NCBI GenBank assembly: GCA_905234175.1
Contig: CAJOGX010000005.1
Span: forward strand, 785 to 64,784
DNA: 64,000 nt
Direction of reading: 5' to 3'
From: an uncultured Selenomonadaceae bacterium
GTDB lineage: Bacteria; Bacillota; Negativicutes; Selenomonadales; Selenomonadaceae
Below the pieces are notes generated by a model that was not told where the DNA came from, did not search any database, and saw only the letters and a program-made list of their open reading frames with translations. A program made the translations under genes and the position numbers. Each line of letters begins with the position of its first letter. Positions within the stretch are counted from its first letter, which is position 1. Positions 1 to 64,000 of this stretch are shown piece by piece.

Positions 1-468
<468 letters not shown>

Positions 469-547
469 TTTACGGCGCGCAATCTCGGCGGTAAAGTCGG
501 CGCAGGTTTGTACCCGCCGACACTAACTTAATACGTTGAAAAAAATG

Positions 548-584
548 ACGGCTCGGCTCTTCGTCAAATGTTGAGCTGAGCCGT
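548..584 (+). other. stem-loop in the gap-pgk spacer (possible attenuator or processing site)
   Basis: 12-bp stem acggctcggctc / gagctgagccgt (one G-U) with a 13-nt loop. A 7-bp GC hairpin (gtcggcg...cgccgac) precedes it at 496-521. Neither is followed by a T-run. Confidence 0.35.
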
Positions 585-650
585 TTGCAGTCTTACGGCA
601 AAAAATCACACTCGTGGGGCTGCATGGATTGAAATTGGGAGGAAATATCT

Positions 651-2588
651 GTGAACAAAAAGAGCATCAAGGACCTCAACCTCAAAGGTAAAAAAGTATT
701 CCTGCGCGTCGATTACAACGTTCCTATGGACGAAAATCAGAAAATCACCAATACAAAGCGCATTGACGCCACGCTCGACACCTTGAAGTACCTGCTCGGA
801 CAGGGCGCGGCCGTCATTATCGGCTGTCACCTTGGCAGACCTACTGAAGCGCGCGAACCGAAATTCTCCACCAAACCTATCGCGGAAAAGCTCGGCGAAA
901 TTCTCGGTCAGGAAGTCAAATGGGTTGAAGACTGCGTTGGCGAAGTCGCTGAAAAAGCCGCTGCTGCTCTCCAGCCTGGCGAAATTCTCCTGCTCGAAAA
1001 TCTCCGCTATCACAAGGAAGAAAAGAAAAATAATCCGAAGTTCGCGAAACAGCTCGCCGCGCTGGCAGACGTTGCCGTTAATGACGCGTTCGGTATGGCT
1101 CACCGCGCGCACGCTTCCAACGTCGGTATCACCCACTTCCTCGAAACTGCCGCCGGTTTCCTCATGGAAAAAGAAATTAATTACATTGGCAAGACGCTTG
1201 AAAATCCGCAGCGCCCGTTCGTCGGCATTATCGGCGGCGCCAAAGTTTCCGACAAAATCGGCGTCATTTCCAACATGATTGATAAAGTCGACACGATTAT
1301 TATCGGCGGCGGCATGGCGCATACCTTCGACGCGGCGAAAGGCTACGGCGTCGGCAAATCCCTGCTCGAAGCTGACAAAATCGAACTCGCCAAATCTCTC
1401 CTCGAAAAGGCTGAGAAAAAGGGCGTCAAAGTCGTTCTGCCTATCGATATCGTCGTTGCTGACAAATTCGCGGCGGACGCTCAGTTCAAAACCGTTCCCG
1501 TCGACCAGTGCCCCGAAGACTGGATGGGTCTCGACAGCGGCGAAAAAACTTCCCAGGAATACGTCAAGGCTCTCGAAGGCGCCAAAACCATTATCTGGAA
1601 CGGACCTATGGGCGTCTTTGAATTTGAAAACTTCGCAAAAGGCACGCTCGCGGTTGCTAAGGCTGTTGCTGACGCGACTGAAAAAGGCGCTATTTCAATC
1701 GTCGGCGGCGGCGACTCCATTGCGGCGCTCAAGAAAACCGGCCTCGACAAGAAAATTTCCCACATTTCCACCGGCGGCGGCGCGACTCTCGAATACCTCG
1801 AAGGCAAAGTTCTGCCTGGTATCGACGCGATTGACGGCGTAGGCCGCACCCCGATTATCGCCGGCAACTGGAAGATGAACAACACGATTAAACAGGGCGT
1901 TGCGCTCGTCGAAGAACTCATTCCGCTGGTTGCCAACGCTCAGTGCCGCGTAGTTGTCTGCCCGACCGCTACCGCTCTCGACGCCGTTGCGAAGGCCGTC
2001 AAAGGCACGAACATTCACGTTGGCGCGCAGAATGTGCACTGGGAAGCTAAAGGCGCGTTCACCGGCGAAATTTCCACCGGCATGCTCAACGAAATTGGCG
2101 TAGACTACGTTGTCCTCGGTCACAGCGAACGCCGCGACTATTTCGGCGAGACCGACGAAGGCGTCAACAAGCGCGCGAAGGCGGCTTTCAACGCTGGCAT
2201 TACGCCTATCATTTGCTGCGGCGAGTCCCTTGAAATTCGCGAAGCCGGCAACTACATTGAGCACGTTACCAAACAGGTTGCCGCCGCACTCGAAGGTTTC
2301 ACGGCGCAGGAAGTCAAGAAACTCGTTATCGCTTACGAGCCGATTTGGGCGATTGGCACCGGCAAGACCGCGACGTTTGAACAGGCTGAGGAAGTCTGCA
2401 AGGCTATCCGCGAGTGCGTTGCGAAGAAGTTCGACCAGGAAGCGGCGGACGCGATTCGCATTCAGTACGGCGGTTCCGTCAAACCCGCGACGATTAAAGA
2501 CCTCATGCAGCAGCCCAACGTTGACGGCGCATTGGTCGGCGGCGCGTCCCTCAAGGCTCCCGATTTCAGCGCGATTGTCAACTTCTAA
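651..2588 (+). CDS. pgk/tpiA: bifunctional phosphoglycerate kinase / triosephosphate isomerase fusion protein (645 aa)
   Basis: GTG start 8 nt after GGGAGG. The N-terminal ~400 aa has the PGK signature ([31 protein letters not shown]). One uninterrupted frame continues into TIM ([34 protein letters not shown]). Junction is near 1850. Confidence 0.92.
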
Positions 2589-2616
2589 GATAAAAATTTT
2601 TCCGGTCAGATAATTT

Positions 2617-2655
2617 GAGCCGCCTCTGTTGGTCGTGACATTGGCGGCTTTTACT
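2617..2655 (+). terminator. weak intrinsic terminator or attenuator between pgk/tpi and gpmI
   Basis: gagccgcc ... ggcggctt stem (7-8 bp) followed by ttttactt. The T-run is short and interrupted. Confidence 0.3.
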
Positions 2656-2678
2656 TAATTTTCAAGGAGAGTGTTAAG

Positions 2679-4214
2679 ATGGCTACAGTTAAGCACGCGC
2701 CGATTTGTCTGATTATCATGGACGGCTGGGGAATTGGCGACCCGATGGACAAGTACAACGCGATTCAGATTGGCAAGACGCCGGTACTCGACGAGCTCGC
2801 TAGGAAATATCCGAACGCGCAGCTTCAGGCTTCCGGCGAATACGTTGGACTTCCTGACGGGCAGATGGGCAATTCCGAAGTCGGGCACATGAACATTGGC
2901 GCGGGGCGCGTTATCTATCAGCCGCTCACAAAAATTACCAAGGCGATTCGCGACGGCGATTTCTTCACGAACAAGGCGCTTGTTGGCGTCACCGACAAAG
3001 TTGTTGCCAGCGGCGGCGCTTTGCATTTATTCGGACTGCTTTCCCCTGGCGGCGTTCACAGCCACACCGACCACCTTTACGGTCTGCTGAAACTGGCGAA
3101 GGACAAGGGCGTTAAAAAAGTTTACGTGCACGCATTTTTGGACGGACGCGACGTTCCGCCGAGTTCTGCCGCTGAATATCTCGCCACGCTCGAAGAAAAG
3201 TTCAAGGAAATTGGCATTGGTCAGACCGCTACGATTTCCGGCCGCTACTACGCAATGGATCGCGATAAGCGCTGGGACCGCGTGCAGAAAGCCTACGACG
3301 CCATTGCTAAGGCTGACGCGCCGAAAAAGGCTGATTCCGCCAGCGCGATTAAAGATTCCTACGACAACAAAGTTACCGATGAATTTGTGATTCCTGTCGT
3401 CGTCGGCGATTATCCTGGCGTTAAGACCGAGGACGGAATTATTTTCTTCAACTTCCGCCCCGACCGCGCCCGCGAAATTACTCACGCGTTCACCGACGAT
3501 AAATTTGACGGCTTCCCGCGCGTCGAAGAACTCAAGGCTGTTCCCTACGTCACAATGACGCAGTACGAGGAAGGCTTGAACGTCGAAGTTGCCTACCCGC
3601 CCGAAAGTGTCAGCAACGGCCTCGGCGAAACGATTAGCAAAGCCGGTCTCACGCAGCTCAGAATTGCGGAAACTGAAAAATATGCGCACGTCACGTTTTT
3701 CTTTAACGGCGGCGTCGAGGAACCCTACAAGGGCGAAGACAGGATTTTAGTTCCCAGCCCGAAAGTTGCGACGTACGACCTCAAACCCGAAATGAGCGCG
3801 CCGACCGTTACGCTGAAAGTCGTCGAGGCGATTCTGTCCGAGAAGTACGATTTCATTATTCTGAACTACGCGAACGGCGATATGGTCGGGCACACCGGCG
3901 TTATGAAGGCGGCTGTTCAGGCTGTCGAAACCGTTGATGTCTGCGTCGGTATTTTCGTCGAGTGCATGAAGAAAGTCGGCGGCGAAGTCGTCATTATCGC
4001 TGACCACGGCAACGCGGATAAAATGTTCGACTACGATTTGAAGGAGCCCTTCACCGCGCATACCACCAACCCCGTGCCGATTATCGTCGTTTCCGACCGC
4101 GTTTCCGAAGTCAAAGACGGCGCCCTCTGCGACGTTGCTCCCACGCTTTTGAAACTCGCTGGCATGGAAGTTCCCGCCGAAATGACCGGCAAGTGCCTCA
4201 TTACGATGAAGTAA
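2679..4214 (+). CDS. gpmI: 2,3-bisphosphoglycerate-independent phosphoglycerate mutase
   Basis: 511 aa with RBS AAGGAGAG. Motifs LIIMDGWG, GNSEVGHMNIGAGR, NYANGDMVGHTG and ADHGNA are typical of iPGM. Confidence 0.94.
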   Translation: MATVKHAPICLIIMDGWGIGDPMDKYNAIQIGKTPVLDELARKYPNAQLQASGEYVGLPDGQMGNSEVGHMNIGAGRVIYQPLTKITKAIRDGDFFTNKALVGVTDKVVASGGALHLFGLLSPGGVHSHTDHLYGLLKLAKDKGVKKVYVHAFLDGRDVPPSSAAEYLATLEEKFKEIGIGQTATISGRYYAMDRDKRWDRVQKAYDAIAKADAPKKADSASAIKDSYDNKVTDEFVIPVVVGDYPGVKTEDGIIFFNFRPDRAREITHAFTDDKFDGFPRVEELKAVPYVTMTQYEEGLNVEVAYPPESVSNGLGETISKAGLTQLRIAETEKYAHVTFFFNGGVEEPYKGEDRILVPSPKVATYDLKPEMSAPTVTLKVVEAILSEKYDFIILNYANGDMVGHTGVMKAAVQAVETVDVCVGIFVECMKKVGGEVVIIADHGNADKMFDYDLKEPFTAHTTNPVPIIVVSDRVSEVKDGALCDVAPTLLKLAGMEVPAEMTGKCLITMK

Positions 4215-4216
4215 AA

Positions 4217-4392
4217 CGTTTTACGGCTTTTACGGCATTTCTTTCGTGAAAGAAACGCCTGGCAAAGAAAGCTTTTCGCCCGTCAGGATTTTTCGCGTTC
4301 AGCCTCACTGTCTGATGGCATTGCTCCCGCGCACACCACGTTCCTCTTTCAGTGAGCGTCTACGTCAAAAATTTATGACGGGCGTTTTTTTT
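4217..4392 (+). repeat. dispersed structured intergenic element, copy A (just after the gpmI stop)
   Basis: About 165 nt, clearly similar by eye (identity not computed) to 20698-20860. Shared features: ttttacggcatttcttt, hairpin tttctttc-N-gaaagaaa, ggcaaagaaa, and cgcccgtcag...tgacgggc terminal pairing. Copy A ends in a T8 run. Confidence 0.8.
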
Positions 4393-4480
4393 GTGGTCGT
4401 TTTTTTTATGGGCGTTTTTTTATGGGCGTTTTTTATGGGCGTTTTTTTATGGGCGTTTTTTTATTTTTTGCGGGCGTTTA
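4378..4480 (+). repeat. T-rich tandem repeat (unit gggcgttttttt(t)at, 13-15 nt, about 6 copies)
   Basis: Direct reading: gggcgttttttttgtggtcgttttttttat gggcgtttttttat gggcgttttttat gggcgtttttttat gggcgtttttttatttttt gcgggcgtttatttg. Confidence 0.85.
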
Positions 4481-4491
4481 TTTGTTTTTAT

Positions 4492-4519
4492 TTGCAAAAA
4501 TTTTTCAGCGTGATATAAT
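4492..4519 (+). promoter_or_regulatory. sigma70-type promoter for htpX (TTGCAA - 16 nt - TGaTATAAT, extended -10)
   Basis: ttgcaa at 4492-4497 and tataat at 4514-4519 with TG at 4511-4512. It lies 52 nt upstream of the htpX ATG and just downstream of the T-rich repeat. Confidence 0.6.
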
Positions 4520-4571
4520 ATTTTTCGTGGAGCTTCGTATAATTTTCAGGAAGCTTTAGGGAGGATTCACG

Positions 4572-5435
4572 ATGAATATTTTTAAGACAACAATTTTAAT
4601 GGCGCTGCTGACGGGCTTAATGGTTGCGATTGGCGGAGCGATAAATGGCAGCACCGGCGCAATGATTATGCTCGTGATTTCGCTGGGAATGAATTTTTTC
4701 AGCTACTGGTTCAGCGACTCGATGGTTTTGAAGGCGTACGACGCGCAGGAAATTTCCGAGGAAGATTCGCCGCAGCTCTACGGTATTGTTAAAAGTCTCG
4801 CGCAGAAAGCGGAACTGCCAATGCCGCGCGTTTACATTATCGACAGCGACGTACCGAACGCGTTTGCGACGGGCAGGAACCCCAGTCACGCGGCGGTTGC
4901 CGTCACGACGGGGATTATGAAGGCGCTTGACTACAACGAAATTTCCGGCGTGCTCGGTCACGAACTGGCGCACGTCAAGCACCGCGACATTTTGACTGGG
5001 ACAATTGCCGCTTCAATGGCTGGCGTAATTTCGATGGTTGCGAATATCGTGCAGTGGGGAGCGATTTTCGGCACGCGCTCCGACGACGATAACGGCGGCT
5101 TGCTTGGAACTTTGGCGACGATTATTCTGGCGCCGCTCGCCGCAACGCTTATTCAGATGGCGATTTCCCGTTCGCGTGAATACGACGCTGACAAAACCGG
5201 CGGCGAACTTTGCGGAGACCCGCGCTACCTTGCAAGCGCGCTGGAAAAAATTGAGTACTACGCTCAACGCAACACGCTCGACCACGCGTCAACTTCGACG
5301 GCGCACATGTTCATAATAAATCCGCTGGAAGGCTCGACGCGCATGCTGAAAAATTTATTTTCGACGCATCCAGACACAGATGACAGAATTGCGCGGCTGC
5401 AGGAACAGGCACGGGAAATGCGGCTCCTCGCCTGA
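4572..5435 (+). CDS. htpX: zinc metalloprotease HtpX (peptidase M48)
   Basis: 287 aa with RBS GGGAGG. N-terminal TM helices, HELAHVKHRD (HExxH) and a downstream EYDAD motif. Confidence 0.9.
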   Translation: MNIFKTTILMALLTGLMVAIGGAINGSTGAMIMLVISLGMNFFSYWFSDSMVLKAYDAQEISEEDSPQLYGIVKSLAQKAELPMPRVYIIDSDVPNAFATGRNPSHAAVAVTTGIMKALDYNEISGVLGHELAHVKHRDILTGTIAASMAGVISMVANIVQWGAIFGTRSDDDNGGLLGTLATIILAPLAATLIQMAISRSREYDADKTGGELCGDPRYLASALEKIEYYAQRNTLDHASTSTAHMFIINPLEGSTRMLKNLFSTHPDTDDRIARLQEQAREMRLLA

Positions 5436-5511
5436 CGGTTGCGTTTGAAAATTTTTGTGATAAGATTGGCGGGATTAGGTCTCGTCAATTTTTTTATTGG
5501 AGGAAATTTTT

Positions 5512-5748
5512 ATGCGCAAAAATTTTTGGCTTGACGTGATTCTCCTTATCAGCGGGCTGATTTGCATTGGCACTGGCGTCGCGCTGGATTTTAACCTGTT
5601 GCCCGCCGGAGATTTTGAAATTCGCCACGACGTTAAAGACGTCCACATTTACAGCGGCTACGTCATGGCGGTAGGATTTATTCTGCATGTCGCGTGGCAT
5701 TTGAGCTGGCTCAAGGCGGCGGCGCGCAAGATTTTCAGCGAAGATTAA
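5512..5748 (+). CDS. small integral membrane protein (DUF4405-like)
   Basis: ATG at 5512 lies 8 nt after GGAGG. The track start at 5497 (TTG) overlaps the RBS. 78 aa with two predicted TM helices. Confidence 0.55.
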   Translation: MRKNFWLDVILLISGLICIGTGVALDFNLLPAGDFEIRHDVKDVHIYSGYVMAVGFILHVAWHLSWLKAAARKIFSED

Positions 5749-5823
5749 TTTTTCGGCGCGGCAGGAAATTTTTTAATCGACGATAATATTATCAGCAATG
5801 AAAATTTTTGAGGAGGGATTTAT

Positions 5824-7521
5824 ATGAGCTCGATGAGTCTCCGCGAGAAATTATTTTTCGTTTTCATCATGCTGATAATTGCGTTCATTGGCAGCGGGAT
5901 TTACTCGACAATCAGCCTTTCGGCGATTAATGACGGCGCAATGAGGATTGCCACGCAGCACCTGCAGGGCGTTATTGCGGCGTCCGAGTCAAGCCGCGCG
6001 ATGAGTGATTACCGGCAGGGGGAATTTTCCGTCATTGACGCTACGACACTGCCTGGAAAAATTTACGCTGCGCAGTCCACGAGAAAGCTGGCAGATCAAA
6101 TCGATATAACTTTCGACGCAATTCAGCCGCAGCTCGAAGGGCAAATCGTCAACGAATTTTCCGATATGCGCAACATGTGGAACCAGTACAAGGCAAATTC
6201 CAACCGCATTATCGAGGCGGTGAAGTCCGGCAACAGCCGTGAGGGCGCGCGCCTTCTGGAAAGTTCCAGCGACCAGTACACTTATATCGTGGCGAAACTC
6301 AACCGCATTCTCGACAACCGCAAGGATTTTATTCACGCGGAAGTTGTTGAATCTGAGCGCCAGTATAACAAAACGCGCATGATTCTGATTGTCACGATAA
6401 TCGTCGTCGTGGCGTTTTCAATTTTCATGGCGATTTCGCTGAGCCGGACGATTTTAAATTCGATTGAATATCTGTCGGACGTGTCAAAGGAAATGGCGGC
6501 GGGCAACCTGACGGTGGAAGCCAAACCGCAGTCGAAAGACGAATTTGGGCAGCTGATTTCGATTTACGCGAACACGATTCAGAAACTGCGGAGCCTGGTT
6601 GCGAACATTCAGCGCAACGCCGGAGACGCTGCAACCTTCGCCGCGCAGCTCAACGAAAACGCAACTCAAAGCGCGCTGGCCACGCAGCAGGTTGCAGTTT
6701 CGATTGGCAACGTCGCTGAAAATGCGATAAAGCAGGGCGACGCCGTTTCGCAGTCCACGGATTCGATTCGCGCCTTCGCTAAACTTTTGCAGGATTTCGA
6801 GAGCAAGGCTGATTCTTCCGTGAGTTCCGCAAAAAACGTCGAGGAAATTGCTAATTCCGGTCAAACGGCAGTTCGCGGCGCCGTCGACCAGATGTCCGCC
6901 GTGGCAAGGAGCGTCGACAAATCTTCCGAAGTCATAAGGCAGCTCGCCGACCGTTCCGCGCAAATCGGAAATATCAGCTCGACCATTGCCAATATCGCTG
7001 AGCAGACAAATCTTCTCGCGCTGAACGCCGCGATTGAGGCTGCCCGTGCGGGTAACGCCGGACGCGGTTTCGCCGTCGTCGCTGACGAAGTTCGCAAGCT
7101 CGCCGAAAGTTCCAGTTCCGCCGCCTCGCAAATCGCCGACCTTATCAGCACGATTCAGGACGAAATGAGCCAGGCGCTTGAACAAATGGAGCGCGGCAAT
7201 CAGGAAGTTGAAAGCGGCAAAGTCGTCGTGGCGGCCGCCGGCGATTCGTTCAAAAATATCACAAACGCTATCGTTCAGCTCACGCGCCACGCCGAGGAAA
7301 TTCAGCGCAACGCCCAGGACGCCTCTACCCGCGTCGACAAGCTCGTTGCGTCCATGGACGAACTTAACAAATCCAGTAAAGATGTCAGCGCCGAAACCGA
7401 GTCCGTCAGCGCCGCCACCGAACAGCAGTCCGCGTCGATTGACGAAGTTGCCAGCGCCAGCAAAAAACTTTCCGAGCTCGCTGAGGAACTTACCGCGTCG
7501 ACTTCCAAGTTTAAAATTTAA
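5824..7521 (+). CDS. methyl-accepting chemotaxis protein
   Basis: 565 aa with RBS GAGGAGGG. TM - periplasmic domain - TM - HAMP. The conserved signalling hairpin reads [38 protein letters not shown]. Confidence 0.92.
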
Positions 7522-7534
7522 GGCGGTGATTTGA

Positions 7535-8569
7535 ATGAAGTTAGCAAAATTTTTCTGCGCGACGCTGATTTTAATTTTCGCAACGGCGCTCAGCGGCTGC
7601 GGCGATTCGTCTTTGAGTCTGGATAATTCCGTGAGAAAATCCGTCGCCGTCTGTTTCCCGAACCTTACGCCTAGCTGGGAGCGCAACGGCGAAGCTATGC
7701 GAAAACTGTTAGAGGAGGAAGGATTCACCGTCGACATTCAGTACAGCGGCAAGGCGGAGGAGCAGGCGGAGCAGGTTAAAAATGCGCTTGCTAAAAAGCC
7801 TGGCTGCCTTGTACTCGGCGCGCTGGGCACTGACGAATATTATATTGACGTGCTGGCTGACGCGAAAAAATATAACGTGCCGGTTATAGCGTTCGACCGC
7901 GCGATTCTCAGCAGCGACGCCGTGAGCTACTACGCCAGCTTCGACAACGCCGCGATTGGAGAGGGCATGGGCGAATACCTTGAGACTGCTTTGAACCTCA
8001 AGAGCGGAGCCGGTCCGTACAACATTGAGCTTTTCGCTGGCGGGCAGGACGACGGCAACGCGCATGTTTTTTTTAACAGGACAATGGAAATTCTGGAGCC
8101 GTACTTAAGGAGCGGACAGCTCGTTTGCCGTTCGGGGCAGAGAACTTTTGAGCAGGTTTACGTTGCCGACTGGGTTTCTGAAAACGCCCGCCCGCGCATT
8201 AAGGAACTGCTGAGCAAGTACTACACCGACGCGCCGCTGAACGTTGTGCTCAGCCCCAACGACGATATTGCCGGCGTCATTCTGTCGGAAATCAGCGCCG
8301 CCGGTAAGCCCGCGCCAGTCATTTCCGGTCTCGACGGCGACCCCGCCGCTTATCAGCGCATTCGCGAAGGCACGCAGACTTTCACGATAGCCAAGGACGC
8401 CAACGTTTTAACCGCGAAGTGCGTCCGCATGATTAAGGCCGTCGTCGAGGGCACGCAGCCAGATATTAACGATGTGACGACGTACAAGAACGGCGACCGC
8501 GTAATTCCCGCGTACCTTTGCACGCCGCAGATTGTCGACAAAACTAACGTTGACATCGTGGCGAAATAA
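7535..8569 (+). CDS. periplasmic sugar-binding lipoprotein (PBP type-1, ABC substrate-binding-protein fold)
   Basis: Lipobox LSGC after a signal peptide. The alternating beta-alpha pattern resembles ChvE/xylose-type sugar binding proteins. It starts 13 nt after the MCP stop. No permease or ATPase genes are nearby. Confidence 0.75.
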   Translation: MKLAKFFCATLILIFATALSGCGDSSLSLDNSVRKSVAVCFPNLTPSWERNGEAMRKLLEEEGFTVDIQYSGKAEEQAEQVKNALAKKPGCLVLGALGTDEYYIDVLADAKKYNVPVIAFDRAILSSDAVSYYASFDNAAIGEGMGEYLETALNLKSGAGPYNIELFAGGQDDGNAHVFFNRTMEILEPYLRSGQLVCRSGQRTFEQVYVADWVSENARPRIKELLSKYYTDAPLNVVLSPNDDIAGVILSEISAAGKPAPVISGLDGDPAAYQRIREGTQTFTIAKDANVLTAKCVRMIKAVVEGTQPDINDVTTYKNGDRVIPAYLCTPQIVDKTNVDIVAK

Positions 8570-9689
8570 AAAAATCCTGGCGCGCCGGTTTCGGTACTTC
8601 GAAGAGAATCTCGCGCAGGTCTGTTGCTCGCAGGTCAAACGCGAGATTTTTTTTGTACGGCGCCAAAATTTCTCCGCTGAAAATTTCTCGGCTGGTTAAG
8701 TGCTTTGAAACTTTCGTGACGACTGGTAAACTCGACGCCGCGCGAATTTTTTTCAGCAAAGCTTGCCCGCGCTCGTTGAACGCCAAAACTCTCGCGTAGT
8801 CCCCCAGCACCGGCTCTTTGAAGTCCAGCAGGAAATGTATCAGCAGTCTTTTGACGCGGCTTATCGGGAAGCGCCGGTTCGTCACGCCCAAAATTAATTC
8901 GTCGAAAGTCCGCGCTGCCCGCGCAGTTTCTGCCAGCCGAAATTCTATTCCCTCCGCCATTCCGAAAATTTCGCGCAGGTCTGCCGCTGAGCTCGTCAAA
9001 AGTTTCGCACAGATTAGCCGAAGTAAAAATTCTTCCCGCACCAGTTCCGCAGATTTTAATTCAGCTAAAACGAACGGCGGCACCGACAGTTTTTCCCACG
9101 GCGTCGGCTTTTCGTAAACCAGCCTGCGAATTTCCGTCGCGCTGGATTGAACTTCTCCGCGCGGTATCAGCAGCGGCTTGATTGATTCCGGCAGCGCACG
9201 CAAATATTCTACCGCTAAAATCGTGTTCGGCTGTCTCAGAAAATTTCCGTCCGGCGCCAAAATTTTTTCTACCGCCGCCGCGTATGAAAGCCCCGTCGAA
9301 ATTTCCGCGCGAAGTTCCTGCTGAAAAATTTTTCCGCTGAACGCCGCCGCTATCGATTTCAATTTCTGCAAGTCTGAAGTTTCCGCGCCGAATGCTAAAG
9401 TTTCAATTACGCCGAGCCCCGCTAAAAGTCTGACGGCGCCCGTTGCGAAGTCCTGCGCGCTCCTTACCGCCGACGTGAACGGCAGTTCCAAAACTAAATC
9501 GACGCCGCCAGTTACCGCAAGTTTCGCGCGCGTCCACTTGTCAAGAATCGCCGGAGTTCCGCGCTGAGTGAAACTGCCGCTCATAACCGCCACAATTTCC
9601 GCGCTTGGAATTTTCCTGCGAACTTCCTCAAGCTGAAACGCGTGACCGTCGTGAAACGGATTGAACTCAGCGATAAGCCCGACCGCCAT
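8544..9689 (-). CDS. tmcAL: nucleotidyltransferase family protein, TmcAL-like (tRNA-Met cytidine acetate ligase)
   Basis: 381 aa. The N-terminus MAVGLIAEFNPFHDGHAFQL is the HxGH-type motif of the UPF0348/TmcAL family. The TAATG overlaps the upstream DUF1385 gene. Confidence 0.75.
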   Translation of the reverse strand: MAVGLIAEFNPFHDGHAFQLEEVRRKIPSAEIVAVMSGSFTQRGTPAILDKWTRAKLAVTGGVDLVLELPFTSAVRSAQDFATGAVRLLAGLGVIETLAFGAETSDLQKLKSIAAAFSGKIFQQELRAEISTGLSYAAAVEKILAPDGNFLRQPNTILAVEYLRALPESIKPLLIPRGEVQSSATEIRRLVYEKPTPWEKLSVPPFVLAELKSAELVREEFLLRLICAKLLTSSAADLREIFGMAEGIEFRLAETARAARTFDELILGVTNRRFPISRVKRLLIHFLLDFKEPVLGDYARVLAFNERGQALLKKIRAASSLPVVTKVSKHLTSREIFSGEILAPYKKNLAFDLRATDLREILFEVPKPARQDFFISPRCQR

Positions 9690-10540
9690 TATTTCTGCAC
9701 AGCCTCCAGCGACGCTATCGCGACTTCGAGCATCGAATCGTCCGGCTCACGCGTCGTCAGGTACTGCAGCCACAGCCCTGGCATTATCGCCGCCCGCACG
9801 AGTGGATTTTCTGACCGCCCCGCGAATCTGATTATCTCGTACGCTATCCCTGCGACCACCGGCAGCAAAATTATCCGCGACAAAATTCTCAGCCACAGTT
9901 CCGGCCAGCCCAGAAACGCGAAAACGAATATGCTGACAATCATCACGATTAGCAGGAACGCCGTGCCGCAGCGCGGGTGCAGACGCGGGAATTTCCGCAC
10001 GTTTTCTACCGTCAGCGGCAAATCCGCCTCGTAGCAGAAAATTGTTTTGTGCTCGGCGCCGTGGTACTGGAATACCCGCTGAATGTCCGCCATCCGCGAA
10101 ATTGCGAAAATGTACAGCACGAATATCGCCAGCCGCAAAAATCCTTCCGCCAGATTGAACCAGAACGGGGCTTCCGTCAGCGCGTGCAAAAATTTCGCCG
10201 CGAAAGTCGGTATCGCTATGAACAGCCCGCAAGCCACGACCAGCGCCAAAATTATCGACGCCGCCAGCTCCGAATCTGAAATTTGCTCGTCCTCCTCGCC
10301 CGCCGCCTGCGCAGAAAATGACAGCGAGCGTATTCCTAAAATCAAACTTTCTATCAGCGTCACCGAGCCGCGCAGGAACGGCAGTTTCAAAATCGGATAT
10401 TTTTCCGCGATTGACTTTACCGGCCTGACCTGCACGTTAATTTTTCCTGACGGTTCGCGGACGGCCGTGGCAACTTTTCCGAAGCCGCGCATCATCACGC
10501 CTTCGATTACCGCCTGTCCGCCGACGATTGGTTTTTCCAT
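9689..10540 (-). CDS. DUF1385 family membrane protein
   Basis: MEKPIVGGQAVIEGVMMRG plus QYHGAEHK motifs. ATG at 10540 lies 7 nt after GGAGCG and is preferred over the TTG at 10555. Confidence 0.8.
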   Translation of the reverse strand: MEKPIVGGQAVIEGVMMRGFGKVATAVREPSGKINVQVRPVKSIAEKYPILKLPFLRGSVTLIESLILGIRSLSFSAQAAGEEDEQISDSELAASIILALVVACGLFIAIPTFAAKFLHALTEAPFWFNLAEGFLRLAIFVLYIFAISRMADIQRVFQYHGAEHKTIFCYEADLPLTVENVRKFPRLHPRCGTAFLLIVMIVSIFVFAFLGWPELWLRILSRIILLPVVAGIAYEIIRFAGRSENPLVRAAIMPGLWLQYLTTREPDDSMLEVAIASLEAVQK

Positions 10541-10670
10541 TGAATCACGCTCCAAAAATTTCTCCGCTCAAGTTTAGCACAGCGCGAAAAAATTTTCCAT
10601 TGGCAGGATAAAAATCATTCGCGGCGAAATGTTATCTGAAATTGGAAAGAAACTCATTGGGGGCGATTTT

Positions 10671-11636
10671 ATGGCTAACGATAAGGCTCGCAAGGGCGAC
10701 GAGACCGCCGGCGATAAGAAGGGCATATTGCTCGAAACTGGTACGAACGAATTTGAAATTGTCGAGTTCAGCATTGGCAAGGTCAATTACGGGATAAACG
10801 TTGCGAAGGTTCGCGAAGTCATTCAGCGCGCGCCGGTAACCGCAATGCCGCAGGCTCACCCGTACATCGACGGCTTATTCACGCTGCGCGGCAAGGCGAT
10901 TCCGCTGGTAAATCTTCCGCGCTGTCTGAATGTGGCGTCCGGCGAAGAGGCGAAAAATATTATCGTCACGGAAATTAACAACTACGGGATTGGTTTTCTG
11001 GTTGAAAACGTTTCGCGCATTCACAGAATTTCGTGGAAGGACATGGAGCCCGCCCCTGAAGTCGGCGACCAGTCGCGCGTCGTCGGTATCATAAAAATGA
11101 GCGACCGCATTGTTCTCCTGCTCGACTTTGAAACGATTATCGCCGAGATTAATCCCGAAATTAACGCGAAACTCACGACGGTTGAGGACGCCACGGAAGA
11201 CGTTCGTTCACTGCGCGCGAATGTTCACGTTGTCGTTGCGGAAGATTCGGGAATGTTGCGCGACCTGCTTGTTACGACGCTGCATGATTCCGGTTACAGA
11301 TTTGTTCGCGACTTCGGCAACGGCCTTGACGCGTGGGATTATCTGCGCAACCTTTCGACGAAGGACGGCCCCATTTACAATCACGTCGGGATTATCGTTT
11401 CTGACGTTGAAATGCCGAAAATGGACGGGCACCGCCTGCTGAAACTCGTGCGCGACAACGAACGGCTCGCCGAAGTTCCATTCGTACTGTTCTCGTCGTT
11501 GATTAGTGAGGAAATGCGCCTGAAGGGCGAATCGCTCGGCGCCAGCGCGCAGATTTCCAAGCCGGAAATAAATCAGCTGATTGGAATTTTGGACAAGCTG
11601 ATTTTCGGCAAGACATTCAACAGCCCGAACGAATAA
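10671..11636 (+). CDS. cheV: chemotaxis protein CheV (CheW domain + receiver domain)
   Basis: ATG at 10671 follows GGGGG. The N-terminal CheW-like domain reads FEIVEFSIGKVNYGINVAKVREV. The C-terminal receiver has VVAEDS...SDVEMPKMDG. Confidence 0.88.
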   Translation: MANDKARKGDETAGDKKGILLETGTNEFEIVEFSIGKVNYGINVAKVREVIQRAPVTAMPQAHPYIDGLFTLRGKAIPLVNLPRCLNVASGEEAKNIIVTEINNYGIGFLVENVSRIHRISWKDMEPAPEVGDQSRVVGIIKMSDRIVLLLDFETIIAEINPEINAKLTTVEDATEDVRSLRANVHVVVAEDSGMLRDLLVTTLHDSGYRFVRDFGNGLDAWDYLRNLSTKDGPIYNHVGIIVSDVEMPKMDGHRLLKLVRDNERLAEVPFVLFSSLISEEMRLKGESLGASAQISKPEINQLIGILDKLIFGKTFNSPNE

Positions 11637-11648
11637 AAACTTTTCCAG

Positions 11649-11676
11649 CCTGCGAGATTCGCGGGCATTTTTGTTT
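11649..11676 (+). terminator. intrinsic terminator after cheV
   Basis: cctgcga-gat-tcgcggg stem (7 bp, one G-U) followed by catttttgttt. Confidence 0.5.
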
Positions 11677-11689
11677 AGGAGCGATTGAT

Positions 11690-12454
11690 TTGAAACAGTT
11701 TATCGTAGACGCGTTTACCGACAAAATTTTCAGCGGCAACCCTGCGGCGGTCTGCGTGGTTGAAAATTTTCCGCCGGAAAAAGTTATGCTGAACATCGCG
11801 CAGGAAAATAATCTTTCGGAGACGGCGTTTATCGTCAAGACCGGCGGCGGTTACAAACTGCGCTGGTTCACTCCGGCGGCTGAGGTTGATTTCTGCGGGC
11901 ACGCGACGCTCGGCAGCGGTTTCGTAGTTTTAACGCAGCTTGAGCCGAATTTAAATTCTGTCGACTTTGAAACTTTGAGCGGCAGGCTGAGCGTTACGAA
12001 GGCGGGAAAATTTTTTGAGCTGGACTTTCCGGCGTACCGCTACGAAAAAGTTCCAGTGACGGCGGAAATGAGCGACGCTGTTGGCGTGGAAGTTCGGGAA
12101 GCGTACCTGAGCCGCGATTTGCTGATGGTCGTCGATTCGCTGGAAAATCTTCAGCCGAATTTTGAAAAGCTGGCGAAGCTCGACGGAATGACGCAGGCGG
12201 TTACCGCTGCCGGTAAAGATTTTGACTGCGTGTCGAGAGTTTTCGCGCCGAAAGTCGGAGTGCCTGAAGACCCCGTTACCGGCTCGACGCACTGTCTGAT
12301 TGCGCCGTACTGGGCGGAGCGTCTCGGCAAAAAAATTTTGAACGCGCGGCAGGCGTCTAAACGCGGCGGAAATTTGCGTTGCGAAGTGCTGGGCGAACGT
12401 GTTAAAATTGCGGGGCAGGCGGCGCTTTTTGCCGTCGCTGAACTGAAACTTTAG
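11690..12454 (+). CDS. PhzF family isomerase-like protein
   Basis: 254 aa with a TTG start. FIVDAFTDKIFSGNPAAV, ETAF and FCGHATL are typical PhzF/YddE motifs. Confidence 0.85.
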   Translation: MKQFIVDAFTDKIFSGNPAAVCVVENFPPEKVMLNIAQENNLSETAFIVKTGGGYKLRWFTPAAEVDFCGHATLGSGFVVLTQLEPNLNSVDFETLSGRLSVTKAGKFFELDFPAYRYEKVPVTAEMSDAVGVEVREAYLSRDLLMVVDSLENLQPNFEKLAKLDGMTQAVTAAGKDFDCVSRVFAPKVGVPEDPVTGSTHCLIAPYWAERLGKKILNARQASKRGGNLRCEVLGERVKIAGQAALFAVAELKL

Positions 12455-12466
12455 GAGGAAATTTGA

Positions 12467-13861
12467 ATGAGCATACAGGCTGCCGTTGTCGTACCGCACC
12501 CGCCGATAATTCTGCCGGAAGTCGGGCGCGGCGAGGAAGAAAAAATCAGCGCGACTTCCAGCGCTTACAGGGAAATTTCGCGCCGAATCGTTGAGCTCAA
12601 GCCCGACACGATTATTATCACCAGCCCCCATTCGATGATGTACGCGGATTATTTTCACATTTCGCCTGGCGAGACGGCTGAAGGGAACATGGCTCGTTTC
12701 CGCGCGCCGGAAGTTGATTTGACGATTAACTACGACGCGGAATTTGCGGACAGACTCGGCGAAAATGCTATGGCTGAAAATATTCCTGCCGGCAAAATGG
12801 GCGAGCGCGAAAAAGCTCTTGACCACGGCACGCTGATTCCCGTTTACTTTCTGGAAAAGGCCGGCTTAGATTTGAGCGCCACGAAATTCGTGCGGATTGG
12901 ACTTTCCGGCCTGTCGAACGACGTGCACTACAAATTCGGGCAGATAATTTCTCGGACGGTGGACGAACTCGACCGGCGCGTGGTTTTTATAGCCAGCGGC
13001 GATTTGTCGCACAAGCTCAAAGCTGACGGACCTTACGGTTTTGTTAAGGAGGGGCCGCAGTTCGACGCTGAAGTTATGGAAAATCTTGGCGGCGCGGACT
13101 TTTTAAAGCTACTGACGATGGATAACGCTGTTTGCAACCGCGCGGCTGAATGCGGCTTGCGGAGTTTCTGGATTATGGCTGGCGCGCTCGATAAAAAATC
13201 TGTCGCGGCGGAAAAACTTTCGTACGAGGGAACTTTTGGCGTCGGCTACGGCGTTGTCTGGTTTGAGGTCGGCGGCGAAGATTCTGCCAGAAATTTCGAC
13301 GTGCAGCTTAAAAATCTCCGGCACGAAAAATTTATCGCGCGGAAAAGCCACGAAGATCCTTACGTTCAACTTGCGCGGCTCAGCCTTGAAACTTTCGTTA
13401 AAACGCACAAGCCGACGGAACTTCCGAAAAATTTGCCCGCCGAAATGACTGAAAATCGCGCAGGGACTTTCGTCAGCCTGCACAAGGACGGCGAACTTCG
13501 CGGCTGCATTGGAACTTTTCTGCCGACGACTGATTCTGTCGCGCAGGAAATTTTGCAGAACGCTATTTCCGCCTGCTCACGCGACCCAAGATTTTCGCCC
13601 GTCGAAGTTTCCGAGCTTGAGGATATTGAAATCATCGTCGACGTGCTTGCCGAGCCCGAACGCGTCTTCGACATCAAGGAATTGGACGCAAAAAAATACG
13701 GCGTCATCGTTGAAAATAACGGACGCCGCGGTTTGCTGCTGCCGGATTTGGACGGTATCGATACGCCGCTGGAACAAATCGCAATCGCTAAGAAAAAAGC
13801 CAGCATTCCCGCCAGCGAAAAAGTTCACGTCTGGCGCTTTGAAGTCATTCGCCACCACTGA
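12467..13861 (+). CDS. fusion protein: class III extradiol dioxygenase (LigB/Memo-like) domain + AMMECR1 domain
   Basis: 464 aa. N-terminal motifs are VVPHPPII...SPHS...LDHGTLIPVYF. C-terminal motifs are GTFVSLHKDGELRGCIG...RDPRF...YGVIV...GLLLPD (AMMECR1). Confidence 0.8.
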   Translation: MSIQAAVVVPHPPIILPEVGRGEEEKISATSSAYREISRRIVELKPDTIIITSPHSMMYADYFHISPGETAEGNMARFRAPEVDLTINYDAEFADRLGENAMAENIPAGKMGEREKALDHGTLIPVYFLEKAGLDLSATKFVRIGLSGLSNDVHYKFGQIISRTVDELDRRVVFIASGDLSHKLKADGPYGFVKEGPQFDAEVMENLGGADFLKLLTMDNAVCNRAAECGLRSFWIMAGALDKKSVAAEKLSYEGTFGVGYGVVWFEVGGEDSARNFDVQLKNLRHEKFIARKSHEDPYVQLARLSLETFVKTHKPTELPKNLPAEMTENRAGTFVSLHKDGELRGCIGTFLPTTDSVAQEILQNAISACSRDPRFSPVEVSELEDIEIIVDVLAEPERVFDIKELDAKKYGVIVENNGRRGLLLPDLDGIDTPLEQIAIAKKKASIPASEKVHVWRFEVIRHH

Positions 13862-14330
13862 GCGGCTTGAAAAATTCGCGAATCAGCTCGATTTGCACTT
13901 CCAGCCGCGATAAAATATCTTCGTGAATTGAGTCGGTCAGCTCAATCAGCAATAACGAAAATTCAGTCCTGCGCGAGGGAATTTCCTTCGGCGGGATTAA
14001 TTTTTCCAGAAATTCAATTGCATTGTCACCGTGGAAAAGGTGCCGCCCGAACGCGTAGACCGTCAGCCCGAACGCTACCAGCGCCGAAATTGCCCACGGT
14101 ACCGCCGTCGCCAGGTGTTTCGCTGCGAACGGCAACAGCTGCCTCAGCACGATAAAAATCAGCGCCGCCAGCACGCCGAAAAATATGCAGATTAGCTTGA
14201 ACGCGAAAAATGCGGCGGACATGACTACGCCCAGCGCCAGGAAAAAAATTTTCCCGATAAGCCGCAAAATTCCCGCGCCGAAAATCAGCAAGACTACTGC
14301 CGCAATTCCCACGCCCAGCATTTTAATCAC
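13845..14330 (-). CDS. hypothetical membrane protein (4 TM + soluble tail)
   Basis: 161 aa. The ATGA overlaps the pdxK stop, making it the last gene of the tsa-queF-pdxK operon. No recognised motif. Confidence 0.55.
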   Translation of the reverse strand: MIKMLGVGIAAVVLLIFGAGILRLIGKIFFLALGVVMSAAFFAFKLICIFFGVLAALIFIVLRQLLPFAAKHLATAVPWAISALVAFGLTVYAFGRHLFHGDNAIEFLEKLIPPKEIPSRRTEFSLLLIELTDSIHEDILSRLEVQIELIREFFKPLSGGE

Positions 14331-15202
14331 TCCTGTCCTCTCGCCGACTGCACAACTTTTACCGCTGCCATTGTACTGCCAAGTTCCGTCAAAAATTCCT
14401 CAAACGGCAAGCCGAAATTCCACGGCAGATTGAGATTTTCCGCGTGCAAAATGCATTTGGTCACGAAATCCGCCGCCTTCCTCACGGTCGCCGTAAGTTT
14501 TTCGCCATTCATAATCGACGCCGCAACAATTGCAAAAAAAACGTCTCCGGTGCCGGAGCGGTCGCTGCCCAGCTTTTTCGCCGTCACAAAATCGGTCGCG
14601 CCGTTATCGTAAACAAAATTCGTAATGTTCGAGCCGTCGTCCGCGTCGAGCGTCACGCCAGTAATCACAACCTGCCCGCCGCGCGTTCTGGCCGCAATGT
14701 TCGCCGCCATCGTCGCCAAATCAGAATCTGAAATCACGCCGCCGCTGGGATAGGGCACGTTCAGAAGTTCGCACGCCTCAGTTAAATTCGGCGTCACCAA
14801 ATCTGCGAAGCTCAAAAGTTTTCGCATTTCGACGCACATTTCCCGCGTGTACGTTTTGTAAATTTTTCCGTGGTCGCCCATGACCGGATCAATCAAAACC
14901 TGCGCGCTGAAACTTTTCAGGAAGTCGCTGACAATTTCAATCTGAGCCGCCGAGCCCAGAAATCCCGTCGCAATTCCGTCGAAAGTCAAATTGTTTAAAC
15001 GCCAGCTTTCGATATAATTTTTCATGCGGTCGGTGTAATCGTCCAGAAAATAATTCGAGAAGCCGGTGTGCACTGAGAGAATCGCCGTCGGCAGCGGGCA
15101 GACCTGAATTTTCAGCGCGGAAATTATCGGCAGCTCAACGGCTACGGAACAGCGCCCGAAGCCCGTCATATCGTTTATCAGCGCCAATCGTTTCTGTTTC
15201 AT
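14327..15202 (-). CDS. pdxK: pyridoxal/pyridoxamine kinase
   Basis: 291 aa. The N-terminus is INDMTGFGRCSVAVELPIISA. It has the ribokinase-family fold with a C-terminal GTGD anion hole (SGTGDVF). Confidence 0.82.
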   Translation of the reverse strand: MKQKRLALINDMTGFGRCSVAVELPIISALKIQVCPLPTAILSVHTGFSNYFLDDYTDRMKNYIESWRLNNLTFDGIATGFLGSAAQIEIVSDFLKSFSAQVLIDPVMGDHGKIYKTYTREMCVEMRKLLSFADLVTPNLTEACELLNVPYPSGGVISDSDLATMAANIAARTRGGQVVITGVTLDADDGSNITNFVYDNGATDFVTAKKLGSDRSGTGDVFFAIVAASIMNGEKLTATVRKAADFVTKCILHAENLNLPWNFGLPFEEFLTELGSTMAAVKVVQSARGQE

Positions 15203-15636
15203 ACGTGTGCCGCCAGCCGCGTCTTAGCCAGCTCCTCAAATTCCCCGCGCCCATAATTTACAAACGGCTCAATCGCAATTCCGCCGCGAACTTTGAACAG
15301 CCCTTCAATCTCAAGATAGCGCGGCGCCAGAAGATTAATCAAATCGTCAGCAATGCGGTTTACAACGTCCTCGTGAAAAGTTCCCGTGTTGCGGAAACTC
15401 GTCAGATAAAGTTTCAAACTCTTGCTCTCGACAAGCTTTTCGTCGGGAATGTATCGAATTATCAGCGTGGCAAAATCTGGCTGGTGCGTAATCGGACAAA
15501 CGCAGGTAAATTCTTCGCAGTTCAGCTTGACGAAATAATTTCGCGCGGAATTTTTATTTGGAATCGCCTCCAGAAATTCCGGCGAATAGTCAAAAGAATA
15601 GTCAACCTGTCTGCCGAGATTTTTCAGCTCACTCAT
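15199..15636 (-). CDS. queF: NADPH-dependent 7-cyano-7-deazaguanine reductase
   Basis: 145 aa. [23 protein letters not shown] and the E(S/L)KSLKLYL motif are diagnostic of type-I QueF. Confidence 0.9.
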
Positions 15637-16652
15637 TGAATCGCTCCTTTGAAATTTAAATTCGGCACGGCGTTCAGGGTCAGCGGCGCGAAATCTTTTG
15701 CCAGCGACTGGTAGTAGCCGCGACAGGCAATCATCGCCGCGTTGTCCGTGCAGAGAATTTTCGTCGGGTAGAAAAATTTCAGTCCGCGCCTTTCGCAGGC
15801 TTCGCGCAGATTTTTTTCCAGCGCGGAATTTGCCGCAACGCCGCCCGCTAAAACAATCTGGCTCAGGCCGAAACTTTCCGCCGCGTCGAGCGTTTTCTCA
15901 ATCAGCGAATCGACAACGGCTTTCTGAAAACTCGCCGCCACGTCCGCATTGTTAATTTCCTCGCCGCGCATACTGGCGCTGTTCAGATAGTTCAGCACGG
16001 AAGATTTGAGGCCGCTGAAACTGAAATCGAAGTCGGCAACTTTCGGGCGCGGGAAGTCAATCGCGTCGGGGTTGCCGGTCTTAGCAAGCCTGTCAATTTC
16101 GGGACCGCCAGGGTACGGCAGATTCATGACGCGGGCGATTTTGTCGAAGGCCTCACCGGCGGCGTCATCACGGGTCTGCCCCAGCAGTTCAAATTCGTTG
16201 TACGTTTTCATTTTAATCAGCGCGGTGTGCCCGCCTGAAACTACCAGCGCCAAAAATGGCGGCTCAAGTTCCGGCGCGCTCAAAAAGTTCGCGAAGATAT
16301 GCCCTTCAAGGTGGTTCACGGCGACAAGCGGGACTTTCAGCGCGAACGCCAGAGTTTTAGCCGCCGCCACGCCAACTAACAGCGCGCCCACTAAGCCTGG
16401 TCCGTGCGTCACGGCGATTTGGTTTATCTGCGAAAGTTCGACGCCGGCTTTGCGTATCGCTTCGTCCACGACCGGCATGATGTTCAAAATGTGTTTGCGC
16501 GAGGCGAGTTCCGGTACGACGCCGCCGAACTTCTGGTGCAGCGGGATTTGCGTCGAAATGACGTTCGATAAAATTTCCCGCCCGTCGCGCAGGACTGCCG
16601 CCGCCGTTTCGTCGCAGCTCGTTTCTATTCCCAACGTTAAAATTTTTTCCAT
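15633..16652 (-). CDS. tsaD: tRNA N6-adenosine threonylcarbamoyltransferase
   Basis: [22 protein letters not shown] and VSGGHT motifs. ATG at 16652 lies 2 nt after the rimI stop and is preferred over 16679. Confidence 0.94.
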
Positions 16653-16654
16653 AA

Positions 16655-17107
16655 TCAATCCTTCAAGTTTGTGTTCCACATAATCAGCGCGTCCTCGCCG
16701 TTATCGACGTAATAATTTTTCCGCCGCCCGACGCTTTGCAGACCGAAGCTCTCGTAAATTTTAATCGCCGCCGCATTGCTCGGACGAACTTCCAGCGTTA
16801 TCGCATTGGCTCCGCGAAGTTTGCAGATGCGCAAAAGCTCAGCGAAAAGTTTCCTGCCGAAACCGCGCCCGCGAAATTCCGGCGCAACCGCCACGCTCAT
16901 AACTTCCGCCTCGCCGAAAGCCAGCCACGCGCCGGCGTAAGCTATAACTTTTCCGTCGATTTCGCCGACGACGTAAGCGGTATTTTCGCGCTGAACGACT
17001 TCGTAAAAAGTGTCGCGCCGCCACGGCAGGGCGAAAGATTTAATTTCAATTTCGGAAACGGCGTCAGCGTCGGCGGGCGTCATCGCGCGGAAAGTCAGCT
17101 CGGACAT
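16655..17107 (-). CDS. rimI: ribosomal-protein-alanine N-acetyltransferase (GNAT)
   Basis: 150 aa. GNAT motif A reads [15 protein letters not shown]. It holds the canonical position between tsaB and tsaD. Confidence 0.78.
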
Positions 17108-17527
17108 TTAAATTTCCCCGCTCATGGTCAGCGCGTCTTCGCTGTCGATGTAATAATTTTTAATACGCCCGACTTTCCGAAAGCCGAATTTCTGATAAAT
17201 GTGCAGCGCGGGCACGTTACTGCAGCGAACCTCGAAAATCATGGAAGTTGCGCCGAATTTTTTGGCAAGGCAAATCGTTTCCTCAAGCAGTCTCTTGCCC
17301 AGGCCCTGCCCCTGAAAATCTGGGTCAACGGCGAAGGTCGTCATTTCAGCTTCGTCGGAAAAAATTTCGATTCCAGAGCAGGCGATAATTTCCCCGTTAA
17401 TTTCACCAACCAGATACTTTGTATTCGGGTTGCGAAACTCGCTGGTGAGAAAGCCCACGCTCCAGGCATCGTCGCCAAAGCATTTTTCGTCAAGCTCATT
17501 CACAGCGTCAATGTCGGCGGGAGTCAT
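17108..17527 (-). CDS. second GNAT N-acetyltransferase, RimI paralog
   Basis: VDPDFQGQGLGKRLL motif, clearly homologous to the adjacent rimI by eye (identity not computed). ATG at 17527 forms an ATGA overlap with the tsaB stop. An alternative start is at 17560. Confidence 0.75.
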   Translation of the reverse strand: MTPADIDAVNELDEKCFGDDAWSVGFLTSEFRNPNTKYLVGEINGEIIACSGIEIFSDEAEMTTFAVDPDFQGQGLGKRLLEETICLAKKFGATSMIFEVRCSNVPALHIYQKFGFRKVGRIKNYYIDSEDALTMSGEI

Positions 17528-18210
17528 TTTCCTGAAAATAATTTCTGTCGGCGTTCCCACAATTCCTCAGCCTCCGATCTTCTAATGTAAAGCGGTTCTA
17601 AATTCATGACGTTTGATATTTCGCCCGCGTCGAGTAAAAATTTACCGCACAGGGCAACGTTTACCGCGCGGGGCATTCGCAAATTTATTGGCGCAAGTTG
17701 GACGTTTTGCGGCAGCGCGACTTTGATTTTGCTGAGCACGTCGCCGCACAAAAAAACTTCGCCGTCGATTTTTTCAGCGGAAGTTACAATTTCGTCGATT
17801 GGTTTTACTTCGAGTTTTGAAACCGGCGCGCCCGCTCTGAAAGCCTGCACGTACGCACGATTTTTCTGCGCGTCGAGCATTGGCAAGACTGTCACTGAAT
17901 TTGTCGGGAAGTGGAAAGCTATCGCCTGCAAAGTCGGCACGCCGAGAATTTTTATCTGCCACGCGTAAGCCAGCGCCTTCGCCGTTGCCAAGCCGATTCG
18001 CAAACCCGTGAATGAGCCTGGCCCCAGGCTTACGGCAACCGCGTCGACTTTTTCTGCGCCGGCGATTTTCAAAACCTGTTCTATCTGCGGCAGGAGCGTT
18101 TCCGAATGCGTGAGGCGCGCTTCCTGCGAAATTTCCGCTAAAATTTTTTCGTCCGATACTACGGCGGCGCTGGCGACTCTGGTTGCCGCTTCAATTCCTA
18201 AAATCAGCAA
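17524..18210 (-). CDS. tsaB: tRNA threonylcarbamoyladenosine biosynthesis protein TsaB
   Basis: TTG at 18210 after AGGGGTGGG gives LLILGIEAATRVASAAV, the typical TsaB N-terminus. The 306-aa track ORF extends spuriously into tsaE. Confidence 0.85.
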   Translation of the reverse strand: MLILGIEAATRVASAAVVSDEKILAEISQEARLTHSETLLPQIEQVLKIAGAEKVDAVAVSLGPGSFTGLRIGLATAKALAYAWQIKILGVPTLQAIAFHFPTNSVTVLPMLDAQKNRAYVQAFRAGAPVSKLEVKPIDEIVTSAEKIDGEVFLCGDVLSKIKVALPQNVQLAPINLRMPRAVNVALCGKFLLDAGEISNVMNLEPLYIRRSEAEELWERRQKLFSGK

Positions 18211-18220
18211 GTTCCCACCC

Positions 18221-18703
18221 CTAATCGTCCGCGCTGACAAATTCTTCGAGTTCCCTGATAAAATCCGCGTGCTCTTCGCCGACGCACGAAAAATTAATCC
18301 GGCGCATATTTCTGGCGTCCTTAATGCGCTCGATTTCAATTCGAACGTAATTTTCGGGCAGGGCGTCAGGAAATTTTTCGCCCCACTCGATAAAAACAAT
18401 CCCCTCAGGAAAATCCGTGTACTCGTAAAAGCCGATGTCCTCAAGTTCCTCCTCGTTGTGCAGGCGGTAAAGGTCGAAGTGAACGATTGGGCAGAAACCT
18501 TCGTAAATGTTCATGAGATTGAAAGTGGGGCTGGTGACTTCGCCCTGTACTCCCAAAGTTCTTGCCATGCTCTGCACGAAAAGAGTTTTGCCCGCGCCCA
18601 GGCCGCCTTCAAGGCAGATGACCGTGCCTTCTCGGACGCGTTGCGCTACTTTCGACGCCAATGTTACCGTCCCGTAAGGGGACTGCGTTATGTGCGTAAA
18701 CAA
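18221..18703 (-). CDS. tsaE: tRNA threonylcarbamoyladenosine biosynthesis ATPase TsaE
   Basis: 160 aa. Walker A reads LEGGLGAGKTLF and the SPTFNLMNIY motif is present. TTG start with AAGGAG upstream. Confidence 0.88.
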   Translation of the reverse strand: MFTHITQSPYGTVTLASKVAQRVREGTVICLEGGLGAGKTLFVQSMARTLGVQGEVTSPTFNLMNIYEGFCPIVHFDLYRLHNEEELEDIGFYEYTDFPEGIVFIEWGEKFPDALPENYVRIEIERIKDARNMRRINFSCVGEEHADFIRELEEFVSADD

Positions 18704-18900
18704 AAATTTTTACACTCCTTATGCAACTAAAATATTCGACACTGTTAATTTTATCATAGCGGTATTTTAGCACGTTGTCAACGATAACGCCAGAGGCGCC
18801 GTCCGCGCGAAAATTTAATCTGATTTTAATTTTTCTCGAAGGAATTTCAAAGAGTGGCGGCGTATCATACAGACAATCAAAAGTAAAGGAGCGGTTGAAA

Positions 18901-19251
18901 ATGAAAGCGAAAACCTTAGCGCTGACGGCGGTGACGTGCGTGGCGGCGATTTTTGGGACGAGCGTGCCGACAGCTTTCGCGGAACCGATGACATACGATT
19001 TGCAGGCAACAGAAATTTCCAGCGAAGTTGAGACGCAGGAACTGAGCGCGGCTGTTCGCAACCGCAACAGGATTATTGGCGCGATTGTTGGCGCGGCGGC
19101 TATTGGCGCGATTATCAACCACAACAAAAAGCACAGCGACAGCTACCACGACGACGATTACGGCGGCGGCGACTACCACGACAGAAACAGACGCAGCAGC
19201 GGCAGACGCAATGCTCCTCCGCCCCCTCCCATGCCCAGTCAACACAGATAA
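18901..19251 (+). CDS. small secreted protein with a Gly/Ala core and a His/Asp/Gly/Pro-rich tail
   Basis: ATG lies 8 nt after AAGGAG. Signal peptide MKAKTLALTAVTCVAAIFGTSVPTAFA. Tail HNKKHSDSYHDDDYGGGDYHDRNRR...APPPPPMP. No homolog recognised. Confidence 0.6.
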   Translation: MKAKTLALTAVTCVAAIFGTSVPTAFAEPMTYDLQATEISSEVETQELSAAVRNRNRIIGAIVGAAAIGAIINHNKKHSDSYHDDDYGGGDYHDRNRRSSGRRNAPPPPPMPSQHR

Positions 19252-19261
19252 AATTTTCTAA

Positions 19262-19284
19262 GCCGGTCAAGCGCCGGTTTTTTT
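19262..19284 (+). terminator. weak intrinsic terminator
   Basis: gccggt-caagc-gccggt stem (4 GC pairs + 2 wobble) followed by T7. Confidence 0.4.
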
Positions 19285-19364
19285 ATTAGTGGAATTTTGC
19301 AGGATAAAAATTTTCAGCGTCGAATTTACAAATTTATTTAATTTAAAAATTGGAGAGGTCTTTA

Positions 19365-20696
19365 ATGGCTGAACAGAAATTAAATCGCGGGCTGAAAAAT
19401 CGTCACCTGCAAATGATAGCGCTTGGCACGGCGGTCGGCACGGGCTTGTTTTACGGCTCGACTTCGACGATAGCAATGGCGGGGCCGGCGGTATCGCTGA
19501 GCTATCTTATCGGCGGAATAATAATTTTTCTGATTGTGCGAATGCTGGGCGAAATGTCGGTTGAGGAGCCGGTTTCGGGCTCGTTCAGCTACTACGCCGG
19601 AAAATATTGGGGCAAGTTCCCAGAATTTTTGGCGGGCTGGAATTATTGGTTTCTCTATATAATCGTGAGCATGGCGGAATTAACCGCCGTGGGAATTTAT
19701 CTGCAGTACTGGCTGCCGGATTTGCCGCAGTGGGTCGGCGCGCTGATTTGCCTCGTGATAATCACGGCGATAAATTTAATCACGGTCTCGGCGTACGGCG
19801 AAATCGAATTCTGGATGGCGCTGATAAAAATTTCGGCGATAATCTTCATGATAGTTTTGGGCTCGTATCTGATTTTCACGGACGCGCGGCCGTTTCCGGA
19901 AAACTTCAGCAACCTCTGGGTGCACGGAGGATTTTTCCCGCACGGCGTCTGGGGAATGATTTTAGCGATGGTGCCGGTGCTCTTCAGTTTCGGCGGAATC
20001 GAGCTGATTGGTATCACTGCCGGCGAGACTGAAAATCCCGACAGCACAATCCCCAGCGCGATTAATCAGGTTATCTATCGCATTCTGATTTTCTACGTCG
20101 GGACGATGGTCGTGCTTATGACTTTGTGGCCGTGGAACGAAGTCGGCACTCAGGCAAGTCCCTTCGTACAGATTTTTGAAAACGTCGGCGTAAAAACTGC
20201 GGCGAACATTTTAAATTTCGTGGTGCTGACTGCGGCGGTCTCGGTCTACAACTCGGCGATTTATTCCAACTCGCGAATGCTCTTCAGCCTCGCAGAAAAT
20301 TCAGCCGCGCCGAAATTTTTAACGAAACTCTCCAGCCACAAAGTTCCCGTCAACGGAATTTTAGTTTCGTCGGGAATAACTTTGCTGGCGGTCGCGCTGA
20401 ACTACGCTTTCCCAGGACAAATTTTCATGTACCTGCTGTCAGTCGTCACCGGCGCCGTCGTCATAAGCTGGGCGATGATTGTTATCACGCATTTGAAGTT
20501 CCGCGCTCACTGCAACAAAGTCGGTATCGTCCCGAAGTTCAAGGCGTTCCTGTACCCTTTCGCAAATTATCTGTGTCTGGCTTTTTTGGCGGGCGTCATA
20601 ATTTTAATGCTGACAATGGAAGAAATGCGCCTCGCCGCTATGATTATGCCAATCTGGCTGGGCGCAATCTGGATGTTTTACAAATATAAAGCTTAA
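19365..20696 (+). CDS. amino acid permease (APC superfamily, AroP/CycA-like)
   Basis: ATG follows GGAGAGG. LNRGLKNRHLQMIALGTAVGTGLFYGS is the signature N-terminus. About 12 TM helices. Confidence 0.88.
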   Translation: MAEQKLNRGLKNRHLQMIALGTAVGTGLFYGSTSTIAMAGPAVSLSYLIGGIIIFLIVRMLGEMSVEEPVSGSFSYYAGKYWGKFPEFLAGWNYWFLYIIVSMAELTAVGIYLQYWLPDLPQWVGALICLVIITAINLITVSAYGEIEFWMALIKISAIIFMIVLGSYLIFTDARPFPENFSNLWVHGGFFPHGVWGMILAMVPVLFSFGGIELIGITAGETENPDSTIPSAINQVIYRILIFYVGTMVVLMTLWPWNEVGTQASPFVQIFENVGVKTAANILNFVVLTAAVSVYNSAIYSNSRMLFSLAENSAAPKFLTKLSSHKVPVNGILVSSGITLLAVALNYAFPGQIFMYLLSVVTGAVVISWAMIVITHLKFRAHCNKVGIVPKFKAFLYPFANYLCLAFLAGVIILMLTMEEMRLAAMIMPIWLGAIWMFYKYKA

Positions 20697-20697
20697 G

Positions 20698-20860
20698 GTT
20701 TTACGGCATTTCTTTTTCAGAAAAAGAAACGCCTGGCAAAGAAAAACTTTCGCCCGTCAGGATTTTTCGCGTTCAGCCTCACTGTTTGCCAGCATTACTT
20801 GCGCGCGCGCAACGTTCCTCTCTCTGCGAGCGTCTACGTCAAAAATTTGTGACGGGCTTT
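20698..20860 (+). repeat. dispersed structured intergenic element, copy B (just after the permease stop)
   Basis: Collinear with 4217-4392. It has the same hairpin with a different loop (tttctttttcagaaaaagaaa), the same ggcaaagaaa, and the same cgcccgtcag...tgacgggc. Confidence 0.8.
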
Positions 20861-20870
20861 AAAAAAATCT

Positions 20871-22328
20871 CTAATTGCTTAGCATTATCACATGCTCGGC
20901 GAAATTTATCACGGCGTCTCGGTGCGTCGCTATTACAATCGTCCTGCGCGACGCAAATTTTTTCAGCACTTTTAAAACGCGCGCTTCGGTTTCCACGTCA
21001 AGACCGGCGGTCGGCTCGTCCAGCAAAATCACCGGCGAATCTTTCAGCAAAGCGCGCACCAGTCCCAGCCGTTGGAGTTGTCCTCGGCTGATTTTTTTTG
21101 TCGAACTTAAGTCCAGCGGCAAATTCAGTTCCGCCAGCAACTCGGCTAAATTTTTCGCGTCAAGCTGTCCGAACATCGAGAAATTTTCCGCCAGCGTCGC
21201 CTCGAACAAATGCGGCGCCTGCGGTACGTACGCAATTTTCGACCATAACGATTCGCGCTGAATTTTCGCCGCCGGTATCCCGCTGAAAAATATTTCCCCG
21301 CGCGTCGGCACTATCAAGCCCGCCAGCAATTTTATCAGCGTCGACTTCCCGCAGCCAGATTCGCCAACCACCGCCGTGATTTTCCCTGCCGGTATTTTCA
21401 GCGACAGATTTTCCAGCACCGGCACTTTTTTATAGGCGAAACTCACGCCCTGCACCAGAATTTCCGGCGGCACCCGCAGCTTTCCAATCGCCGCGCCAGT
21501 TTCTGTCGGCTCCGCTAAAAATATTTTCAGCCGCTCCAACGCCTGCCGCGCCGAAATTAAAACGTGGAACATCACGCCCAACTTCCGAACCGGCGCGAAA
21601 AATTCCGGCGTCACTAAAAGCAGAAACAGCGCCGCTTCAAACTCCACCGCGCCCGAAATTAGCCGCAAGCCCAGCGTCACGGCGACCAGCGCGATTGCCA
21701 GCGTGGTTATCAGCTCCAGCGCGAACGACGACACGAACGCCAGCTTTAAAACTTCCAGCGTCGCCGCCGAGGATTTTTCTGACGTGAATTTCAGCCGCTC
21801 CGCCACCGCGTCAATCCTTCCAAAAATTTTCAGCGTCGTTATCGCAGTCAGAATTTCTTTGAACGCGCCGTTGAGTTTCTGCAGTTCCGCCCATGCCCGC
21901 GCGTTTCGCTCAGCCGTCGCCTTCCCTATCAGAAAAAGCAAGACCGGCGCGACCGGCAGCGTCATCAGCAAAATTGCCGCCGTTATCCAGTCCGTGAAAA
22001 GCGCGCTCAGCCAGAACAGCGGCAGCAGAATCGCCGTCGATAAAATTTGCGGCAGGAGCTTCAAGAAAAATTCGCCGAGCGTTTCCGTTGCGTCGAAGGT
22101 CAGCGTTAAAAGTTCGCCGGTTTGAATTTCTCGCCGGAAAATTTCTGTGTGCAGCTTTTGTCGTACCGCCAGCTGAAATTTCTCCGCCAGCTGTAAAAAT
22201 TTTTTCGCGCAGACCGCTTCGATTGCGAACCGCGCCGCTAAAACTGCGAACGCCGGAAGAATCCGGAACTGCGCCAGAAACTTCGCCGCCAGCAAGACCG
22301 TCGCGCCTTCGATTAGCCTGCACGCCAC
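20871..22328 (-). CDS. ABC transporter, fused permease/ATP-binding protein (CydD/CydC-like half transporter), N-terminus possibly truncated
   Basis: 485 aa. Walker A GESGCGKST, signature ISRGQLQRL, Walker B ILLDEPTAGLD. The TMD looks about 30-40 aa short at its N-terminus. GTG start with a poor RBS. Confidence 0.8.
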   Translation of the reverse strand: MACRLIEGATVLLAAKFLAQFRILPAFAVLAARFAIEAVCAKKFLQLAEKFQLAVRQKLHTEIFRREIQTGELLTLTFDATETLGEFFLKLLPQILSTAILLPLFWLSALFTDWITAAILLMTLPVAPVLLFLIGKATAERNARAWAELQKLNGAFKEILTAITTLKIFGRIDAVAERLKFTSEKSSAATLEVLKLAFVSSFALELITTLAIALVAVTLGLRLISGAVEFEAALFLLLVTPEFFAPVRKLGVMFHVLISARQALERLKIFLAEPTETGAAIGKLRVPPEILVQGVSFAYKKVPVLENLSLKIPAGKITAVVGESGCGKSTLIKLLAGLIVPTRGEIFFSGIPAAKIQRESLWSKIAYVPQAPHLFEATLAENFSMFGQLDAKNLAELLAELNLPLDLSSTKKISRGQLQRLGLVRALLKDSPVILLDEPTAGLDVETEARVLKVLKKFASRRTIVIATHRDAVINFAEHVIMLSN

Positions 22329-22399
22329 AAGTTCGAGGAGCGCTTTTTTATTTTGTGCCAGAAAAATTTTGACCGTGGCAACTCAACTCGTTTTTAAAA

Positions 22400-22429
22400 A
22401 TTATAGCACGGCGGGTAAAACCTTGCCAA
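22400..22429 (-). promoter_or_regulatory. candidate promoter for the ABC gene (TTGGCA - 18 nt - TGcTATAAT)
   Basis: On the minus strand, ttggca is the complement of 22424-22429 and tataat is the complement of 22400-22405. The -35 overlaps the -35 of the divergent ispE promoter. Confidence 0.4.
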
Positions 22430-22451
22430 AGGAAAATTTTGGTGTTACAAT
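22423..22451 (+). promoter_or_regulatory. candidate promoter for ispE (TTGCCA - 17 nt - TGtTACAAT)
   Basis: ttgcca at 22423-22428 and tacaat at 22446-22451 with TG at 22443-22444. It lies 30 nt upstream of the ispE ATG. Confidence 0.55.
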
Positions 22452-22480
22452 TCCCGCGAAAAATCGAAGGAGGGGCGCCA

Positions 22481-23338
22481 ATGGTATGCGAATTTGCGCG
22501 GGCGAAAATCAATCTGACGCTTGACATACTGGGGACGCGCGCCGACGGCTTTCACGAAGTCGAAATGCTCATGCAGTCGCTGGAACTGGCGGACGTGCTC
22601 ACGCTCGAAAAAATTCCGCGCGGCGTCGAACTTAAAGTTACCGGCGGCGAAAACATTCCTGCTGACGAAAAAAATCTGGCGTATCGCGCGGCAGTTGAAG
22701 TTTCCAGCGCGCTCGGTAAAAATCTCGGCGTGGCGATTGACCTTCAGAAAAAAATTCCGGCGGCGGCAGGTCTGGGCGGCGGCTCCAGCGACGCGGCGGC
22801 TGTCATTCGCGGCCTGAACCGCCTGTACAATCTGAATTTGAATCTGAACGAAATGTGTACGATTGGCGCGCGCGTTGGCTCGGACGTTCCTTTCTGCGTT
22901 GTCGGCGGAACGTGCTTAGCGAAAGGGCGCGGCGAAATTCTGACTCAGCTTAAGCCGCTTAAAACTTTCAGTGTGATTCTGATTAAACCGCGCGGCGAAA
23001 TTTCTACTGCCTGGGCGTACAGAACCTACGACGAAAATCCCGCCCGCGTTCACCCGCCGACCGCTGAGATTATCAGTTTGCTCGACGCGGAAAATTATCG
23101 CGCGGCTTTCGGGAAATTTTCAAACGTGCTTGAGCCGGTCGCCGTGAAAAAAATTCCTGCGATTGAGACTTATAAAAAATTTTTGCTGGCAGGCGGCGTC
23201 GAAGTTGCGCAGATGAGCGGCAGTGGTCCAACGGTTTTCGCGCTGGCGGACGAAACTGCGACGAAAAAAGTTGCGGCGGAATTTGACGGCGGCGCGCAGA
23301 TTTTTATTACGAAAACTTTTCAGACAAGGGTTGATTGA
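22481..23338 (+). CDS. ispE: 4-diphosphocytidyl-2-C-methyl-D-erythritol kinase
   Basis: ATG follows GAAGGAGG. AKINLTLDILG and the GHMP kinase motif IPAAAGLGGGSSDAAA are present. Confidence 0.92.
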   Translation: MVCEFARAKINLTLDILGTRADGFHEVEMLMQSLELADVLTLEKIPRGVELKVTGGENIPADEKNLAYRAAVEVSSALGKNLGVAIDLQKKIPAAAGLGGGSSDAAAVIRGLNRLYNLNLNLNEMCTIGARVGSDVPFCVVGGTCLAKGRGEILTQLKPLKTFSVILIKPRGEISTAWAYRTYDENPARVHPPTAEIISLLDAENYRAAFGKFSNVLEPVAVKKIPAIETYKKFLLAGGVEVAQMSGSGPTVFALADETATKKVAAEFDGGAQIFITKTFQTRVD

Positions 23339-23339
23339 C

Positions 23340-24020
23340 ATGGCGAGGTTGCAGCCGATAAATTTTGACACGTATCAGCCGTTGCGCGAGGCGGTCTGCG
23401 AAACGCTAAGGGACGCAATTCGGCGCGGGATTTTGGAGCCAGGCGAAAGACTGATGGAAGTGCAGCTGGCGGAGGAGCTGGGGATAAGCCGGACGCCGGT
23501 GCGCGAGGCGATTCGTAAGCTCGAACAGGAAGGCTATGTTATCATGATGCCGCGCCGTGGCACGTACGTTTCGGACGTTTCTGTCGGGGACGTGAAGGAA
23601 ATTTTTGAAATACGCTCGGCGCTCGAATCGCTTGCCGCAGGTTTAGCCGCGCGCAGAATTGAGCCGGAGGAGCTGGCGACGCTGCAGGATTTGCTGGCGG
23701 AAATTGAAGGCTGCATTGCGAAAAACGACATGGAAAAAATTGTCGAGACGGATATAAAATTTCACGGGCTGCTTTATCAGGTCAGCCGCAACGACCGGCT
23801 AGTAGCGATAATCAGCAATCTCAAGGAACAGCTGGCACGGTTTCGCACGCTGTCAATGTCGTACCCTGGGCGGTTGCAGGAAACGCTGGAGGAACATTCG
23901 GAAATGGTGGAGGCGATAGCAAACGGCGACGTAAGCGCTGCCCGCGACGCCGCTGAACACCACATGGAGCGCGCAGAAAAAACTTTGCTCAAGGCTATGC
24001 GCAAAGCTAAAAAAAATTGA
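23340..24020 (+). CDS. GntR family transcriptional regulator (FadR/FCD subfamily)
   Basis: ATG lies 1 nt after the ispE stop. The wHTH reads LAEELGISRTPVREAIRKLEQEGYV, followed by a helical FCD-like C-terminal domain. Confidence 0.88.
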   Translation: MARLQPINFDTYQPLREAVCETLRDAIRRGILEPGERLMEVQLAEELGISRTPVREAIRKLEQEGYVIMMPRRGTYVSDVSVGDVKEIFEIRSALESLAAGLAARRIEPEELATLQDLLAEIEGCIAKNDMEKIVETDIKFHGLLYQVSRNDRLVAIISNLKEQLARFRTLSMSYPGRLQETLEEHSEMVEAIANGDVSAARDAAEHHMERAEKTLLKAMRKAKKN

Positions 24021-24033
24021 AAGGCTGATTTTC

Positions 24034-24888
24034 ATGAACTGGAAAAAAATCTCGAAGCTCGCGTCAGGTTTTCTTGCGGCAGGAATTTTTATGACGGGCT
24101 GCGGCGGCGGCTCGGAACCTGCGGTAAAAGACCCGCCGACAACTCGAATTGGAATAATTTCCAAGCTGAACGCAACTGAGGAAGCGCTCAACGAACAGAT
24201 GAAAAAGTTGCAGAAAGCGGCGATGCGCAGCGGTCTTCAGCTCACGCACCTTTACACTTATTTCAAGGGCTTGAACGAAATGCAAATGGCGCTCGACGCG
24301 GGGCAGATTGACGAAATCAGCACGTATCGCAGTGTCGCAAATTACATGCTCGCGCGCAATGACAGGCTGGAAATTCTTGACCACACCGTCAACATGTTCG
24401 ATTCTTTCTGCTGCGCCGTCCGCACCGAAGACAAAGCCCTGCACGACGAAATTAACGCGGCGATTCAGGCGATGAACTCTGACGGCACGCTCGACAGCCT
24501 CGTTAAAACTTACATTTCGGACGCGAATTTGAGCGAAGACCCGCCAGCCGTTGCGCTTGAAACTTTTGACGGCGCGGAGACGATTAAAGTTGGCGTGACG
24601 GGCGATTTGCCGCCTTTGGATTTGATTCTTGCTAACGGGCAGCCCGCCGGTTTTAATACTGCTATGATTTCTGAAATTGGGCGGCGCATTGGCAAAAATA
24701 TTGAGCTTGTGCAGATTGACAGCGACGCGCGCGCGGCGGCTCTGACTTCGCGGCAGATTGACGTTGTTTTCTGGGTGACCGTTCCCGATAACGACGTGCT
24801 TGATAAAAACTGGGACAAGCCGGACGAACTCAGCACAACTTTCCCGTACCACCGCGACGAAATTGTTCATGTGGATTTGAAAAAATAA
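24034..24888 (+). CDS. solute-binding lipoprotein (SBP_bac_3 / amino-acid-binding type)
   Basis: Lipobox MTGCGG. IKVGVTGDLPPLD...GFNTAMISEIGRRIG...IDVVFW are typical of family-3 binding proteins. No cognate permease or ATPase is adjacent. Confidence 0.75.
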   Translation: MNWKKISKLASGFLAAGIFMTGCGGGSEPAVKDPPTTRIGIISKLNATEEALNEQMKKLQKAAMRSGLQLTHLYTYFKGLNEMQMALDAGQIDEISTYRSVANYMLARNDRLEILDHTVNMFDSFCCAVRTEDKALHDEINAAIQAMNSDGTLDSLVKTYISDANLSEDPPAVALETFDGAETIKVGVTGDLPPLDLILANGQPAGFNTAMISEIGRRIGKNIELVQIDSDARAAALTSRQIDVVFWVTVPDNDVLDKNWDKPDELSTTFPYHRDEIVHVDLKK

Positions 24889-24901
24889 CTGAAGGGCGGA
24901 T

Positions 24902-26260
24902 TTGAAATTGGAAACGATAATCCTGGCGGCTGGCAAGGGCACGCGAATGAAAAGCAGACTGCCGAAAGTTTTGCACAAAGTCGGCGGCAAGCCAATGCTC
25001 CGGCACGTAATTGACGCGGCGAAATCTGCAGGCTCGACGCGCGAAGTCGTAGTAATAGGCTCCGGCGCGGAACTCGTAACGCAACAAATTTCCGGCGTGG
25101 AATTTGTCACACAGGCTGAACAGCTCGGCACGGGGCACGCGGTACTTTGCGCCAAAGATAAATTTGCAAACTTCACCGGCACGCTAATGGTTCTCTGCGG
25201 AGACACGCCGCTTTTCACTGGCGACCTGCTCAAAAAGTTCGCTGACCACCACAAAAATTCCAAGGCCGCCGCCACGGTTCTTACCGCCGAAATGCCTGAC
25301 GCGACCGGCTACGGCAGGATTATTCGCGAAGACGACGGTACGTTCAAAAAAATCGTCGAGCACAAGGACGCTAACAGTTACGAGCGCCAGATTCGCGAAG
25401 TCAACGCCGGAATTTACTGTTTCGACGCCGCCAAACTTTTCCGCGCGCTCACCGCCGTCAAAAACGAAAACGCGCAGGGCGAATACTATCTGCCCGACGT
25501 GCTCACGATTCTCAAAAACGAAGGCGAAAAAATTTCCGCAGTCACGGCGGACGATTACACTCAAACGCTTGGGATAAATTCCCGCGCGCAGCTCGCTGAG
25601 GCTGATAAAATTCTCCGCCAGCGCAAAAATCTTGAACTCATGAACAGCGGCGTGACGATTGTCGACCCCGCCAGCACGTTCATCGACGCCGAAGTTGAAG
25701 TTGGCATGGACACGATTATTTTCCCGAACACGTACCTTGAAGGCGCGACGAAAATTGGCGAAAACTGCGCGATTGGTCCCAGCGCCCGCCTTACGAATAT
25801 GAAAATTGGCGACGGCGTTCAGGCGCAGTTCTGCTACTGCCACGACGCCGAAATTGGCGACGCCGTTACGCTCGGCCCGTACGTTCACATTCGCCCTGGT
25901 ACGAAAATTTCCAGCCGCGTCAAAATCGGCAACTTCGTCGAAGTCAAAAATTCCAATATCGGCGAAGGCTCCAAGCTCCCGCACCTTCAATACCTCGGCG
26001 ATACCGACATGGGCGCGAATTGCAACGTCGGCTGCGGCAGTGTCACCTGCAACTACGACGGCAAGAAAAAATTTCGCACGACGATTGGCGATAACGTTTT
26101 TGTCGGCTGCAACACCAATCTCGTGGCGCCGGTTACGCTGGGAAATGGCGCGTACACCGCCGCCGGCTCGACGATAACTAAAGACGTTCCCGCTGATAAT
26201 CTGGCTGTCGCGCGCGCAAAACAAACTAATATCGCGGGCTGGAACGATAAGCGCAAATAA
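24902..26260 (+). CDS. glmU: bifunctional UDP-N-acetylglucosamine diphosphorylase / glucosamine-1-phosphate N-acetyltransferase
   Basis: TTG start. ILAAGKGTRMKS and a C-terminal left-handed beta-helix of hexapeptide repeats. Confidence 0.93.
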   Translation: MKLETIILAAGKGTRMKSRLPKVLHKVGGKPMLRHVIDAAKSAGSTREVVVIGSGAELVTQQISGVEFVTQAEQLGTGHAVLCAKDKFANFTGTLMVLCGDTPLFTGDLLKKFADHHKNSKAAATVLTAEMPDATGYGRIIREDDGTFKKIVEHKDANSYERQIREVNAGIYCFDAAKLFRALTAVKNENAQGEYYLPDVLTILKNEGEKISAVTADDYTQTLGINSRAQLAEADKILRQRKNLELMNSGVTIVDPASTFIDAEVEVGMDTIIFPNTYLEGATKIGENCAIGPSARLTNMKIGDGVQAQFCYCHDAEIGDAVTLGPYVHIRPGTKISSRVKIGNFVEVKNSNIGEGSKLPHLQYLGDTDMGANCNVGCGSVTCNYDGKKKFRTTIGDNVFVGCNTNLVAPVTLGNGAYTAAGSTITKDVPADNLAVARAKQTNIAGWNDKRK

Positions 26261-26284
26261 ATTTAAATTGGGGGAATTTCACGA

Positions 26285-27244
26285 ATGGATACAAACATCG
26301 TCAACACGGGCAATCTTTGTTTGATGACGGGCAACGCAAATCCGGAGCTTGCGAAAAAAATTGCTGAGTACATTGGCGTCGACCTTTTCGACACGTACGT
26401 CGGCAAGTTCAACAACGGCGAGACGCAGGTTATGATTGGCGACAGCATTCGCGGCAAGGATATTTTTATCATTCAGCCGACCAGCCAGCCAGTCAACGAT
26501 AATCTCATGGAACTTTTAATCATGACAGACGCCTGTAAGCGCGCCTCTGCGCACAGCATTACGGCGGTTGTTCCGTACTACGCCTACGCGCGGCAGGACA
26601 GGAAAACTCGCGGGCGCGAACCGATTTCCGCAAAGCTCGTCGCGAACTTGATGGTTGCCGCCGGTATGACGCGCGTTCTGACGGTTGACCTGCACGCTGG
26701 GCAGATTCAGGGATTTTTCGACATTCCGGTAGACCACTTAGCGGCGGCGCCGGTTTTCGCGGACTACTTCAACGGGCACGACTTCGGCGGCGAACTGGTT
26801 GTGGTTTCGCCGGATTTGGGCGGCGTCACCCGCGCGAGGATTCTTGCAGATTTTCTCAAGGCGCCAATAGCGATTATCGAGAAGCGGCGTCCGCGTCCAG
26901 GCGAGGCGGAAGTCATGAACATTATCGGCGAAGTCGAAGGCAAAGTTGCGCTGATGATTGACGACATTGTTGACACGGCGGGCAGTCTCTGCGAAGGCGC
27001 GAAGGCTCTCAAAAAGCTCGGCGCAAAATCTGTGCTGGCGGTGTGCTCTCACGCGGTACTCAGCAAAAACGCCGTCGAGAAAGTCAACAACTCCGACATT
27101 GAAAAGCTCGTCATAACCGACACAATCGCGCTGCCGCCGGAAAAAGAATCGCCGAAAATCATCGTGCTGTCAATGGCGAAATCGATTGGCGACGTAATTT
27201 TACGGATACAGGCGCGGCGCTCGGTCAGCCAGCTCTTCAGATAA
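26285..27244 (+). CDS. prs: ribose-phosphate pyrophosphokinase
   Basis: 319 aa. FNNGETQV, YYAYARQDRK, DLHAGQIQGFF and DDIVDTAGS motifs. Confidence 0.94.
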   Translation: MDTNIVNTGNLCLMTGNANPELAKKIAEYIGVDLFDTYVGKFNNGETQVMIGDSIRGKDIFIIQPTSQPVNDNLMELLIMTDACKRASAHSITAVVPYYAYARQDRKTRGREPISAKLVANLMVAAGMTRVLTVDLHAGQIQGFFDIPVDHLAAAPVFADYFNGHDFGGELVVVSPDLGGVTRARILADFLKAPIAIIEKRRPRPGEAEVMNIIGEVEGKVALMIDDIVDTAGSLCEGAKALKKLGAKSVLAVCSHAVLSKNAVEKVNNSDIEKLVITDTIALPPEKESPKIIVLSMAKSIGDVILRIQARRSVSQLFR

Positions 27245-27313
27245 ATTTTGGACACGGTAAAATTTTTGGGCGGCGTAGGTTTATGCCGCTCGTTTTTGTT
27301 AGGAGGAATTTTT

Positions 27314-27541
27314 TTGCTGACGGTTTTAATGGTTTTGGACGCGGTCGTTTCAATTGCGCTGATACTGGCGGTTTTGGGGCAGGAAGCGAAATCCGGCGGA
27401 ATGGGCGGAATGGACGGCTCGTCGGACGCGGTATTTTCTGGGCAGGCGCGCGGAATGGACGCACTTTTGGCGCGCGTGACGGTCGTGCTGGGAATTTTGT
27501 TCGCGGTTATCACGATAATCATTGCGCGCATGACTTCCTGA
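27314..27541 (+). CDS. secG: preprotein translocase subunit SecG
   Basis: TTG lies 7 nt after AGGAGG. 75 aa. Two TM helices flank LGQEAKSGGMGGMDGSS, the SecG loop signature. Confidence 0.8.
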   Translation: MLTVLMVLDAVVSIALILAVLGQEAKSGGMGGMDGSSDAVFSGQARGMDALLARVTVVLGILFAVITIIIARMTS

Positions 27542-27556
27542 CGGGGGCGAAAAATT

Positions 27557-28297
27557 TTGGTAATCGAGGGCGCGGAGCCGTTTCTAATGCGCGGCGGCTC
27601 GACGGGAATTTTGCTGGTGCACGGGTTCACGGGCTCGCCGGCGGAACTTTTACTGCTGGGAGAATTTTTGAATCGCGCGGGCTTCACGGTTTTGGGCGTA
27701 CGGCTGGCGGGGCACGGCACGAACGAACTGGATTTGCAGTTGACGACGCGCTTTGACTGGTTTCGCTCGGTACTGGACGGCTACGCGTTACTTCGGGGAG
27801 TCTGCGAAAAAATTTTCGTCGTGGGACATTCAATGGGCGCGCTGCTGAGTTTGAAACTGGCGACGCTGAAAAAAGTTGACCGGATGGTTGCAATTTCGCC
27901 GCCGATTTTCGTACACGAATCGCAGCACACAGAATTATTGCCGCCGCGCGAAAAATGCGCTGGGCTGTTCGTGAAAAAGTCGCACCGAAAATTAACGAAC
28001 GTGCCGCCCGCCGCGAATCAGACGTATCGGAAAATGCCGCTGCTGGGCGTGCACGAACTTTTGGCGCTGATAGAGGAAGTCAAAAAAATTCTGCCGCAGG
28101 TAAAAGCGCCGTTGCTGATTTTGCACGGGACGGAAGACCACACGGCGAAATTTTCCAGCGCGGAATTTGTGCTGAACGCGGTGGCGTCGGGCGAGAAAAA
28201 ATTTATACCGATAGCGGGCGGCGGGCATTTGATACCGCTGACTGATTGTCGGGAACTGGTTTTCGAGGAAGTTTTGAAATTTTGCTTGAGTGTTTGA
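27557..28297 (+). CDS. est: alpha/beta hydrolase, carboxylesterase Est-like
   Basis: 246 aa. HGFTGSP, nucleophile elbow GHSMGA and GGGH near the C-terminus. The secG-est order is common in Bacillota. Confidence 0.82.
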   Translation: MVIEGAEPFLMRGGSTGILLVHGFTGSPAELLLLGEFLNRAGFTVLGVRLAGHGTNELDLQLTTRFDWFRSVLDGYALLRGVCEKIFVVGHSMGALLSLKLATLKKVDRMVAISPPIFVHESQHTELLPPREKCAGLFVKKSHRKLTNVPPAANQTYRKMPLLGVHELLALIEEVKKILPQVKAPLLILHGTEDHTAKFSSAEFVLNAVASGEKKFIPIAGGGHLIPLTDCRELVFEEVLKFCLSV

Positions 28298-28974
28298 ATT
28301 TTGCTGGCGGCGGCACGGTTATCAACGTCGCGGCGATAATTTTTGGCGGCGTGCTGGGGCTTTTCGGCGGGAAATTTCTGACGGAGCGCATTCAGCAGAC
28401 TTTGCAGATGGCCTGCGCGGTTGTGGTAATTTTTATCGGGATTCAGGGCACGCTGGAAAATTACAGCACGATGCTTTTGATAGCGGCGCTGATTGGCGGC
28501 GGACTGGCGGGCGAAATTATTAACATTGACGGCGCATTTGAAAAATTTGGCGTGTGGTTGCGCGCGAAGTCTGGAAATGACGGCGACGCGAAATTCGTTG
28601 ACGCATTCGTTACGGCGTCGCTGACGGTTTGCATTGGCGCAATGGCGGTAATCGGCGCGATAAACGACCGGCTATTGCACGACCAGACGATTTTGATAGC
28701 GAAGGCGGCGCTGGACGCGATAATAATTTTGATAATGACGGCGAGCCTGGGAAAAGGCTGCATATTTTCCGGCGTCTCGGTAGGAATTTTTCAGGGCGCG
28801 ATAACGGTTTTCGCGGGCTTGCTGGAGCCGTTCATGACGGAACTGGCGCTGAAAAATTTGTCGTGCGTCGGGAGCGCGCTGATATTCTGCGTGGGCGTGA
28901 ATTTGATGTTCGGGCAGAAAATCCGCGTGGCGAATCTGCTGCCGGCGCTGGTGGTTGCGGTTTTGTGGGAGTGA
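28294..28974 (+). CDS. DUF554 family membrane protein
   Basis: The TTG at 28294 overlaps the est stop. GTVINVAAIIFGGVLG is the family N-terminus. The protein is polytopic. Confidence 0.75.
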   Translation: MNFAGGGTVINVAAIIFGGVLGLFGGKFLTERIQQTLQMACAVVVIFIGIQGTLENYSTMLLIAALIGGGLAGEIINIDGAFEKFGVWLRAKSGNDGDAKFVDAFVTASLTVCIGAMAVIGAINDRLLHDQTILIAKAALDAIIILIMTASLGKGCIFSGVSVGIFQGAITVFAGLLEPFMTELALKNLSCVGSALIFCVGVNLMFGQKIRVANLLPALVVAVLWE

Positions 28975-28979
28975 TTGAC

Positions 28980-29378
28980 GTGGCATTTATCGATAATGAT
29001 TATTGTTTTGCGTGCGGCGCGGAAAATCCGATTGGTCTGCACTTGAAATTTGAGCAGGACGGGGAAAAATTTGTAGCGAAAAAAACTCTAGCGCGTGAGT
29101 TTCAGGGCTATGCGAATGTTGCGCACGGTGGAATTGTGACGACGCTGCTTGATGAGGCAATGGGAAATTACGTGCAGACGGTACATCACCAAATGGCGCT
29201 GACGGGGCGAATCGAAGTGCGATACCACTACCCGACGCCGGTTGAGCAGGAGCTGACAATTTCGGCGTGGCAGGAAGCGCAGCGGCGGAATATCGTTGCG
29301 ATGAAGGCGACGGTGCAGACGGCAGACGGGGGCGTTACGGCTGAGGCGACGGCGAAATTCGCGCTGGTAGCGAAGTGA
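28980..29378 (+). CDS. PaaI-family (hotdog fold) thioesterase
   Basis: GTG at 28980 (or 28971). CFACGAENPIGLHLKF...GYANVAHGGIVTTLLDEAMG is the hotdog motif. The upstream part of the track ORF overlaps DUF554 and is spurious. Confidence 0.78.
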   Translation: MAFIDNDYCFACGAENPIGLHLKFEQDGEKFVAKKTLAREFQGYANVAHGGIVTTLLDEAMGNYVQTVHHQMALTGRIEVRYHYPTPVEQELTISAWQEAQRRNIVAMKATVQTADGGVTAEATAKFALVAK

Positions 29379-30574
29379 CTGACTGGCGCGTTTACGAAAA
29401 GCGGGGCGCAGAATTTTACAAGCTTGGCGATGCTGAGGGCGCAGCTCAGGCGTATTTTGAAGCGGCGCGGGCGGATACGATTTTGAGGAAACAGCGCGAG
29501 CACTGGTCGAATTACATTTTCGCGCTGCACTACCTTCCGCAGTCGACGGCGCAAAATTTTTATGACGCGGCGCAGGTTTACAATGAGCTTTATCGTGACG
29601 TGGAGCCGCTGAAACTTTTGCCGAGGAAGGCTGGGAAAATTCATGTGGCGTACCTTTCGCCGAGCTTTGTGGAGTCGTCAGCTGCCAGATTTTACGAGGC
29701 GCTGTTGACGGAATACGACCGCGAAAAATTTTACGTGACGGCGTGGGATTTGTCGGAGCGCGCGGACAGTTTCACGGTGAAGATTCAGCGGAGCGTCGAC
29801 GGCTATTTCAACATTTCGGAGACGAGTTTTGAGGAGGCGGCGCAGGCTATTCGTGACAGCGGCGCGGATATTCTTTTCGATTTGGGCGGGCACACGGTTG
29901 GCGGCGAGACGCTGGAAGTTGCGGCGTACAGACCGGCGCGCGTGCAGATTTCGGGCGTTGGCTACTTCGACACGACGGGGCTCAGCGCGATTGACTATTT
30001 TCTGACGGATAATTTTCTGGCGGGCTCTCAAACTAAGTTCACGGAAAAAATTCTGGCTGTCGAGAATGCGTTTGCCTTTACGCCGAGCGAAAAAATGATT
30101 CGTGCCAGAGAAAATCTCAACTGGCGCGTGAAAAATTTTGCTTACGGCTGCCTGAATAATTTTATGAAAATCACGGACGGTTATCTTAGCGGCGTGAAAA
30201 AAATTCTGGCGAAAAATCCTGGCGCGAAGATTTTGTTCCGCGATACGACGCCGCTGGAGAGCCGAAAAAATTATCTGCTTGAGCGAATTGACAGCGCTGG
30301 GATTGAGCTTGAGCGCGTGGAAGTTCGGACTGGCGCAAACGATTTTCTGAGCGATTACGCGGAAGTTGATTTGATTTTGGACACGGCTCCTTACAACGGC
30401 GGTTTCATGACGGCGCTGGCGATTTTTATGGGCGTGGCTGTTTCGACGCGGGCTGGCGAACTTCATCACAGCCGGATTGGCGCTGACCTTGTGCGAATTT
30501 CTGAACGCGGCGCGCTTTTTGACACGAAAAATTTTGTTGCGAAGGTGTACGATAAATTTGCGGAAATTGTGTGA
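29375..30574 (+). CDS. TPR + GT41-like (SPINDLY/O-GlcNAc transferase C-terminal) glycosyltransferase
   Basis: The GTGA overlaps the thioesterase stop. VAYLSPSF...DILFDLGGHTVG...RPARVQISGVGYFDTTGL..IDYFLTD matches the GT41 catalytic region as I remember it. Confidence 0.7.
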   Translation: MTDWRVYEKRGAEFYKLGDAEGAAQAYFEAARADTILRKQREHWSNYIFALHYLPQSTAQNFYDAAQVYNELYRDVEPLKLLPRKAGKIHVAYLSPSFVESSAARFYEALLTEYDREKFYVTAWDLSERADSFTVKIQRSVDGYFNISETSFEEAAQAIRDSGADILFDLGGHTVGGETLEVAAYRPARVQISGVGYFDTTGLSAIDYFLTDNFLAGSQTKFTEKILAVENAFAFTPSEKMIRARENLNWRVKNFAYGCLNNFMKITDGYLSGVKKILAKNPGAKILFRDTTPLESRKNYLLERIDSAGIELERVEVRTGANDFLSDYAEVDLILDTAPYNGGFMTALAIFMGVAVSTRAGELHHSRIGADLVRISERGALFDTKNFVAKVYDKFAEIV

Positions 30575-31319
30575 CCTGCTGAGCTTTGTGCCGCCGAATT
30601 TTTCAAGCGACGCGGCAGTTTTGCTGATAGACTCGCCGGAATTTTTAGCTGGCGTGCGGGAACTCATGCCGAATGCGCAGATTTTCCAGCTGGCTTTGGA
30701 AGACGCGCTGCCGGTCGAGCCGAAAATTTTCGACGTGATAATTTCTCCGAACTGCCTGACGTTCGCGCGGGACTGCTATTGGAATTTGCTGGAACTCAAC
30801 CGGCTGTTGAAAGATTCGGGGTTCCTGCTAACGCAGTTTCTGAACGTGCGGTTCGTGGGAGTGCTGGAAAATTTAAAGCGCGGGGCTTTTCCGGCGGGCG
30901 AAAAAAGATTCTGGGCGAAGCGCGACGTAGTAAAAATTTTGGACGACGCGACGTTCAAGGAGATAAGATTTTTGCCAGGCGAGCGCGCGGAAATTTCAAC
31001 TGCCGCGTGGGAAGAATTTGGATTTGACAACTTCAGCGAAGATTTATCGACGCGGGTTTGGCTGGTAAAGGCGTGCAGGTGCACAGCGGAAGTGGCGGCG
31101 CTGAAAGAAATGTACACGCCGGAGGTTCGCGCGGAACTTTCGCGGCTGATTCATCGCGTGGAGTACGGGATAGACGCGGAAAAAAATTTGCAAGCGCTAG
31201 TTGAGCTGTGTCGGCGGGAAAAAATTTTCGTGGAGTATCTGGCGGACTTCGTGGAACAGGTCACGGTACACGCGGCGGCGGCGAAATTTATTCTGGCGGC
31301 GGTTGACAAATCAGTTTGA
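30567..31319 (+). CDS. probable class I SAM-dependent methyltransferase
   Basis: The TTG at 30567 overlaps the GT41 stop; an alternative GTG is at 30588. FDVIISPNCLTF...LNRLLKDSGFLL resembles post-I/II methyltransferase motifs. The C-terminal half is helical. Confidence 0.55.
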   Translation: MCDLLSFVPPNFSSDAAVLLIDSPEFLAGVRELMPNAQIFQLALEDALPVEPKIFDVIISPNCLTFARDCYWNLLELNRLLKDSGFLLTQFLNVRFVGVLENLKRGAFPAGEKRFWAKRDVVKILDDATFKEIRFLPGERAEISTAAWEEFGFDNFSEDLSTRVWLVKACRCTAEVAALKEMYTPEVRAELSRLIHRVEYGIDAEKNLQALVELCRREKIFVEYLADFVEQVTVHAAAAKFILAAVDKSV

Positions 31320-31349
31320 CTTGTGTAAAATTATTGAGCTTTTAAAAAA

Positions 31350-31423
<74 letters not shown>

Positions 31424-31441
31424 CTAAATATTTTTTGGTGT

Positions 31442-31671
31442 GAGCAACGGCTAGGGTCTTGGTTCGCGTCGCGCTTGAATTTTCTCAGCTTCGACTTCGG
31501 TCGGGGCTTTTTGGTTTGAGCAACGGCCAGGGTCTTGGTTCGCGCCGCGCTTGAATTTTCTCAGCCTCGATAAGCGTCGGGGCTTTTTTAGTTCGAGCAA
31601 CGGCTAGGGTCTTGATTCACGTCGCGCCTGAATTTTCTCAGCCTCGATGAATGTCGGGGCTTTTTTATTTT
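31442..31671 (+). repeat. three tandem 76-77-nt tRNA-derived units, each ending in a hairpin + T-run
   Basis: Units are 31442-31517, 31518-31594 and 31595-31671. Each starts gagcaacggc (= tRNA positions 22-31), then gggtc...ttcgcgtcgcgc (T-arm-like). Each ends gcctcga-N6-tcggggc + T5-6. Confidence 0.9.
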
Positions 31672-31680
31672 ATACGTGCC

Positions 31681-31708
31681 TTGACAGCCTGCAACGGGGG
31701 GGTATTAT
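31681..31708 (+). promoter_or_regulatory. near-consensus sigma70 promoter of the GTPase module (TTGACA - 16 nt - TATTAT)
   Basis: ttgaca at 31681-31686 and tattat at 31703-31708. This implies a ~100-nt leader before the GAAGGAGG RBS and the ATG at 31816. Confidence 0.65.
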
Positions 31709-31815
31709 ACACTTAAATTTATAGCGCAAAAATATTTCTGGAAATTGTCCCAGCGTACCAACAAAACGGAAAATCTTTGTGCTATGCTTGAAAAAAATTT
31801 GAAGGAGGCGTTCAA

Positions 31816-33864
31816 ATGAGCGATATTCAACAGGAGCTTGCGGCGTGCCGAGAATCTGCCGAAATTGGCTACCAGCTCGCGCAGGAAAGTTTTGAAAAGC
31901 TGCAGGAGGCGCTTGAAGAGGAGCGCGAAAAGCTCCGTGAGGCAGACCGCCGCCAGCAAAGTTCGCGGCTGGAAAACGACAGTCATTTTCAGGATCAGCT
32001 TTGGGAAATGAACCGGCTGGAGCGTGAGACCGTCAGTAGCGTCGAAGACAATCTGCGCGACCTCAGGAAAAAAATGGCGGACTTCACGATAGTTTTGTAC
32101 GGGCGGACGATGGCCGGAAAGTCGACGCTTATGGAAATTCTGCGGCACGGCGACGGCAGTTCAATCGGCAAGGGCGCACAGCGTACGACGCGGGACGTTC
32201 GCGCCTACACGTGGAACGGCTTGAAAATTTTTGACGTACCTGGCACCTGTTCGTTTGGCGGAGAGAGCGATGATAGACTTGCATACGAGGCGGCAAAGGA
32301 CGCGGATATTGCGCTGTTCCTGCTAACGGACGACGCTCCACAACCTTCCGAGGCGCAGCGTTTAGCCGAACTGCGCAAGCTCGGCAAGCCGGTTCTCGGT
32401 ATAGTCAACGTCAAGCAGGTTTTGTCGCCGGAGCGCAACAGTGCCAAGCGGAAAATGGATTTGCGGCAGCTCGATAAAAAAATTCACGATAAGACGCGGC
32501 TTGAGGAAATCGTCCAGCAGTTCAAGGAATTTTCAAAGGACAAAGGCTACAACTTTGAAGAGGTGCCGTTCGTGTATTCGCATTTGCAGTCGGCGTTTTT
32601 CTCCCAGCGCGAAAATGATTCGTCACTTTACGAGCTCAGCAACTTCGCGGCGGTGGAAAATTTTATTATTGAGAAAGTGCAAAACGACGGTCCATTCATT
32701 CGTATAAAAACTTTCGTCGACGCCGTTGCCCGCCCAATGCAAAAATCTATCGCCACGCTTTACGGGCAAAGCAGCGAAACTGTCAAGGCTTGGAAAAGTT
32801 ACGGCGACAAAATCACAGCGCTCAGGGAATGGCACGAAAGTTTTCTTAGCCGCGCTCAATCTCGCTACAACAATTTCAGAGACAATCTTGAATCGCAGCT
32901 GAACGCGAAAATTAATTATATCGTGAATAATTATTACGATACGTCACGCGCTGGCGAATACTGGATGCAGGCTGTCGAGGAGCTGAACATTGCGCGGCAG
33001 TGTCAAAGTTTTATTGAAGGAATTAGCGAGGAAGTTACTGATAAACTGCACGAACTCAGCGACGAACTCACGCAGGATTTGGAATATGCTGGCGTTGATT
33101 TCAGTGCGCCGGAAGTTTCGTACAAGGATACTGACGATGTTCAGGGCGGTTTGTTGCTTGCGGCGCCGTTTTTAGCGCTTACTCCCGTTGGTTGGGCAGG
33201 CGCGGCACTTTTTGGTTTAGGCTCGCTGCTTTTCGGTAAAAGTAAATCTGAGAAAATCGCAGAAGCTAAGCAAAAACTCCGCGCTGAATTAATTCCTTCC
33301 CGTGACGAAATTCTTAGTAAAACTACAGACAGCGTTTTAAATACGCTCAACGGGCAAATCATTGAAAGGCAAATAGTTGGCTTTGGAGATACGCTTTATT
33401 CTATGAGGGACAGACTGGCAGACCTTGCCTATGCTCAAAATGCCATAGCTGACACGATTAATTTCCAGTATCAGGACTTGAACTTTAAAATGCTCGTACG
33501 CGCGGCTATGTATTCTAACGTTGAACCCGACAAATTTTCAAACGTTACTACCGCTCGCATTGTTGGCAGGGAATTTGTTATCATTAATGCGACAAGAATG
33601 TATGTACCAAGCCAGCGCAAAATTTCTAACCTGATTGGCGAAAAAGTTACCGTTTATGAAGTAACCGCCGAGAATTATTTCGACGAAGTATTTAATAACG
33701 TGCGCGATAACATTCTCAATTATGAGTTCAGCTTCACCAAATTTTACGAGAACGAAGATACCGGCGATATGTACATAATTCTTCTGCCGCGCTACGAAAA
33801 TTTCTCGGATACACAGATTGAACTGACGCAGCAGCTGTTCAGCGACCCCGTTGTGTTTTATTAA
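31816..33864 (+). CDS. large P-loop GTPase with N-terminal coiled coil, helical stalk, membrane-hairpin segment and unknown C-terminal domain (dynamin-like, atypical)
   Basis: 682 aa. G1 GRTMAGKST (32101-32127), RTTRD, G3 DVPG. NVKQ stands where NKxD is expected. A hydrophobic Gly/Ala/Leu segment lies at 33145-33237. Confidence 0.8.
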   Translation: MSDIQQELAACRESAEIGYQLAQESFEKLQEALEEEREKLREADRRQQSSRLENDSHFQDQLWEMNRLERETVSSVEDNLRDLRKKMADFTIVLYGRTMAGKSTLMEILRHGDGSSIGKGAQRTTRDVRAYTWNGLKIFDVPGTCSFGGESDDRLAYEAAKDADIALFLLTDDAPQPSEAQRLAELRKLGKPVLGIVNVKQVLSPERNSAKRKMDLRQLDKKIHDKTRLEEIVQQFKEFSKDKGYNFEEVPFVYSHLQSAFFSQRENDSSLYELSNFAAVENFIIEKVQNDGPFIRIKTFVDAVARPMQKSIATLYGQSSETVKAWKSYGDKITALREWHESFLSRAQSRYNNFRDNLESQLNAKINYIVNNYYDTSRAGEYWMQAVEELNIARQCQSFIEGISEEVTDKLHELSDELTQDLEYAGVDFSAPEVSYKDTDDVQGGLLLAAPFLALTPVGWAGAALFGLGSLLFGKSKSEKIAEAKQKLRAELIPSRDEILSKTTDSVLNTLNGQIIERQIVGFGDTLYSMRDRLADLAYAQNAIADTINFQYQDLNFKMLVRAAMYSNVEPDKFSNVTTARIVGREFVIINATRMYVPSQRKISNLIGEKVTVYEVTAENYFDEVFNNVRDNILNYEFSFTKFYENEDTGDMYIILLPRYENFSDTQIELTQQLFSDPVVFY

Positions 33865-33877
33865 GGAGGGCGGCGCA

Positions 33878-35542
33878 ATGACGAATTTTCAGCTTGAAGA
33901 ATTTGTGCGGCGCGGCGGCGTTTTGCTCAGCGATACCAGAAAAATTTTCGCGGACTACGACGGCCTCGGTTTGGAATTTAAGCCGCTGCCCGAAACTATG
34001 AAACCGGCTGAAGGTCCTATCAAGCTCGTGTTCGTTGGGCAGTACAGTTCCGGCAAGTCCAGCATAATAAAAATGCTCAGCGGTATCGAGACGGAAATTG
34101 GCGCCGGTATCAAGACGCAGGAGGCGCATACCTACCGCTGGGGCGATTTGGAAATTATCGACACGCCTGGCATTCATACAGAAATTCGCCCCGACCACGA
34201 CGAGAAAACTTACTACGAAATCGACCACGCCGCGCTTCTTATTTTCGTCGTCACCAACGAAGGCTTCGATGACCGCATGGGCAAGCACTTCCGCAAGCTC
34301 GCCATTGAACAGGATCGCGGCAAAAATATGGTGCTGGTCGTCAACAAAATGGACAGGACGGGTCTCGGCAACGTCCCAGAACAGCAGGAAGTTATCGCGC
34401 AGGATTTGAAAAAAGTTATCGAGCCGCTCACGCCGGAAAGTTTGTACCTCAGCTTCCTCGACACTGAATCTTATTTCGCGTGGCTGGACGAAACCGACGA
34501 AGAAATTAAAAATTTGCTGTACGAACAGAGCGGCCTTGAAAAATTCGTTACGAATCTTAACGCGTTCGTAGCAAGTCGCGGAGTACTTTCCAAAGTTCAG
34601 GCGCCACTCGAAACGCTCAAAAGCGCCGTCACCAACGTTATCGGCGAATCCGAAAACTTGAGCGTCGACCGTGACATTGACGCGGCGGAAGAACTTTTGC
34701 GGCGCCGCCAGAAAACGCTCCTCGACGGCAGGCGCAGAATCAATACCGAAATCAGCGAGCTTGCCGAAACGCTCTGCACGAAAATCAAAACCGAGGGATC
34801 CAACGCCGCCAGCAAAATCGTCGCCGGCATAAGCGAGGACGAAGCCAAACGCGTAGTTGAGGCCGCCCAACTTCAGGCGGAAACTTACGTAAGCGCCTAC
34901 AAATCCCAAATTTCCAGCCGCCTCGCTGATATCTGTATCGAAATCGGAAAGGAAATTGACACAATCGACAGCTCCAATTTCGCCGTGAACGTGCAGGTTA
35001 ATCTTAGCAACCGCATTTCCAGCGCCCCCAGTAACGACGCCAACGCGCTTACTCTGACGAAGAACGCACTTTCTTTGGACGTTGCGCTGACTTCAGGTGA
35101 GGTGGCGGCTAACAGTTCCGGTCTTATCAGCACTGTCAAGGAAATTGGGAAGTTCCTCGGCTTCAAATTTGCGCCGTGGGGAGCCGTCAATCTCGTCAAA
35201 TATCTCGGCTGGATTGGCGCTGCGTATTCCGCCTGGCAGATTCTCAAAACGCTTTTCGGCGAAGATAAGCAAAAAAAAATGGAGGAAGACCTCCGTAAGG
35301 CGCGAGAAGAAATTCAGAACGGTTTCAACGCGGCGGCTGAAAATATTCGCACGGAAATTATTCGCGAAACGACCAGCAAAATGGACGAGCTTACCGCGCC
35401 AGTCCTTCGCGAAGCCAACGATAAAATTGCGGAATTTCAGCGCAAGAAAGACCGACTCAAATCGCTGGGGCACGCGCTCCAAAAAATTCTCGCAGATGTC
35501 AAAACGCTGATGAGCGAAGTCCAGCAGACTGCAAAGGCGTGA
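33878..35542 (+). CDS. dynamin-family GTPase (bacterial dynamin-like protein)
   Basis: 554 aa. ATG lies 8 nt after AAGGAGGG. G1 GQYSSGKSS (34037-34063), G3 DTPG (34160), G4 NKMD (34343). A long charged helical region and a hydrophobic segment FAPWGAVNLVKYLGWIGAAYSAWQIL follow. Confidence 0.85.
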   Translation: MTNFQLEEFVRRGGVLLSDTRKIFADYDGLGLEFKPLPETMKPAEGPIKLVFVGQYSSGKSSIIKMLSGIETEIGAGIKTQEAHTYRWGDLEIIDTPGIHTEIRPDHDEKTYYEIDHAALLIFVVTNEGFDDRMGKHFRKLAIEQDRGKNMVLVVNKMDRTGLGNVPEQQEVIAQDLKKVIEPLTPESLYLSFLDTESYFAWLDETDEEIKNLLYEQSGLEKFVTNLNAFVASRGVLSKVQAPLETLKSAVTNVIGESENLSVDRDIDAAEELLRRRQKTLLDGRRRINTEISELAETLCTKIKTEGSNAASKIVAGISEDEAKRVVEAAQLQAETYVSAYKSQISSRLADICIEIGKEIDTIDSSNFAVNVQVNLSNRISSAPSNDANALTLTKNALSLDVALTSGEVAANSSGLISTVKEIGKFLGFKFAPWGAVNLVKYLGWIGAAYSAWQILKTLFGEDKQKKMEEDLRKAREEIQNGFNAAAENIRTEIIRETTSKMDELTAPVLREANDKIAEFQRKKDRLKSLGHALQKILADVKTLMSEVQQTAKA

Positions 35543-35546
35543 TTCA

Positions 35547-36008
35547 ATGAAAAAATTTTGGCGCCCAGCTATTGATAAGGCGGACAAAATTTCCAAAATA
35601 CCAGACAACATTTCCAAAATCGCAGACGACGTTTCAAAAATTGCTAATGGCGCTCCGAGAAATTTGCCGCTGGAACCGAAAAAGAAAGATTCACAAAGCG
35701 TGCTGGCGCTCTTCCAGACAGCGCAGCGGTCAATAAAACAAAAAATCGCACCTTCCAAAACCATTCAGGAAATTTTTCAGGAGGCGCAGAAAACCGCGCG
35801 AAAATCCGCCAGAGCAGCCGAAAAAGTCCGGCAGAAATCGCCGCCGAAAATTCAATCCGCAATATCTGACGGAGTATCGTTTTTCATATTAAAATTTATA
35901 TTAGCTGCCGCCGCCATCATTTTTTTATTGTCGAGCATAAATTTAGGTTCAGTTATAGTTTTTATTTACATGATTTGGCTTGTTATCAAATTAATTATCA
36001 GCGATTAG
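35547..36008 (+). CDS. small membrane protein with N-terminal ISKI-type repeats and two C-terminal TM helices
   Basis: 153 aa, starting 4 nt after the GTPase-2 stop. DKISKIPDNISKIADDVSKIANG is followed by a Lys-rich linker, then FFILKFILAAAAIIFLL and VIVFIYMIWLVIKLII. Confidence 0.6.
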   Translation: MKKFWRPAIDKADKISKIPDNISKIADDVSKIANGAPRNLPLEPKKKDSQSVLALFQTAQRSIKQKIAPSKTIQEIFQEAQKTARKSARAAEKVRQKSPPKIQSAISDGVSFFILKFILAAAAIIFLLSSINLGSVIVFIYMIWLVIKLIISD

Positions 36009-36988
36009 CCGAGCGCCAGCCTCAGCCGCAGAAAATACGATTCAGCCAGCAGCCTCAGCGCCGCATTTGAGCGCAGCCGCCGCTGAGTTTCCGTCCCCGC
36101 GTCGAACAGTTCGCAGAGCGTTTCGGCGGGGATTTTTATTTTCGCCAGCCGCGCTTTCAAGTCCGCGTTGAACGGTTCCGCCGCGTCCGACAAATAAACG
36201 TCGCGCAGGATTTTTTGCACGTACGAAACGAACTCGCTGAAATTTTCGCGCGTCCACTTGTCAACCTCGGCGCCCCTGCTGAAAATATCTTCGACGGAAA
36301 TTTTCTTAGCGCAGAGCTTTTCGATAAGGTCAATGGCAGATTCGCGCAGTTCATAGCCGCCGGAATTTTCCAGCCGGAGCGCGCGCCCTAAACTTCCGTC
36401 CGCAATCAGCGAAATTGTTTCCGCGCGAGATTTTTCGACGCCGCGAAGTTCCAGCGCAGTTGCAATTTCAGAGGCGGGAATTTTTTCAAAGTTTACCGTG
36501 ACACAGCGCGACCGCACCGTCATGAGCAAGCCCGCGCGATTCGCCGTGACTAAAATGAACAGTGACTGCCCCGTTGGTTCCTCAAGCGTTTTCAGCAGGC
36601 AGTTCGCCGCCGCGTTGTTCATCAGCTCAGCGCCGTCGATTATTACCACGCGCCTTTCTGAACGCATTGGCTTGACGGCGGTTTCAGTTTGCAGCGCGCG
36701 AATCTGAGCAATTTTGATACTCGGCGCGGTCTTGGATTCTTCCGGCTCGACAACCAGAAAATCTGGGTGACTGCCCGCCGCCATGAGTTTGCAACTTTCG
36801 CAGACGCCGCAAGCCTCGCCGGAATTTGGATTTTCGCAAAGGATAGCCGCCGCGCAACTTTCAGCGATTTTGCGCTTGCCAATACCAGCGGCGCCGGAAA
36901 AAATCACAGCGTGCGGGAATTTATCCTCAGCGATAATTTTCCTGAGCTGGCTGATTCGCGCGGCGTTCCCAAAAATTTGCCCGCCCAT
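36005..36988 (-). CDS. holB: DNA polymerase III subunit delta'
   Basis: 327 aa. HAVIFSGAAGIGK, a Cys-rich zinc module CGVCESCK, and VVIIDGAELMN. It directly follows yaaR. Confidence 0.9.
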   Translation of the reverse strand: MGGQIFGNAARISQLRKIIAEDKFPHAVIFSGAAGIGKRKIAESCAAAILCENPNSGEACGVCESCKLMAAGSHPDFLVVEPEESKTAPSIKIAQIRALQTETAVKPMRSERRVVIIDGAELMNNAAANCLLKTLEEPTGQSLFILVTANRAGLLMTVRSRCVTVNFEKIPASEIATALELRGVEKSRAETISLIADGSLGRALRLENSGGYELRESAIDLIEKLCAKKISVEDIFSRGAEVDKWTRENFSEFVSYVQKILRDVYLSDAAEPFNADLKARLAKIKIPAETLCELFDAGTETQRRLRSNAALRLLAESYFLRLRLALG

Positions 36989-37444
36989 TTACATATACAA
37001 ATCGACGAGCATTCCGCGAATGGCGTCGTGACTGGCAACAATGTCAAGCTTGTCCGCCTGCCCGAGGCGAATTTTTTCAGCCATTTCCTCCAGCTTGCGG
37101 TCGATTTTCCGCACGGTCGTGAAGACGCGCTGCCTGCCCATTCTGTCCCAGCCGCCCGAAACATTCAGCTCGTACATGTTGCTGACCGCCGCGCCCACGA
37201 AATTTTTAATCATCGTGCGATATTCGCGCAGTTCCTCATACGTCGGCGTTCGGCTGAGCTTACCGGCCTGCTCGTCAATTTTCCTGAGCATTGCCTCCAT
37301 TTCCTCATGTGAAACGCCCTCGTTCTGCTGGTCGAAAAGTTCCTCCGCGAAAGTGTTATCCTTTTCGTGAACGCGCCCGCCGCTGTCCTTCATAATCTCG
37401 AACGGCGACTGCGGCGTCGGCATCGTTCCAATTTTTACTGCCAT
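36989..37444 (-). CDS. yaaR: DUF327 (YaaR) family protein
   Basis: About 151 aa. It holds the conserved position immediately upstream of holB. Start is uncertain: ATG at 37444 or GTG at 37453. Confidence 0.7.
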   Translation of the reverse strand: MAVKIGTMPTPQSPFEIMKDSGGRVHEKDNTFAEELFDQQNEGVSHEEMEAMLRKIDEQAGKLSRTPTYEELREYRTMIKNFVGAAVSNMYELNVSGGWDRMGRQRVFTTVRKIDRKLEEMAEKIRLGQADKLDIVASHDAIRGMLVDLYM

Positions 37445-37530
37445 TTTTATCACTCGCTTTCAACGCCCAAATTATAATTCACTGAACAATTTTCAGCAAG
37501 CAAAATACGAAAAAAAGGCGCTCCATGGAA

Positions 37531-37562
37531 TAAAAAAAGAGGCGCCCCATGGACGGGGCGCC
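37531..37562 (-). terminator. intrinsic terminator downstream of the lactate permease gene
   Basis: Minus strand: ggcgcccc-gtccat-ggggcgcc (8-bp GC stem) followed by tcttttttt. A half-copy, ccatggagcgcc + T7, follows at about 37511-37530. Confidence 0.8.
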
Positions 37563-37564
37563 CC

Positions 37565-37648
37565 GCCGCGTGTAGGTCGCCGGAAGCGACCTTCCCACGC
37601 GGCTAGCCTTTCTTTGCCAACTTTCTTTCTGCAATGAGAAAGAAAGTT
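37565..37648 (-). repeat. 3'-flank composite: shared hairpin module of the dispersed element (copy C) plus a long GC hairpin
   Basis: Minus strand, just after the lctP stop: ctttctttctcattgcagaaagaaag + ttggcaaagaaagg matches the 5' module of copies A and B. An interrupted 14-bp hairpin ccgcgtg-ggaaggtcgc...gcgacct-acacgcgg follows. Confidence 0.65.
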
Positions 37649-37652
37649 GATT

Positions 37653-39182
37653 CTATCCAACGAGCGCTAATCCGAAATAAACCACCGCTCCCATGAAAAT
37701 TACGAACGGAATATAAATCTTAACTGCGAACGCCAAAAGCTGAGCGTCTGCGCCCTTGACGCCAATCGCCGCCGAGCCAATCGCAATCGTCAGCGGCGAA
37801 ATCATTTTGCCTGCGCACGCGCCAGTTGCATTTGCCGCCGCAACCCACGCCTGTCCAGTTTCCGTAGCGCCAATCGCCTGACTCGCCATGACCTGCAGCT
37901 TTCCGAAAAGAACGCAGCTCGAAGTTGCCGAGCCGGTAATGTACGTGCCGACCGAGCCAAGAAACGCCGCAATCGCAGGGTACGCCGAGCCCGTCGCTGC
38001 AACCGCCGTATCCGCAATCTGATTCGTCATGCCGCTGTAGCCCATAACCTTCGCCGTCGCGATAACCGCGATAATCGTTATCATCGTGAACTTCAAGCCG
38101 TTAATCGTGCGTCCCAAAAGCGCTAACATTTCGCCAAAACCCGCGCCCTGCTTACTGCCCGCTATGAACGCCGCCAGCAAAATCAAAACGCCTGGCGTGT
38201 TAATCCAGACGAACGTGTACGGCGCGCCGCCCTCGCCCGTGTAAATCGGCACCGCTGACTTGAACTGCATTAAAAACGAATTTATCGGCGGCACCAGCTT
38301 GCTCGTGAACAGCAGGAAAATGAAAATCAAAATGAACGGCAGGCAGGCGTTAATTCCCTTTGCCGCAGTGACATTCGCGGCGGCCTGCGACGGCATTGCA
38401 AATTCTGCGTCGTCAACTGGAAATTTTTTCGCCAGGAAAACTATCGTGCCCATAGTTAAAATCGCGCCCGCGACTACCGCAAGCTCCGGCCCCACGAACA
38501 TCGACAGCGCCAGTTCCGGCAGGAAAAACGCTAAGCCCGAACCCAGACAAAACATCGTCATTCCGCGCAGACCCTTCATTCCGCCGCCGCTGACGATTGT
38601 TATCAGCCACGGGCAGAGCAATGTTAAAACGCCCAGCTGAAGCGAAGTGAAAGTCGCCAGCTGTACCGTGTCTATCGCCGTCACGTTGCCCAAAGTCACC
38701 AGCGGGATTCCGATTGAGCCGTACGCCGTCGGTACCGAGTTCGCAATTAAGCAGACAGAAACCGAAAGAATTGGATTGATTCCGATACCCGCGAGCATAC
38801 CGGCAGGAACCGCGACCGCCGTTCCAAAGCCCGCCATACCTTCCAGAAAGCCGCCGAAGCCCCACGCGATAAGCAGAATCAAAACGCGCTTGTCGTGGCT
38901 GACGCTCGTCAGCATGTCTTTAATCGTGTCCATCGCCTTCGTGTGGAGCGTTAAATTATAAGTAAAAATTGCTGCGACGATAACCAGTAAAATCGGCCAG
39001 CACGCCAGTGCCAGGCCTTCCAGTACCGCCTCGATTGCGTAGTTGCTCTGCATTCCCCAGACGCCCATTCCGGCGCCCAGCGAAATTATCAGCGCGACTA
39101 TACACGCCTTCCACGGCGCCATTTTTATCACGCTGAGCGCAAGCACCAGCCACAAAATTGGCGATAGCGCAAGTAAAAACAT
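37653..39182 (-). CDS. lctP: L-lactate permease (LctP family)
   Basis: About 510 aa, polytopic. Glycine-rich LctP-type motifs include GFGGFLEGMAGFGTAVAV. Start is uncertain: ATG 39182, GTG 39185 or TTG 39206. GGGAGG lies upstream. Confidence 0.85.
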   Translation of the reverse strand: MFLLALSPILWLVLALSVIKMAPWKACIVALIISLGAGMGVWGMQSNYAIEAVLEGLALACWPILLVIVAAIFTYNLTLHTKAMDTIKDMLTSVSHDKRVLILLIAWGFGGFLEGMAGFGTAVAVPAGMLAGIGINPILSVSVCLIANSVPTAYGSIGIPLVTLGNVTAIDTVQLATFTSLQLGVLTLLCPWLITIVSGGGMKGLRGMTMFCLGSGLAFFLPELALSMFVGPELAVVAGAILTMGTIVFLAKKFPVDDAEFAMPSQAAANVTAAKGINACLPFILIFIFLLFTSKLVPPINSFLMQFKSAVPIYTGEGGAPYTFVWINTPGVLILLAAFIAGSKQGAGFGEMLALLGRTINGLKFTMITIIAVIATAKVMGYSGMTNQIADTAVAATGSAYPAIAAFLGSVGTYITGSATSSCVLFGKLQVMASQAIGATETGQAWVAAANATGACAGKMISPLTIAIGSAAIGVKGADAQLLAFAVKIYIPFVIFMGAVVYFGLALVG

Positions 39183-39252
39183 CACAGTTGCATCGACCTC
39201 CCACAATGAGCGTCGACTTCAGCCTTCAGTGCCTTTCACCGACGCCCGAAAA

Positions 39253-39669
39253 CTATTTAACCACCAGAACGGGACATTTTGCCCGCTCGATAATGTACTG
39301 GCTGACTGAGCCCAACAGCACGCCCTTAACGAAACTCAAGCCGCGACTTCCCATAACAATTAAATCCGCGTCGAGGCTTTCCTGATAGTCTAAAATCATA
39401 ACGGCAGGCGCGCCGACTTCCAAAATTTCTTCGTGAGAAATATTTTCCGGCACGGAATTTCCAGCGCGATTTAAAATCGTCCGGCCGGCTTTTCTTACGG
39501 CGTCCATAATCGCATGGGAAAGCGCCGCGTTTATCGCAACCTGATTGATATTGGCGACGTACAGGAAATGCAGTTCCGCGCCGTAAATTTCAGCAAGCTT
39601 GACGGCCTCGGCAACGGCCTTATCAGAAGTTTCGGAGCCGTCCACGGGAACCAGAATATTTTTTATCAC
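39253..39669 (-). CDS. universal stress protein (UspA family)
   Basis: GTG at 39669 lies 5 nt after AGGTGA. KNILVPVDGSETS...LIVMGSRGLS...GSVSQYIIERAKCPVLVV are canonical Usp motifs. Confidence 0.85.
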   Translation of the reverse strand: MIKNILVPVDGSETSDKAVAEAVKLAEIYGAELHFLYVANINQVAINAALSHAIMDAVRKAGRTILNRAGNSVPENISHEEILEVGAPAVMILDYQESLDADLIVMGSRGLSFVKGVLLGSVSQYIIERAKCPVLVVK

Positions 39670-39822
39670 AAGAATCACCTGCCGAATTTCATTTTCTATG
39701 CACGCCGCAAAAATCCTGCCAAAATATTCAGCGGCGGCGTGCGCATTTTTCAAAAAAAATATCGACGTGACAAGGGTATTTGTGATAAGATATATGCGTT
39801 TTATTTTGGAGGTGATTTTTCA

Positions 39823-42183
39823 ATGGCGGACGATAACGGAAATCCTTCGCGCGGGGGCAGTTCCGTCTGGCGCGGGATTAAGACGTTCCTGAAAATTATT
39901 CTTGGAATTGTAATTTTTATAGTCGTTACGGTGGCCGGCGTTGGAATTGGCTTTATGACGGCGAATATGAACGCGCGCCCCGATGTTGCCGGCGAAATTG
40001 TTCCGCAGGCGTCGTCTCAGATTTACGATTCGGCGGGCAACGAAATTGCCAACATTCACGCGGCGGAAAATCGCATGCCCGTCAAGATTGAGCAGATCCC
40101 GATAAATCTTCAGCGCGCGTTTATCGCCATCGAGGACAACCGCTTTTACGAACATAACGGCATTGACCCTCGCGGCTTAGCCCGTGCCATCTATTCAAAT
40201 ATTTCCAAGCAGGAAATTGCTGAGGGCGGCTCCACGATTACTCAGCAGCTGGCAAAAAACGCTTACCTCACGCAGGAACGCACGATTAAGCGCAAGGTGC
40301 AGGAAGTTTTTCTCGCGCTCCAGCTTGAAAAGCAGTACACAAAGCAGGAAATTCTGGAATTTTATCTGAACCAGATTTACTTCGGGCGCGGCGCTTACGG
40401 CGTGCAGGCGGCGGCTAAAACTTACTTCAACAAAAACGTCGAAGAATTGAACCTGTCCGAGTGCGCGCTCCTAGCCGGTATTCCTAAAAGCCCGAACTAT
40501 TATTCGCCGTTCAACGATATACAGGCGGCAGTTGAGCGCAGAAATCTTGTGCTCGACCAGATGGTTAAGTACCGCTACCTCAGCCGCGACGAAGCCAACG
40601 AGGCGAAAAACGCTGAGCTTGTCCTTGCCTCGCCAAACCGCCCCGAAGAGCAGAAGGACGCGGAATATTTCATAACCTACGTCACGCAGGAGATGATTGA
40701 GAAATTCGGCGCCGACGCGGTTTACAAGGAAGGGCTGAAAATTTACACGACGATTGATATGGACATGCAGCGAATGGCTGAGCAGGCGGTTGCCAACAAT
40801 CTGCCGAACGACTACACCGACGCCAACGGCATTCAGCAGCCCCAATGCGCTATCGTTGCGATTGAGCCGAAAACCGGCTACGTTCGCGTTATGTTCGGCG
40901 GACGCGGTACCGACCAGTTCAACCGCGCGGCGCAGGCGGAGCGTCAGCCTGGCTCTTCATTCAAGCCCTTCGTTTTTGCCGCCGCACTCGAAAACGGTTT
41001 CACGCCCGACACGATGATTGAGGACAGCCCGATTAATATCAACGGCTGGCAGCCCCAAAACGACAGTCGGCGTTTCAGCGGCAACGTTTCAATGCGCACC
41101 GTCGCAACTTTTTCCATGAACGTCCCGACCGTCAAAATCGCGCAGAAAATTGGTATCGACAACATTATTTACTATGCGCAGCAGATGGGCATTACAACTT
41201 TCGTCATGGACGGCGCCACTAACGACAGAAATCTGGCGACTTCCCTCGGCGGACTCACGCGCGGCGTTACCCCCCTGGAAATTGCCAGCGCCTATTGCAC
41301 TTTTGCGAACGGCGGCATTCATATTCCTCACACTTCCGTTACAAAAGTTCTCGACCGCAAAGGCAACGTCATTTTTGAGGCCGTGCCCGAAGGCGTCGCC
41401 GTTATCACGCCCGAAAGCGCCGCCAGTCTTACCAGTATGCTCGAAGACGTTATCACAAAGGGCAGCGGCCGCCGCGCCGCGATTGGCAGACCCGCCGCCG
41501 GGAAAACCGGCACGACCAGCGATTATAAGGACGCGTGGTTTGTAGGCTACACGCCGGATTTGGTCGCCGCTGTCTGGGTTGGCAACGACGACGGCACCAC
41601 GACCAACGGCATTATGGGCGGCCAGACGCCAGCCGCAACCTGGAGCGATTTCATGTACCAGGCGCTTGCTAATACGCCCGTCCACTATTTCAGCGAGCTT
41701 GTTGTTGAGCGCAGACAGGTTTCACGCCCGCCCGCGCCCGAACAAATTCAGCCGCCAGATGAACCCGCGCCAGCTCCTGCGCCCAGCCGTTCCTATGCAG
41801 ATTATTCTTATCAGCCTGAACCGCGCTACCGTGAAGATTATCCGCCGGAACCTGAGCCGGAGCCCGAACCGTCTTACACGGAGCCGGAACCCAGCTACTA
41901 CGACGAGCCCGCGCCGTCTTACGAGGAGCCTTCCTACAGCGAGCCGGAGCAAAATTATTATGACGAGCCGAGCTACAACGATTCGAGTTACAGCGAGCCG
42001 GAGCAAAATTATTACGACGAGCCGAGCTACAGCGAGCCGGAGCAAAATTATTACGACGAGCCGAGCTACAGCGAGCCGGAACAAAATTATTACGACGAGC
42101 CGAGCTATAACGATTCCTATGACGATTCTTACTACGACGACGCGCCGACGCCTGGCGATGACCTTGCGAAGGGCGCGGATTGA
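39823..42183 (+). CDS. penicillin-binding protein 1A (GT51 transglycosylase + transpeptidase) with a long repetitive acidic Tyr/Pro/Glu tail
   Basis: ATG follows GGAGGTG. EDNRFYEHNGID and GGSTITQQ (GT51); SSFKPF, SMN and KTGTT (transpeptidase). The last ~160 aa are low complexity. Confidence 0.92.
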   Translation: MADDNGNPSRGGSSVWRGIKTFLKIILGIVIFIVVTVAGVGIGFMTANMNARPDVAGEIVPQASSQIYDSAGNEIANIHAAENRMPVKIEQIPINLQRAFIAIEDNRFYEHNGIDPRGLARAIYSNISKQEIAEGGSTITQQLAKNAYLTQERTIKRKVQEVFLALQLEKQYTKQEILEFYLNQIYFGRGAYGVQAAAKTYFNKNVEELNLSECALLAGIPKSPNYYSPFNDIQAAVERRNLVLDQMVKYRYLSRDEANEAKNAELVLASPNRPEEQKDAEYFITYVTQEMIEKFGADAVYKEGLKIYTTIDMDMQRMAEQAVANNLPNDYTDANGIQQPQCAIVAIEPKTGYVRVMFGGRGTDQFNRAAQAERQPGSSFKPFVFAAALENGFTPDTMIEDSPININGWQPQNDSRRFSGNVSMRTVATFSMNVPTVKIAQKIGIDNIIYYAQQMGITTFVMDGATNDRNLATSLGGLTRGVTPLEIASAYCTFANGGIHIPHTSVTKVLDRKGNVIFEAVPEGVAVITPESAASLTSMLEDVITKGSGRRAAIGRPAAGKTGTTSDYKDAWFVGYTPDLVAAVWVGNDDGTTTNGIMGGQTPAATWSDFMYQALANTPVHYFSELVVERRQVSRPPAPEQIQPPDEPAPAPAPSRSYADYSYQPEPRYREDYPPEPEPEPEPSYTEPEPSYYDEPAPSYEEPSYSEPEQNYYDEPSYNDSSYSEPEQNYYDEPSYSEPEQNYYDEPSYSEPEQNYYDEPSYNDSYDDSYYDDAPTPGDDLAKGAD
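41938..42106 (+). repeat. in-frame tandem DNA repeats (39-nt unit, SEPEQNYYDEPSY) inside the PBP1A tail
   Basis: agcgagccggagcaaaattattacgacgagccgagctac recurs about 4 times, nearly identically. One copy carries a 15-nt insertion. Confidence 0.9.
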
Positions 42184-42196
42184 AAGGGAGATTGAA

Positions 42197-42997
42197 ATGG
42201 CTGTGAAACTTTTTGTGAGCGACATTGACGGCACGATTCTCATTCCGAACAGGAAAGTTTCCGCGCGGAACATTGCGGCGATAAAAAAAATGGTTGACGC
42301 CGGAATTATCGTGACGATTGCGACCGGCAGAATGTACCGCGCCGCGCTGCCCGTCGCGCAGGAACTTGGCGTTGACGTGCCTATTATCACTTACAACGGC
42401 GCGCTGATTAAATCTGCTGGCGGGGAAATTCTTCACGCGGAGTGCATTCCGGCGGAAACTGTCGTTGAGCTCACCAACTTTTTCGAGCGCCACGGCTGGT
42501 ATCTGCAAAACTACAGCGGCGACAATTTATTTTACCCCGCGCGAAACAGGTACACCGACCTTTACGAGGGCGCGCAGAAAATTTCCGGCATGGAAGTTGG
42601 CTGGAACGGTATGCGCGGACTCACGGAAAACGTTTACAAACTGCTGAGCATTTCCGCCGGCGCTGAGGAAACCGCTGAGCGAATGGCGGCGGTTCGCGCG
42701 GAATTTGGCGGCAGGATTGAAGCTACGAAGTCTCACCCGCAGTTCGTGGAAATTAGCGGCGCTGGCGTTTCCAAGGCGTCCGCCGTGAAAGTTCTCGCAA
42801 AAATTTTTGGCGTCGACCGCGCGGAAGTCATGGCGATTGGCGACAGCGATAACGATTTACCGATGTTGAAGGCGGCTGGGATTTCCGTGGCGATGGGCAA
42901 CGGCACCGACGAAGTTAAAAATTCCTGCACTTACGTTACGGCGGACTGCGAGGCTGACGGTTTTGCGGCGGCTGTTGAAAAGTACGTGCTGAAATGA
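42197..42997 (+). CDS. Cof-type HAD-IIB family hydrolase
   Basis: FVSDIDGTIL (DxD motif), ATGR, and GDSDNDLPML near the C-terminus. Confidence 0.88.
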   Translation: MAVKLFVSDIDGTILIPNRKVSARNIAAIKKMVDAGIIVTIATGRMYRAALPVAQELGVDVPIITYNGALIKSAGGEILHAECIPAETVVELTNFFERHGWYLQNYSGDNLFYPARNRYTDLYEGAQKISGMEVGWNGMRGLTENVYKLLSISAGAEETAERMAAVRAEFGGRIEATKSHPQFVEISGAGVSKASAVKVLAKIFGVDRAEVMAIGDSDNDLPMLKAAGISVAMGNGTDEVKNSCTYVTADCEADGFAAAVEKYVLK

Positions 42998-43950
42998 GCC
43001 GCGTCACACCAACAGTTGAAGGCGGGCTGCTGACGGCGATAACCGTTATACTCGGACTGGCAGCGGTGTACCTGCCAGTTTTCGGCGCGTTCGTAGAATT
43101 TTTCTGCGGCGTGCCAATCGTCGTGCTGACGGTGCGGCAGGGCGTCCGGCGCGGAGCAGTTTCACTGGCGGCGTCGTTCATTTTGCTGACGATGTTCGTT
43201 GGGCCGCTGCTTTCAATGAGAATCGCGCTGAGCTTTGGGCTTTGCGGACTGGTGCTGGGAATTTGCATGGTGCGCGGCTTCGGCACGGTACAAAGTTTTC
43301 TGACGACGCTGGTTACGGCGTTTGTCGCGCAGGTTATCGCCGTGGGAATTTTAATGCTGGCGCTGGGCGTGAACCCGACGGACGTTGAGCTGAAGGCTGT
43401 GCAGGAGGCGTTCGACGAATCGTTCAAAATGTACGAAGAAATGGGCGTCGACCAGCAGGCGATAGCTCAGCTGCGCGAACAGGTTGCGCCGTCGATTGAG
43501 CTGCTGAAATATTTAATGCCGATGATTTTGCTGATAATGGCTGTGATAAACGCGGCGGCGTGCTACTTAACGGCGAAGTGGATTTTCCAGAAACTGCACA
43601 TGAAATTTCTTGAGCCGCTGCCGCCCTTCCACGAATGGCGCTTCCCAATGGCTTTCCTGTACCTTGCGGCGTTCGCGATTCTGGGCGTGTACTGGGGTTC
43701 GACGCGCGGCTGGGAAATTTTGTACACGGTCTCGGTCAACCTGGCGTTTTTAGCGATGAGCGTAGGATTTCTGCAGGGCTTAGCGGTACTTTCGTGCGTG
43801 GCGGAGCACTACAACGTTTCGACGTGGCTGCGGCGCGTGATTTTCGTGATTATTATCCTGAACATGCTCACGATTCAGATTGTGGCGTTTACGGGAATGT
43901 TCGACATGATTTTCAACTACAGGAAAAAATTTTCCGACGAGGGGCGGTGA
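42994..43950 (+). CDS. yybS: YybS (DUF2232) family membrane protein
   Basis: 318 aa, polytopic, with an ATGA overlap. It holds the conserved position directly upstream of gdpP. Confidence 0.75.
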   Translation: MSRVTPTVEGGLLTAITVILGLAAVYLPVFGAFVEFFCGVPIVVLTVRQGVRRGAVSLAASFILLTMFVGPLLSMRIALSFGLCGLVLGICMVRGFGTVQSFLTTLVTAFVAQVIAVGILMLALGVNPTDVELKAVQEAFDESFKMYEEMGVDQQAIAQLREQVAPSIELLKYLMPMILLIMAVINAAACYLTAKWIFQKLHMKFLEPLPPFHEWRFPMAFLYLAAFAILGVYWGSTRGWEILYTVSVNLAFLAMSVGFLQGLAVLSCVAEHYNVSTWLRRVIFVIIILNMLTIQIVAFTGMFDMIFNYRKKFSDEGR

Positions 43951-43954
43951 AGTT

Positions 43955-46033
43955 GTGCCGAAACATTTATCGGCGGTGCCGGAAATTCTGATACAGCTTG
44001 CGGTAATTTTGCTGATGATAATATTTTTTTCGCACTACAATCGGTATCTGGCGGCGATTTCGTTCCTGCTCTGGGGGATACTGATAATTTTTTCGTGGGA
44101 CAGGTACAAGCACCGGCGGAAAAAATTTCAGGAGTACTTCGAGAACGTGGTAGGGAGCGGGAACGAACTGATACGCTACGCCGTGACGAACATTCCGCAG
44201 GCGATAATGGTTGTGGACGAGCAGGGGCACGTTGAGTGGTTTAACGATTTAACGGCGCAGTATTCGGAGTTCGAGCCGGAGCAGGGCGCGCTTGTCGACG
44301 AGTTTTGGAACGGGATTTTGCAGGAAGAGGTACTGGCGCCGCTGCCCGAAGACAAGGCGGGGACTATCAAGAGCGGCAGGTACATTGCGAAAAATATTCA
44401 CAAGGTCACAAACGACGACGGCGAAACCGTTGCGAACACGCGCTATTTTATCGTCCGCTACCGCCAGATGGTTACCAAGGGCGATTACCCGCCGCTTATC
44501 GTCGTTTTCGTGCAGGAAATTACCGTCTACGAAAATCTCAGGCGCGACTATCACGACAGCCGCACCGTTCTTATGTACGTGCAGATTGACAACTACGATG
44601 AAATTATGCAGGGTCTGAACGAGGCGGAAAAAACTTCGCTGATGCTGGCGGTTAATGAGGAACTCGAAAAATGGATGGCGGAACTCAGCGGCTTCATTCA
44701 GCGAATCTCAAACGATTTATTTATCGTCGTACTCGAACAGCTCGCGCTCCGCAAAGCTATCGAAGAAAAATTTACGCTGCTGGACAGGGTGCGGCAAATC
44801 GTCAGCAAGAACGGCATTCCCGCCACGCTGTCAATCGGCGCCGCCGTCGCTGAGGAAGAGCCCGCTAAACAATCCATGACTGAACTCGGCAAGCAGGCGC
44901 AGGAACGCTTGAACGCGGCACTTGCGCGCGGCGGTGACCAGGTTGCGATAAACCTTGAAGGCAAGGCGCAATACTTTGGCGGGCGCGCTAAGGCTGTCGA
45001 AAAACACAATCGCGTTAGGGCGCGCGTCATGGCAAATTCTATTCGCGAGCACATGGAGGCCGCCGACGAAATTTTTGTCATGGGGCACGTCCGCGAAGAC
45101 TTTGACGCGTTCGGCGCCGCTATGGGTATCGCCGTCATGGCTTTGCATTTGAAGCGCTCCGTTCACGTCGTGCTCAGCAGTTCCACCGACAGCATTGAAA
45201 AAATTCTCGACCAGTTCAGAAAGGACAAATCCGGCGCCTACAAAAATCTTTTCGTCAAGGGCACCGACCTTTCCGTCCCCAGCTCCATTAACCCGCTGCT
45301 GTTCGTCGTCGATACGCACATTCCCTATCTTACCGCCGCGCCCAATCTCCTCGAACGCATTCAGAACGTGATTGTTATCGACCACCACCGCAAATCCGAT
45401 AACGTCATTCAGAACCCAATCGTTTTCTACCACGAGCCCTCCGCCAGTTCCGCCTGCGAACTCGTCACCGAACTTCTGATGTACTTCGACGAAAAAATTT
45501 CCATTGGCAAGCTGGCGGCGACCGCGCTCTATTCGGGTATCGTCGTCGACACGAAAAGTTTTGTCGTTCAGACGGGCATTCGCACTTTCGACGCGGCAGC
45601 TTACCTCAGGCGTAACGGCGCGGATCCCGTCGTTGTCCGCGAACTTTTTATGTCCGACTACGAAACAACCGTCGCCCTCGCCAGGGCTAAAGCGCAGTCC
45701 GAGTACTTTGAAGGCGGGCTGGTCGTCGCTACAATGCCCACGCTCATGACGAACATTCAGGCGATTGCCGGTCAGGCGGCGGACAGTTTGCTCACGATTG
45801 AAAACGTCCGCATGACGATTGTCCTTTTCCAGATGAAAAACGATACCGTCGGGATTAGCGCGCGCTCCAACGGCACTTTCAACGTTCAGGTGATTATGGA
45901 AGAGTTCGGCGGCGGCGGGCATCAGAATGTTGCGGGCGCGCAGGTCAAAAATTCCAACATTATCGACTTGAAAAACCAGGTCGTTGCCGTCGCCAGAAAA
46001 TTTATTGCTGAAGCTGACAAGGAAGATGATTAA
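43955..46033 (+). CDS. gdpP: cyclic-di-AMP phosphodiesterase GdpP (TM-PAS-degenerate GGDEF-DHH/DHHA1)
   Basis: 692 aa with two N-terminal TM helices. DHH motifs are VMGHVREDFDAFGAAMG, VVDTH and VIDHHR. The DHHA1 motif GGGGHQNVAG lies at the C-terminus. Confidence 0.9.
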   Translation: MPKHLSAVPEILIQLAVILLMIIFFSHYNRYLAAISFLLWGILIIFSWDRYKHRRKKFQEYFENVVGSGNELIRYAVTNIPQAIMVVDEQGHVEWFNDLTAQYSEFEPEQGALVDEFWNGILQEEVLAPLPEDKAGTIKSGRYIAKNIHKVTNDDGETVANTRYFIVRYRQMVTKGDYPPLIVVFVQEITVYENLRRDYHDSRTVLMYVQIDNYDEIMQGLNEAEKTSLMLAVNEELEKWMAELSGFIQRISNDLFIVVLEQLALRKAIEEKFTLLDRVRQIVSKNGIPATLSIGAAVAEEEPAKQSMTELGKQAQERLNAALARGGDQVAINLEGKAQYFGGRAKAVEKHNRVRARVMANSIREHMEAADEIFVMGHVREDFDAFGAAMGIAVMALHLKRSVHVVLSSSTDSIEKILDQFRKDKSGAYKNLFVKGTDLSVPSSINPLLFVVDTHIPYLTAAPNLLERIQNVIVIDHHRKSDNVIQNPIVFYHEPSASSACELVTELLMYFDEKISIGKLAATALYSGIVVDTKSFVVQTGIRTFDAAAYLRRNGADPVVVRELFMSDYETTVALARAKAQSEYFEGGLVVATMPTLMTNIQAIAGQAADSLLTIENVRMTIVLFQMKNDTVGISARSNGTFNVQVIMEEFGGGGHQNVAGAQVKNSNIIDLKNQVVAVARKFIAEADKEDD

Positions 46034-46036
46034 ATT

Positions 46037-47383
46037 TTGATTCACAAATTCAAACAGGGCGCCGATTTTATTCTCCTAGACGTGGAGAGCGGCGCCGTTC
46101 ACATTGTTGACGAGCTGATTTCTGACATTCTCGAAACCTTCACCGGCACCAACGACGCCGAAGTTTTTGCCGCGCTCGAAAAAAAATATCCGCGCGAAGA
46201 AATTTCCGAGGCGCTTACCGAACTCCACGCGCTTATCGACGCGGGCGAACTTTTCACGCCGGATAACACCGTTCCGCCGACTTTCCACAGCTCCGGTATC
46301 GTCAAAAGCCTCTGCCTTATGGTCGCGCAGGACTGCAACCTCCGCTGCAAATATTGTTTCGGCGACGAAGGAACTTACGGGCACCGCGCCGTTATGAGCG
46401 AGGAAGTCGGGCGCGCCGCTGTAGATTTCCTGCTGAAAAATTCCAGCCTCCGCAAGCACTACGAAATTGACTTTTTCGGCGGCGAACCGCTGATAAATTT
46501 CCGCACCGTCAAAGCCGTCACTGAATACGTCCGCCAGCGCGAAGCCGAGACCGGCAAAATTTTCAAGCTCACGCTGACGACCAACGGCGTTTTGCTCGAC
46601 GATAAAAAAATCAGCTGGCTCAATGAAAACAATATTTCCGTCGTGCTGAGTCTTGACGGGCGGCAGGAAGTTCATGACGCGATGAGACCAGATATTTCCG
46701 GCGGCGGCAGTTATCAGCGCGTGGTGAAAAATTTCAAAAAGCTCGTCGACAGCCGCCACGACGAAAATTATTATATGCGCGGCACCTACACCAACCGCAA
46801 CCTTGACTTCGCCAGCGACGTGCTCAGTATGAACGACGCCGGCTTTAATATTTTGTCCGTGGAACCCGTCGTGCTGAAAGATTCGCCGCTCGCTTTGACT
46901 GAAAAAGATTTGCCGCGCATTTCCGCCGAGTACGACCGGCTGGCTGAAATTTACCTCGAACGCCAGCGCGAAGGGCGGGGCTTCAACTTTTTCCACTTCA
47001 ACGTTGACTTGAACAACGGCCCGTGTGTCGCGAAAAGGCTGGCTGGCTGCGGCGCCGGTCACGAATATTTTGCTGTGGCGGAAAATGGCGATTTGTACCC
47101 GTGTCATCAGTTCGTTGGGCGCGGCAAGTACCGGCTTGGAAATGTTTTTACCGGCGTCGACGAATCCGCTAAGCGCTGGACGAAGTATTTCCGCGAATCG
47201 CACATTCTAAATAAGCCGAAGTGCCAGAAATGCTGGGCGAAATATTTTTGCTCGGGCGGCTGCCACGCCAACGCTGACCTGTTCCACGGCGATATTCGCC
47301 AGCCCTACGACCTCGGCTGTGAAATTCAGAAAAAGCGCCTCGAAGCCGCGATTTACGTGCAGGCGAAACTTCTGGAGGAATGA
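46037..47383 (+). CDS. radical SAM/SPASM peptide maturase with an N-terminal RRE-like extension (SCIFF maturase ScfB/CteB-like)
   Basis: 448 aa with a TTG start. CNLRCKYC (CxxxCxxC) appears only at about aa 100. The SPASM Cys clusters are CVAKRLAGCGAG...YPCHQF...CQKCWAKYFCSGGCHANA. Confidence 0.8.
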   Translation: MIHKFKQGADFILLDVESGAVHIVDELISDILETFTGTNDAEVFAALEKKYPREEISEALTELHALIDAGELFTPDNTVPPTFHSSGIVKSLCLMVAQDCNLRCKYCFGDEGTYGHRAVMSEEVGRAAVDFLLKNSSLRKHYEIDFFGGEPLINFRTVKAVTEYVRQREAETGKIFKLTLTTNGVLLDDKKISWLNENNISVVLSLDGRQEVHDAMRPDISGGGSYQRVVKNFKKLVDSRHDENYYMRGTYTNRNLDFASDVLSMNDAGFNILSVEPVVLKDSPLALTEKDLPRISAEYDRLAEIYLERQREGRGFNFFHFNVDLNNGPCVAKRLAGCGAGHEYFAVAENGDLYPCHQFVGRGKYRLGNVFTGVDESAKRWTKYFRESHILNKPKCQKCWAKYFCSGGCHANADLFHGDIRQPYDLGCEIQKKRLEAAIYVQAKLLEE

Positions 47384-47694
47384 CCGTGGAAAAATTTTTA
47401 ATTCCGGCGGCGTATTTAGTTGCCGTCAACGTCATAACCTTCGCGCTGTTCGCCTACGACAAATACTGCGCGCAGCACGACAAATGGCGCATCCGTGAAA
47501 GCACGCTTTTATTCTGGGCGGCGATTGGCGGAGCGCTCGGCGCTGGTATCGCAATGGAAGTCTGCCACCACAAAACTCTGCACCTGAAATTTAAATACGG
47601 CGTCCCGTTTTTATTTTTCCTGCAGATTTTACTAATCGCGCTGGCTGTCACGAATCCTGGCGGCGTCGTAGAAAAAGTTTTAGGGAAATTTTGA
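47380..47694 (+). CDS. DUF1294 family membrane protein
   Basis: 104 aa with an ATGA overlap. FALFAYDKYCAQHDKWRIRESTLL...GGALGA is the family signature. Confidence 0.75.
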   Translation: MTVEKFLIPAAYLVAVNVITFALFAYDKYCAQHDKWRIRESTLLFWAAIGGALGAGIAMEVCHHKTLHLKFKYGVPFLFFLQILLIALAVTNPGGVVEKVLGKF

Positions 47695-47706
47695 GGAGGA
47701 CTCAAC

Positions 47707-49122
47707 TTGGACGGAAAAAGATTCGTGCCGAAAGTTTTGCTTTGCGGGGACAGGGAAGAATTTTACTCGGTGATAGGAGAATTGCCGTGCAAAATCGTGG
47801 GGCAGGCGGCGTTCACCGGCGTGGGATTTAATTTTCTGCAGGACGGGAAATTCGCGCTGGACGGGGAAGTAAAGCCGACGGTGGAACTGGCGCAAATGCT
47901 CCGCAGCGAGGCGGTAGATTATCTGGTTTTCACGAACTTGCAGGAATGGTTCGCGCTGGTGTACCGCGACGATTTAGTCAGAGTCGGGTGCCCGCGGGCG
48001 CAGGTTATCACGGCAAGGCAGCTGAAACTTCGGCCGCCGGAAAATTTCTTCGACGTGGATGCGGACGTTCAACTGCTGACTTTTTTGCGAACGACGCCGT
48101 TTAAGCGGGTGCTGGACTTCAACGCGCATTTCATGAAGGGGCAGCTGTTCACGCGCGGGGTTCAAAACGACGTGACGGAATTTGACTGCATTTACGACGG
48201 CGAATTTGTGCCGATAAAGGAAAATCTTTATAACCGCGTGTACAAAAAATTTTCGGATTGCGCGTTCCGGCACTACGACGCGGCGCTGGTCTTCGAGGAC
48301 GTGCCGATAGATTTCGACAGCGTATTTTTTATGCTGGAAAACGTGGCGGACGTGGTGATAACTTTCGCGAAGTTCGGGGCGCCGCTCAAGAGACATCTGC
48401 AAATGACACTGAACAACTACGCGAAAATCGACGGACTGTCGAGTTATTCTGGCGAGTGGCTGATTTGTTACCGCAGGACGCCGCCGACGGATTTTGCGAT
48501 TTACGTTGCGACGCACAAACATTTGCCGCCGGAGCACGTCGCTAAAATTCCGAGCGGCTACAGGCTGATTCATTCCGGCAGGGCAATTTCTCCGGATTTG
48601 GGTTACCCTGGCGACAATATCGGCGACAATATCAGCGCGCTCAACACGTACATAAACGAGAACACGGCGATTTACTGGATGTGGAAAAATATTTCGCACA
48701 GCGTGATTGGGCTGGCGCATTACCGCAGATTTTTCACGGAGGACGGCGACGCTAATTTTGCGTATGAAAAAATTTTGACGCAGGAGGCGGCGCTGAAACT
48801 TTTGGATCGCTACGATATACTGGTACCGCCGATGTACGACAAAATGACGCAGGCGGAAAATTTCCAGGCGTATTGCGGCGCAGATATTGCGAAATTCGCG
48901 CTGGCGGTCGTGCGGAAAAAAATCGCGCAGTTCCAGCCGGATTACCTTGACGCGTTCGATTTCGTAATGGATTCGGCGATGTTTTACAACTGCAACATGT
49001 TCGTGACGCGGCGCTATGTTTTCAACGCATACTGCACGTGGCTGTTTTCGTTTTTCCTGGACGCGACGCGGGAAATTCTTGCGACGACGCCGCTGCCGGT
49101 AATTCAAGGCTACCCGAAATGA
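47707..49122 (+). CDS. two-domain protein: unknown N-terminal ~255 aa + DUF4422 (glycosyltransferase-like) domain, ended by an in-frame TGA
   Basis: TTG start. IYVATHKH...DNISALNTYINENTAIYWMWKN...IGLAHYRRFF resembles DUF4422. Family-like sequence continues in the same frame beyond the TGA at 49120. Confidence 0.7.
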   Translation: MDGKRFVPKVLLCGDREEFYSVIGELPCKIVGQAAFTGVGFNFLQDGKFALDGEVKPTVELAQMLRSEAVDYLVFTNLQEWFALVYRDDLVRVGCPRAQVITARQLKLRPPENFFDVDADVQLLTFLRTTPFKRVLDFNAHFMKGQLFTRGVQNDVTEFDCIYDGEFVPIKENLYNRVYKKFSDCAFRHYDAALVFEDVPIDFDSVFFMLENVADVVITFAKFGAPLKRHLQMTLNNYAKIDGLSSYSGEWLICYRRTPPTDFAIYVATHKHLPPEHVAKIPSGYRLIHSGRAISPDLGYPGDNIGDNISALNTYINENTAIYWMWKNISHSVIGLAHYRRFFTEDGDANFAYEKILTQEAALKLLDRYDILVPPMYDKMTQAENFQAYCGADIAKFALAVVRKKIAQFQPDYLDAFDFVMDSAMFYNCNMFVTRRYVFNAYCTWLFSFFLDATREILATTPLPVIQGYPK

Positions 49123-49158
49123 CTGATGTCATTTTTCGCGGAAAGAATGATGACAGTC
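49121..49158 (+). other. stem-loop starting within the in-frame TGA codon
   Basis: gactgatgtcatt / aatgatgacagtc forms 13 positions: 10 Watson-Crick pairs, 2 G-U pairs and 1 mismatch. The loop is 12 nt and no T-run follows. Confidence 0.5.
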
Positions 49159-49221
49159 TGGCTGGTAAAAAATCATTTGTGTGTTAAAGAGATTAACAAA
49201 ATGATTGTACCCAACCTCTAA
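49123..49221 (+). other. in-frame continuation of the DUF4422 ORF past the TGA (32 codons, LMSFFAERMMTVWLVKNH...)
   Basis: It is in the same frame as 47707-49122. (F)FAERMMTVWL resembles the conserved GFLxERLLxxWL C-terminal motif of the family. It ends at the TAA at 49219-49221. Confidence 0.55.
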
Positions 49222-49242
49222 AAATTTTTAGGAGCTGACTTT

Positions 49243-51150
49243 ATGGCTGAAGAAAAAATCCTGACGGGCGACGAAGTTCTGAAAAAATATGACACGGAAT
49301 CGAACACAATGGAATATCGCGGCGTCATGGCGAAAATCGTCTCGGCGCTGGCGATAACTTTCTCAGTCTTTCAAATTTACACGGCGGCTTTCGGGGTGCT
49401 GGACGCGCAACTCCAGCGGGCGGTGCATTTAGGTTTCGGCTTAGCGCTGGTGTATCTGCTGTACCCTGCGCGAAAATCCTGGCGGAGGGACAGACTTCAC
49501 CCGCTCGACGCGCTTTGTGCAGTTTTGGGCGCGGCGGCTCCTGCGTATATCGTGATTTTCTACCGCGAATTAGTTTTGCGTTCCGCGCTGCCGACGCCGA
49601 CGGACACGCTGGTTGGCGCGGTCGGAATTTTGCTGGTAATCGAAGCGGCGCGGCGCGTGGTAGGAATCCCGATGGTCTGCGTAGTTTTGCTTTTCATTTC
49701 GTACGCGTTTCTGGGGTCGTACATGCCAGGCTTTCTTGCGCACCGAGGCTTAACGATTGACCAGTTCGTCAGCCACGTTTTCTTCACGACGGAAGGAATT
49801 TTCGGGATACCGCTGGGCGTCTCGTCGACTTTTATTTTCCTGTTCATACTTTTCGGCGCGTATCTGGAAGGGACGGGTCTGGGAAAATTTTTTATCGACG
49901 TGGCGAACGCGATAGCTGGCTGGGCGAGCGGCGGGCCTGCGAAAGTTGCGGTACTTTCCAGCGGCTTAATGGGAACTGTCTCCGGCAGCTCGGTTGCGAA
50001 CGTGGTAGGCACGGGCTCGCTGACGATACCAATGATGAAAAAGCTGGGCTACCACAAAAATTTCGCGGGCGCAGTAGAAGCGGCGGCGTCCACGGGCGGG
50101 CAGCTCATGCCACCGGTAATGGGCGCGGCGGCGTTTCTTATGACGGAATTTGTCGGCGTGCCGTATATCGAAATCGTGCAGGCGGCGCTGATACCGGCGT
50201 TTTTGTATTTTATCGGCGTGTGGCTGGGCGTGCACTTCGAGGCTAAGCGCAACAACTTGAAAGGAATACCGCGCGAGGAGCTGCCAAAGTTCTGGGAAAT
50301 CCTGCGCGAACGCGGACACCTGGCGATACCGCTGGTCGTTATCGTCTACCTGCTGGTCAGCGGCTATACGCCAATGCGCTCGGCGCTCTACGCGATAATT
50401 TTATCGATTCTGGTTTCCGCAATAAAAAAATCCACGCGGATGACTCCGGCGGAAATCGTGAAAGGATTGGAAAACGGCGCGCAGAATGTTTTGGGCGTGC
50501 TGATAGCGTGCGCGGCGGCGGGAATAATAATCGGCGTCGTGACGAAAACGGGCGTGGGCTTGAAACTGGCGTCGGGCTTGCTGCAACTTTCCGGCGGAAT
50601 GCTGCTGCCGAGCATGTTCTTCACGATGATCACGGCGATAATTCTGGGAATGGGCGTGCCGACGACGGCGAACTACGTCATAACGTCAACGATAGCGGCG
50701 CCGGCGCTTTTAATGCTGGGCGTACCCTTTCTGGCGGCGCACATGTTCGTTTTTTATTTCGGAATAATCGCGGACGTGACGCCTCCGGTCGCGCTGGCGG
50801 CGTACGCGGGCGCAGGAATTTCGGGAGGAAATGCGCTGAAAACCGGCGTCAACGCGTCGAAACTGGCAATCGCGGCGTTCATAATCCCGTACATGTTCGT
50901 TTTAAATCCGGAACTGCTGCTGATTTACGGCGTGACGTGGAATTTAGCGCTGGCGCTGTTGACGGCGATTGTCGGAATGGTCGCGCTGAGCTCCTCGCTG
51001 ATAGGATTTTTGGCGGCGCCAATGAAACCGCTCGAACGGCTGATTTTGGGCGCGGGCGGATTGATGATGATAAATCCAGGCTTGCTGACGGACATTGCGG
51101 GCGTGGCGATTTTCGCGGCGGTTTTGTTTTTGCAGCTCAGGCGGCGCTGA
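49243..51150 (+). CDS. TRAP-type transporter, fused permease subunit (TAXI-associated type)
   Basis: 635 aa with about 16-18 TM helices and RBS AGGAG. The Gly/Ala-rich DctM-like repeats include SGSSVANVVGTGSLTIPMMKK. No binding-protein gene is adjacent. Confidence 0.82.
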   Translation: MAEEKILTGDEVLKKYDTESNTMEYRGVMAKIVSALAITFSVFQIYTAAFGVLDAQLQRAVHLGFGLALVYLLYPARKSWRRDRLHPLDALCAVLGAAAPAYIVIFYRELVLRSALPTPTDTLVGAVGILLVIEAARRVVGIPMVCVVLLFISYAFLGSYMPGFLAHRGLTIDQFVSHVFFTTEGIFGIPLGVSSTFIFLFILFGAYLEGTGLGKFFIDVANAIAGWASGGPAKVAVLSSGLMGTVSGSSVANVVGTGSLTIPMMKKLGYHKNFAGAVEAAASTGGQLMPPVMGAAAFLMTEFVGVPYIEIVQAALIPAFLYFIGVWLGVHFEAKRNNLKGIPREELPKFWEILRERGHLAIPLVVIVYLLVSGYTPMRSALYAIILSILVSAIKKSTRMTPAEIVKGLENGAQNVLGVLIACAAAGIIIGVVTKTGVGLKLASGLLQLSGGMLLPSMFFTMITAIILGMGVPTTANYVITSTIAAPALLMLGVPFLAAHMFVFYFGIIADVTPPVALAAYAGAGISGGNALKTGVNASKLAIAAFIIPYMFVLNPELLLIYGVTWNLALALLTAIVGMVALSSSLIGFLAAPMKPLERLILGAGGLMMINPGLLTDIAGVAIFAAVLFLQLRRR

Positions 51151-51152
51151 AT

Positions 51153-51935
51153 TTACAAGTGCCCGTTGAGAATCAGACGTTCCGAAAAGCCGCTGGCGTA
51201 GCGGAAAATTTTAGCTTCGCGGTCGAAAACCGGCTCGGCGGCGTGAATAATCCTGTGGTGGTTCGGACAGAGAATTATCAGATTGCTGGCGTCGTTGTTG
51301 AGAGTGTGGACGAAAAAATTTATGTGGTGGCACTCAGCGACTTCGACGCCGTAAAGTTTTCTGAAATTCTGCCCGCAAATCTGGCAGCGGAAATTGTAAA
51401 ATTTTTTCAGTTCGTCGCCGATACTGCAATTGAGCTGGCGAATTTTTTTAAGCCGGAACTTTTCAACCAGCGCGGCGCTCTCGTCACATTCCAGCAGATG
51501 TTCCACGAAAACTTCGTCGAGACTTTCGACGGCAGCGGAAATTTCGGCGTTGAAAATCGGCTCGACGCAAAAAATATCTGGCGTGTCGGTTGCATAGAGC
51601 ACAAAATATTCGCGTTCGGTTTCCGGCAGCTTGAAATTGGCGGCACGGCTCCGCGCGAAAATCTCAGCGAACTTTTGAGCGATTGGACTTTTCTCGCTGT
51701 AAATAATCTGCCATATGTCGCTATGGTCAGGGAATTTGTTTCTGTCGAAGTTCACGCTGGTCAAAGTTGCGTCAAAAGTTTCGCCATCCAGAATAATTTT
51801 GACAGCGCGCCTTTCGCCGTGAGCCAAAGTTCTGCCGCCCAAATAAGCTGAAAGCACCGGCATAGCCGCGACGGGAACTGCGAAGCCGCGATTGAACAGT
51901 GACGCGGTAATTTCTTTTTTCAGCAGGAAATTCAT
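51153..51935 (-). CDS. HNH endonuclease with an unknown ~150-aa N-terminal domain
   Basis: 260 aa. The C-terminal CQICGQNF...ECHHINFF...NLIILCPNHHRIIH is a CxxC...HH...N...CxxHH HNH/zinc module. The ATGA overlaps the hisD stop. Confidence 0.8.
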   Translation of the reverse strand: MNFLLKKEITASLFNRGFAVPVAAMPVLSAYLGGRTLAHGERRAVKIILDGETFDATLTSVNFDRNKFPDHSDIWQIIYSEKSPIAQKFAEIFARSRAANFKLPETEREYFVLYATDTPDIFCVEPIFNAEISAAVESLDEVFVEHLLECDESAALVEKFRLKKIRQLNCSIGDELKKFYNFRCQICGQNFRKLYGVEVAECHHINFFVHTLNNDASNLIILCPNHHRIIHAAEPVFDREAKIFRYASGFSERLILNGHL

Positions 51936-53266
51936 TGGCGTTTACGAATTGCCTCGGCGTGGGCGCTCAGACCTTCGGCGTTGGCGAGGCGGATAATATC
52001 TTCAGCAACTTTGAGCAAATCTGCGCGCGTGTAAGAAGTCAGGCTGGTGCGCTTGAGGAAAGTTTCGACGTTGAGCACGGAAAAAAATCTGGCAGTTCCG
52101 CCGGTCGGTAAAACGTGGTTGGGACCGGCAAAATAATCGCCGAGCGGTTCGGGAGAGTAAGCGCCGAGGAAAACCGCTCCGGCATTTTTTATTTTCGGCA
52201 AAAGATTGAACGGCGCCGCGGTTAAAAGTTCCAGATGTTCCGGCGCCGAAATATTTGCGAAGTCAACCGCCTCGTTCAAGTCCAGCGCGACGATAATCAG
52301 ACCGTTGGAGTCAATCGACGCGGCGGCAATTTCCCTGCGCGGAAGTTTCGCCAGCTGAATTTCGACTTCGGCGGCAACTTTTTCAGCAAGATTTTTGTCG
52401 GTCGTTATGACGATACTGCAGGCAAGCGGGTCGTGCTCCGCCTGGCTGAGCATATCGGCGGCGGCGTAAACGGGATTGGCGGTCTCGTCAGCGATAATCA
52501 GAATTTCGCTGGGGCCTGCCAACATGTCAATATCGCAGTGCCCGAAAACTTCTTTCTTAGCGAGCGTCACGAAAATATTTCCAGGCCCCGTGATTTTGCT
52601 GACGCGAGGAATCGTTTCCGTACCGAAAGCCATCGCCGCAATCGCCTGCGCGCCGCCAATTTTGTAAATTTTATCCGCGCCCGCAATTTTCGCCGCAACC
52701 AGCACGTAAGGATTAATCGCGCCGTTTTTAGCCGGAACGCACATGATAATTTCTCCGACGCCCGCGACTTTCGCAGGAATGACGTTCATCAAAACGCTGG
52801 AAGGATACGCCGCCAGCCCGCCAGGCACGTACACGCCGACGCGTTCGAGCGGAATGACAGCCTGTCCGAGAATGGAATTTTCGCCGCGATAAGTCAGCCA
52901 GGATTTTGGAAGCTGTTCGACGTGGTAGCTGCGGATATTTTCAGCCGCGCGCCGGAGTGCGTCAACAATTTTTGAATCGGCGGCGGTTTCAGCGGCGGCA
53001 GTTTCCTCAGCGGTTACGAGGAAATTTTCAGCGGAAATGTCCGCACCGTCAAACTTTTTCGTGTAGTCGATAACGGCGGCGTCACCGTGTTTGCGAACGT
53101 CGCCGACGATTTTGCGCACGAGTTCAGCGGCGGTAAGGTCTGCGCCGAAAATTTTTCTGTTAGCCTCGCGAATTTTTTCCGGCAGTTCAATTTCGTCGAA
53201 AGATTTTTTAGAAAGGCGCCGTTCAATTTCGTCGCGCGGGATTTGTGAACTGTCAAAGATTCTCAT
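51932..53266 (-). CDS. hisD: histidinol dehydrogenase
   Basis: 444 aa. [26 protein letters not shown] and [13 protein letters not shown] motifs. Confidence 0.94.
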
Positions 53267-53898
53267 AAAAATTTCTCCAATTTGTTGACGAGATTATTAA
53301 TGCGGTCGAACTTGAGCCTGTAGCTGACGCGGTTTGCGATAAGGCGGGCGGTGGCGTCGCAGATGTGCGCAAATTCCTCAAGATTATTTTCGCGCAGCGT
53401 CGTGCCGGTCTCAACGATGTCGACGATACTTTCGCTCAAGCCGATAATTGGACCGAGCTCGATTGAGCCGTTGAGCTTGATGTATTCCATTTGCATACCG
53501 CGTTCGGCGAAAAATTTCTCAGCGATTCGCGGAAACTTGGTGGCAACGCGCGTGTGAGCGTAATCCTCAAGGCGGGCGCGTTTTTTATCTTTCGGAACCG
53601 CCATCATCAGATGACATTTGCCGAAGCCCAAATCCAGAAGTTCGTAAACGTCCCTGCCGGATTCGTCGATAACGTCCTTGCCGATAACGCCAATGTCGGC
53701 GGCGCCGTATTCGACGTAGGTGGGCACGTCGGCGGTCTTCGTGATGATAAATTTGAGCCGCGCGGCGTCGTTGGTTATGACGAGCTTGCGGGATTTTTCG
53801 TGAAGGCCGTCAGCCGTCCAGCCGATTTTGCTGAAAAGTTCCGTCGATAAGCCGAAAAGTTTGCCCTTAGGCAGGGCGATAGTTATAAAATCGTTCAT
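53263..53898 (-). CDS. hisG: ATP phosphoribosyltransferase, short form
   Basis: 211 aa. ALPKGKL, DVPTYVEYGAADIGVIGKD and VETGTTLRENNL. The short form fits the presence of hisZ. Confidence 0.93.
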   Translation of the reverse strand: MNDFITIALPKGKLFGLSTELFSKIGWTADGLHEKSRKLVITNDAARLKFIITKTADVPTYVEYGAADIGVIGKDVIDESGRDVYELLDLGFGKCHLMMAVPKDKKRARLEDYAHTRVATKFPRIAEKFFAERGMQMEYIKLNGSIELGPIIGLSESIVDIVETGTTLRENNLEEFAHICDATARLIANRVSYRLKFDRINNLVNKLEKFL

Positions 53899-53911
53899 GA
53901 TAACTCCTTTG

Positions 53912-54424
53912 CTAATTTTCGTCGTCAGCCATACGCAAAAGTTTCAGTTCGCGTGAATCGTCGTCCCGTGGCGGAGAGTGGTGCCGCGCGATAACTTTAG
54001 CCTCCTCGAAAAGTCCGAGCCGCTGAAGTTTCTGCGCACCAAGTTCAGCGTGGTTGCGGTAAATGTAAATCGAGCGGTCGCCTTTAAGTTCGAGTTCGTC
54101 AGCAAGTTTCGGCGCGAAAGTTGTAACAAGCACGGTGAAAATTTTCTTGCGAATCGTGAGCTTGTAATCCGCCTTGCCAATGTCGTGCAGGAGCGCGCAG
54201 CGTATCAGAAATTCGCGGTCGATACCCTGTTTGCCTTCGATGACGAGCCGCTCAATCGTGTAAGCGACGTGCAGGCTGTGATACTGGTCAGTTTCCTGCA
54301 GCGCGAAAAAAAGTTTCTGTTCCTGCGCGTCCAGGTGCTCCATGACATATTTTTCGTCGTCAACCGAAATTTCAGCGGTCAGCGCGCGGAAAAATTGTTT
54401 CACGCGTTTAAAAATCCAGCTCAT
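53912..54424 (-). CDS. HD-domain protein embedded in the his operon
   Basis: 170 aa. H..H at YHSLHVAY, LLHDIGK (HD motif) and a downstream RHH. The ATGA overlaps the hisZ stop. It lies 13 nt upstream of hisG. Confidence 0.7.
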   Translation of the reverse strand: MSWIFKRVKQFFRALTAEISVDDEKYVMEHLDAQEQKLFFALQETDQYHSLHVAYTIERLVIEGKQGIDREFLIRCALLHDIGKADYKLTIRKKIFTVLVTTFAPKLADELELKGDRSIYIYRNHAELGAQKLQRLGLFEEAKVIARHHSPPRDDDSRELKLLRMADDEN

Positions 54425-55593
54425 TCTAGGTACATCAGTTCCGCGTAGCCTTTCGCGGCGCAGGATTTTTCGGCGGCGTCCTTCGTCTGAGCAATCAGCG
54501 AAAGTTCAACGACCTTGCCAGCCGCGCGAAGTTCCAGCGCCTTTTTAATCGCCGCGTCAACATTCCCTTCGCCGTAGCTCAGATAAATATTTTTCGCGCG
54601 GGCGTCATTAGAAATTCCTTGCCGCTCGCACGCCGTCAAAATTCTTTCGATACCGACAGCAAAGCCCGTCGCGGGGCACGCCAGTCCGAAATCTTTCAAC
54701 ATGTGGTCGTACCTGCCGCCGCCAGCCAGAGAGTAGCCAACGTCCGGCGCGTACGCCTCAAAAACCATGCCGGTATAATATTCAAAGTCGCGGATAATTC
54801 CGAGGTCGAAGGCGATTTTGTCAGCGACGCCGTAAGTTTGAGCCAGCGCGTAAATTTCCGCCAGATTATCCAGCGCGCGCTGAGATTTTTCGTTGTCGGC
54901 TAAACTGCGCGCCGCGTCAAGAATTTCAATCCCGCCGTGGAGTTTAGGAATTTTTTTGAGCGAATCGGCGGCGGCTTTATCAAGTTCCAGCGCGTCAACA
55001 ATTTTTTCCAGCCCAACAATATCGTGGCGCTCAATCGCTGATTTAATTTTGGTTTGAACATCGGGCGGCAGATTATTCTGCTCCATAAGACCGCTTGCGA
55101 ACTCAACCTGACCGAGGCAAATCGTGAACTCTTTGAGCCCAGAAATTTTCAGCGCCTGCGCGGCGAGAGCGATAATTTCAGCGTCGGCAAAGGCGTTCGA
55201 CACGCCCAAAAGTTCCACGCCAGCCTGATAAAATTCGCACTGGCGCCCCGACTGATTTTGTCTGAACCGGAAAACGCTCGTGTTGTAGGAAAGCTTGAGC
55301 GGTAGCGGCGCATCTTTCAGCCGACTGACTACCAGCCGCGCGATTGGCGTCGTCATTTCGTGATGAAGCGCCAGCGTTCGGTTTTGCAGGTCGAACATTT
55401 TGAACAGATTCGGCTCCAGCGCCTTGTCCGAGACCGTCAGCGTTTCCAGAAATTCCATCGTCGGCGTCACAACTTCCTCGTAGCCAAATTCCGCGAAAAG
55501 TTTAGCCAGCCGCGTTTCAAGCGCCCGTTTAGCCGCCGCCTCCCTCGGTAGAAAATCCCGCGTCCCGTAAGGCGTTTCCAAAATTCCTGCCAT
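54421..55593 (-). CDS. hisZ: ATP phosphoribosyltransferase regulatory subunit (HisRS paralog)
   Basis: 390 aa. TPYGTRDFLP and class-II aaRS-like motifs (YDHMLKDFG, ATGFAVGIERI). It lacks a full anticodon-binding domain and is adjacent to a short hisG. Confidence 0.88.
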   Translation of the reverse strand: MAGILETPYGTRDFLPREAAAKRALETRLAKLFAEFGYEEVVTPTMEFLETLTVSDKALEPNLFKMFDLQNRTLALHHEMTTPIARLVVSRLKDAPLPLKLSYNTSVFRFRQNQSGRQCEFYQAGVELLGVSNAFADAEIIALAAQALKISGLKEFTICLGQVEFASGLMEQNNLPPDVQTKIKSAIERHDIVGLEKIVDALELDKAAADSLKKIPKLHGGIEILDAARSLADNEKSQRALDNLAEIYALAQTYGVADKIAFDLGIIRDFEYYTGMVFEAYAPDVGYSLAGGGRYDHMLKDFGLACPATGFAVGIERILTACERQGISNDARAKNIYLSYGEGNVDAAIKKALELRAAGKVVELSLIAQTKDAAEKSCAAKGYAELMYLE

Positions 55594-55594
55594 T

Positions 55595-56413
55595 TCAATC
55601 CTCCTTCAGCGCGATAGCCGCCGCAAGCCTGCCGGTCGTGCCGCCCGCCGCCCTGTAAGAAAAATAAAAATTCGCGTTGCAGCAGGTGCATTCGCCCGCC
55701 ACGTCGATATTTTTTTCCGGCAAGCCAGCTTCAAGCAGCTGAACTTTATTCGCGCTCCACAAGTCCAAAAAATTTTTCCCGTTACGATTAATAATCAGCT
55801 CAGGATTTTTCGGGAAAGCCGTCGCGCAGACCTGTTGAACATTTTCGCCGACTTCGTAGCAGCACGACCCGATTGACGGCGCAATTCCAGCGAGACAATT
55901 TTCAGCGCGCGTGCCGAAATTCTCAGCCATTGCGTGAAAAGTTTTCGCCGCGATTTTGTTCAGCGTGCCCTTCCAGCCGCCGTGCGCCAGTCCAATCGCG
56001 CGGTTCTCCACGTCTACAAGAAAAATCGGCACGCAGTCAGCGAAACATAACATCAGCGGCAAATTCGCAACGTTCGTAATCAGCGCGTCGGTTTCGGGAA
56101 TCGAGTCCGCGTAAACTTTACTGCCTCGCCCGCGATGAATTTCCTCCACGCGAAAAATTTTATCGCCGTGCACCTGGTTCGGCGTCACAATATCTTCCAG
56201 CTCAAATCCCAGCGTCGCCATAAATTTCCTGCGGTTAGCCAGAACATTTTCCGCGTCGTCGCCAACGTGCAAGCCCAGATTCAAACTGTCAAAAGGCTTA
56301 GCGCTGTACCCGCCCAGCCGCGTCGAAACGGCGTGCGTAACCAAATCGTCGGGGAAACTCGAAAATTTCCCGTGCCAGATATTCCCGTCAATGCGCTTCA
56401 AAAAATAACTCAT
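55595..56413 (-). CDS. pgeF: peptidoglycan editing factor PgeF (YfiH/DUF152, laccase-domain protein)
   Basis: 272 aa. NLGLHVGDD, QVHGD, DALIT, FADCVPI, HGGWKG and CTCC motifs. Confidence 0.88.
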   Translation of the reverse strand: MSYFLKRIDGNIWHGKFSSFPDDLVTHAVSTRLGGYSAKPFDSLNLGLHVGDDAENVLANRRKFMATLGFELEDIVTPNQVHGDKIFRVEEIHRGRGSKVYADSIPETDALITNVANLPLMLCFADCVPIFLVDVENRAIGLAHGGWKGTLNKIAAKTFHAMAENFGTRAENCLAGIAPSIGSCCYEVGENVQQVCATAFPKNPELIINRNGKNFLDLWSANKVQLLEAGLPEKNIDVAGECTCCNANFYFSYRAAGGTTGRLAAAIALKED

Positions 56414-56425
56414 AAAAAAATCTCC

Positions 56426-57994
56426 TTAACAAACCCCGCAGCGCTTACAGCCGTCGAAACAGGCCGGCGTAGCTTTGAACGCCGCCGCCCGCTCAAATTC
56501 CGCGCGCAGATATTTTTTACTGAAACCCATGTCCAGAATATCCCACGGGAAAATTTCCTCCGCCTCTCGCGCCCGCAGGTAAAAATTTTCGTCGACGCCC
56601 GATTCACGCAGCAGTTGCAAAAATTCCTGCGGCGATTCAGATTTTACCACCAGCTGTGCGATTCGTCTATCGCCACGCGCCAAAATCGCCTGCACTTCCG
56701 CCGACTTTATCGACTCCGAAATTATTTCTACGCCGCGCAATTTTTTCAGTCCGTCGCGCAGAATTTTCAGCGCCGCATTTAAATATTTCCGCTCGGCGAA
56801 CGGCGCCCACTGGAACGGCGTGAACGGCTTCGGCACGAACGGATTTACGCTCAGCGTCAGTTTGCCCGCGCCCACGAATTTTTTCAGCCGCGCCGAAAGT
56901 TCCACGATTTCCGCCACGTCCGCCAGCTCCTCGAACGGCAGCCCTATCATGAAGTACAGCTTGAAATTTTTCAGCCCCGCCGCGATTCCCAGTTCCACCG
57001 CGCTGAAAATATTTTCCTCCGTCAGATTTTTGTTTATGACTGCGCGCATTTTTGAACTGCCAACCTCCGGCGCGACCGTCAAAGTTTTCAGACCGCTCTT
57101 CGCCAGCGCCTCAACTAACTCTTGAGTTACCGAATCCGCGCGAAACGACGCCACCGACATTTCCAATCCCGCGTCCAGAATGTATTTGCACAGCTCGTTA
57201 ATCTGCGGGTAGTCGGAAATTGCCGCGCCCATCAGTCCAATTTTTTTTCCGAACTTTTTCGCCGCGTCGACTTCAGATTTCAAAACTTCCAGCGAACGGT
57301 TGCGCGGTTTCCGAAAGCAGTAGCCCGCCATGCAAAATCTGCAGTGGTGTCCGCAGCCGCGCGCCGTTTCGATTAAGTACATGTTGAACTCCGTCGCGTC
57401 CGTGATAATTTCCGAGTGCGCGGGGAACTCGTCGAGATTTTTTACCCACTGCCGCGAAACTTTTTTCGGGAAAGCCGGTACGAACACGCCAGGAATTTCC
57501 GCCAGCGCCTGCAAAGTCTCTTCGCGCGGGAGTTTCTGCGCCAAAACTTCCATGACCGGCGGCATGATAACTTCGCCCTCGCCAATTATGAACGCGTCGA
57601 AAATTTCCGCCAGCGGCATTGGGTTGAACGTCGCGCAGGGGCCGCCCGCTATCAGTATCGGGTCGAATTTCGTGCGCGCCGACGCCAGCGGATTTATTTT
57701 GGCCGCCCGCAAAATTTTTACAACGTTGAAATAATCCTGCTCGAACGAGACCGCAAAGCCTATCGCTGAAAATTTGTTGAGCGGCGTCTGAGTTTCTACG
57801 CTCAAAGGCTCGTCGAGGAAAAATCTTTCGCACGACGAATCTGCCCGCGAATTTATCAGCGCGTAAATTATGTGCAAGCCCAGGTTTGACATTCCGACGT
57901 AATAAAAATTCGGGTAGACCAGCGCAAATCGCAGCCGTCCGCCCGAATGTATCGTATAACCGGATTCTTTTGAAATTCGTAAATTCTGCCGCAT
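56426..57994 (-). CDS. B12-binding-domain radical SAM protein (TIGR03960-like)
   Basis: RFALVYPNFYYVGMSNLGLHIIY, then ETARGCGHHCRFCMAGY (CxxxCxxC). ATG at 57994 lies 1 nt after the rodZ stop and is preferred over 58048. Confidence 0.8.
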   Translation of the reverse strand: MRQNLRISKESGYTIHSGGRLRFALVYPNFYYVGMSNLGLHIIYALINSRADSSCERFFLDEPLSVETQTPLNKFSAIGFAVSFEQDYFNVVKILRAAKINPLASARTKFDPILIAGGPCATFNPMPLAEIFDAFIIGEGEVIMPPVMEVLAQKLPREETLQALAEIPGVFVPAFPKKVSRQWVKNLDEFPAHSEIITDATEFNMYLIETARGCGHHCRFCMAGYCFRKPRNRSLEVLKSEVDAAKKFGKKIGLMGAAISDYPQINELCKYILDAGLEMSVASFRADSVTQELVEALAKSGLKTLTVAPEVGSSKMRAVINKNLTEENIFSAVELGIAAGLKNFKLYFMIGLPFEELADVAEIVELSARLKKFVGAGKLTLSVNPFVPKPFTPFQWAPFAERKYLNAALKILRDGLKKLRGVEIISESIKSAEVQAILARGDRRIAQLVVKSESPQEFLQLLRESGVDENFYLRAREAEEIFPWDILDMGFSKKYLRAEFERAAAFKATPACFDGCKRCGVC

Positions 57995-57995
57995 T

Positions 57996-58775
57996 TTATC
58001 GCGTGAAAGTCCTTTCAACGACCGCGCCGTCCGCGCCAATCGCACCAATATCCTGCCCGTTCACGACGAAATTCACCGCGCCGGCATTTCCCAAAACGAC
58101 GTTGACGCTCTGCGCGCCGTCCCAGTTGAAGGCCTGCCCGACGTTAATCATTCCCTCGAACACGACCGCGCCGTCAACCGCAACCTGAGTCCAGCAGTCG
58201 CCGGAAAAAGTCGCCTGAACCTTGACGCCGCTGGGGATAACCTGCGCGATTTGCTGAGGCTCGGCGGGCTGAGTGACTTCCTGCGCAGTTTCGACAGGCT
58301 GAGTAATTTCCTGCTGCGCGACTGTATTCTCCTCGCCGCCGCTGAATGCAAAAATAATTCCGCCAATTAAAAGAATAAGTGCAGCCGCTGCCGCGACGAG
58401 ATATTTTTTCTTATCGTCCTCGGAATCGGCGTGAGTTTCGGCGCGTCTCTGCGCGCGGGTTGTTGGTTTTTCAGCAGGAGTTTCAGCCGTAACTTTGGCG
58501 TAAGATTTTTCGGCGGCGGGTTTAGTTTCTTCGGGCGCAATCGTGGTCGGCGAAATTTCCATGACGAATTTTTTAACCATGTCGTCGCCGTCGAGGTCAA
58601 GGAAATTGGCGTAGTTCTTGATAAAACCTTTGGCATAGACTTCGCCAGGGAGCTTGTCGTACTCGCCCTGTTCAAGAGCCTCGATATAAAGCGCGCGAAT
58701 GCTCGTTTCCCTTTCGATATCCTGAACAGTAAGATTCTGTTTTTCGCGCTCCCGTCGCAAAATGTCGCCTATCAT
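57996..58775 (-). CDS. rodZ: cytoskeleton protein RodZ (HTH + TM + DUF4115)
   Basis: The N-terminal Xre-type HTH reads IGDILRREREKQNLTVQDIERETSIRALYIEALEQGEYDKLPG. A Pro/Glu/Thr linker, a TM helix and a C-terminal beta domain follow. Confidence 0.85.
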   Translation of the reverse strand: MIGDILRREREKQNLTVQDIERETSIRALYIEALEQGEYDKLPGEVYAKGFIKNYANFLDLDGDDMVKKFVMEISPTTIAPEETKPAAEKSYAKVTAETPAEKPTTRAQRRAETHADSEDDKKKYLVAAAAALILLIGGIIFAFSGGEENTVAQQEITQPVETAQEVTQPAEPQQIAQVIPSGVKVQATFSGDCWTQVAVDGAVVFEGMINVGQAFNWDGAQSVNVVLGNAGAVNFVVNGQDIGAIGADGAVVERTFTR

Positions 58776-58801
58776 TAACAAACATCTCCCTTCAACCGCA
58801 G

Positions 58802-58831
58802 ATTATACACTACCGCCAGTTTTGGCGTCAA
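58802..58831 (-). promoter_or_regulatory. candidate promoter for rodZ (TTGACG - 18 nt - TATAAT)
   Basis: On the minus strand, ttgacg is the complement of 58826-58831 and tataat is the complement of 58802-58807. It lies about 27 nt upstream of the rodZ start. Confidence 0.5.
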
Positions 58832-58860
58832 ATAAAAAATGGAAAGCGTTGAACTTTCCA
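58831..58860 (-). terminator. intrinsic terminator after the 174-aa ORF
   Basis: Minus strand: tggaaag-ttcaacg-ctttcca followed by ttttttattt. Confidence 0.65.
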
Positions 58861-58883
58861 CGGGATAATTTTTGCGGTCTAAA

Positions 58884-59408
58884 TTATTTTTTGAGATTAA
58901 CCTTGCCGGAATTTTCTTCGGCAGGCTCAGTTTTTTCAGTTGCCGGTTGAGTCGGTTCAATGTCAATCGTAACGGGCTCGGCGTCTTCGGCGGTCGGTTC
59001 AGTTTCTTCAGCAGGAGCGGCGGATTTAGTTTCGGGCGGCTTAATTTCCGGCGCGCTGATTGGAAATTCGATAGTCTGAAGGGCTTTGACGGTTTTCTGA
59101 GCGCCAATTTCGAGGAGTTTCATATCGCGCGGCTCGCTGGTATTGGCAAGCTTGTGCCATTTTTTATCTTCGTCCTGAAAGTACATTTCAAATTCGAGGC
59201 TGAAGTGATCATCGTCGACGAAATTCACGCGGAACTTGCCGGCGCTGTAAGTGAGGCCGCGCGCCACGTTTTTGCGGATAATTTCATCGAGGCGCATGGA
59301 GGCAACTTCGGCGGTATCCTCAATCGTCATGTTCGGGCTCAGCAGGTTATCGAAAAAATTTTTGACATCTTCGACGACGAGTTCGAGAGATTTTTTGGTA
59401 ATCGGCAT
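58884..59408 (-). CDS. hypothetical protein (globular N-domain + Pro/Glu/Thr-rich tail)
   Basis: 174 aa. RBS GAGGTG lies about 10 nt upstream. No TM helix or signal peptide. The tail reads PEIKPPETKSAAPAEETEPTAEDAEP.... Confidence 0.6.
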   Translation of the reverse strand: MPITKKSLELVVEDVKNFFDNLLSPNMTIEDTAEVASMRLDEIIRKNVARGLTYSAGKFRVNFVDDDHFSLEFEMYFQDEDKKWHKLANTSEPRDMKLLEIGAQKTVKALQTIEFPISAPEIKPPETKSAAPAEETEPTAEDAEPVTIDIEPTQPATEKTEPAEENSGKVNLKK

Positions 59409-59423
59409 TTCAGTTCACCTCGC

Positions 59424-59768
59424 TCAAACGGTAAGCTCAAGTTCTTTTTCGTAGCGGCTGGTAACGTCGGTTTCCGTGTTGGAAAGACCGGCCTTCGCCC
59501 ATTCGGGAACCTGGGACTCGTCAATTTCGCGCGTGGTAGTTTTTTCAATCCACTTGCCGTTTTCCCTGTAGTAGAGGCGGTGGACGAGGCTAAGCGTGCC
59601 GTTTTCGACGCTGGAAAAAAGTTTCGCCGCGTATTCGCCGATACCGAGGCTGTTCAAAGTTTCCTTCAGTTTCGGCAGGAAATCCGACAGCCATTTGGTG
59701 ACTTCTTCCCAGTTTGTGTAGACGACCAGACCGCCGACCAGCGCGCCCAGTACAAGCACAGGTATCAT
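59424..59768 (-). CDS. hypothetical N-terminally anchored membrane protein
   Basis: 114 aa. The TM helix is MIPVLVLGALVGGLVVY. RBS GGGAG lies upstream. It is 15 nt upstream of the next ORF. Confidence 0.6.
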   Translation of the reverse strand: MIPVLVLGALVGGLVVYTNWEEVTKWLSDFLPKLKETLNSLGIGEYAAKLFSSVENGTLSLVHRLYYRENGKWIEKTTTREIDESQVPEWAKAGLSNTETDVTSRYEKELELTV

Positions 59769-59793
59769 TTAAAACATCTCCCTTGAAAAAATT

Positions 59794-60633
59794 TTAGCGA
59801 AGAGAAATTCTCGCGTATTCTTCAACCATGTCAACGAAAGTCATGTGCCCGCGCTCGGTGGATTTGCTCGTACCAATTTCCCTGAGCACGGTCTGATAAA
59901 TTATCGATTCGACGCTGCCAGGAATAAGATTTTCCCAGTTTTTGTAATCGTACTGGCGCTCGGAAACGGTATTCTGCGGGTGCCCGACGACTTCCAGCTC
60001 ACACAAAAATTGAATCTGCTTAGTTTTCGGGCGGAGGTAATAGTGCTCAAGAAAATATTTTTTGTGCTGAAGAACTTCCACGTCAACGGGATTGAGCGGC
60101 CTGCCATTTTCCTGCGCGAGGGAAATTTCAGCGCTCTCGTTATCGTTTATGTAGTCCGCCAGATCCTGCGGCAGTTCCGAAGTGTCAACATTGTGCTCGA
60201 CCATGCGAATCCATACGTCCGCCATGTACTCATTGGCAAGGTACGGCACGCGCTTCCAGTCAACGCTCTGCCGGTCAAGGTAGTACGTGTACAAATCGTC
60301 CGCCGCCAGCTTAACGAACCGCGCCTTTTGCGTCTTTTGCTTTTTAGTCGACGCGGAATTTTTCGGCTGAGTATTGACGCGGCTGGGCGGTAAAATTCTC
60401 TCGCCGGTTGAATAATTTGGCGGCGGCAGAATGCGTTCATCGCTCGGCGCAGGAATATTTTCTTCGTCGATAAAATCTTCATCCGGCACGATAATAATTG
60501 GCGCGTCAGTGAAAGGCTCGTCGTACTCTTCGCCAGCAAGTTCGGGCTCGTCAGCGTAAGCCGGAGCATTTATGAGCAGTGCCAGCAACGTCGCCGTGCC
60601 AGCAAAATATTTTTTCGCGTTCAAAGGAATCAC
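59794..60633 (-). CDS. hypothetical secreted protein (signal peptide, acidic/proline linker with an ERILPP repeat, ~170-aa C-terminal domain)
   Basis: 279 aa. The signal peptide ends ...LLINAPAYA|DEP. Start is GTG 60633 or TTG 60624. No recognised catalytic motif. Confidence 0.62.
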   Translation of the reverse strand: MIPLNAKKYFAGTATLLALLINAPAYADEPELAGEEYDEPFTDAPIIIVPDEDFIDEENIPAPSDERILPPPNYSTGERILPPSRVNTQPKNSASTKKQKTQKARFVKLAADDLYTYYLDRQSVDWKRVPYLANEYMADVWIRMVEHNVDTSELPQDLADYINDNESAEISLAQENGRPLNPVDVEVLQHKKYFLEHYYLRPKTKQIQFLCELEVVGHPQNTVSERQYDYKNWENLIPGSVESIIYQTVLREIGTSKSTERGHMTFVDMVEEYARISLR

Positions 60634-60668
60634 CCCAGTTTACATTCGACCTGCAGGAAAAAATTCCT

Positions 60669-61370
60669 TTAATGCAGTGGATTTTTCGCAGGAACTCCGG
60701 CTTTGCGCGGGAAATTTTTCGGCGTGGATTTTTTCTTGTCGACGTAAATCACCGCGCGAATGTCCGGCAGATTCGGCAGATTTTTTTCGACGCTTTGAAT
60801 TTCGCCGCCGCCAAGAATTTTAACCGCCGCGCCAGCCTCAGCAATTTCTTCGCGGAAATTTTTGCCCTTCATCGCCGCGAAAGTCCCGCCGACCTTAGCG
60901 AACGGCAGACAATATTCAGCGATAACGCTCAGCCTTGCAACCGCGCGCGCCGTCACCAAATCGAAACACTCGCGGAAATTTTTATCGTGCGCCAAATCCT
61001 CCGCGCGGCCGTGAATGCACTCGACGCCGCTCAGGTTCAGCTCAGCAACGACGCTTTTCAGAAACTTAACGCGCTTGTCAAGGGAATCGAGCAGCACAAT
61101 TTCAATTTCGGGCTTGAAAATTTTCAGCGGAATGCCTGGGAAGCCGGCGCCAGTCCCCACGTCGATAACCTTCCCGACGCCGGCAAATTTATTTTCGTCC
61201 CAGACGGTCAGCGAGTCAATCACGTGCTTAACTGCGAAATCCTCCGCGTTCGTGAGCGCCGTCAGATTAATTTTCTCGTTCCAGCTGATAACCGCGCGGT
61301 AAAAAAATTCAAACTGCTCAAACTGGCGCGCGCTGAGATTCAGATTTTCAGAAAGAATTTCGCGCAGCAT
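60669..61370 (-). CDS. rsmG: 16S rRNA (guanine527-N7)-methyltransferase
   Basis: 233 aa. NLTALT, IDVGTGAGFPGIPLKI and ARAVA motifs. It abuts the guaA stop. Confidence 0.92.
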   Translation of the reverse strand: MLREILSENLNLSARQFEQFEFFYRAVISWNEKINLTALTNAEDFAVKHVIDSLTVWDENKFAGVGKVIDVGTGAGFPGIPLKIFKPEIEIVLLDSLDKRVKFLKSVVAELNLSGVECIHGRAEDLAHDKNFRECFDLVTARAVARLSVIAEYCLPFAKVGGTFAAMKGKNFREEIAEAGAAVKILGGGEIQSVEKNLPNLPDIRAVIYVDKKKSTPKNFPRKAGVPAKNPLH

Positions 61371-62933
61371 TTATTCAAGCTCAATCGTGGCGGGCGGCTT
61401 GCTGGTGCAGTCGTAGAGCACGCGGTTGACGCCTTGGACTTCGTTGACAATGCGATTAGCGGCCGTGTTCAAAACGCTCCAGTCGAGTTGCGCCGCCTCC
61501 GCAGTCATGAAATCGCTTGTAAGAACCGCGCGCAAAACTACCGCGTAATCGTACGTGCGCCCGTCGCCCATGACGCCGACCGACCGCATATTCGTCAGCG
61601 CCGCAAAGTACTGGCTGAGTTCGACGCCCGCTTTGGCAACTTCCGCGCGGAAAATTGCGTCGGCGTCCTGCACGATTTTGATTTTCTCCGCCGTGACTTC
61701 GCCGATGATTCTGATACCGAGACCAGGACCAGGGAAGGGCTGGCGGCTGACAATATTTTCCGGCAAACCGAGTTCGCGCCCAGCCTGCCGCACTTCGTCC
61801 TTGAAAAGCAGACGCAGCGGCTCAACAATTTCCTTGAAATCAATCACGCTCGGAAGTCCGCCAACGTTGTGGTGCGACTTAATCACGGCGGATTTTCCGA
61901 GGCCGCTTTCGATAACGTCGGGGTAAATCGTGCCCTGCGCGAGGAAGTCGACCGCGCCGATTTTCTTCGCAACTTCCTCGAACACGCGGATAAATTCTTC
62001 GCCGATAATTTTGCGCTTGCGTTCGGGCTCGGTGACGCCGCTCAGTTTAGCAAGAAACCGCGCGCCCGCGTCAACTTTTATGAAATTCAAATCGTAGTTC
62101 GCAAACGCCGCCTCGACTTCCGCCGCCTCGTTTTTGCGAAGGAGTCCGTGGTCTACGAAAACGCACGTCAGATTTTTGCCTACGGCCTTACTGAGGAGAA
62201 CCGCCGCCACGCTCGAATCGACGCCGCCCGATAGCGCGCAGAGAACTTTCCCGCTGCCGATTTTAGATTTGAGCTCGGAAATTGTGTCGGCAACGAAAGT
62301 ATTCATCGTCCAATCGCGCGCGCTGCCGCAAATGTCCACGAAGTTCGACAGAATTTTTTTGCCTTCGACGGTGTGCAAAACTTCGGGGTGAAACTGCACG
62401 GCGTAGAGATTTCGCGCAGGATTTTCCGCCGCCGCTATCGGACAATTTTCGCTCGCCGCCGTCGCGCTGAAACCTTCCGGCAGTGCGCAAATCCTGTCGG
62501 TGTGGCTCATCCAGACGACGGTATTTTTTTCAACGCCCGCAAAAAGTTTCGACGCGCCAGAAATTTTAACTTCGGTCTTGCCGTACTCGCTGAGCTCAGA
62601 TTTTTTTACTTCGCCGCCGAGCACGTGAGTCATGGCCTGCGCGCCGTAGCAAATTCCTAAAACCGGCACGCCCATGTTAAAAATTTCAATCGGCGGGAGG
62701 CTGGAATTTTCTTCGTAAACGCTCTGCGGGCCGCCCGTCAAAATAATTCCGTCGGGTCTGAGATTTTTAATCGCCGCCAGATTTATCGCAGTGCCCAGCC
62801 CGCTCTTAACGTTCCTGTCCGCCTTAGCGTCGCCGGTCGTCAGCGTGTGAACTTCGCAGTAAACGTGATTTTCGCGGACGCGCCGCGCGATAAGCTGGTT
62901 GTACTGCCCGCCGAAATCCAAAACTAAAATCAT
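61371..62933 (-). CDS. guaA: GMP synthase (glutamine-hydrolysing)
   Basis: 520 aa. [22 protein letters not shown], the ATP-PPase P-loop ALSGGVDSS, and the C-terminal KPPATIELE. Confidence 0.95.
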
Positions 62934-64000
62934 TCTGCCACCTCCCTGAGCCAGTCGCGCGCGTCGGAAATTTGCCGCTGTACCTGTTCCGTTGAAGTTC
63001 CGCCCAGCGAATTGCGCGCGTTCACGCAGGTTTCCGGCTTCAGCGCGTCAAAAATATCTGCGTCAAACTTGTCGCTGAAATTTTTAAATTCGTCCAGCGC
63101 CAAATCCTTTAAATAAATTCCGCGCGAAATGCATTCGTGTACCAGTTTGCCGGAAATTTCGTGCGCCTGCCGGAACGGTACGCCCTTCCTTACCAGATAG
63201 TCCGCCAAATCCGTCGCGTTGGAAAAATCTTCCTCGACCGCGCGCCGCATGTTTTCCGCCCGCACTTTCATTCCTGCGACAATCTGCGCGAAGACCGCCA
63301 GCGAAAATTTCACCGTGTCAATCGCGTCGAACAAGCCTTCCTTATCTTCCTGCAAATCCTTGTTGTACGCCAGCGGCAGCGCCTTGACCGCCGTCAGCAT
63401 CGCCATTAAGTGCCCAACTACGCGCCCAGTTTTCCCGCGCACGAGTTCCGGCACGTCGGGATTTTTTTTCTGCGGCATCATCGAAGAGCCCGTGCAATGC
63501 GCGTCGTCCAGCTCCACGAACGAAAATTCCCTGCTGCACCACAAAATTATTTCTTCGCTGAACCGCGACAGGTGAACCATCAAAATCGACGCCGCCGCCA
63601 GAAATTCCAAAATGTAGTCCCTGTCGCTCACTGCGTCCAGACTGTTCTGGTAAACCGCGTCGAAATCCAGCTCGTCCGCCACGAAATTCCTGTCAATCGG
63701 GAAAGTCGTGCCAGCCAGCGCGCCCGCTCCCAGCGGCATTATGTTCGCGCGGTCGTAAACTCCTGCGAAACGCTCGCCGTCCCGCCGCAGCATTTCAAAA
63801 TACGCTAGCAGGTGGTGAGAAAATAAAATCGGCTGCGCCCGCTGAAGGTGCGTGTACCCTGGCATTATCACGCCCAGATTTTTTTCCGCCGCGTCAACAA
63901 GCGCCGCCTGCAGTTCCAGAATCAGCCGCTTAATTTCGCAGACCTGCCGCCGAACGTACAAATGCATATCCAGCGCGACCTGATCGTTTCGACTGCGCGC
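62930..64000 (-). CDS. argH: argininosuccinate lyase, C-terminal ~355 aa (5' end outside window)
   Basis: The frame stays open to the window end. [12 protein letters not shown] and [12 protein letters not shown] are fumarate-lyase signatures. The ATGA overlaps the guaA start. Confidence 0.92.

Follow-up and report, generated by a model that had tools for sequence, protein, structure and literature searches.

A tandem array of partial tRNA-Arg copies with predicted terminator hairpins downstream of the tRNA-Arg(UCU) gene in a Selenomonadaceae bacterium

Three contiguous repeat units, each composed of a damaged piece of a tRNA gene and a hairpin followed by a T-run, lie directly behind the tRNA-Arg(UCU) gene in the 64-kb window (the whole stretch of DNA analyzed, 64,000 nucleotides). 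The array probably arose by local tandem duplication of part of the tRNA gene together with its terminator, followed by changes in copy number, and it probably acts as a set of transcription terminators. All features of this locus in the window are on the forward strand.

Results

The array is by a wide margin the strongest tandem repeat that Tandem Repeats Finder detects in the window. The program places it at 31431–31671, with a period of 76–77, 3.1 copies, 86–87% matches and a score of about 350. Unit 1 (31442–31517; 76.0 bits against the unit profile) consists of a head (31442–31474), a spacer (31475–31486), a hairpin (31487–31508) and a T-run. Unit 2 (31518–31594; 80.9 bits) has its head at 31518–31550 and its hairpin at 31563–31584, and unit 3 (31595–31671; 79.8 bits) has them at 31595–31627 and 31640–31661, each hairpin again being followed by a T-run. 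Every unit opens with GAGCAACGGC, which equals bases 23–32 of the tRNA gene, that is, canonical tRNA positions 22–31. The initial annotation, made from the sequence by inspection, had described three highly similar 76–77-nt units at 31442–31671 that begin with tRNA positions 22–31. The start positions 31442, 31518 and 31595 are upheld, the shared opening is present in all units, and the pairwise identities of 68/78, 65/77 and 67/77 (84–87%) bear out the similarity. A peptide-coding role of the units was considered and rejected. The period is not divisible by three, and the sole start-to-stop frame, read from the sequence, has 18 codons, a TTG start and no ribosome-binding site.

The parent of the repeat is the tRNA-Arg(UCU) gene at 31350–31423, whose assignment as a real tRNA-Arg(TCT) holds. 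ARAGORN makes a single tRNA-Arg(tct) call at 31350–31424, and the gene scores 68.2 bits with the Rfam tRNA model. It does not encode CCA; reading from the sequence, the discriminator A is followed by CTA. A promoter-like site (TTGACA, 17 nt, TAAAAT) with 11/12 consensus matches is found upstream at 31303–31331. The TTGAC...TAAAAT pair also precedes the tRNA in the related loci L006, L009, L013, L014 and L032. Between the tRNA and unit 1 is the spacer CTAAATATTTTTTGGTGT (31424–31441), which contains a T-run and no hairpin. In relatives this is the site of the primary terminator, T0.

Each unit ends in a 9-bp hairpin, five pairs of which are G–C, with a 4-nt loop and a following run of T5–6. The hairpin energies of the three units are −12.4 to −12.8 kcal/mol. 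The loops vary and the stem is kept, as had been noticed at the outset, and the 3′ arm TCGGGGCT is invariant among the window units. Across all units of both unit-bearing lineages (see below) the 3′ arm and the T-run are unchanged, and changes in the 5′ arm mostly place C or U opposite G. The G+C-rich stem-loop plus T-run of an intrinsic terminator is therefore present at three sites, and these sites are co-oriented with the tRNA and precede the next promoter-like site. The earlier suggestion that the hairpin arm of unit 2 resembles the tRNA 5′ end depends on a loop that differs in all other units, and the resemblance is taken as chance.

The order in the window is the promoter-like site at 31303–31331, the tRNA, the array, and a second promoter-like site (TTGACA, 16 nt, TATTAT) at 31681–31708, directly past the array. 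The array is thus flanked on both sides by promoter-like sites with 11/12 consensus matches. The second site is kept directly past the last terminator in L009, L031/L032, L030 and L033. It precedes an operon at 31816–36008, which is context outside the repeat and encodes a 682-aa GTPase, a 563-aa dynamin-like GTPase and a 153-aa ORF. The Pfam matches in this operon are MMR_HSR1, Dynamin_N and DLP_helical.

The T0 hairpin is missing in the window. In L009, L031/L032 and L006/L015 a hairpin of roughly 22 nt lies between ATATTTT and TTTTTTAGTT. Because the window lineage is without it, the units are the only predicted terminators between the tRNA promoter and that of the GTPase operon. The array most likely represents stacked stop signals that would insulate the downstream operon. 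A multiple intrinsic terminator shielding that operon from tRNA read-through was one of three explanations offered by the initial annotation, and, as judged from sequence anatomy and comparison, it is the best functional reading. Two further terminators in the window have their 3′ arm and T-run duplicated in tandem, which makes a duplication mechanism plausible in this genome.

The proposed descent of the units from the adjacent tRNA is supported by statistical alignment. The 33-nt head of unit 1 has a local alignment score of 28 against the tRNA, which none of 2000 dinucleotide shuffles reaches. The scores of the heads of units 2 and 3 are reached by 9/2000 and 21/2000 shuffles, respectively. 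The similarity is above chance overall and weak for units 2 and 3 taken singly. The head of a better-preserved unit from a relative scores 33, compared with 13.6 ± 2.5 for shuffles, and both unit heads of L006 outscore all 2000 shuffles. Among 11,560 genomic 33-mers the highest score against the tRNA is 27. An nhmmer profile built from five units matches the tRNA-to-terminator segment (model positions 1–76) with E = 3.6e-13 in L006/L015, 1.9e-11 in L031/L032 and 3e-9 in L009.

Each unit aligns collinearly with the L009 and L006 segment that extends from tRNA position 22 to T0, except for two gap blocks of ~10 nt. Unit A of L006 is identical to its own such segment at 64/77 positions. The resemblance of the units to the tRNA gene with its flank is thus both significant and collinear, as in tRNA-derived sequence. 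The tRNA piece comprises positions 22–65 with internal deletions, the acceptor 3′ strand (66–73) is deleted in all units, and each unit also holds a copy of the post-tRNA spacer and the terminator. The alignment confirms that the units lack the anticodon loop, the 3′ strand of the anticodon stem and an intact T-stem. All five units, from two lineages, start at one left border, tRNA position 22, and share both deletions and the T-stem lesion. This common left border together with the common indels indicates a single origin.

The units are not detected as tRNA by ARAGORN or by Rfam RF00005, even at E ≤ 10; only 31350–31423 is detected. An identity as tRNA pseudogenes was rejected on this ground, and also because each unit has an altered 5′ strand in the T-stem and has neither anticodon loop nor acceptor strands.

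The locus was compared with 33 fetched loci, to which the L-numbers refer, among them loci of relatives from rumen Selenomonadaceae. The usual state in these relatives is a tRNA with the single terminator T0. L009 and L031/L032 have T0 alone and zero units, L015 has T0 and one unit, and L006 has T0 and two units. Three units are present in the window and in three independent assemblies (L001–L003). No unit is found in 12 other loci with an identical tRNA core, most of which have a single terminator. Two unit-bearing lineages can be read, that of the window and that of L006/L015. The three lineages are about equidistant, with 83–85% methyltransferase identity, and zero-unit loci are compatible with being either ancestral or secondary.

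The single unit of L015 combines the head of L006 unit A with the tail of L006 unit B, as unequal exchange would predict. The difference of one versus two units between these loci could also be an assembly collapse. There is no tRNA at the corresponding position in the more distant methyltransferase homologues L010, L011 and L012. The Logan contigs L013, L014 and L016 end within the tRNA, and the contigs of L030 and L033 begin within the last hairpin. The copy-number series is drawn from contigs readable through the array, which those of the two lineages closest to the window are not.

From the homology, the anatomy and the copy-number series, which are established, we infer the following order of events as well as termination itself. 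In the ancestral layout, which appears to persist in relatives, tRNA-Arg(UCU) would have followed a promoter and been separated by a 13-nt spacer from a single intrinsic terminator, T0. About 100 nt, from canonical tRNA position 22 to just beyond T0, would have been duplicated in tandem, and the extra copy, without the tRNA 5′ third, would have been unable to serve as a tRNA. Deletions in this duplicate may then have removed the anticodon loop along with the 3′ strand of its stem, and also the acceptor 3′ strand. With the 5′ strand of its T-stem altered from GCGC to TTG, these lesions would have given rise to a unit of 77 nt. Copy numbers of 0, 1, 2 or 3, depending on the lineage, would stem from slippage or unequal crossing-over between units. 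In the window lineage, the T0 hairpin would have been deleted between its two flanking T-runs.

In the present arrangement, a transcript from the strong tRNA promoter is predicted to run about 90 nt beyond the tRNA and end at the hairpin and T-run of unit 1. Read-through would be caught by units 2 and 3. The downstream operon, with its own promoter starting 10 nt past the array, would in this way be insulated from tRNA transcription. Since the tRNA has no encoded CCA, the trailer of roughly 90 nt would be cut away during 3′ maturation. The tRNA-like head would be a passenger.

The array was initially also proposed to mark the border of an accessory region. That part of the claim stands insofar as the presence of the GTPase operon is variable among relatives. 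The G+C content of the module is lower. Module remnants are retained in L033 and L006, which argues for loss rather than gain, and the pattern looks like repeated loss, not insertion at the tRNA. The DNA behind the array shows little alignable similarity between the window and L006.

Conservation of the head was assessed by comparing the lineages of the window and of L006. Head sequences diverge at 10% of sites, and one of the 33 sites is a fixed difference. Four-fold degenerate sites of the flanking genes differ at 25%, the spacer, 5′ arm and loop of the units at 40–53%, and unconstrained intergenic DNA at about 50%. At a rate of 0.25, one or fewer fixed differences among 33 sites have a probability of 9e-4. 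The head is much better conserved between the two lineages than neutral sites are, which fits poorly with the view of the head as a passenger. In unit B of L006 the tRNA-derived blocks of the head are without any difference, next to a hairpin that has decayed to −3.5 kcal/mol. We considered gene conversion from the tRNA as the cause of this conservation and rejected it, since blocks of identity reach only 11, 5 and 13 nt in length and the indels have not been erased.

Discussion

The conservation of the head bears on whether the units do more than terminate transcription. The tRNA-derived head might be functional in its own right, so that the unit or the tRNA trailer would be a small RNA with a 33-nt conserved body and a terminator hairpin. 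It might act by base-pairing or through a tRNA-recognising protein, with the terminators doubling as RNA 3′ ends. We consider this unlikely, with a small yet appreciable chance of being correct. The low divergence of the head, its intact state beside a decayed hairpin in L006 unit B, and the improbability of gene conversion as another cause all speak for it. RNAalifold also predicts a three-part hairpin in the head, in which the changes at pair 9–28 (GU to GC and GU to AU) keep the pairing. tRNA 3′ trailers ending at an intrinsic terminator can be functional RNAs, as in the case of 3′ETS-LeuZ (PMC6191717).

Several observations weigh against a functional head. The sample consists of two lineages and five units that are not independent. 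No pair has changed on both sides, and the covariation counts are not above those of shuffles. The folding energy of whole units is no better than that of shuffles (z −0.07 to −1.28), the terminator hairpin being the only exception within single units. The units contain no promoter-like site, and related lineages live without units. No Rfam family matches them: a scan of 30500–32500 at E ≤ 10 returned tRNA only, with Plastid-ycf2 (antisense to the tRNA), ceN108 and ncS54 far below their gathering scores.

It is likewise doubtful that the head is under purifying selection and that the units are tRNA-derived trailer RNAs cut from the tRNA-Arg precursor, each with a conserved body and a terminator hairpin. 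The head retains the 3′ strand of the D-stem, the 5′ strand of the anticodon stem, the variable loop, the T-loop and the 3′ strand of the T-stem. Such trailer RNAs might, for example, serve as sponges, or as decoys that bind a tRNA-recognising factor or pair with the complementary stem strands of the tRNA-Arg precursor.

The units might instead be what is left of a former tandem array of entire tRNA-Arg genes, each of which lost its 5′ third and internal parts, and the initial annotation listed such a decayed array among its explanations. We regard this as improbable. The units are homologous to the tRNA, and that much of the proposal, descent from tRNA-Arg, stands. The first duplication could even have spanned the whole gene and terminator, with the 5′ third being lost before amplification. 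Independent decay of whole genes is the part that fails. The left border and the three lesions are common to five units in two lineages, which implies that the damage happened once, before amplification, and not gene by gene. No second intact tRNA-Arg exists at the locus in the relatives examined (L006, L009, L015 and L031/L032). The equality of the period with a tRNA gene length, which had suggested whole genes, is coincidental; a segment of roughly 100 nt minus two deletions gives 77 nt. The likeliest history, as read from these sequences, is that of one partial duplicate, comprising the 3′ two-thirds of the tRNA and the terminator, that was damaged once and then amplified.

The third explanation offered at the outset is that the units are stacked att-type scars from repeated integration and excision at the tRNA-Arg gene, with the GTPase module as the last cargo. 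This tRNA does serve as an integration target elsewhere. In L020/L027, which have an identical tRNA core, a Phage_integrase gene (PF00589, E = 4e-35) lies ~90 nt downstream. The module is also variably present and of lower G+C content. However, the units are without the acceptor 3′ end, which att sites at tRNA genes preserve. Their left border falls before the anticodon stem, and they carry the spacer and terminator of the chromosome itself. Gene calls over about 12 kb on the downstream side and 6 kb on the upstream side include no integrase, and no Phage_integrase occurs among the called genes of L001 and L009 or the tested ORFs of the window. A matching direct repeat is absent from the far end of the GTPase module, and there is none elsewhere in the 64 kb. 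Scans of viral contigs with the unit and the tRNA 3′ end as queries gave 0 matches, and no phage or plasmid sequence matched the array in blastn. Units occur without the module in L006 and L015, and the module without units in L009 and L031/L032. The module remnants in L033 and L006 again favor loss over gain. Integration scars are very improbable on this evidence, and we drop them as an explanation.

A genome-wide family of REP-like or terminator-associated repeats with no relation to tRNA is also very improbable as the source of the units. Their homology to the tRNA-terminator segment is significant, and the 64-kb window and the 33 loci contain no extra copies apart from the homologous arrays. 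Among 185,579 species representatives the head 20-mer occurs in a single Selenomonadaceae genome, once (5 matches, of which 4 are chance-level in unrelated taxa and only that in L006 is relevant), and a degenerate head pattern has 0 matches in JGI metagenomes, which hold little of this clade.

Among known systems, the closest analogue of the array is the 178-bp repeat distal to the E. coli tRNA-Tyr genes tyrT-tyrV, from which rtT/RttR RNA and the tpr ORF derive. It too is tandem, starts inside a tRNA gene and runs into the 3′ flank. In both cases every unit opens with a piece of tRNA, there are about 3.1 copies, and the repeat is at the end of a tRNA transcript. The E. coli repeat after tyrV (NC_000913) has a period of 178, 3.1 copies and 95% matches. 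The final ~19 nt of tRNA-Tyr open each of its units, and the annotation places rttR and tpr within the repeat. The window array thus has the rtT-like architecture of tandem units that each open with a fragment of the upstream tRNA.

The two repeats have no sequence relationship, and Rfam rtT has no match in 30500–32500 at E ≤ 10. The window unit is 77 nt long, whereas the E. coli unit is 178 nt. The tRNA piece in the window covers positions 22–65, is internally deleted and lacks the acceptor end, whereas that of E. coli is the intact last 19 nt. Each window unit has its own predicted intrinsic terminator; termination at E. coli tyrT is Rho-dependent according to the older literature. An RNA product encoded by one E. 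coli tyrT-distal unit has been reported (Bosl and Kersten 1991, as cited in PMC3318445). The window units, by contrast with the E. coli repeat, contain no ORF. A literature search for tandem repeats of partial tRNAs with terminators returned nothing relevant.

The array also resembles other arrangements in part. The T1-T2 pair of rrnB consists of tandem intrinsic terminators after highly expressed stable-RNA genes. The window likewise has several co-oriented sites of hairpin and T-run behind a strong stable-RNA promoter, which would shield the next transcription unit, but these predicted terminators are paralogous copies of one another, duplicated along with part of a gene. As in 3′ETS-LeuZ (PMC6191717), unit 1 would form the 3′ trailer of a transcript in which a tRNA is followed by an intrinsic terminator; the likeness is one of predicted architecture, and in the window the body of the trailer is tRNA-derived and the element is repeated. 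The tRNA 3′-end duplications at attL/attR are also partial copies downstream of an intact gene, of which L027 is a genuine example with the same tRNA core. The window units differ from them in lacking the acceptor end and an integrase, in being adjacent to one another and not flanking a cargo, and in including the host terminator. Like tRNA pseudogenes, the units descend from a tRNA gene and are non-functional as tRNA, but their 5′ third is missing, and the anticodon, T and acceptor stems have each lost one strand or had it altered.

Arrays of this kind break short-read assemblies, and several metagenome contigs end within the tRNA or the last hairpin. A caution for annotation is that tRNA-like fragments arrayed beside tRNA genes are not necessarily integration scars or rows of pseudogenes.

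The array is a neat by-product of genome evolution, and an ordinary one. Its intermediate stages of 0, 1, 2 and 3 copies document how terminators multiply by a tandem duplication that drags along part of a tRNA gene, and duplicates of a terminator can take over once the original has been lost. If the conservation of the head holds, the array would be of wider interest, as a bacterial tRNA fragment recruited into a new small RNA.

The tandem array downstream of tRNA-Arg(UCU)

The sole tRNA of the 64 kb is a tRNA-Arg(tct), placed by ARAGORN at 31350–31424 and scored by the Rfam tRNA model at 68.2 bits (31350–31423). The sequence of the gene does not encode CCA. A promoter-like site precedes it on the forward strand at 31303–31331 (TTGACA, 17 nt, TAAAAT; 11 of 12 consensus matches). 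Behind the gene lies the top-scoring array of the window in Tandem Repeats Finder (31431–31671, forward strand), with a period of 76–77 nt, 3.1 copies and 86–87% matches. In the register of the initial annotation, units 1, 2 and 3 occupy 31442–31517, 31518–31594 and 31595–31671 on the same strand, with pairwise identities of 68/78, 65/77 and 67/77. Every unit closes with a 9-bp hairpin with a 4-nt loop (−12.4, −12.8 and −12.8 kcal/mol), followed by five or six T. The three tandem tRNA-length units that the annotation described after tRNA-Arg are thus real. Ten bases past the array end is a second forward promoter-like site (31681–31708, 11/12 matches), then a ribosome-binding site and, from 31816, the gene of a 682-aa GTPase. 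A search of the 64 kb found no second site for either half of the unit.

Just ahead of unit 1, TTTGGTGTG is complementary to the last bases of the tRNA and the spacer (CGCACTAAA). The predicted hairpin (31416–31444, −10.3 kcal/mol) occurs in the window lineage only and, in the precursor, would form in competition with the acceptor stem.

Descent of the unit from the tRNA gene

The first 33 nt of unit 1, its head, align with tRNA positions 22–65 at a score of 28, which 0 of 2000 dinucleotide shuffles reach (baseline 14.0 ± 2.7); the best genomic 33-mer scores 27 against the tRNA (n = 11,560). Units 2 and 3 alone display weak similarity to the tRNA, their scores being reached by 9 and 21 of 2000 shuffles. 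The homology emerges clearly from the relatives. A pattern scan of genomes gave one relevant match, L006, a Selenomonadaceae MAG from buffalo rumen, where the order is methyltransferase gene, tRNA-Arg(UCU), the primary terminator hairpin (T0) and two units, A and B. The L006 heads are nearer to the tRNA (GAGCAACGGCC-A-GGGTC-TTG-GTTCGAGTCGCGC; score 33, 0/2000 shuffles), the tails are near-copies of the post-tRNA spacer and T0, and unit A is identical to its own tRNA22-to-T0 segment at 64 of 77 positions. A profile built from the five units of the window and L006 matches this segment along the entire model: E = 3.6e-13 for L006 and L015, 1.9e-11 for L031 and L032, and 3e-9 for L009, all rumen Selenomonadaceae.

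As these alignments read, the unit copies the stretch that begins at tRNA position 22 and runs to the terminator end, with three lesions. One is the loss of eleven bases, which took away the 3′ strand of the anticodon stem and, from position 33 on, the anticodon loop; in the T-stem, TTG stands in place of GCGC on the 5′ strand; and about ten bases spanning the acceptor 3′ strand are gone. The lesions and the left border are common to all five units in both lineages, and therefore the damage would have happened once, before amplification. The derivation from the adjacent tRNA-Arg proposed earlier holds, and the agreement between the period and the length of a tRNA gene is accidental, the 77 nt being left over from a segment of about 100 nt.

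Copy number among relatives

Unit copy number varies among rumen Selenomonadaceae, as found by looking up the same interval through homologues of the flanking proteins. In L009 (methyltransferase 83% identical) and L031/L032 (GTPase 82% identical), the tRNA and T0 are followed at once by the operon promoter, with zero units. L015 carries T0 and one unit, L006 carries T0 and two, and the window carries three, as do L001–L003, independent assemblies of other samples whose units agree with those of the window at every base. None of 12 further JGI metagenome loci with the identical 45-nt tRNA-Arg(UCU) core bears a unit, and most show one terminator. On these comparisons, the array results from a lineage-restricted tandem duplication that took in the 3′ two-thirds of tRNA-Arg(UCU) along with the terminator.

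In its head the lone unit of L015 corresponds to unit A of L006 and in its tail to unit B, the combination expected from unequal exchange between units; collapse in assembly may give the same. The zero-unit state could be either ancestral or a secondary loss, both being compatible with the roughly equal methyltransferase distances that separate the window, L006 and L009 lineages (83–85% amino-acid identity).

Seven short-read unitig contigs (L002, L003, L013, L014, L016, L030 and L033) start or stop within the tRNA core or within the hairpin of the last terminator. From position 22 to 66 this core is shared without a difference by many unrelated bacteria, which probably explains such breaks of the assembly graph in metagenomes. 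The breaks inside the hairpin suggest repeat copies out of sight in those lineages.

Loss of T0 and the probable role of the unit hairpins

In the relatives the tRNA is followed by ATATTTT(C), a hairpin and TTTTTTAGTT; in the window it is followed by CTAAATATTTTTTGGTGT, and the hairpin of about 22 nt is absent. Deletion of T0 between its two flanking T-runs would yield the window state. With T0 absent, the first hairpin and T-run after the tRNA are those of unit 1, about 90 nt downstream. RNA polymerase from the strong tRNA promoter would terminate there, and read-through would be caught by units 2 and 3, so that, judging from the anatomy, the downstream operon would be driven by its own promoter only. 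The loss of T0 offers a simple reason for the intact state of all three window hairpins; in L006, which carries T0, decay has weakened the final unit's hairpin to −3.5 kcal/mol.

No change occurs in the 3′ arm TCGGGGCT or the T-run of any unit or T0 observed, substitutions in the 5′ arm are mostly C/U exchanges facing a G, and the loops vary freely. This pattern supports a terminator role. Given how tRNAs mature in Bacillota, the trailer of this CCA-less tRNA would be removed endonucleolytically. In the window genome the array appears to provide the sole terminators that stand between the tRNA promoter and the next operon. The initial annotation had offered, as one of three explanations, a triple intrinsic terminator insulating the GTPase module; the hairpin and T-run anatomy and its conservation argue for this, and termination would follow from that anatomy.

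Other repeats occur in the window. At 4380–4489 about six copies of a 14-nt unit (GGGCGTTTTTTTAT), trailed by degenerate ones, lie directly behind a terminator-like hairpin (cgtcaaaaatttatgacg); the repeats look like a terminator 3′ arm and T-run multiplied by slippage. Between the DUF327 and lactate permease genes (about 37501–37532), an extra partial terminator 3′ arm and T-run (ATTCCATGGAGCGCCTTTTTTT) follows GGGGCGCCCCGTCCATGGGGCGCCTCTTTTTTT, present in the window and L001 and missing in L015. In this genome, terminator parts seem to have been multiplied in tandem more than once. The 39-nt unit at 41984–42107 (3.2 copies, 97% identity, with a looser 24-nt periodicity from 41940) is probably a coding repeat, since 39 is divisible by three. 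Inside the 153-aa ORF, a 21-nt unit (35583–35641, 2.8 copies) encodes KISKIPDNISKIADDVSKIA-type heptad repeats.

Conservation of the head and alternative readings

Between the window and L006 lineages, 0.10 of the head sites differ, with one fixed difference at position 26, against 0.44 in the spacer, 0.40 in the hairpin 5′ arm and 0.53 in the loop. Four-fold degenerate sites differ at 0.25 in both the methyltransferase gene (70/93 identical) and holB (115/153 identical), and the unconstrained part of another intergenic region at about 0.5. At a rate of 0.25, 33 sites would show no more than one difference with a probability of 9e-4. The apparent lack of drift in the head does not fit the view of the head as a mere passenger. 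Among the window units, head and spacer differ at 0.08 and 0.06 and the loops at 0.72.

If the head is functional, the unit would be a trailer RNA derived from the tRNA, comparable to 3′ETS-LeuZ (PMC6191717) or to rtT. The slow divergence of the head speaks for this, as does L006 unit B, whose head fully matches the tRNA-derived blocks next to its decayed hairpin. RNAalifold gives the head a weak three-part hairpin (1–4/32–35, 7–10/27–30, 13–15/22–24), in which both changes at pair 9–28 preserve pairing. However, no pair of the head has changes on both sides, the counts are not above those of shuffles, and the whole unit folds no better than shuffled sequence. The conservation is moreover seen across two lineages and five related units, and we regard a functional head as unlikely and its conservation as a hint rather than a finding. 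Gene conversion by the tRNA gene probably does not account for that conservation, as the identical blocks are just 11, 5 and 13 nt and indels persist.

Of the proposal that the units are decayed tRNA-Arg copies, the descent stands; as tRNA pseudogenes they fail, being undetected by ARAGORN and the Rfam tRNA model. A dispersed repeat family is unlikely, the window, the fetched loci and the genome and metagenome scans containing no copies outside the homologous arrays. Stacked att-like scars, also proposed, are dismissed: the units lack the acceptor end, contain the host's own terminator and are adjacent to each other instead of flanking cargo, with no partner elsewhere in the window, no integrase in the L001 and L009 gene lists or Pfam scan, and no match to the unit or to this tRNA 3′ end in viral contigs, phages or plasmids.

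Units and GTPase module occur independently of each other. The module (two dynamin-like GTPases and the 153-aa ORF) is intact in the window at 31816–36008. The first GTPase is fragmented in L009 (7045–8983), the second is split in L031 (2303–3966), the third ORF alone is left in the contig L033 (2732–3241), and L006 (1505–1700) and L015 keep a mere remnant of that ORF's 5′ end. Because relatives hold such fragments and remnants, the module looks to be undergoing loss, not insertion. A genuine integration site at the tRNA-Arg(UCU) core exists in another organism: the G+C-rich metagenome contig L020/L027 (L027 148–1381) has the identical 45-nt core and a tyrosine integrase gene about 90 nt downstream of the tRNA (PF00589 Phage_integrase, E = 4e-35).

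Comparison with known arrays

Among described cases, the nearest is the tandem repeat that follows tyrT/tyrV in E. coli. Its units in NC_000913 are 178 bp long and number 3.1, with 95% matches; all open with the final ~19 nt of tRNA-Tyr, and the array contains the annotated rttR and tpr. For one unit an RNA product has been reported (Bosl and Kersten 1991, as cited in PMC3318445). Both arrays are seeded inside a tRNA gene, have about three copies and lie in a termination region. In contrast to the E. coli array, to which it bears no sequence relationship and no Rfam rtT match, the window array has a shorter unit, an internally deleted tRNA piece without the acceptor end, and an intrinsic terminator in each unit. 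We also class it with the tandem terminators that follow stable-RNA genes, and it is a fresh example of an already known type of structure. The feature is real and its origin is now explained; the conservation of the head is the sole point able to raise the interest of the locus.

What the first reader, a model, noticed from the sequence alone, without database searches (positions are those of the whole stretch)
31681..36008. tRNA-flanked three-gene module: two divergent P-loop/dynamin-like GTPases plus a small repeat-bearing membrane protein behind its own consensus promoter
Seen in sequence:
- Three same-strand ORFs are separated by only 13 and 4 nt: 31816-33864 (682 aa), 33878-35542 (554 aa) and 35547-36008 (153 aa).
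- They sit behind TTGACA-16-TATTAT and strong GGAGG ribosome-binding sites.
- ORF2 has canonical G1/G3/G4 motifs (GQYSSGKSS, DTPG, NKMD), a long charged helical region and a hydrophobic/aromatic segment.
- ORF1 is atypical. A ~95-aa charged coiled-coil-like N-terminus precedes the P-loop GRTMAGKST. G3 is DVPG, but NVKQ replaces NKxD. A Gly/Ala/Leu membrane-hairpin-like segment follows, then ~200 C-terminal residues with no motif I recognise.
- ORF3 carries three ISKI-type repeats and two TM helices.
- The module lies between a tRNA-Arg with tRNA-derived repeats and the convergent holB. Its stop codon overlaps the holB stop, so no terminator fits. No integrase is present.

Established knowledge: paired bacterial dynamin-like proteins remodel or repair membranes. 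Examples are Nostoc BDLP, B. subtilis DynA, mycobacterial IniA/IniC, Campylobacter DLP1/2 and ETEC LeoABC. As I recall, LeoA/LeoBC-type pairs have also been reported as an anti-phage system (Eleos).

Inference: this is a horizontally acquired membrane-surveillance or defence module. The atypical first GTPase and the third gene may make it a variant that is not yet described.
Basis: partly seen in the sequence, partly recalled or inferred. Interest (0 to 1): 0.8.

Follow-up and report, generated by a model that had tools for sequence, protein, structure and literature searches.

The report
Eleos dynamin-like anti-phage gene pair
This is an ordinary two-gene Eleos (LeoBC + LeoA) dynamin-like phage-defence system in a rumen Selenomonadaceae genome. 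The "third gene" and the "own promoter" are also found, joined directly, in related genomes that have no Eleos pair, so neither is specific to it.

Summary
The sequence observations are accurate.

ORF1 and ORF2 are a clear LeoBC/LeoA pair, which is the Eleos ("Dynamins") anti-phage system (PADLOC E 6e-84 and 9e-90). ORF1 models as a dynamin-like fold, with BDLP, IniA and LeoA as the top PDB matches.

ORF1 is not atypical. Its N-terminal helices, the N-V-K motif, the hydrophobic hairpin and the C-terminal alpha/beta domain are conserved across LeoBC homologues from many phyla.

ORF3 is not part of the system. It belongs to a very narrow family of small membrane proteins that sits against holB in related genomes lacking Eleos. 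It is missing from the closest intact Eleos copy at the same site.

The promoter is also present in Eleos-free relatives, where it lies about 30 nt upstream of the ORF3 homologue.

The pair is accessory: intact in two lineages, decayed in one, absent in at least five.

Verdict: a new member of a known kind, of low to moderate interest.

The parts
31350..31424 (+). tRNA-Arg(TCT). It is the conserved left landmark of the variable interval and has its own promoter-like site at 31303-31331.
   Evidence: ARAGORN; Rfam tRNA 68 bits; promoter scan. The same tRNA is present in Eleos-free L004 and L091.
31431..31671 (+). Three tandem 76-nt units. Each is a degenerate copy of the tRNA 3' half (variable loop and T arm) followed by an intrinsic-terminator hairpin. 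This is backbone sequence, not part of the Eleos insert.
   Evidence: TRF: period 76, 3.1 copies, 87% match; three terminator-like hairpins; alignment to the tRNA and to the L091 tRNA-plus-terminator. Copies also occur in the Eleos-free L004/L006.
31681..31708 (+). Sigma-70-type promoter TTGACA-16-TATTAT. It is shared with Eleos-free relatives, where it drives the ORF3 homologue.
   Evidence: 11 of 12 match; conserved in the window, L009, L091 and L092 in alignment A2, and seen in L095 and L096.
31728..31815 (+). 5' leader found only in Eleos-bearing copies (window, L009, L095). Homology to the Eleos-free L091/L092 ends at about 31727, which marks the left junction.
31816..33864 (+). LeoBC-type dynamin-like GTPase (682 aa). 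It has N-terminal helical hairpin 2-85, G domain about 90-256 (P-loop K102), helical stalk, hydrophobic membrane hairpin about 441-473, a long return helix 477-566, and C-terminal alpha/beta domain 574-682.
   Evidence: PADLOC LeoBC E 6.4e-84; Pfam MMR_HSR1; AF2 pLDDT 82.7; Foldseek BDLP, IniA, LeoA, Cj-DLP; family alignment A1.
33535..33861 (+). C-terminal alpha/beta domain of LeoBC (residues 574-682). It is confidently modelled, has no fold relative in the PDB or BFVD, and is conserved across LeoBC homologues.
   Evidence: AF2 pLDDT 95.6; best PDB match E 0.024, TM 0.38; no BFVD match; a domain HMM detects it in distant LeoBC proteins; always at the extreme C-terminus in the representative search.
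33878..35542 (+). LeoA-type dynamin-like GTPase (554 aa). It has a canonical G1 (K60), G3 and G4, and a DLP helical domain with an aromatic, amphipathic paddle-like segment.
   Evidence: PADLOC LeoA E 9.1e-90; Pfam MMR_HSR1, DLP_helical and Dynamin_N, all above cut-off; motifs.
35547..36008 (+). Resident small membrane-protein gene (153 aa, 2 TM helices, lineage-specific 21-nt repeat expansion). It is co-transcribed by position but is not a component of the Eleos system.
   Evidence: Homologues next to holB without Eleos; absent from L009; family of only 8 clusters; dN/dS 0.36.
36005..36988 (-). holB (DNA polymerase III delta'). It is the convergent core gene and the right landmark of the interval.
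   Evidence: Pfam DNA_pol3_delta2 in contig gene calls; a cluster member is named DNA polymerase III subunit delta'.

Best explanation
ORF1 and ORF2 form an Eleos (formerly "Dynamins") anti-phage system. ORF1 is a membrane-anchored LeoBC-type dynamin-like GTPase and ORF2 is a LeoA-type partner.

Shown here: family membership, the dynamin-like fold of ORF1, intact P-loops in both proteins, a conserved LeoBC-then-LeoA gene order, and accessory presence/absence among relatives.

Inferred from the family: the two proteins associate through their G domains at the inner face of the cytoplasmic membrane. LeoBC is held there by its hydrophobic hairpin, and LeoA is recruited through its paddle and through LeoBC. 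GTP-driven conformational change remodels or seals membrane during infection, which blocks or delays productive phage development or lysis. The conserved C-terminal alpha/beta domain of LeoBC is a candidate sensing or partner-binding module.

In this genome the pair lies between a promoter and a small membrane-protein gene (ORF3), two elements that are joined directly in Eleos-free relatives. The pair therefore most likely uses that promoter, and ORF3 is a downstream passenger rather than a system component.
For: - PADLOC: LeoBC E 6.4e-84 over residues 8-562, and LeoA E 9.1e-90 over residues 45-550.
- Pfam: MMR_HSR1, Dynamin_N and DLP_helical on ORF2.
- Structure: the AF2 model of ORF1 (pLDDT 82.7, pTM 0.78) matches BDLP 2J68 (6e-10), IniA 6J72, LeoA 4AUR (1.7e-8), Cj-DLP 5OWV/5OXF, Drp1 and MxA/B.
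- Gene order: a LeoBC-like gene immediately followed by a LeoA-like gene occurs in nearly all of 80 loci from many phyla.
- Accessory status: absent from L004-L008, L091, L092, L093 and L096; intact in L009; decayed in L095.
- Experimental precedent: the B. vietnamensis two-gene dynamin system protects B. subtilis from jumbo phages AR9 and PBS1, and P-loop mutation of either gene abolishes defence (10.1101/2022.05.11.491447). The system was named Eleos in 10.1101/2022.12.12.520048. DynA delays phage lysis by supporting membrane integrity (PMC8844932).
Against: - No experiment exists for this homologue or for any Selenomonadaceae or other diderm Negativicutes host.
- The validated system is only about 30% identical and protected against two jumbo phages only.
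- The defence mechanism of Eleos is unknown, so the membrane-sealing step is an analogy.
- This locus sits among housekeeping genes with no other defence gene beside it in the window.
- ORF2 scores far below the curated cut-off of the NCBIfam LeoA/HP0731 subfamily (66.5 against 325 bits).
- Profile searches of ORF1 against PDB sequences find only generic GTPases.
Confidence: 0.72

Rival explanations
1. The pair is a housekeeping membrane-maintenance system, like B. subtilis DynA or mycobacterial IniA/IniC. It would repair envelope damage from antibiotics, bacteriocins or stress, with no dedicated anti-phage role.
For: It is embedded among core genes (GlmU, Prs, SecG, holB, PBP1A) with no neighbouring defence genes. 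IniA is among the top structural matches. Bacterial DLPs are known for membrane surveillance (PMC8844932).
Against: It is absent from at least five sister lineages at the same site and pseudogenised in another. This is typical of accessory defence genes, not housekeeping ones. The best profile matches are the defence-system models LeoBC and LeoA. The same interval carries a different defence-candidate gene (PDC-M09A-like) in L092.
Confidence: 0.15
2. The pair is a vesicle-release or secretion module like ETEC LeoABC. It would promote outer-membrane vesicle formation in this diderm Negativicutes host.
For: ETEC leoA and leoB knockouts reduce membrane-vesicle release by about 50% (PMC4159319). 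Selenomonadaceae have an outer membrane (established knowledge).
Against: ORF1 and ORF2 have no signal peptides or periplasmic targeting features that I could see. ORF2 is only a distant relative of ETEC LeoA (NCBIfam LeoA/HP0731 66.5 bits against a 325-bit cut-off). Millman et al. reinterpreted the Leo operon family as defensive.
Confidence: 0.08
3. This is a genuine three-component Eleos variant in which the small membrane protein ORF3 is a functional partner (anchor, effector or regulator) of the GTPase pair.
For: ORF3 starts 4 nt after the LeoA stop on the same strand and probably shares the transcript. It has two TM helices. L095 also has an ORF3 homologue after its decayed Eleos pair.
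Against: ORF3 homologues occur next to holB without Eleos in L091, L092, L093 and L096. L009 keeps an intact pair with ORF3 deleted. There is no tblastn hit of ORF3 in any of 80 LeoBC loci, and no consistent third gene follows LeoA. The ORF3 family has only 8 clusters in 5.8 billion proteins.
Confidence: 0.05

Closest known systems
Eleos / "Dynamins" anti-phage system (LeoBC + LeoA), validated from Bacillus vietnamensis NBRC 101237 (Millman et al. 2022; named Eleos by Cury et al. 2022)
   Same: Two consecutive dynamin-like GTPase genes in the order LeoBC then LeoA. Both P-loops are intact. There are full-length matches to the PADLOC LeoBC and LeoA models. The pair has a patchy, accessory distribution.
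   Different: Only about 30% identity to Bacillota homologues outside Selenomonadaceae. The host is a diderm Negativicute. The pair is not in a defence island and has no promoter exclusive to it: the upstream promoter also heads the neighbouring small gene in Eleos-free relatives. Anti-phage activity is untested.
ETEC H10407 LeoABC (LeoA structure 4AUR)
   Same: A homologous operon architecture and a dynamin-like fold. LeoA 4AUR is a top structural match to the ORF1 model (E 1.7e-8).
   Different: In ETEC the first gene is split into LeoC and LeoB, whereas here it is fused. ETEC LeoC carries an N-terminal TM anchor and LeoA is reported as periplasmic. ORF2 is far below the NCBIfam LeoA/HP0731 cut-off. 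The ETEC function is described as vesicle or toxin release.
Nostoc BDLP, Campylobacter DLP1/DLP2, mycobacterial IniA/IniC, B. subtilis DynA
   Same: G domain plus helical neck and trunk plus a membrane-inserting paddle or hairpin. They occur as tandem or fused pairs. The top Foldseek matches are 2J68, 6J72 and 5OWV.
   Different: About 12-14% sequence identity. LeoBC carries an extra C-terminal alpha/beta domain (574-682) that these structures did not match. Those proteins are mostly core rather than accessory genes.

Membership tests
Eleos (PADLOC/DefenseFinder: LeoA + LeoBC) | A protein matching the LeoBC profile | tested here: met
   PDLC03841 LeoBC E 6.4e-84, 281 bits, residues 8-562 against model positions 11-567 of 601.
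Eleos (PADLOC/DefenseFinder: LeoA + LeoBC) | A protein matching the LeoA profile | tested here: met
   PDLC03839 LeoA E 9.1e-90, 300 bits, residues 45-550 against model positions 55-556 of 559.
Eleos (PADLOC/DefenseFinder: LeoA + LeoBC) | The two genes are adjacent on the same strand, with LeoBC first | tested here: met
   13-nt gap on the same strand. The same order is seen in nearly all of 80 related loci and in the validated system.
Eleos (PADLOC/DefenseFinder: LeoA + LeoBC) | Intact phosphate-binding loops in both GTPases, required for defence in the validated system | tested here: met
   GRTMAGKST at 96-104, invariant across the family, and GQYSSGKSS at 54-62.
Eleos (PADLOC/DefenseFinder: LeoA + LeoBC) | Confers resistance to phage infection | not testable with these tools
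   Needs phage challenge of a strain expressing 31672-35546.
Dynamin-like protein superfamily | G domain joined to a helical neck/trunk bundle with a membrane-binding tip | tested here: met
   The ORF1 AF2 model matches BDLP, IniA, LeoA, Cj-DLP, Drp1 and Mx over 570-750 alignment columns. TM-scores are low (0.2-0.4), as expected for hinged proteins. ORF2 matches Pfam Dynamin_N (32.6 bits, cut-off 27) and DLP_helical (36.8 bits, cut-off 25.5).
NCBIfam NF041922 LeoA/HP0731 family dynamin-like GTPase | Score at or above the curated cut-off of 325 bits | tested here: not met
   ORF2 scores 66.5 bits. It is a distant relative, not a member of that narrow subfamily.
   ORF3 has no hit in any LeoBC locus outside this lineage. 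It is present without Eleos in L091, L092, L093 and L096, and absent from the intact Eleos copy in L009.
tRNA-targeted integrative island | An integrase, and direct repeats of the tRNA 3' end bracketing the cargo | tested here: not met
   No integrase is called in the contig gene lists around the site. The tRNA-derived repeats all lie upstream of the cargo and are also present in Eleos-free genomes. No tRNA-like copy lies at the right junction.

The most novel reading that the evidence does not exclude
The confidently modelled C-terminal alpha/beta domain of LeoBC (residues 574-682) is conserved across phyla, always terminal, and has no fold relative in the PDB or BFVD. It could be the undescribed phage-sensing or partner-docking module that gives Eleos its specificity.

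A second and less likely reading is that, in this lineage, the resident membrane protein ORF3 has been co-opted as an accessory factor, because the pair sits inside its transcription unit.
Probability: 0.2. Interest if true: 0.5.

Novelty: new member of a known kind. Interest (0 to 1): 0.27.

Why it matters
It adds a Selenomonadaceae (rumen, diderm Bacillota) example to a validated defence family whose mechanism is still unknown.

It also documents one way such a pair sits in a genome. There is no integrase. The pair lies between a promoter and a small gene that are joined directly in related genomes, in an interval between tRNA-Arg and holB that carries different defence-like cargo in sister lineages. 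Across those lineages the pair is intact, decayed or absent.

The practical lesson for annotation is that a tightly abutting downstream gene and a strong upstream promoter need not belong to the defence system. Comparison with Eleos-free sites resolved this here.

The conserved C-terminal LeoBC domain with no known fold relative is a concrete target for mechanistic work on Eleos.

Tried and rejected
- Direct phmmer of ORF1 and ORF2 against PDB sequences, and a profile search with A1, found only generic TRAFAC GTPases. Structure prediction was needed to show the dynamin fold.
- ORF3 alone found only itself among 5.8 billion proteins. It looked like an orphan until the empty-site comparison exposed homologues, and a 3-sequence profile then found 8 clusters.
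- Pfam, PADLOC and NCBIfam gave nothing credible for ORF3 or its L091 homologue.
- Rfam found nothing in the leader or the repeats except the tRNA.
- The leader upstream of ORF1 is not shared with LeoBC loci at other genomic sites. I could not show that it travels with the pair.
- I tried to decide between insertion and deletion from the junction sequences. The right junction (AAGGCGTGATTCAATG) resembles the RBS region of Eleos-free L091 and L093. It also encodes the conserved LeoA C-terminus TAKA*. holB identities are star-like at 85-92%. The polarity is left unresolved.
- Foldseek of the C-terminal domain against the PDB and BFVD gave no significant match.
- A search for a positionally analogous small TM gene after LeoA in other loci found only scattered raw ORFs and no pattern.
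- Phage records hold no relative of ORF1. Plasmids hold only distant ones.
Full report
**1. Observation**

- Three same-strand ORFs lie at 31816-33864 (682 aa), 33878-35542 (554 aa) and 35547-36008 (153 aa), separated by 13 and 4 nt.
- A TTGACA-16-TATTAT site lies at 31681-31708.
- GGAGG-type ribosome-binding sites precede ORF1 and ORF2. ORF3 has only AAGG.
- The quoted G motifs are at ORF1 96-104, 140-143 and 198-201, and at ORF2 54-62, 95-98 and 156-159.
- ORF3 carries a 21-nt tandem repeat of 2.8 copies and two strongly hydrophobic C-terminal segments.
- tRNA-Arg(TCT) at 31350-31424 is the only tRNA in the window.
- The tRNA is followed by 3.1 copies of a 76-nt unit at 31431-31671. Each unit is a degenerate copy of the tRNA 3' half plus a terminator hairpin.
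- The ORF3 stop overlaps the stop of the convergent holB.

**2. What ORF1 and ORF2 are**

Profile searches place both proteins in known families.
- PADLOC gives near full-length matches: ORF1 to LeoBC (E 6.4e-84) and ORF2 to LeoA (E 9.1e-90).
- Pfam finds MMR_HSR1 in both. In ORF2 it also finds Dynamin_N and DLP_helical above their cut-offs.

Sequence searches against the PDB were uninformative, so I modelled ORF1 with an alignment of 26 homologues.
- The model has pLDDT 82.7 and pTM 0.78.
- Foldseek returns bacterial and eukaryotic dynamin-like proteins at the top: BDLP 2J68 (6e-10), IniA 6J72, LeoA 4AUR (1.7e-8), Campylobacter DLP 5OWV/5OXF, Drp1, and MxA/MxB.

LeoBC plus LeoA is the two-gene "dynamin" system of Millman et al.
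- The copy from B. vietnamensis protects B. subtilis against jumbo phages AR9 and PBS1.
- That protection needs the P-loop of each protein (10.1101/2022.05.11.491447).
- The system was later named Eleos (10.1101/2022.12.12.520048).

**3. ORF1 is a typical LeoBC, not an atypical one**

ORF1 has 1248 homologues at E <= 1e-5, and many are full length at 37-82% identity in Selenomonadaceae.
- the N-terminal helical hairpin (helices 2-47 and 56-85 in the model);
- the P-loop;
- DxPG;
- the N198-V-K200 motif that replaces NKxD, in which N and K are invariant;
- the hydrophobic hairpin;
- the C-terminal region.

The last approximately 110 residues (574-682) form a compact alpha/beta domain.
- It is modelled at pLDDT 95.6.
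- It has no significant match in the PDB (best E 0.024, TM 0.38) or in BFVD.
- An HMM of this domain detects it in most LeoBC homologues from distant phyla, including Heyndrickxia, Parabeggiatoa, Nitrospira and Binatia (E 1e-5 to 1e-10). The usual protein length is about 690 aa.
- In an exhaustive search the domain is always at the extreme C-terminus.

It is therefore a family feature that the PADLOC model only partly covers. It does not make this copy a new variant.

**4. ORF3 and the promoter are not specific to the pair**

The organism is a Selenomonadaceae MAG. I compared contigs from sister lineages whose holB is 85-92% identical at the nucleotide level.

| Locus | Eleos pair | ORF3 homologue | Promoter | Source calls |
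|---|---|---|---|---|
| Window | intact | 153 aa | present | 1, 10 |
| L009 | intact (about 80% nt identity) | absent; LeoA stop is 5 nt from the holB stop | present | 18, 20, 29 |
| L095 | decayed (in-frame stops, frameshifts, three deletions) | 119 aa | present | 50, 52 |
| L091 | absent | 136 aa | present, about 30 nt upstream of the ORF3 homologue | 31, 34, 37 |
| L092 | absent | 136 aa | present, about 30 nt upstream | 32, 34, 37 |
| L096 | absent | 169 aa | present | 51, 52 |
| L093 | absent | 136 aa | absent | 49, 52 |
| L004-L008 | absent | 52-aa remnant (MKKFW...NISK...APRNLP...GASFFI) | degenerate | 17, 20, 29, 30 |

Further points on ORF3:
- The ORF3 family comprises only 8 clusters among 5.8 billion proteins.
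- It evolves quickly but under some constraint, with dN/dS 0.36 between L091 and L092.
- The ISKI repeats are an expansion specific to the window lineage.
- ORF3 has no tblastn hit in any of the 80 LeoBC loci fetched from GTDB genomes. No consistent third gene follows LeoA there.

Conclusion: the mobile or variable unit is the leader plus ORF1 plus ORF2 (about 31728-35543). It lies between a promoter and a small gene that form a unit in Eleos-free relatives.

**5. Gain or loss**

The pair is accessory: intact in two lineages, decayed in one, and absent in at least five. I could not decide between one insertion followed by losses and other histories.
- holB distances are star-like.
- The right-junction sequence is ambiguous. 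It resembles the RBS region of the Eleos-free sites, but it also encodes the conserved LeoA C-terminus.

Other evidence bearing on mobility:
- There is no integrase near the site.
- The tRNA-derived repeats lie upstream of the cargo and also occur in Eleos-free genomes. They are not att scars bracketing this module.
- The interval nevertheless looks like a hotspot. In L092 a PDC-M09A-like gene (E 1e-30) and a 444-aa gene with a C19orf12-like glycine-zipper segment lie just upstream of the same terminator and promoter.
- Composition deviates only mildly: ORF1 GC 0.48 and ORF2 GC 0.52, against 0.53 for the window.
- Distant relatives occur on large Klebsiella and B. cereus plasmids. None occur in phage records.

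**6. Mechanism**

Shown here:
- two dynamin-like GTPases with intact nucleotide-binding motifs;
- a hydrophobic hairpin in LeoBC (residues 441-473, low pLDDT, Kyte-Doolittle 1.64);
- a helical DLP domain with an aromatic paddle-like segment in LeoA.

Inferred from LeoABC, BDLP, Cj-DLP1/2 and DynA (PMC4159319; PMC8844932):
- The G domains heterodimerise at the membrane.
- GTP-driven remodelling or sealing then interferes with phage development or lysis.

How Eleos actually defends is unknown in the literature I could search.

**7. Verdict**

This is a real, correctly located feature. It is a new member of the known Eleos family and not a new variant. The three-gene reading, the "own promoter" and the "atypical GTPase" are not supported.

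Two things keep some interest: the family-wide C-terminal domain with no known fold relative, and the well-resolved example of a defence pair sitting between a promoter and a gene that are contiguous in related genomes.

Noticed in passing
window 31431-31671; L004 11163-11380; L091 6746-6853: The copy number of the 76-nt unit (tRNA 3' half plus terminator) after tRNA-Arg(TCT) varies between sister lineages. There are 3 units in the window and 2 in L004/L006. L091, L093 and L095 have only the plain terminator. Each copy has lost the anticodon arm and the acceptor 3' strand. Why this segment duplicates in tandem is unexplained.
   Followed up: partly
L092 1910-4285 (- strand of the locus; same interval as the window's 31430-31680): In another sister lineage the tRNA-Arg-to-holB interval carries different cargo. 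One gene is a 335-aa PDC-M09A-like protein (PADLOC E 1e-30) that also weakly matches the stalk and hairpin part of the LeoBC model. The other is a 444-aa protein with a C19orf12-like glycine-zipper segment. This suggests the interval is a hotspot for membrane-acting defence candidates.
   Followed up: partly
L095 115-3751: This is a decayed copy of the same Eleos pair at the same site. It has in-frame stop codons near codon 70 of LeoBC, frameshifts, and three internal deletions relative to the window, yet it is still followed by an ORF3 homologue. The damage could be real pseudogenisation or partly assembly error.
   Followed up: partly
window 35547-36008; L004 rc 10985-11143: The ORF3 family ranges from 52 to 169 aa across sister lineages. 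It has a variable N-terminus, including a 21-nt repeat expansion only in the window lineage. Its conserved core is QEIFQxAQxxARKSxxAxEKxRQKxPPxIQSA, followed by two TM helices. The function is unknown and the family is confined to a handful of Selenomonadaceae contigs.
   Followed up: partly
L079 262-8228; L076 478-4798: L079 (uncultured proteobacterium RUG347) carries two complete LeoBC-LeoA pairs in tandem. L076 (Selenomonadaceae) carries two LeoBC-like genes in tandem with no LeoA detected.
   Followed up: no
window 29375-30574 and 30477-31319: The listed 280-aa ORF (TTG start at 30477) overlaps the end of the Glyco_transf_41-like ORF by about 98 nt. The orthologue in L004 is called at 253 aa with a 17-nt overlap, so the true start in the window is probably further downstream.
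   Followed up: no
window 31816-33864, 33878-35542 and 36005-36988, compared with L009: Between the window and L009, the Eleos genes are more diverged (about 80% nt; 81% and 77% aa) than the adjacent holB (about 89-91% nt). This is consistent with faster evolution of the defence genes, or with exchange of the cassette between related species by flanking homology.
   Followed up: no
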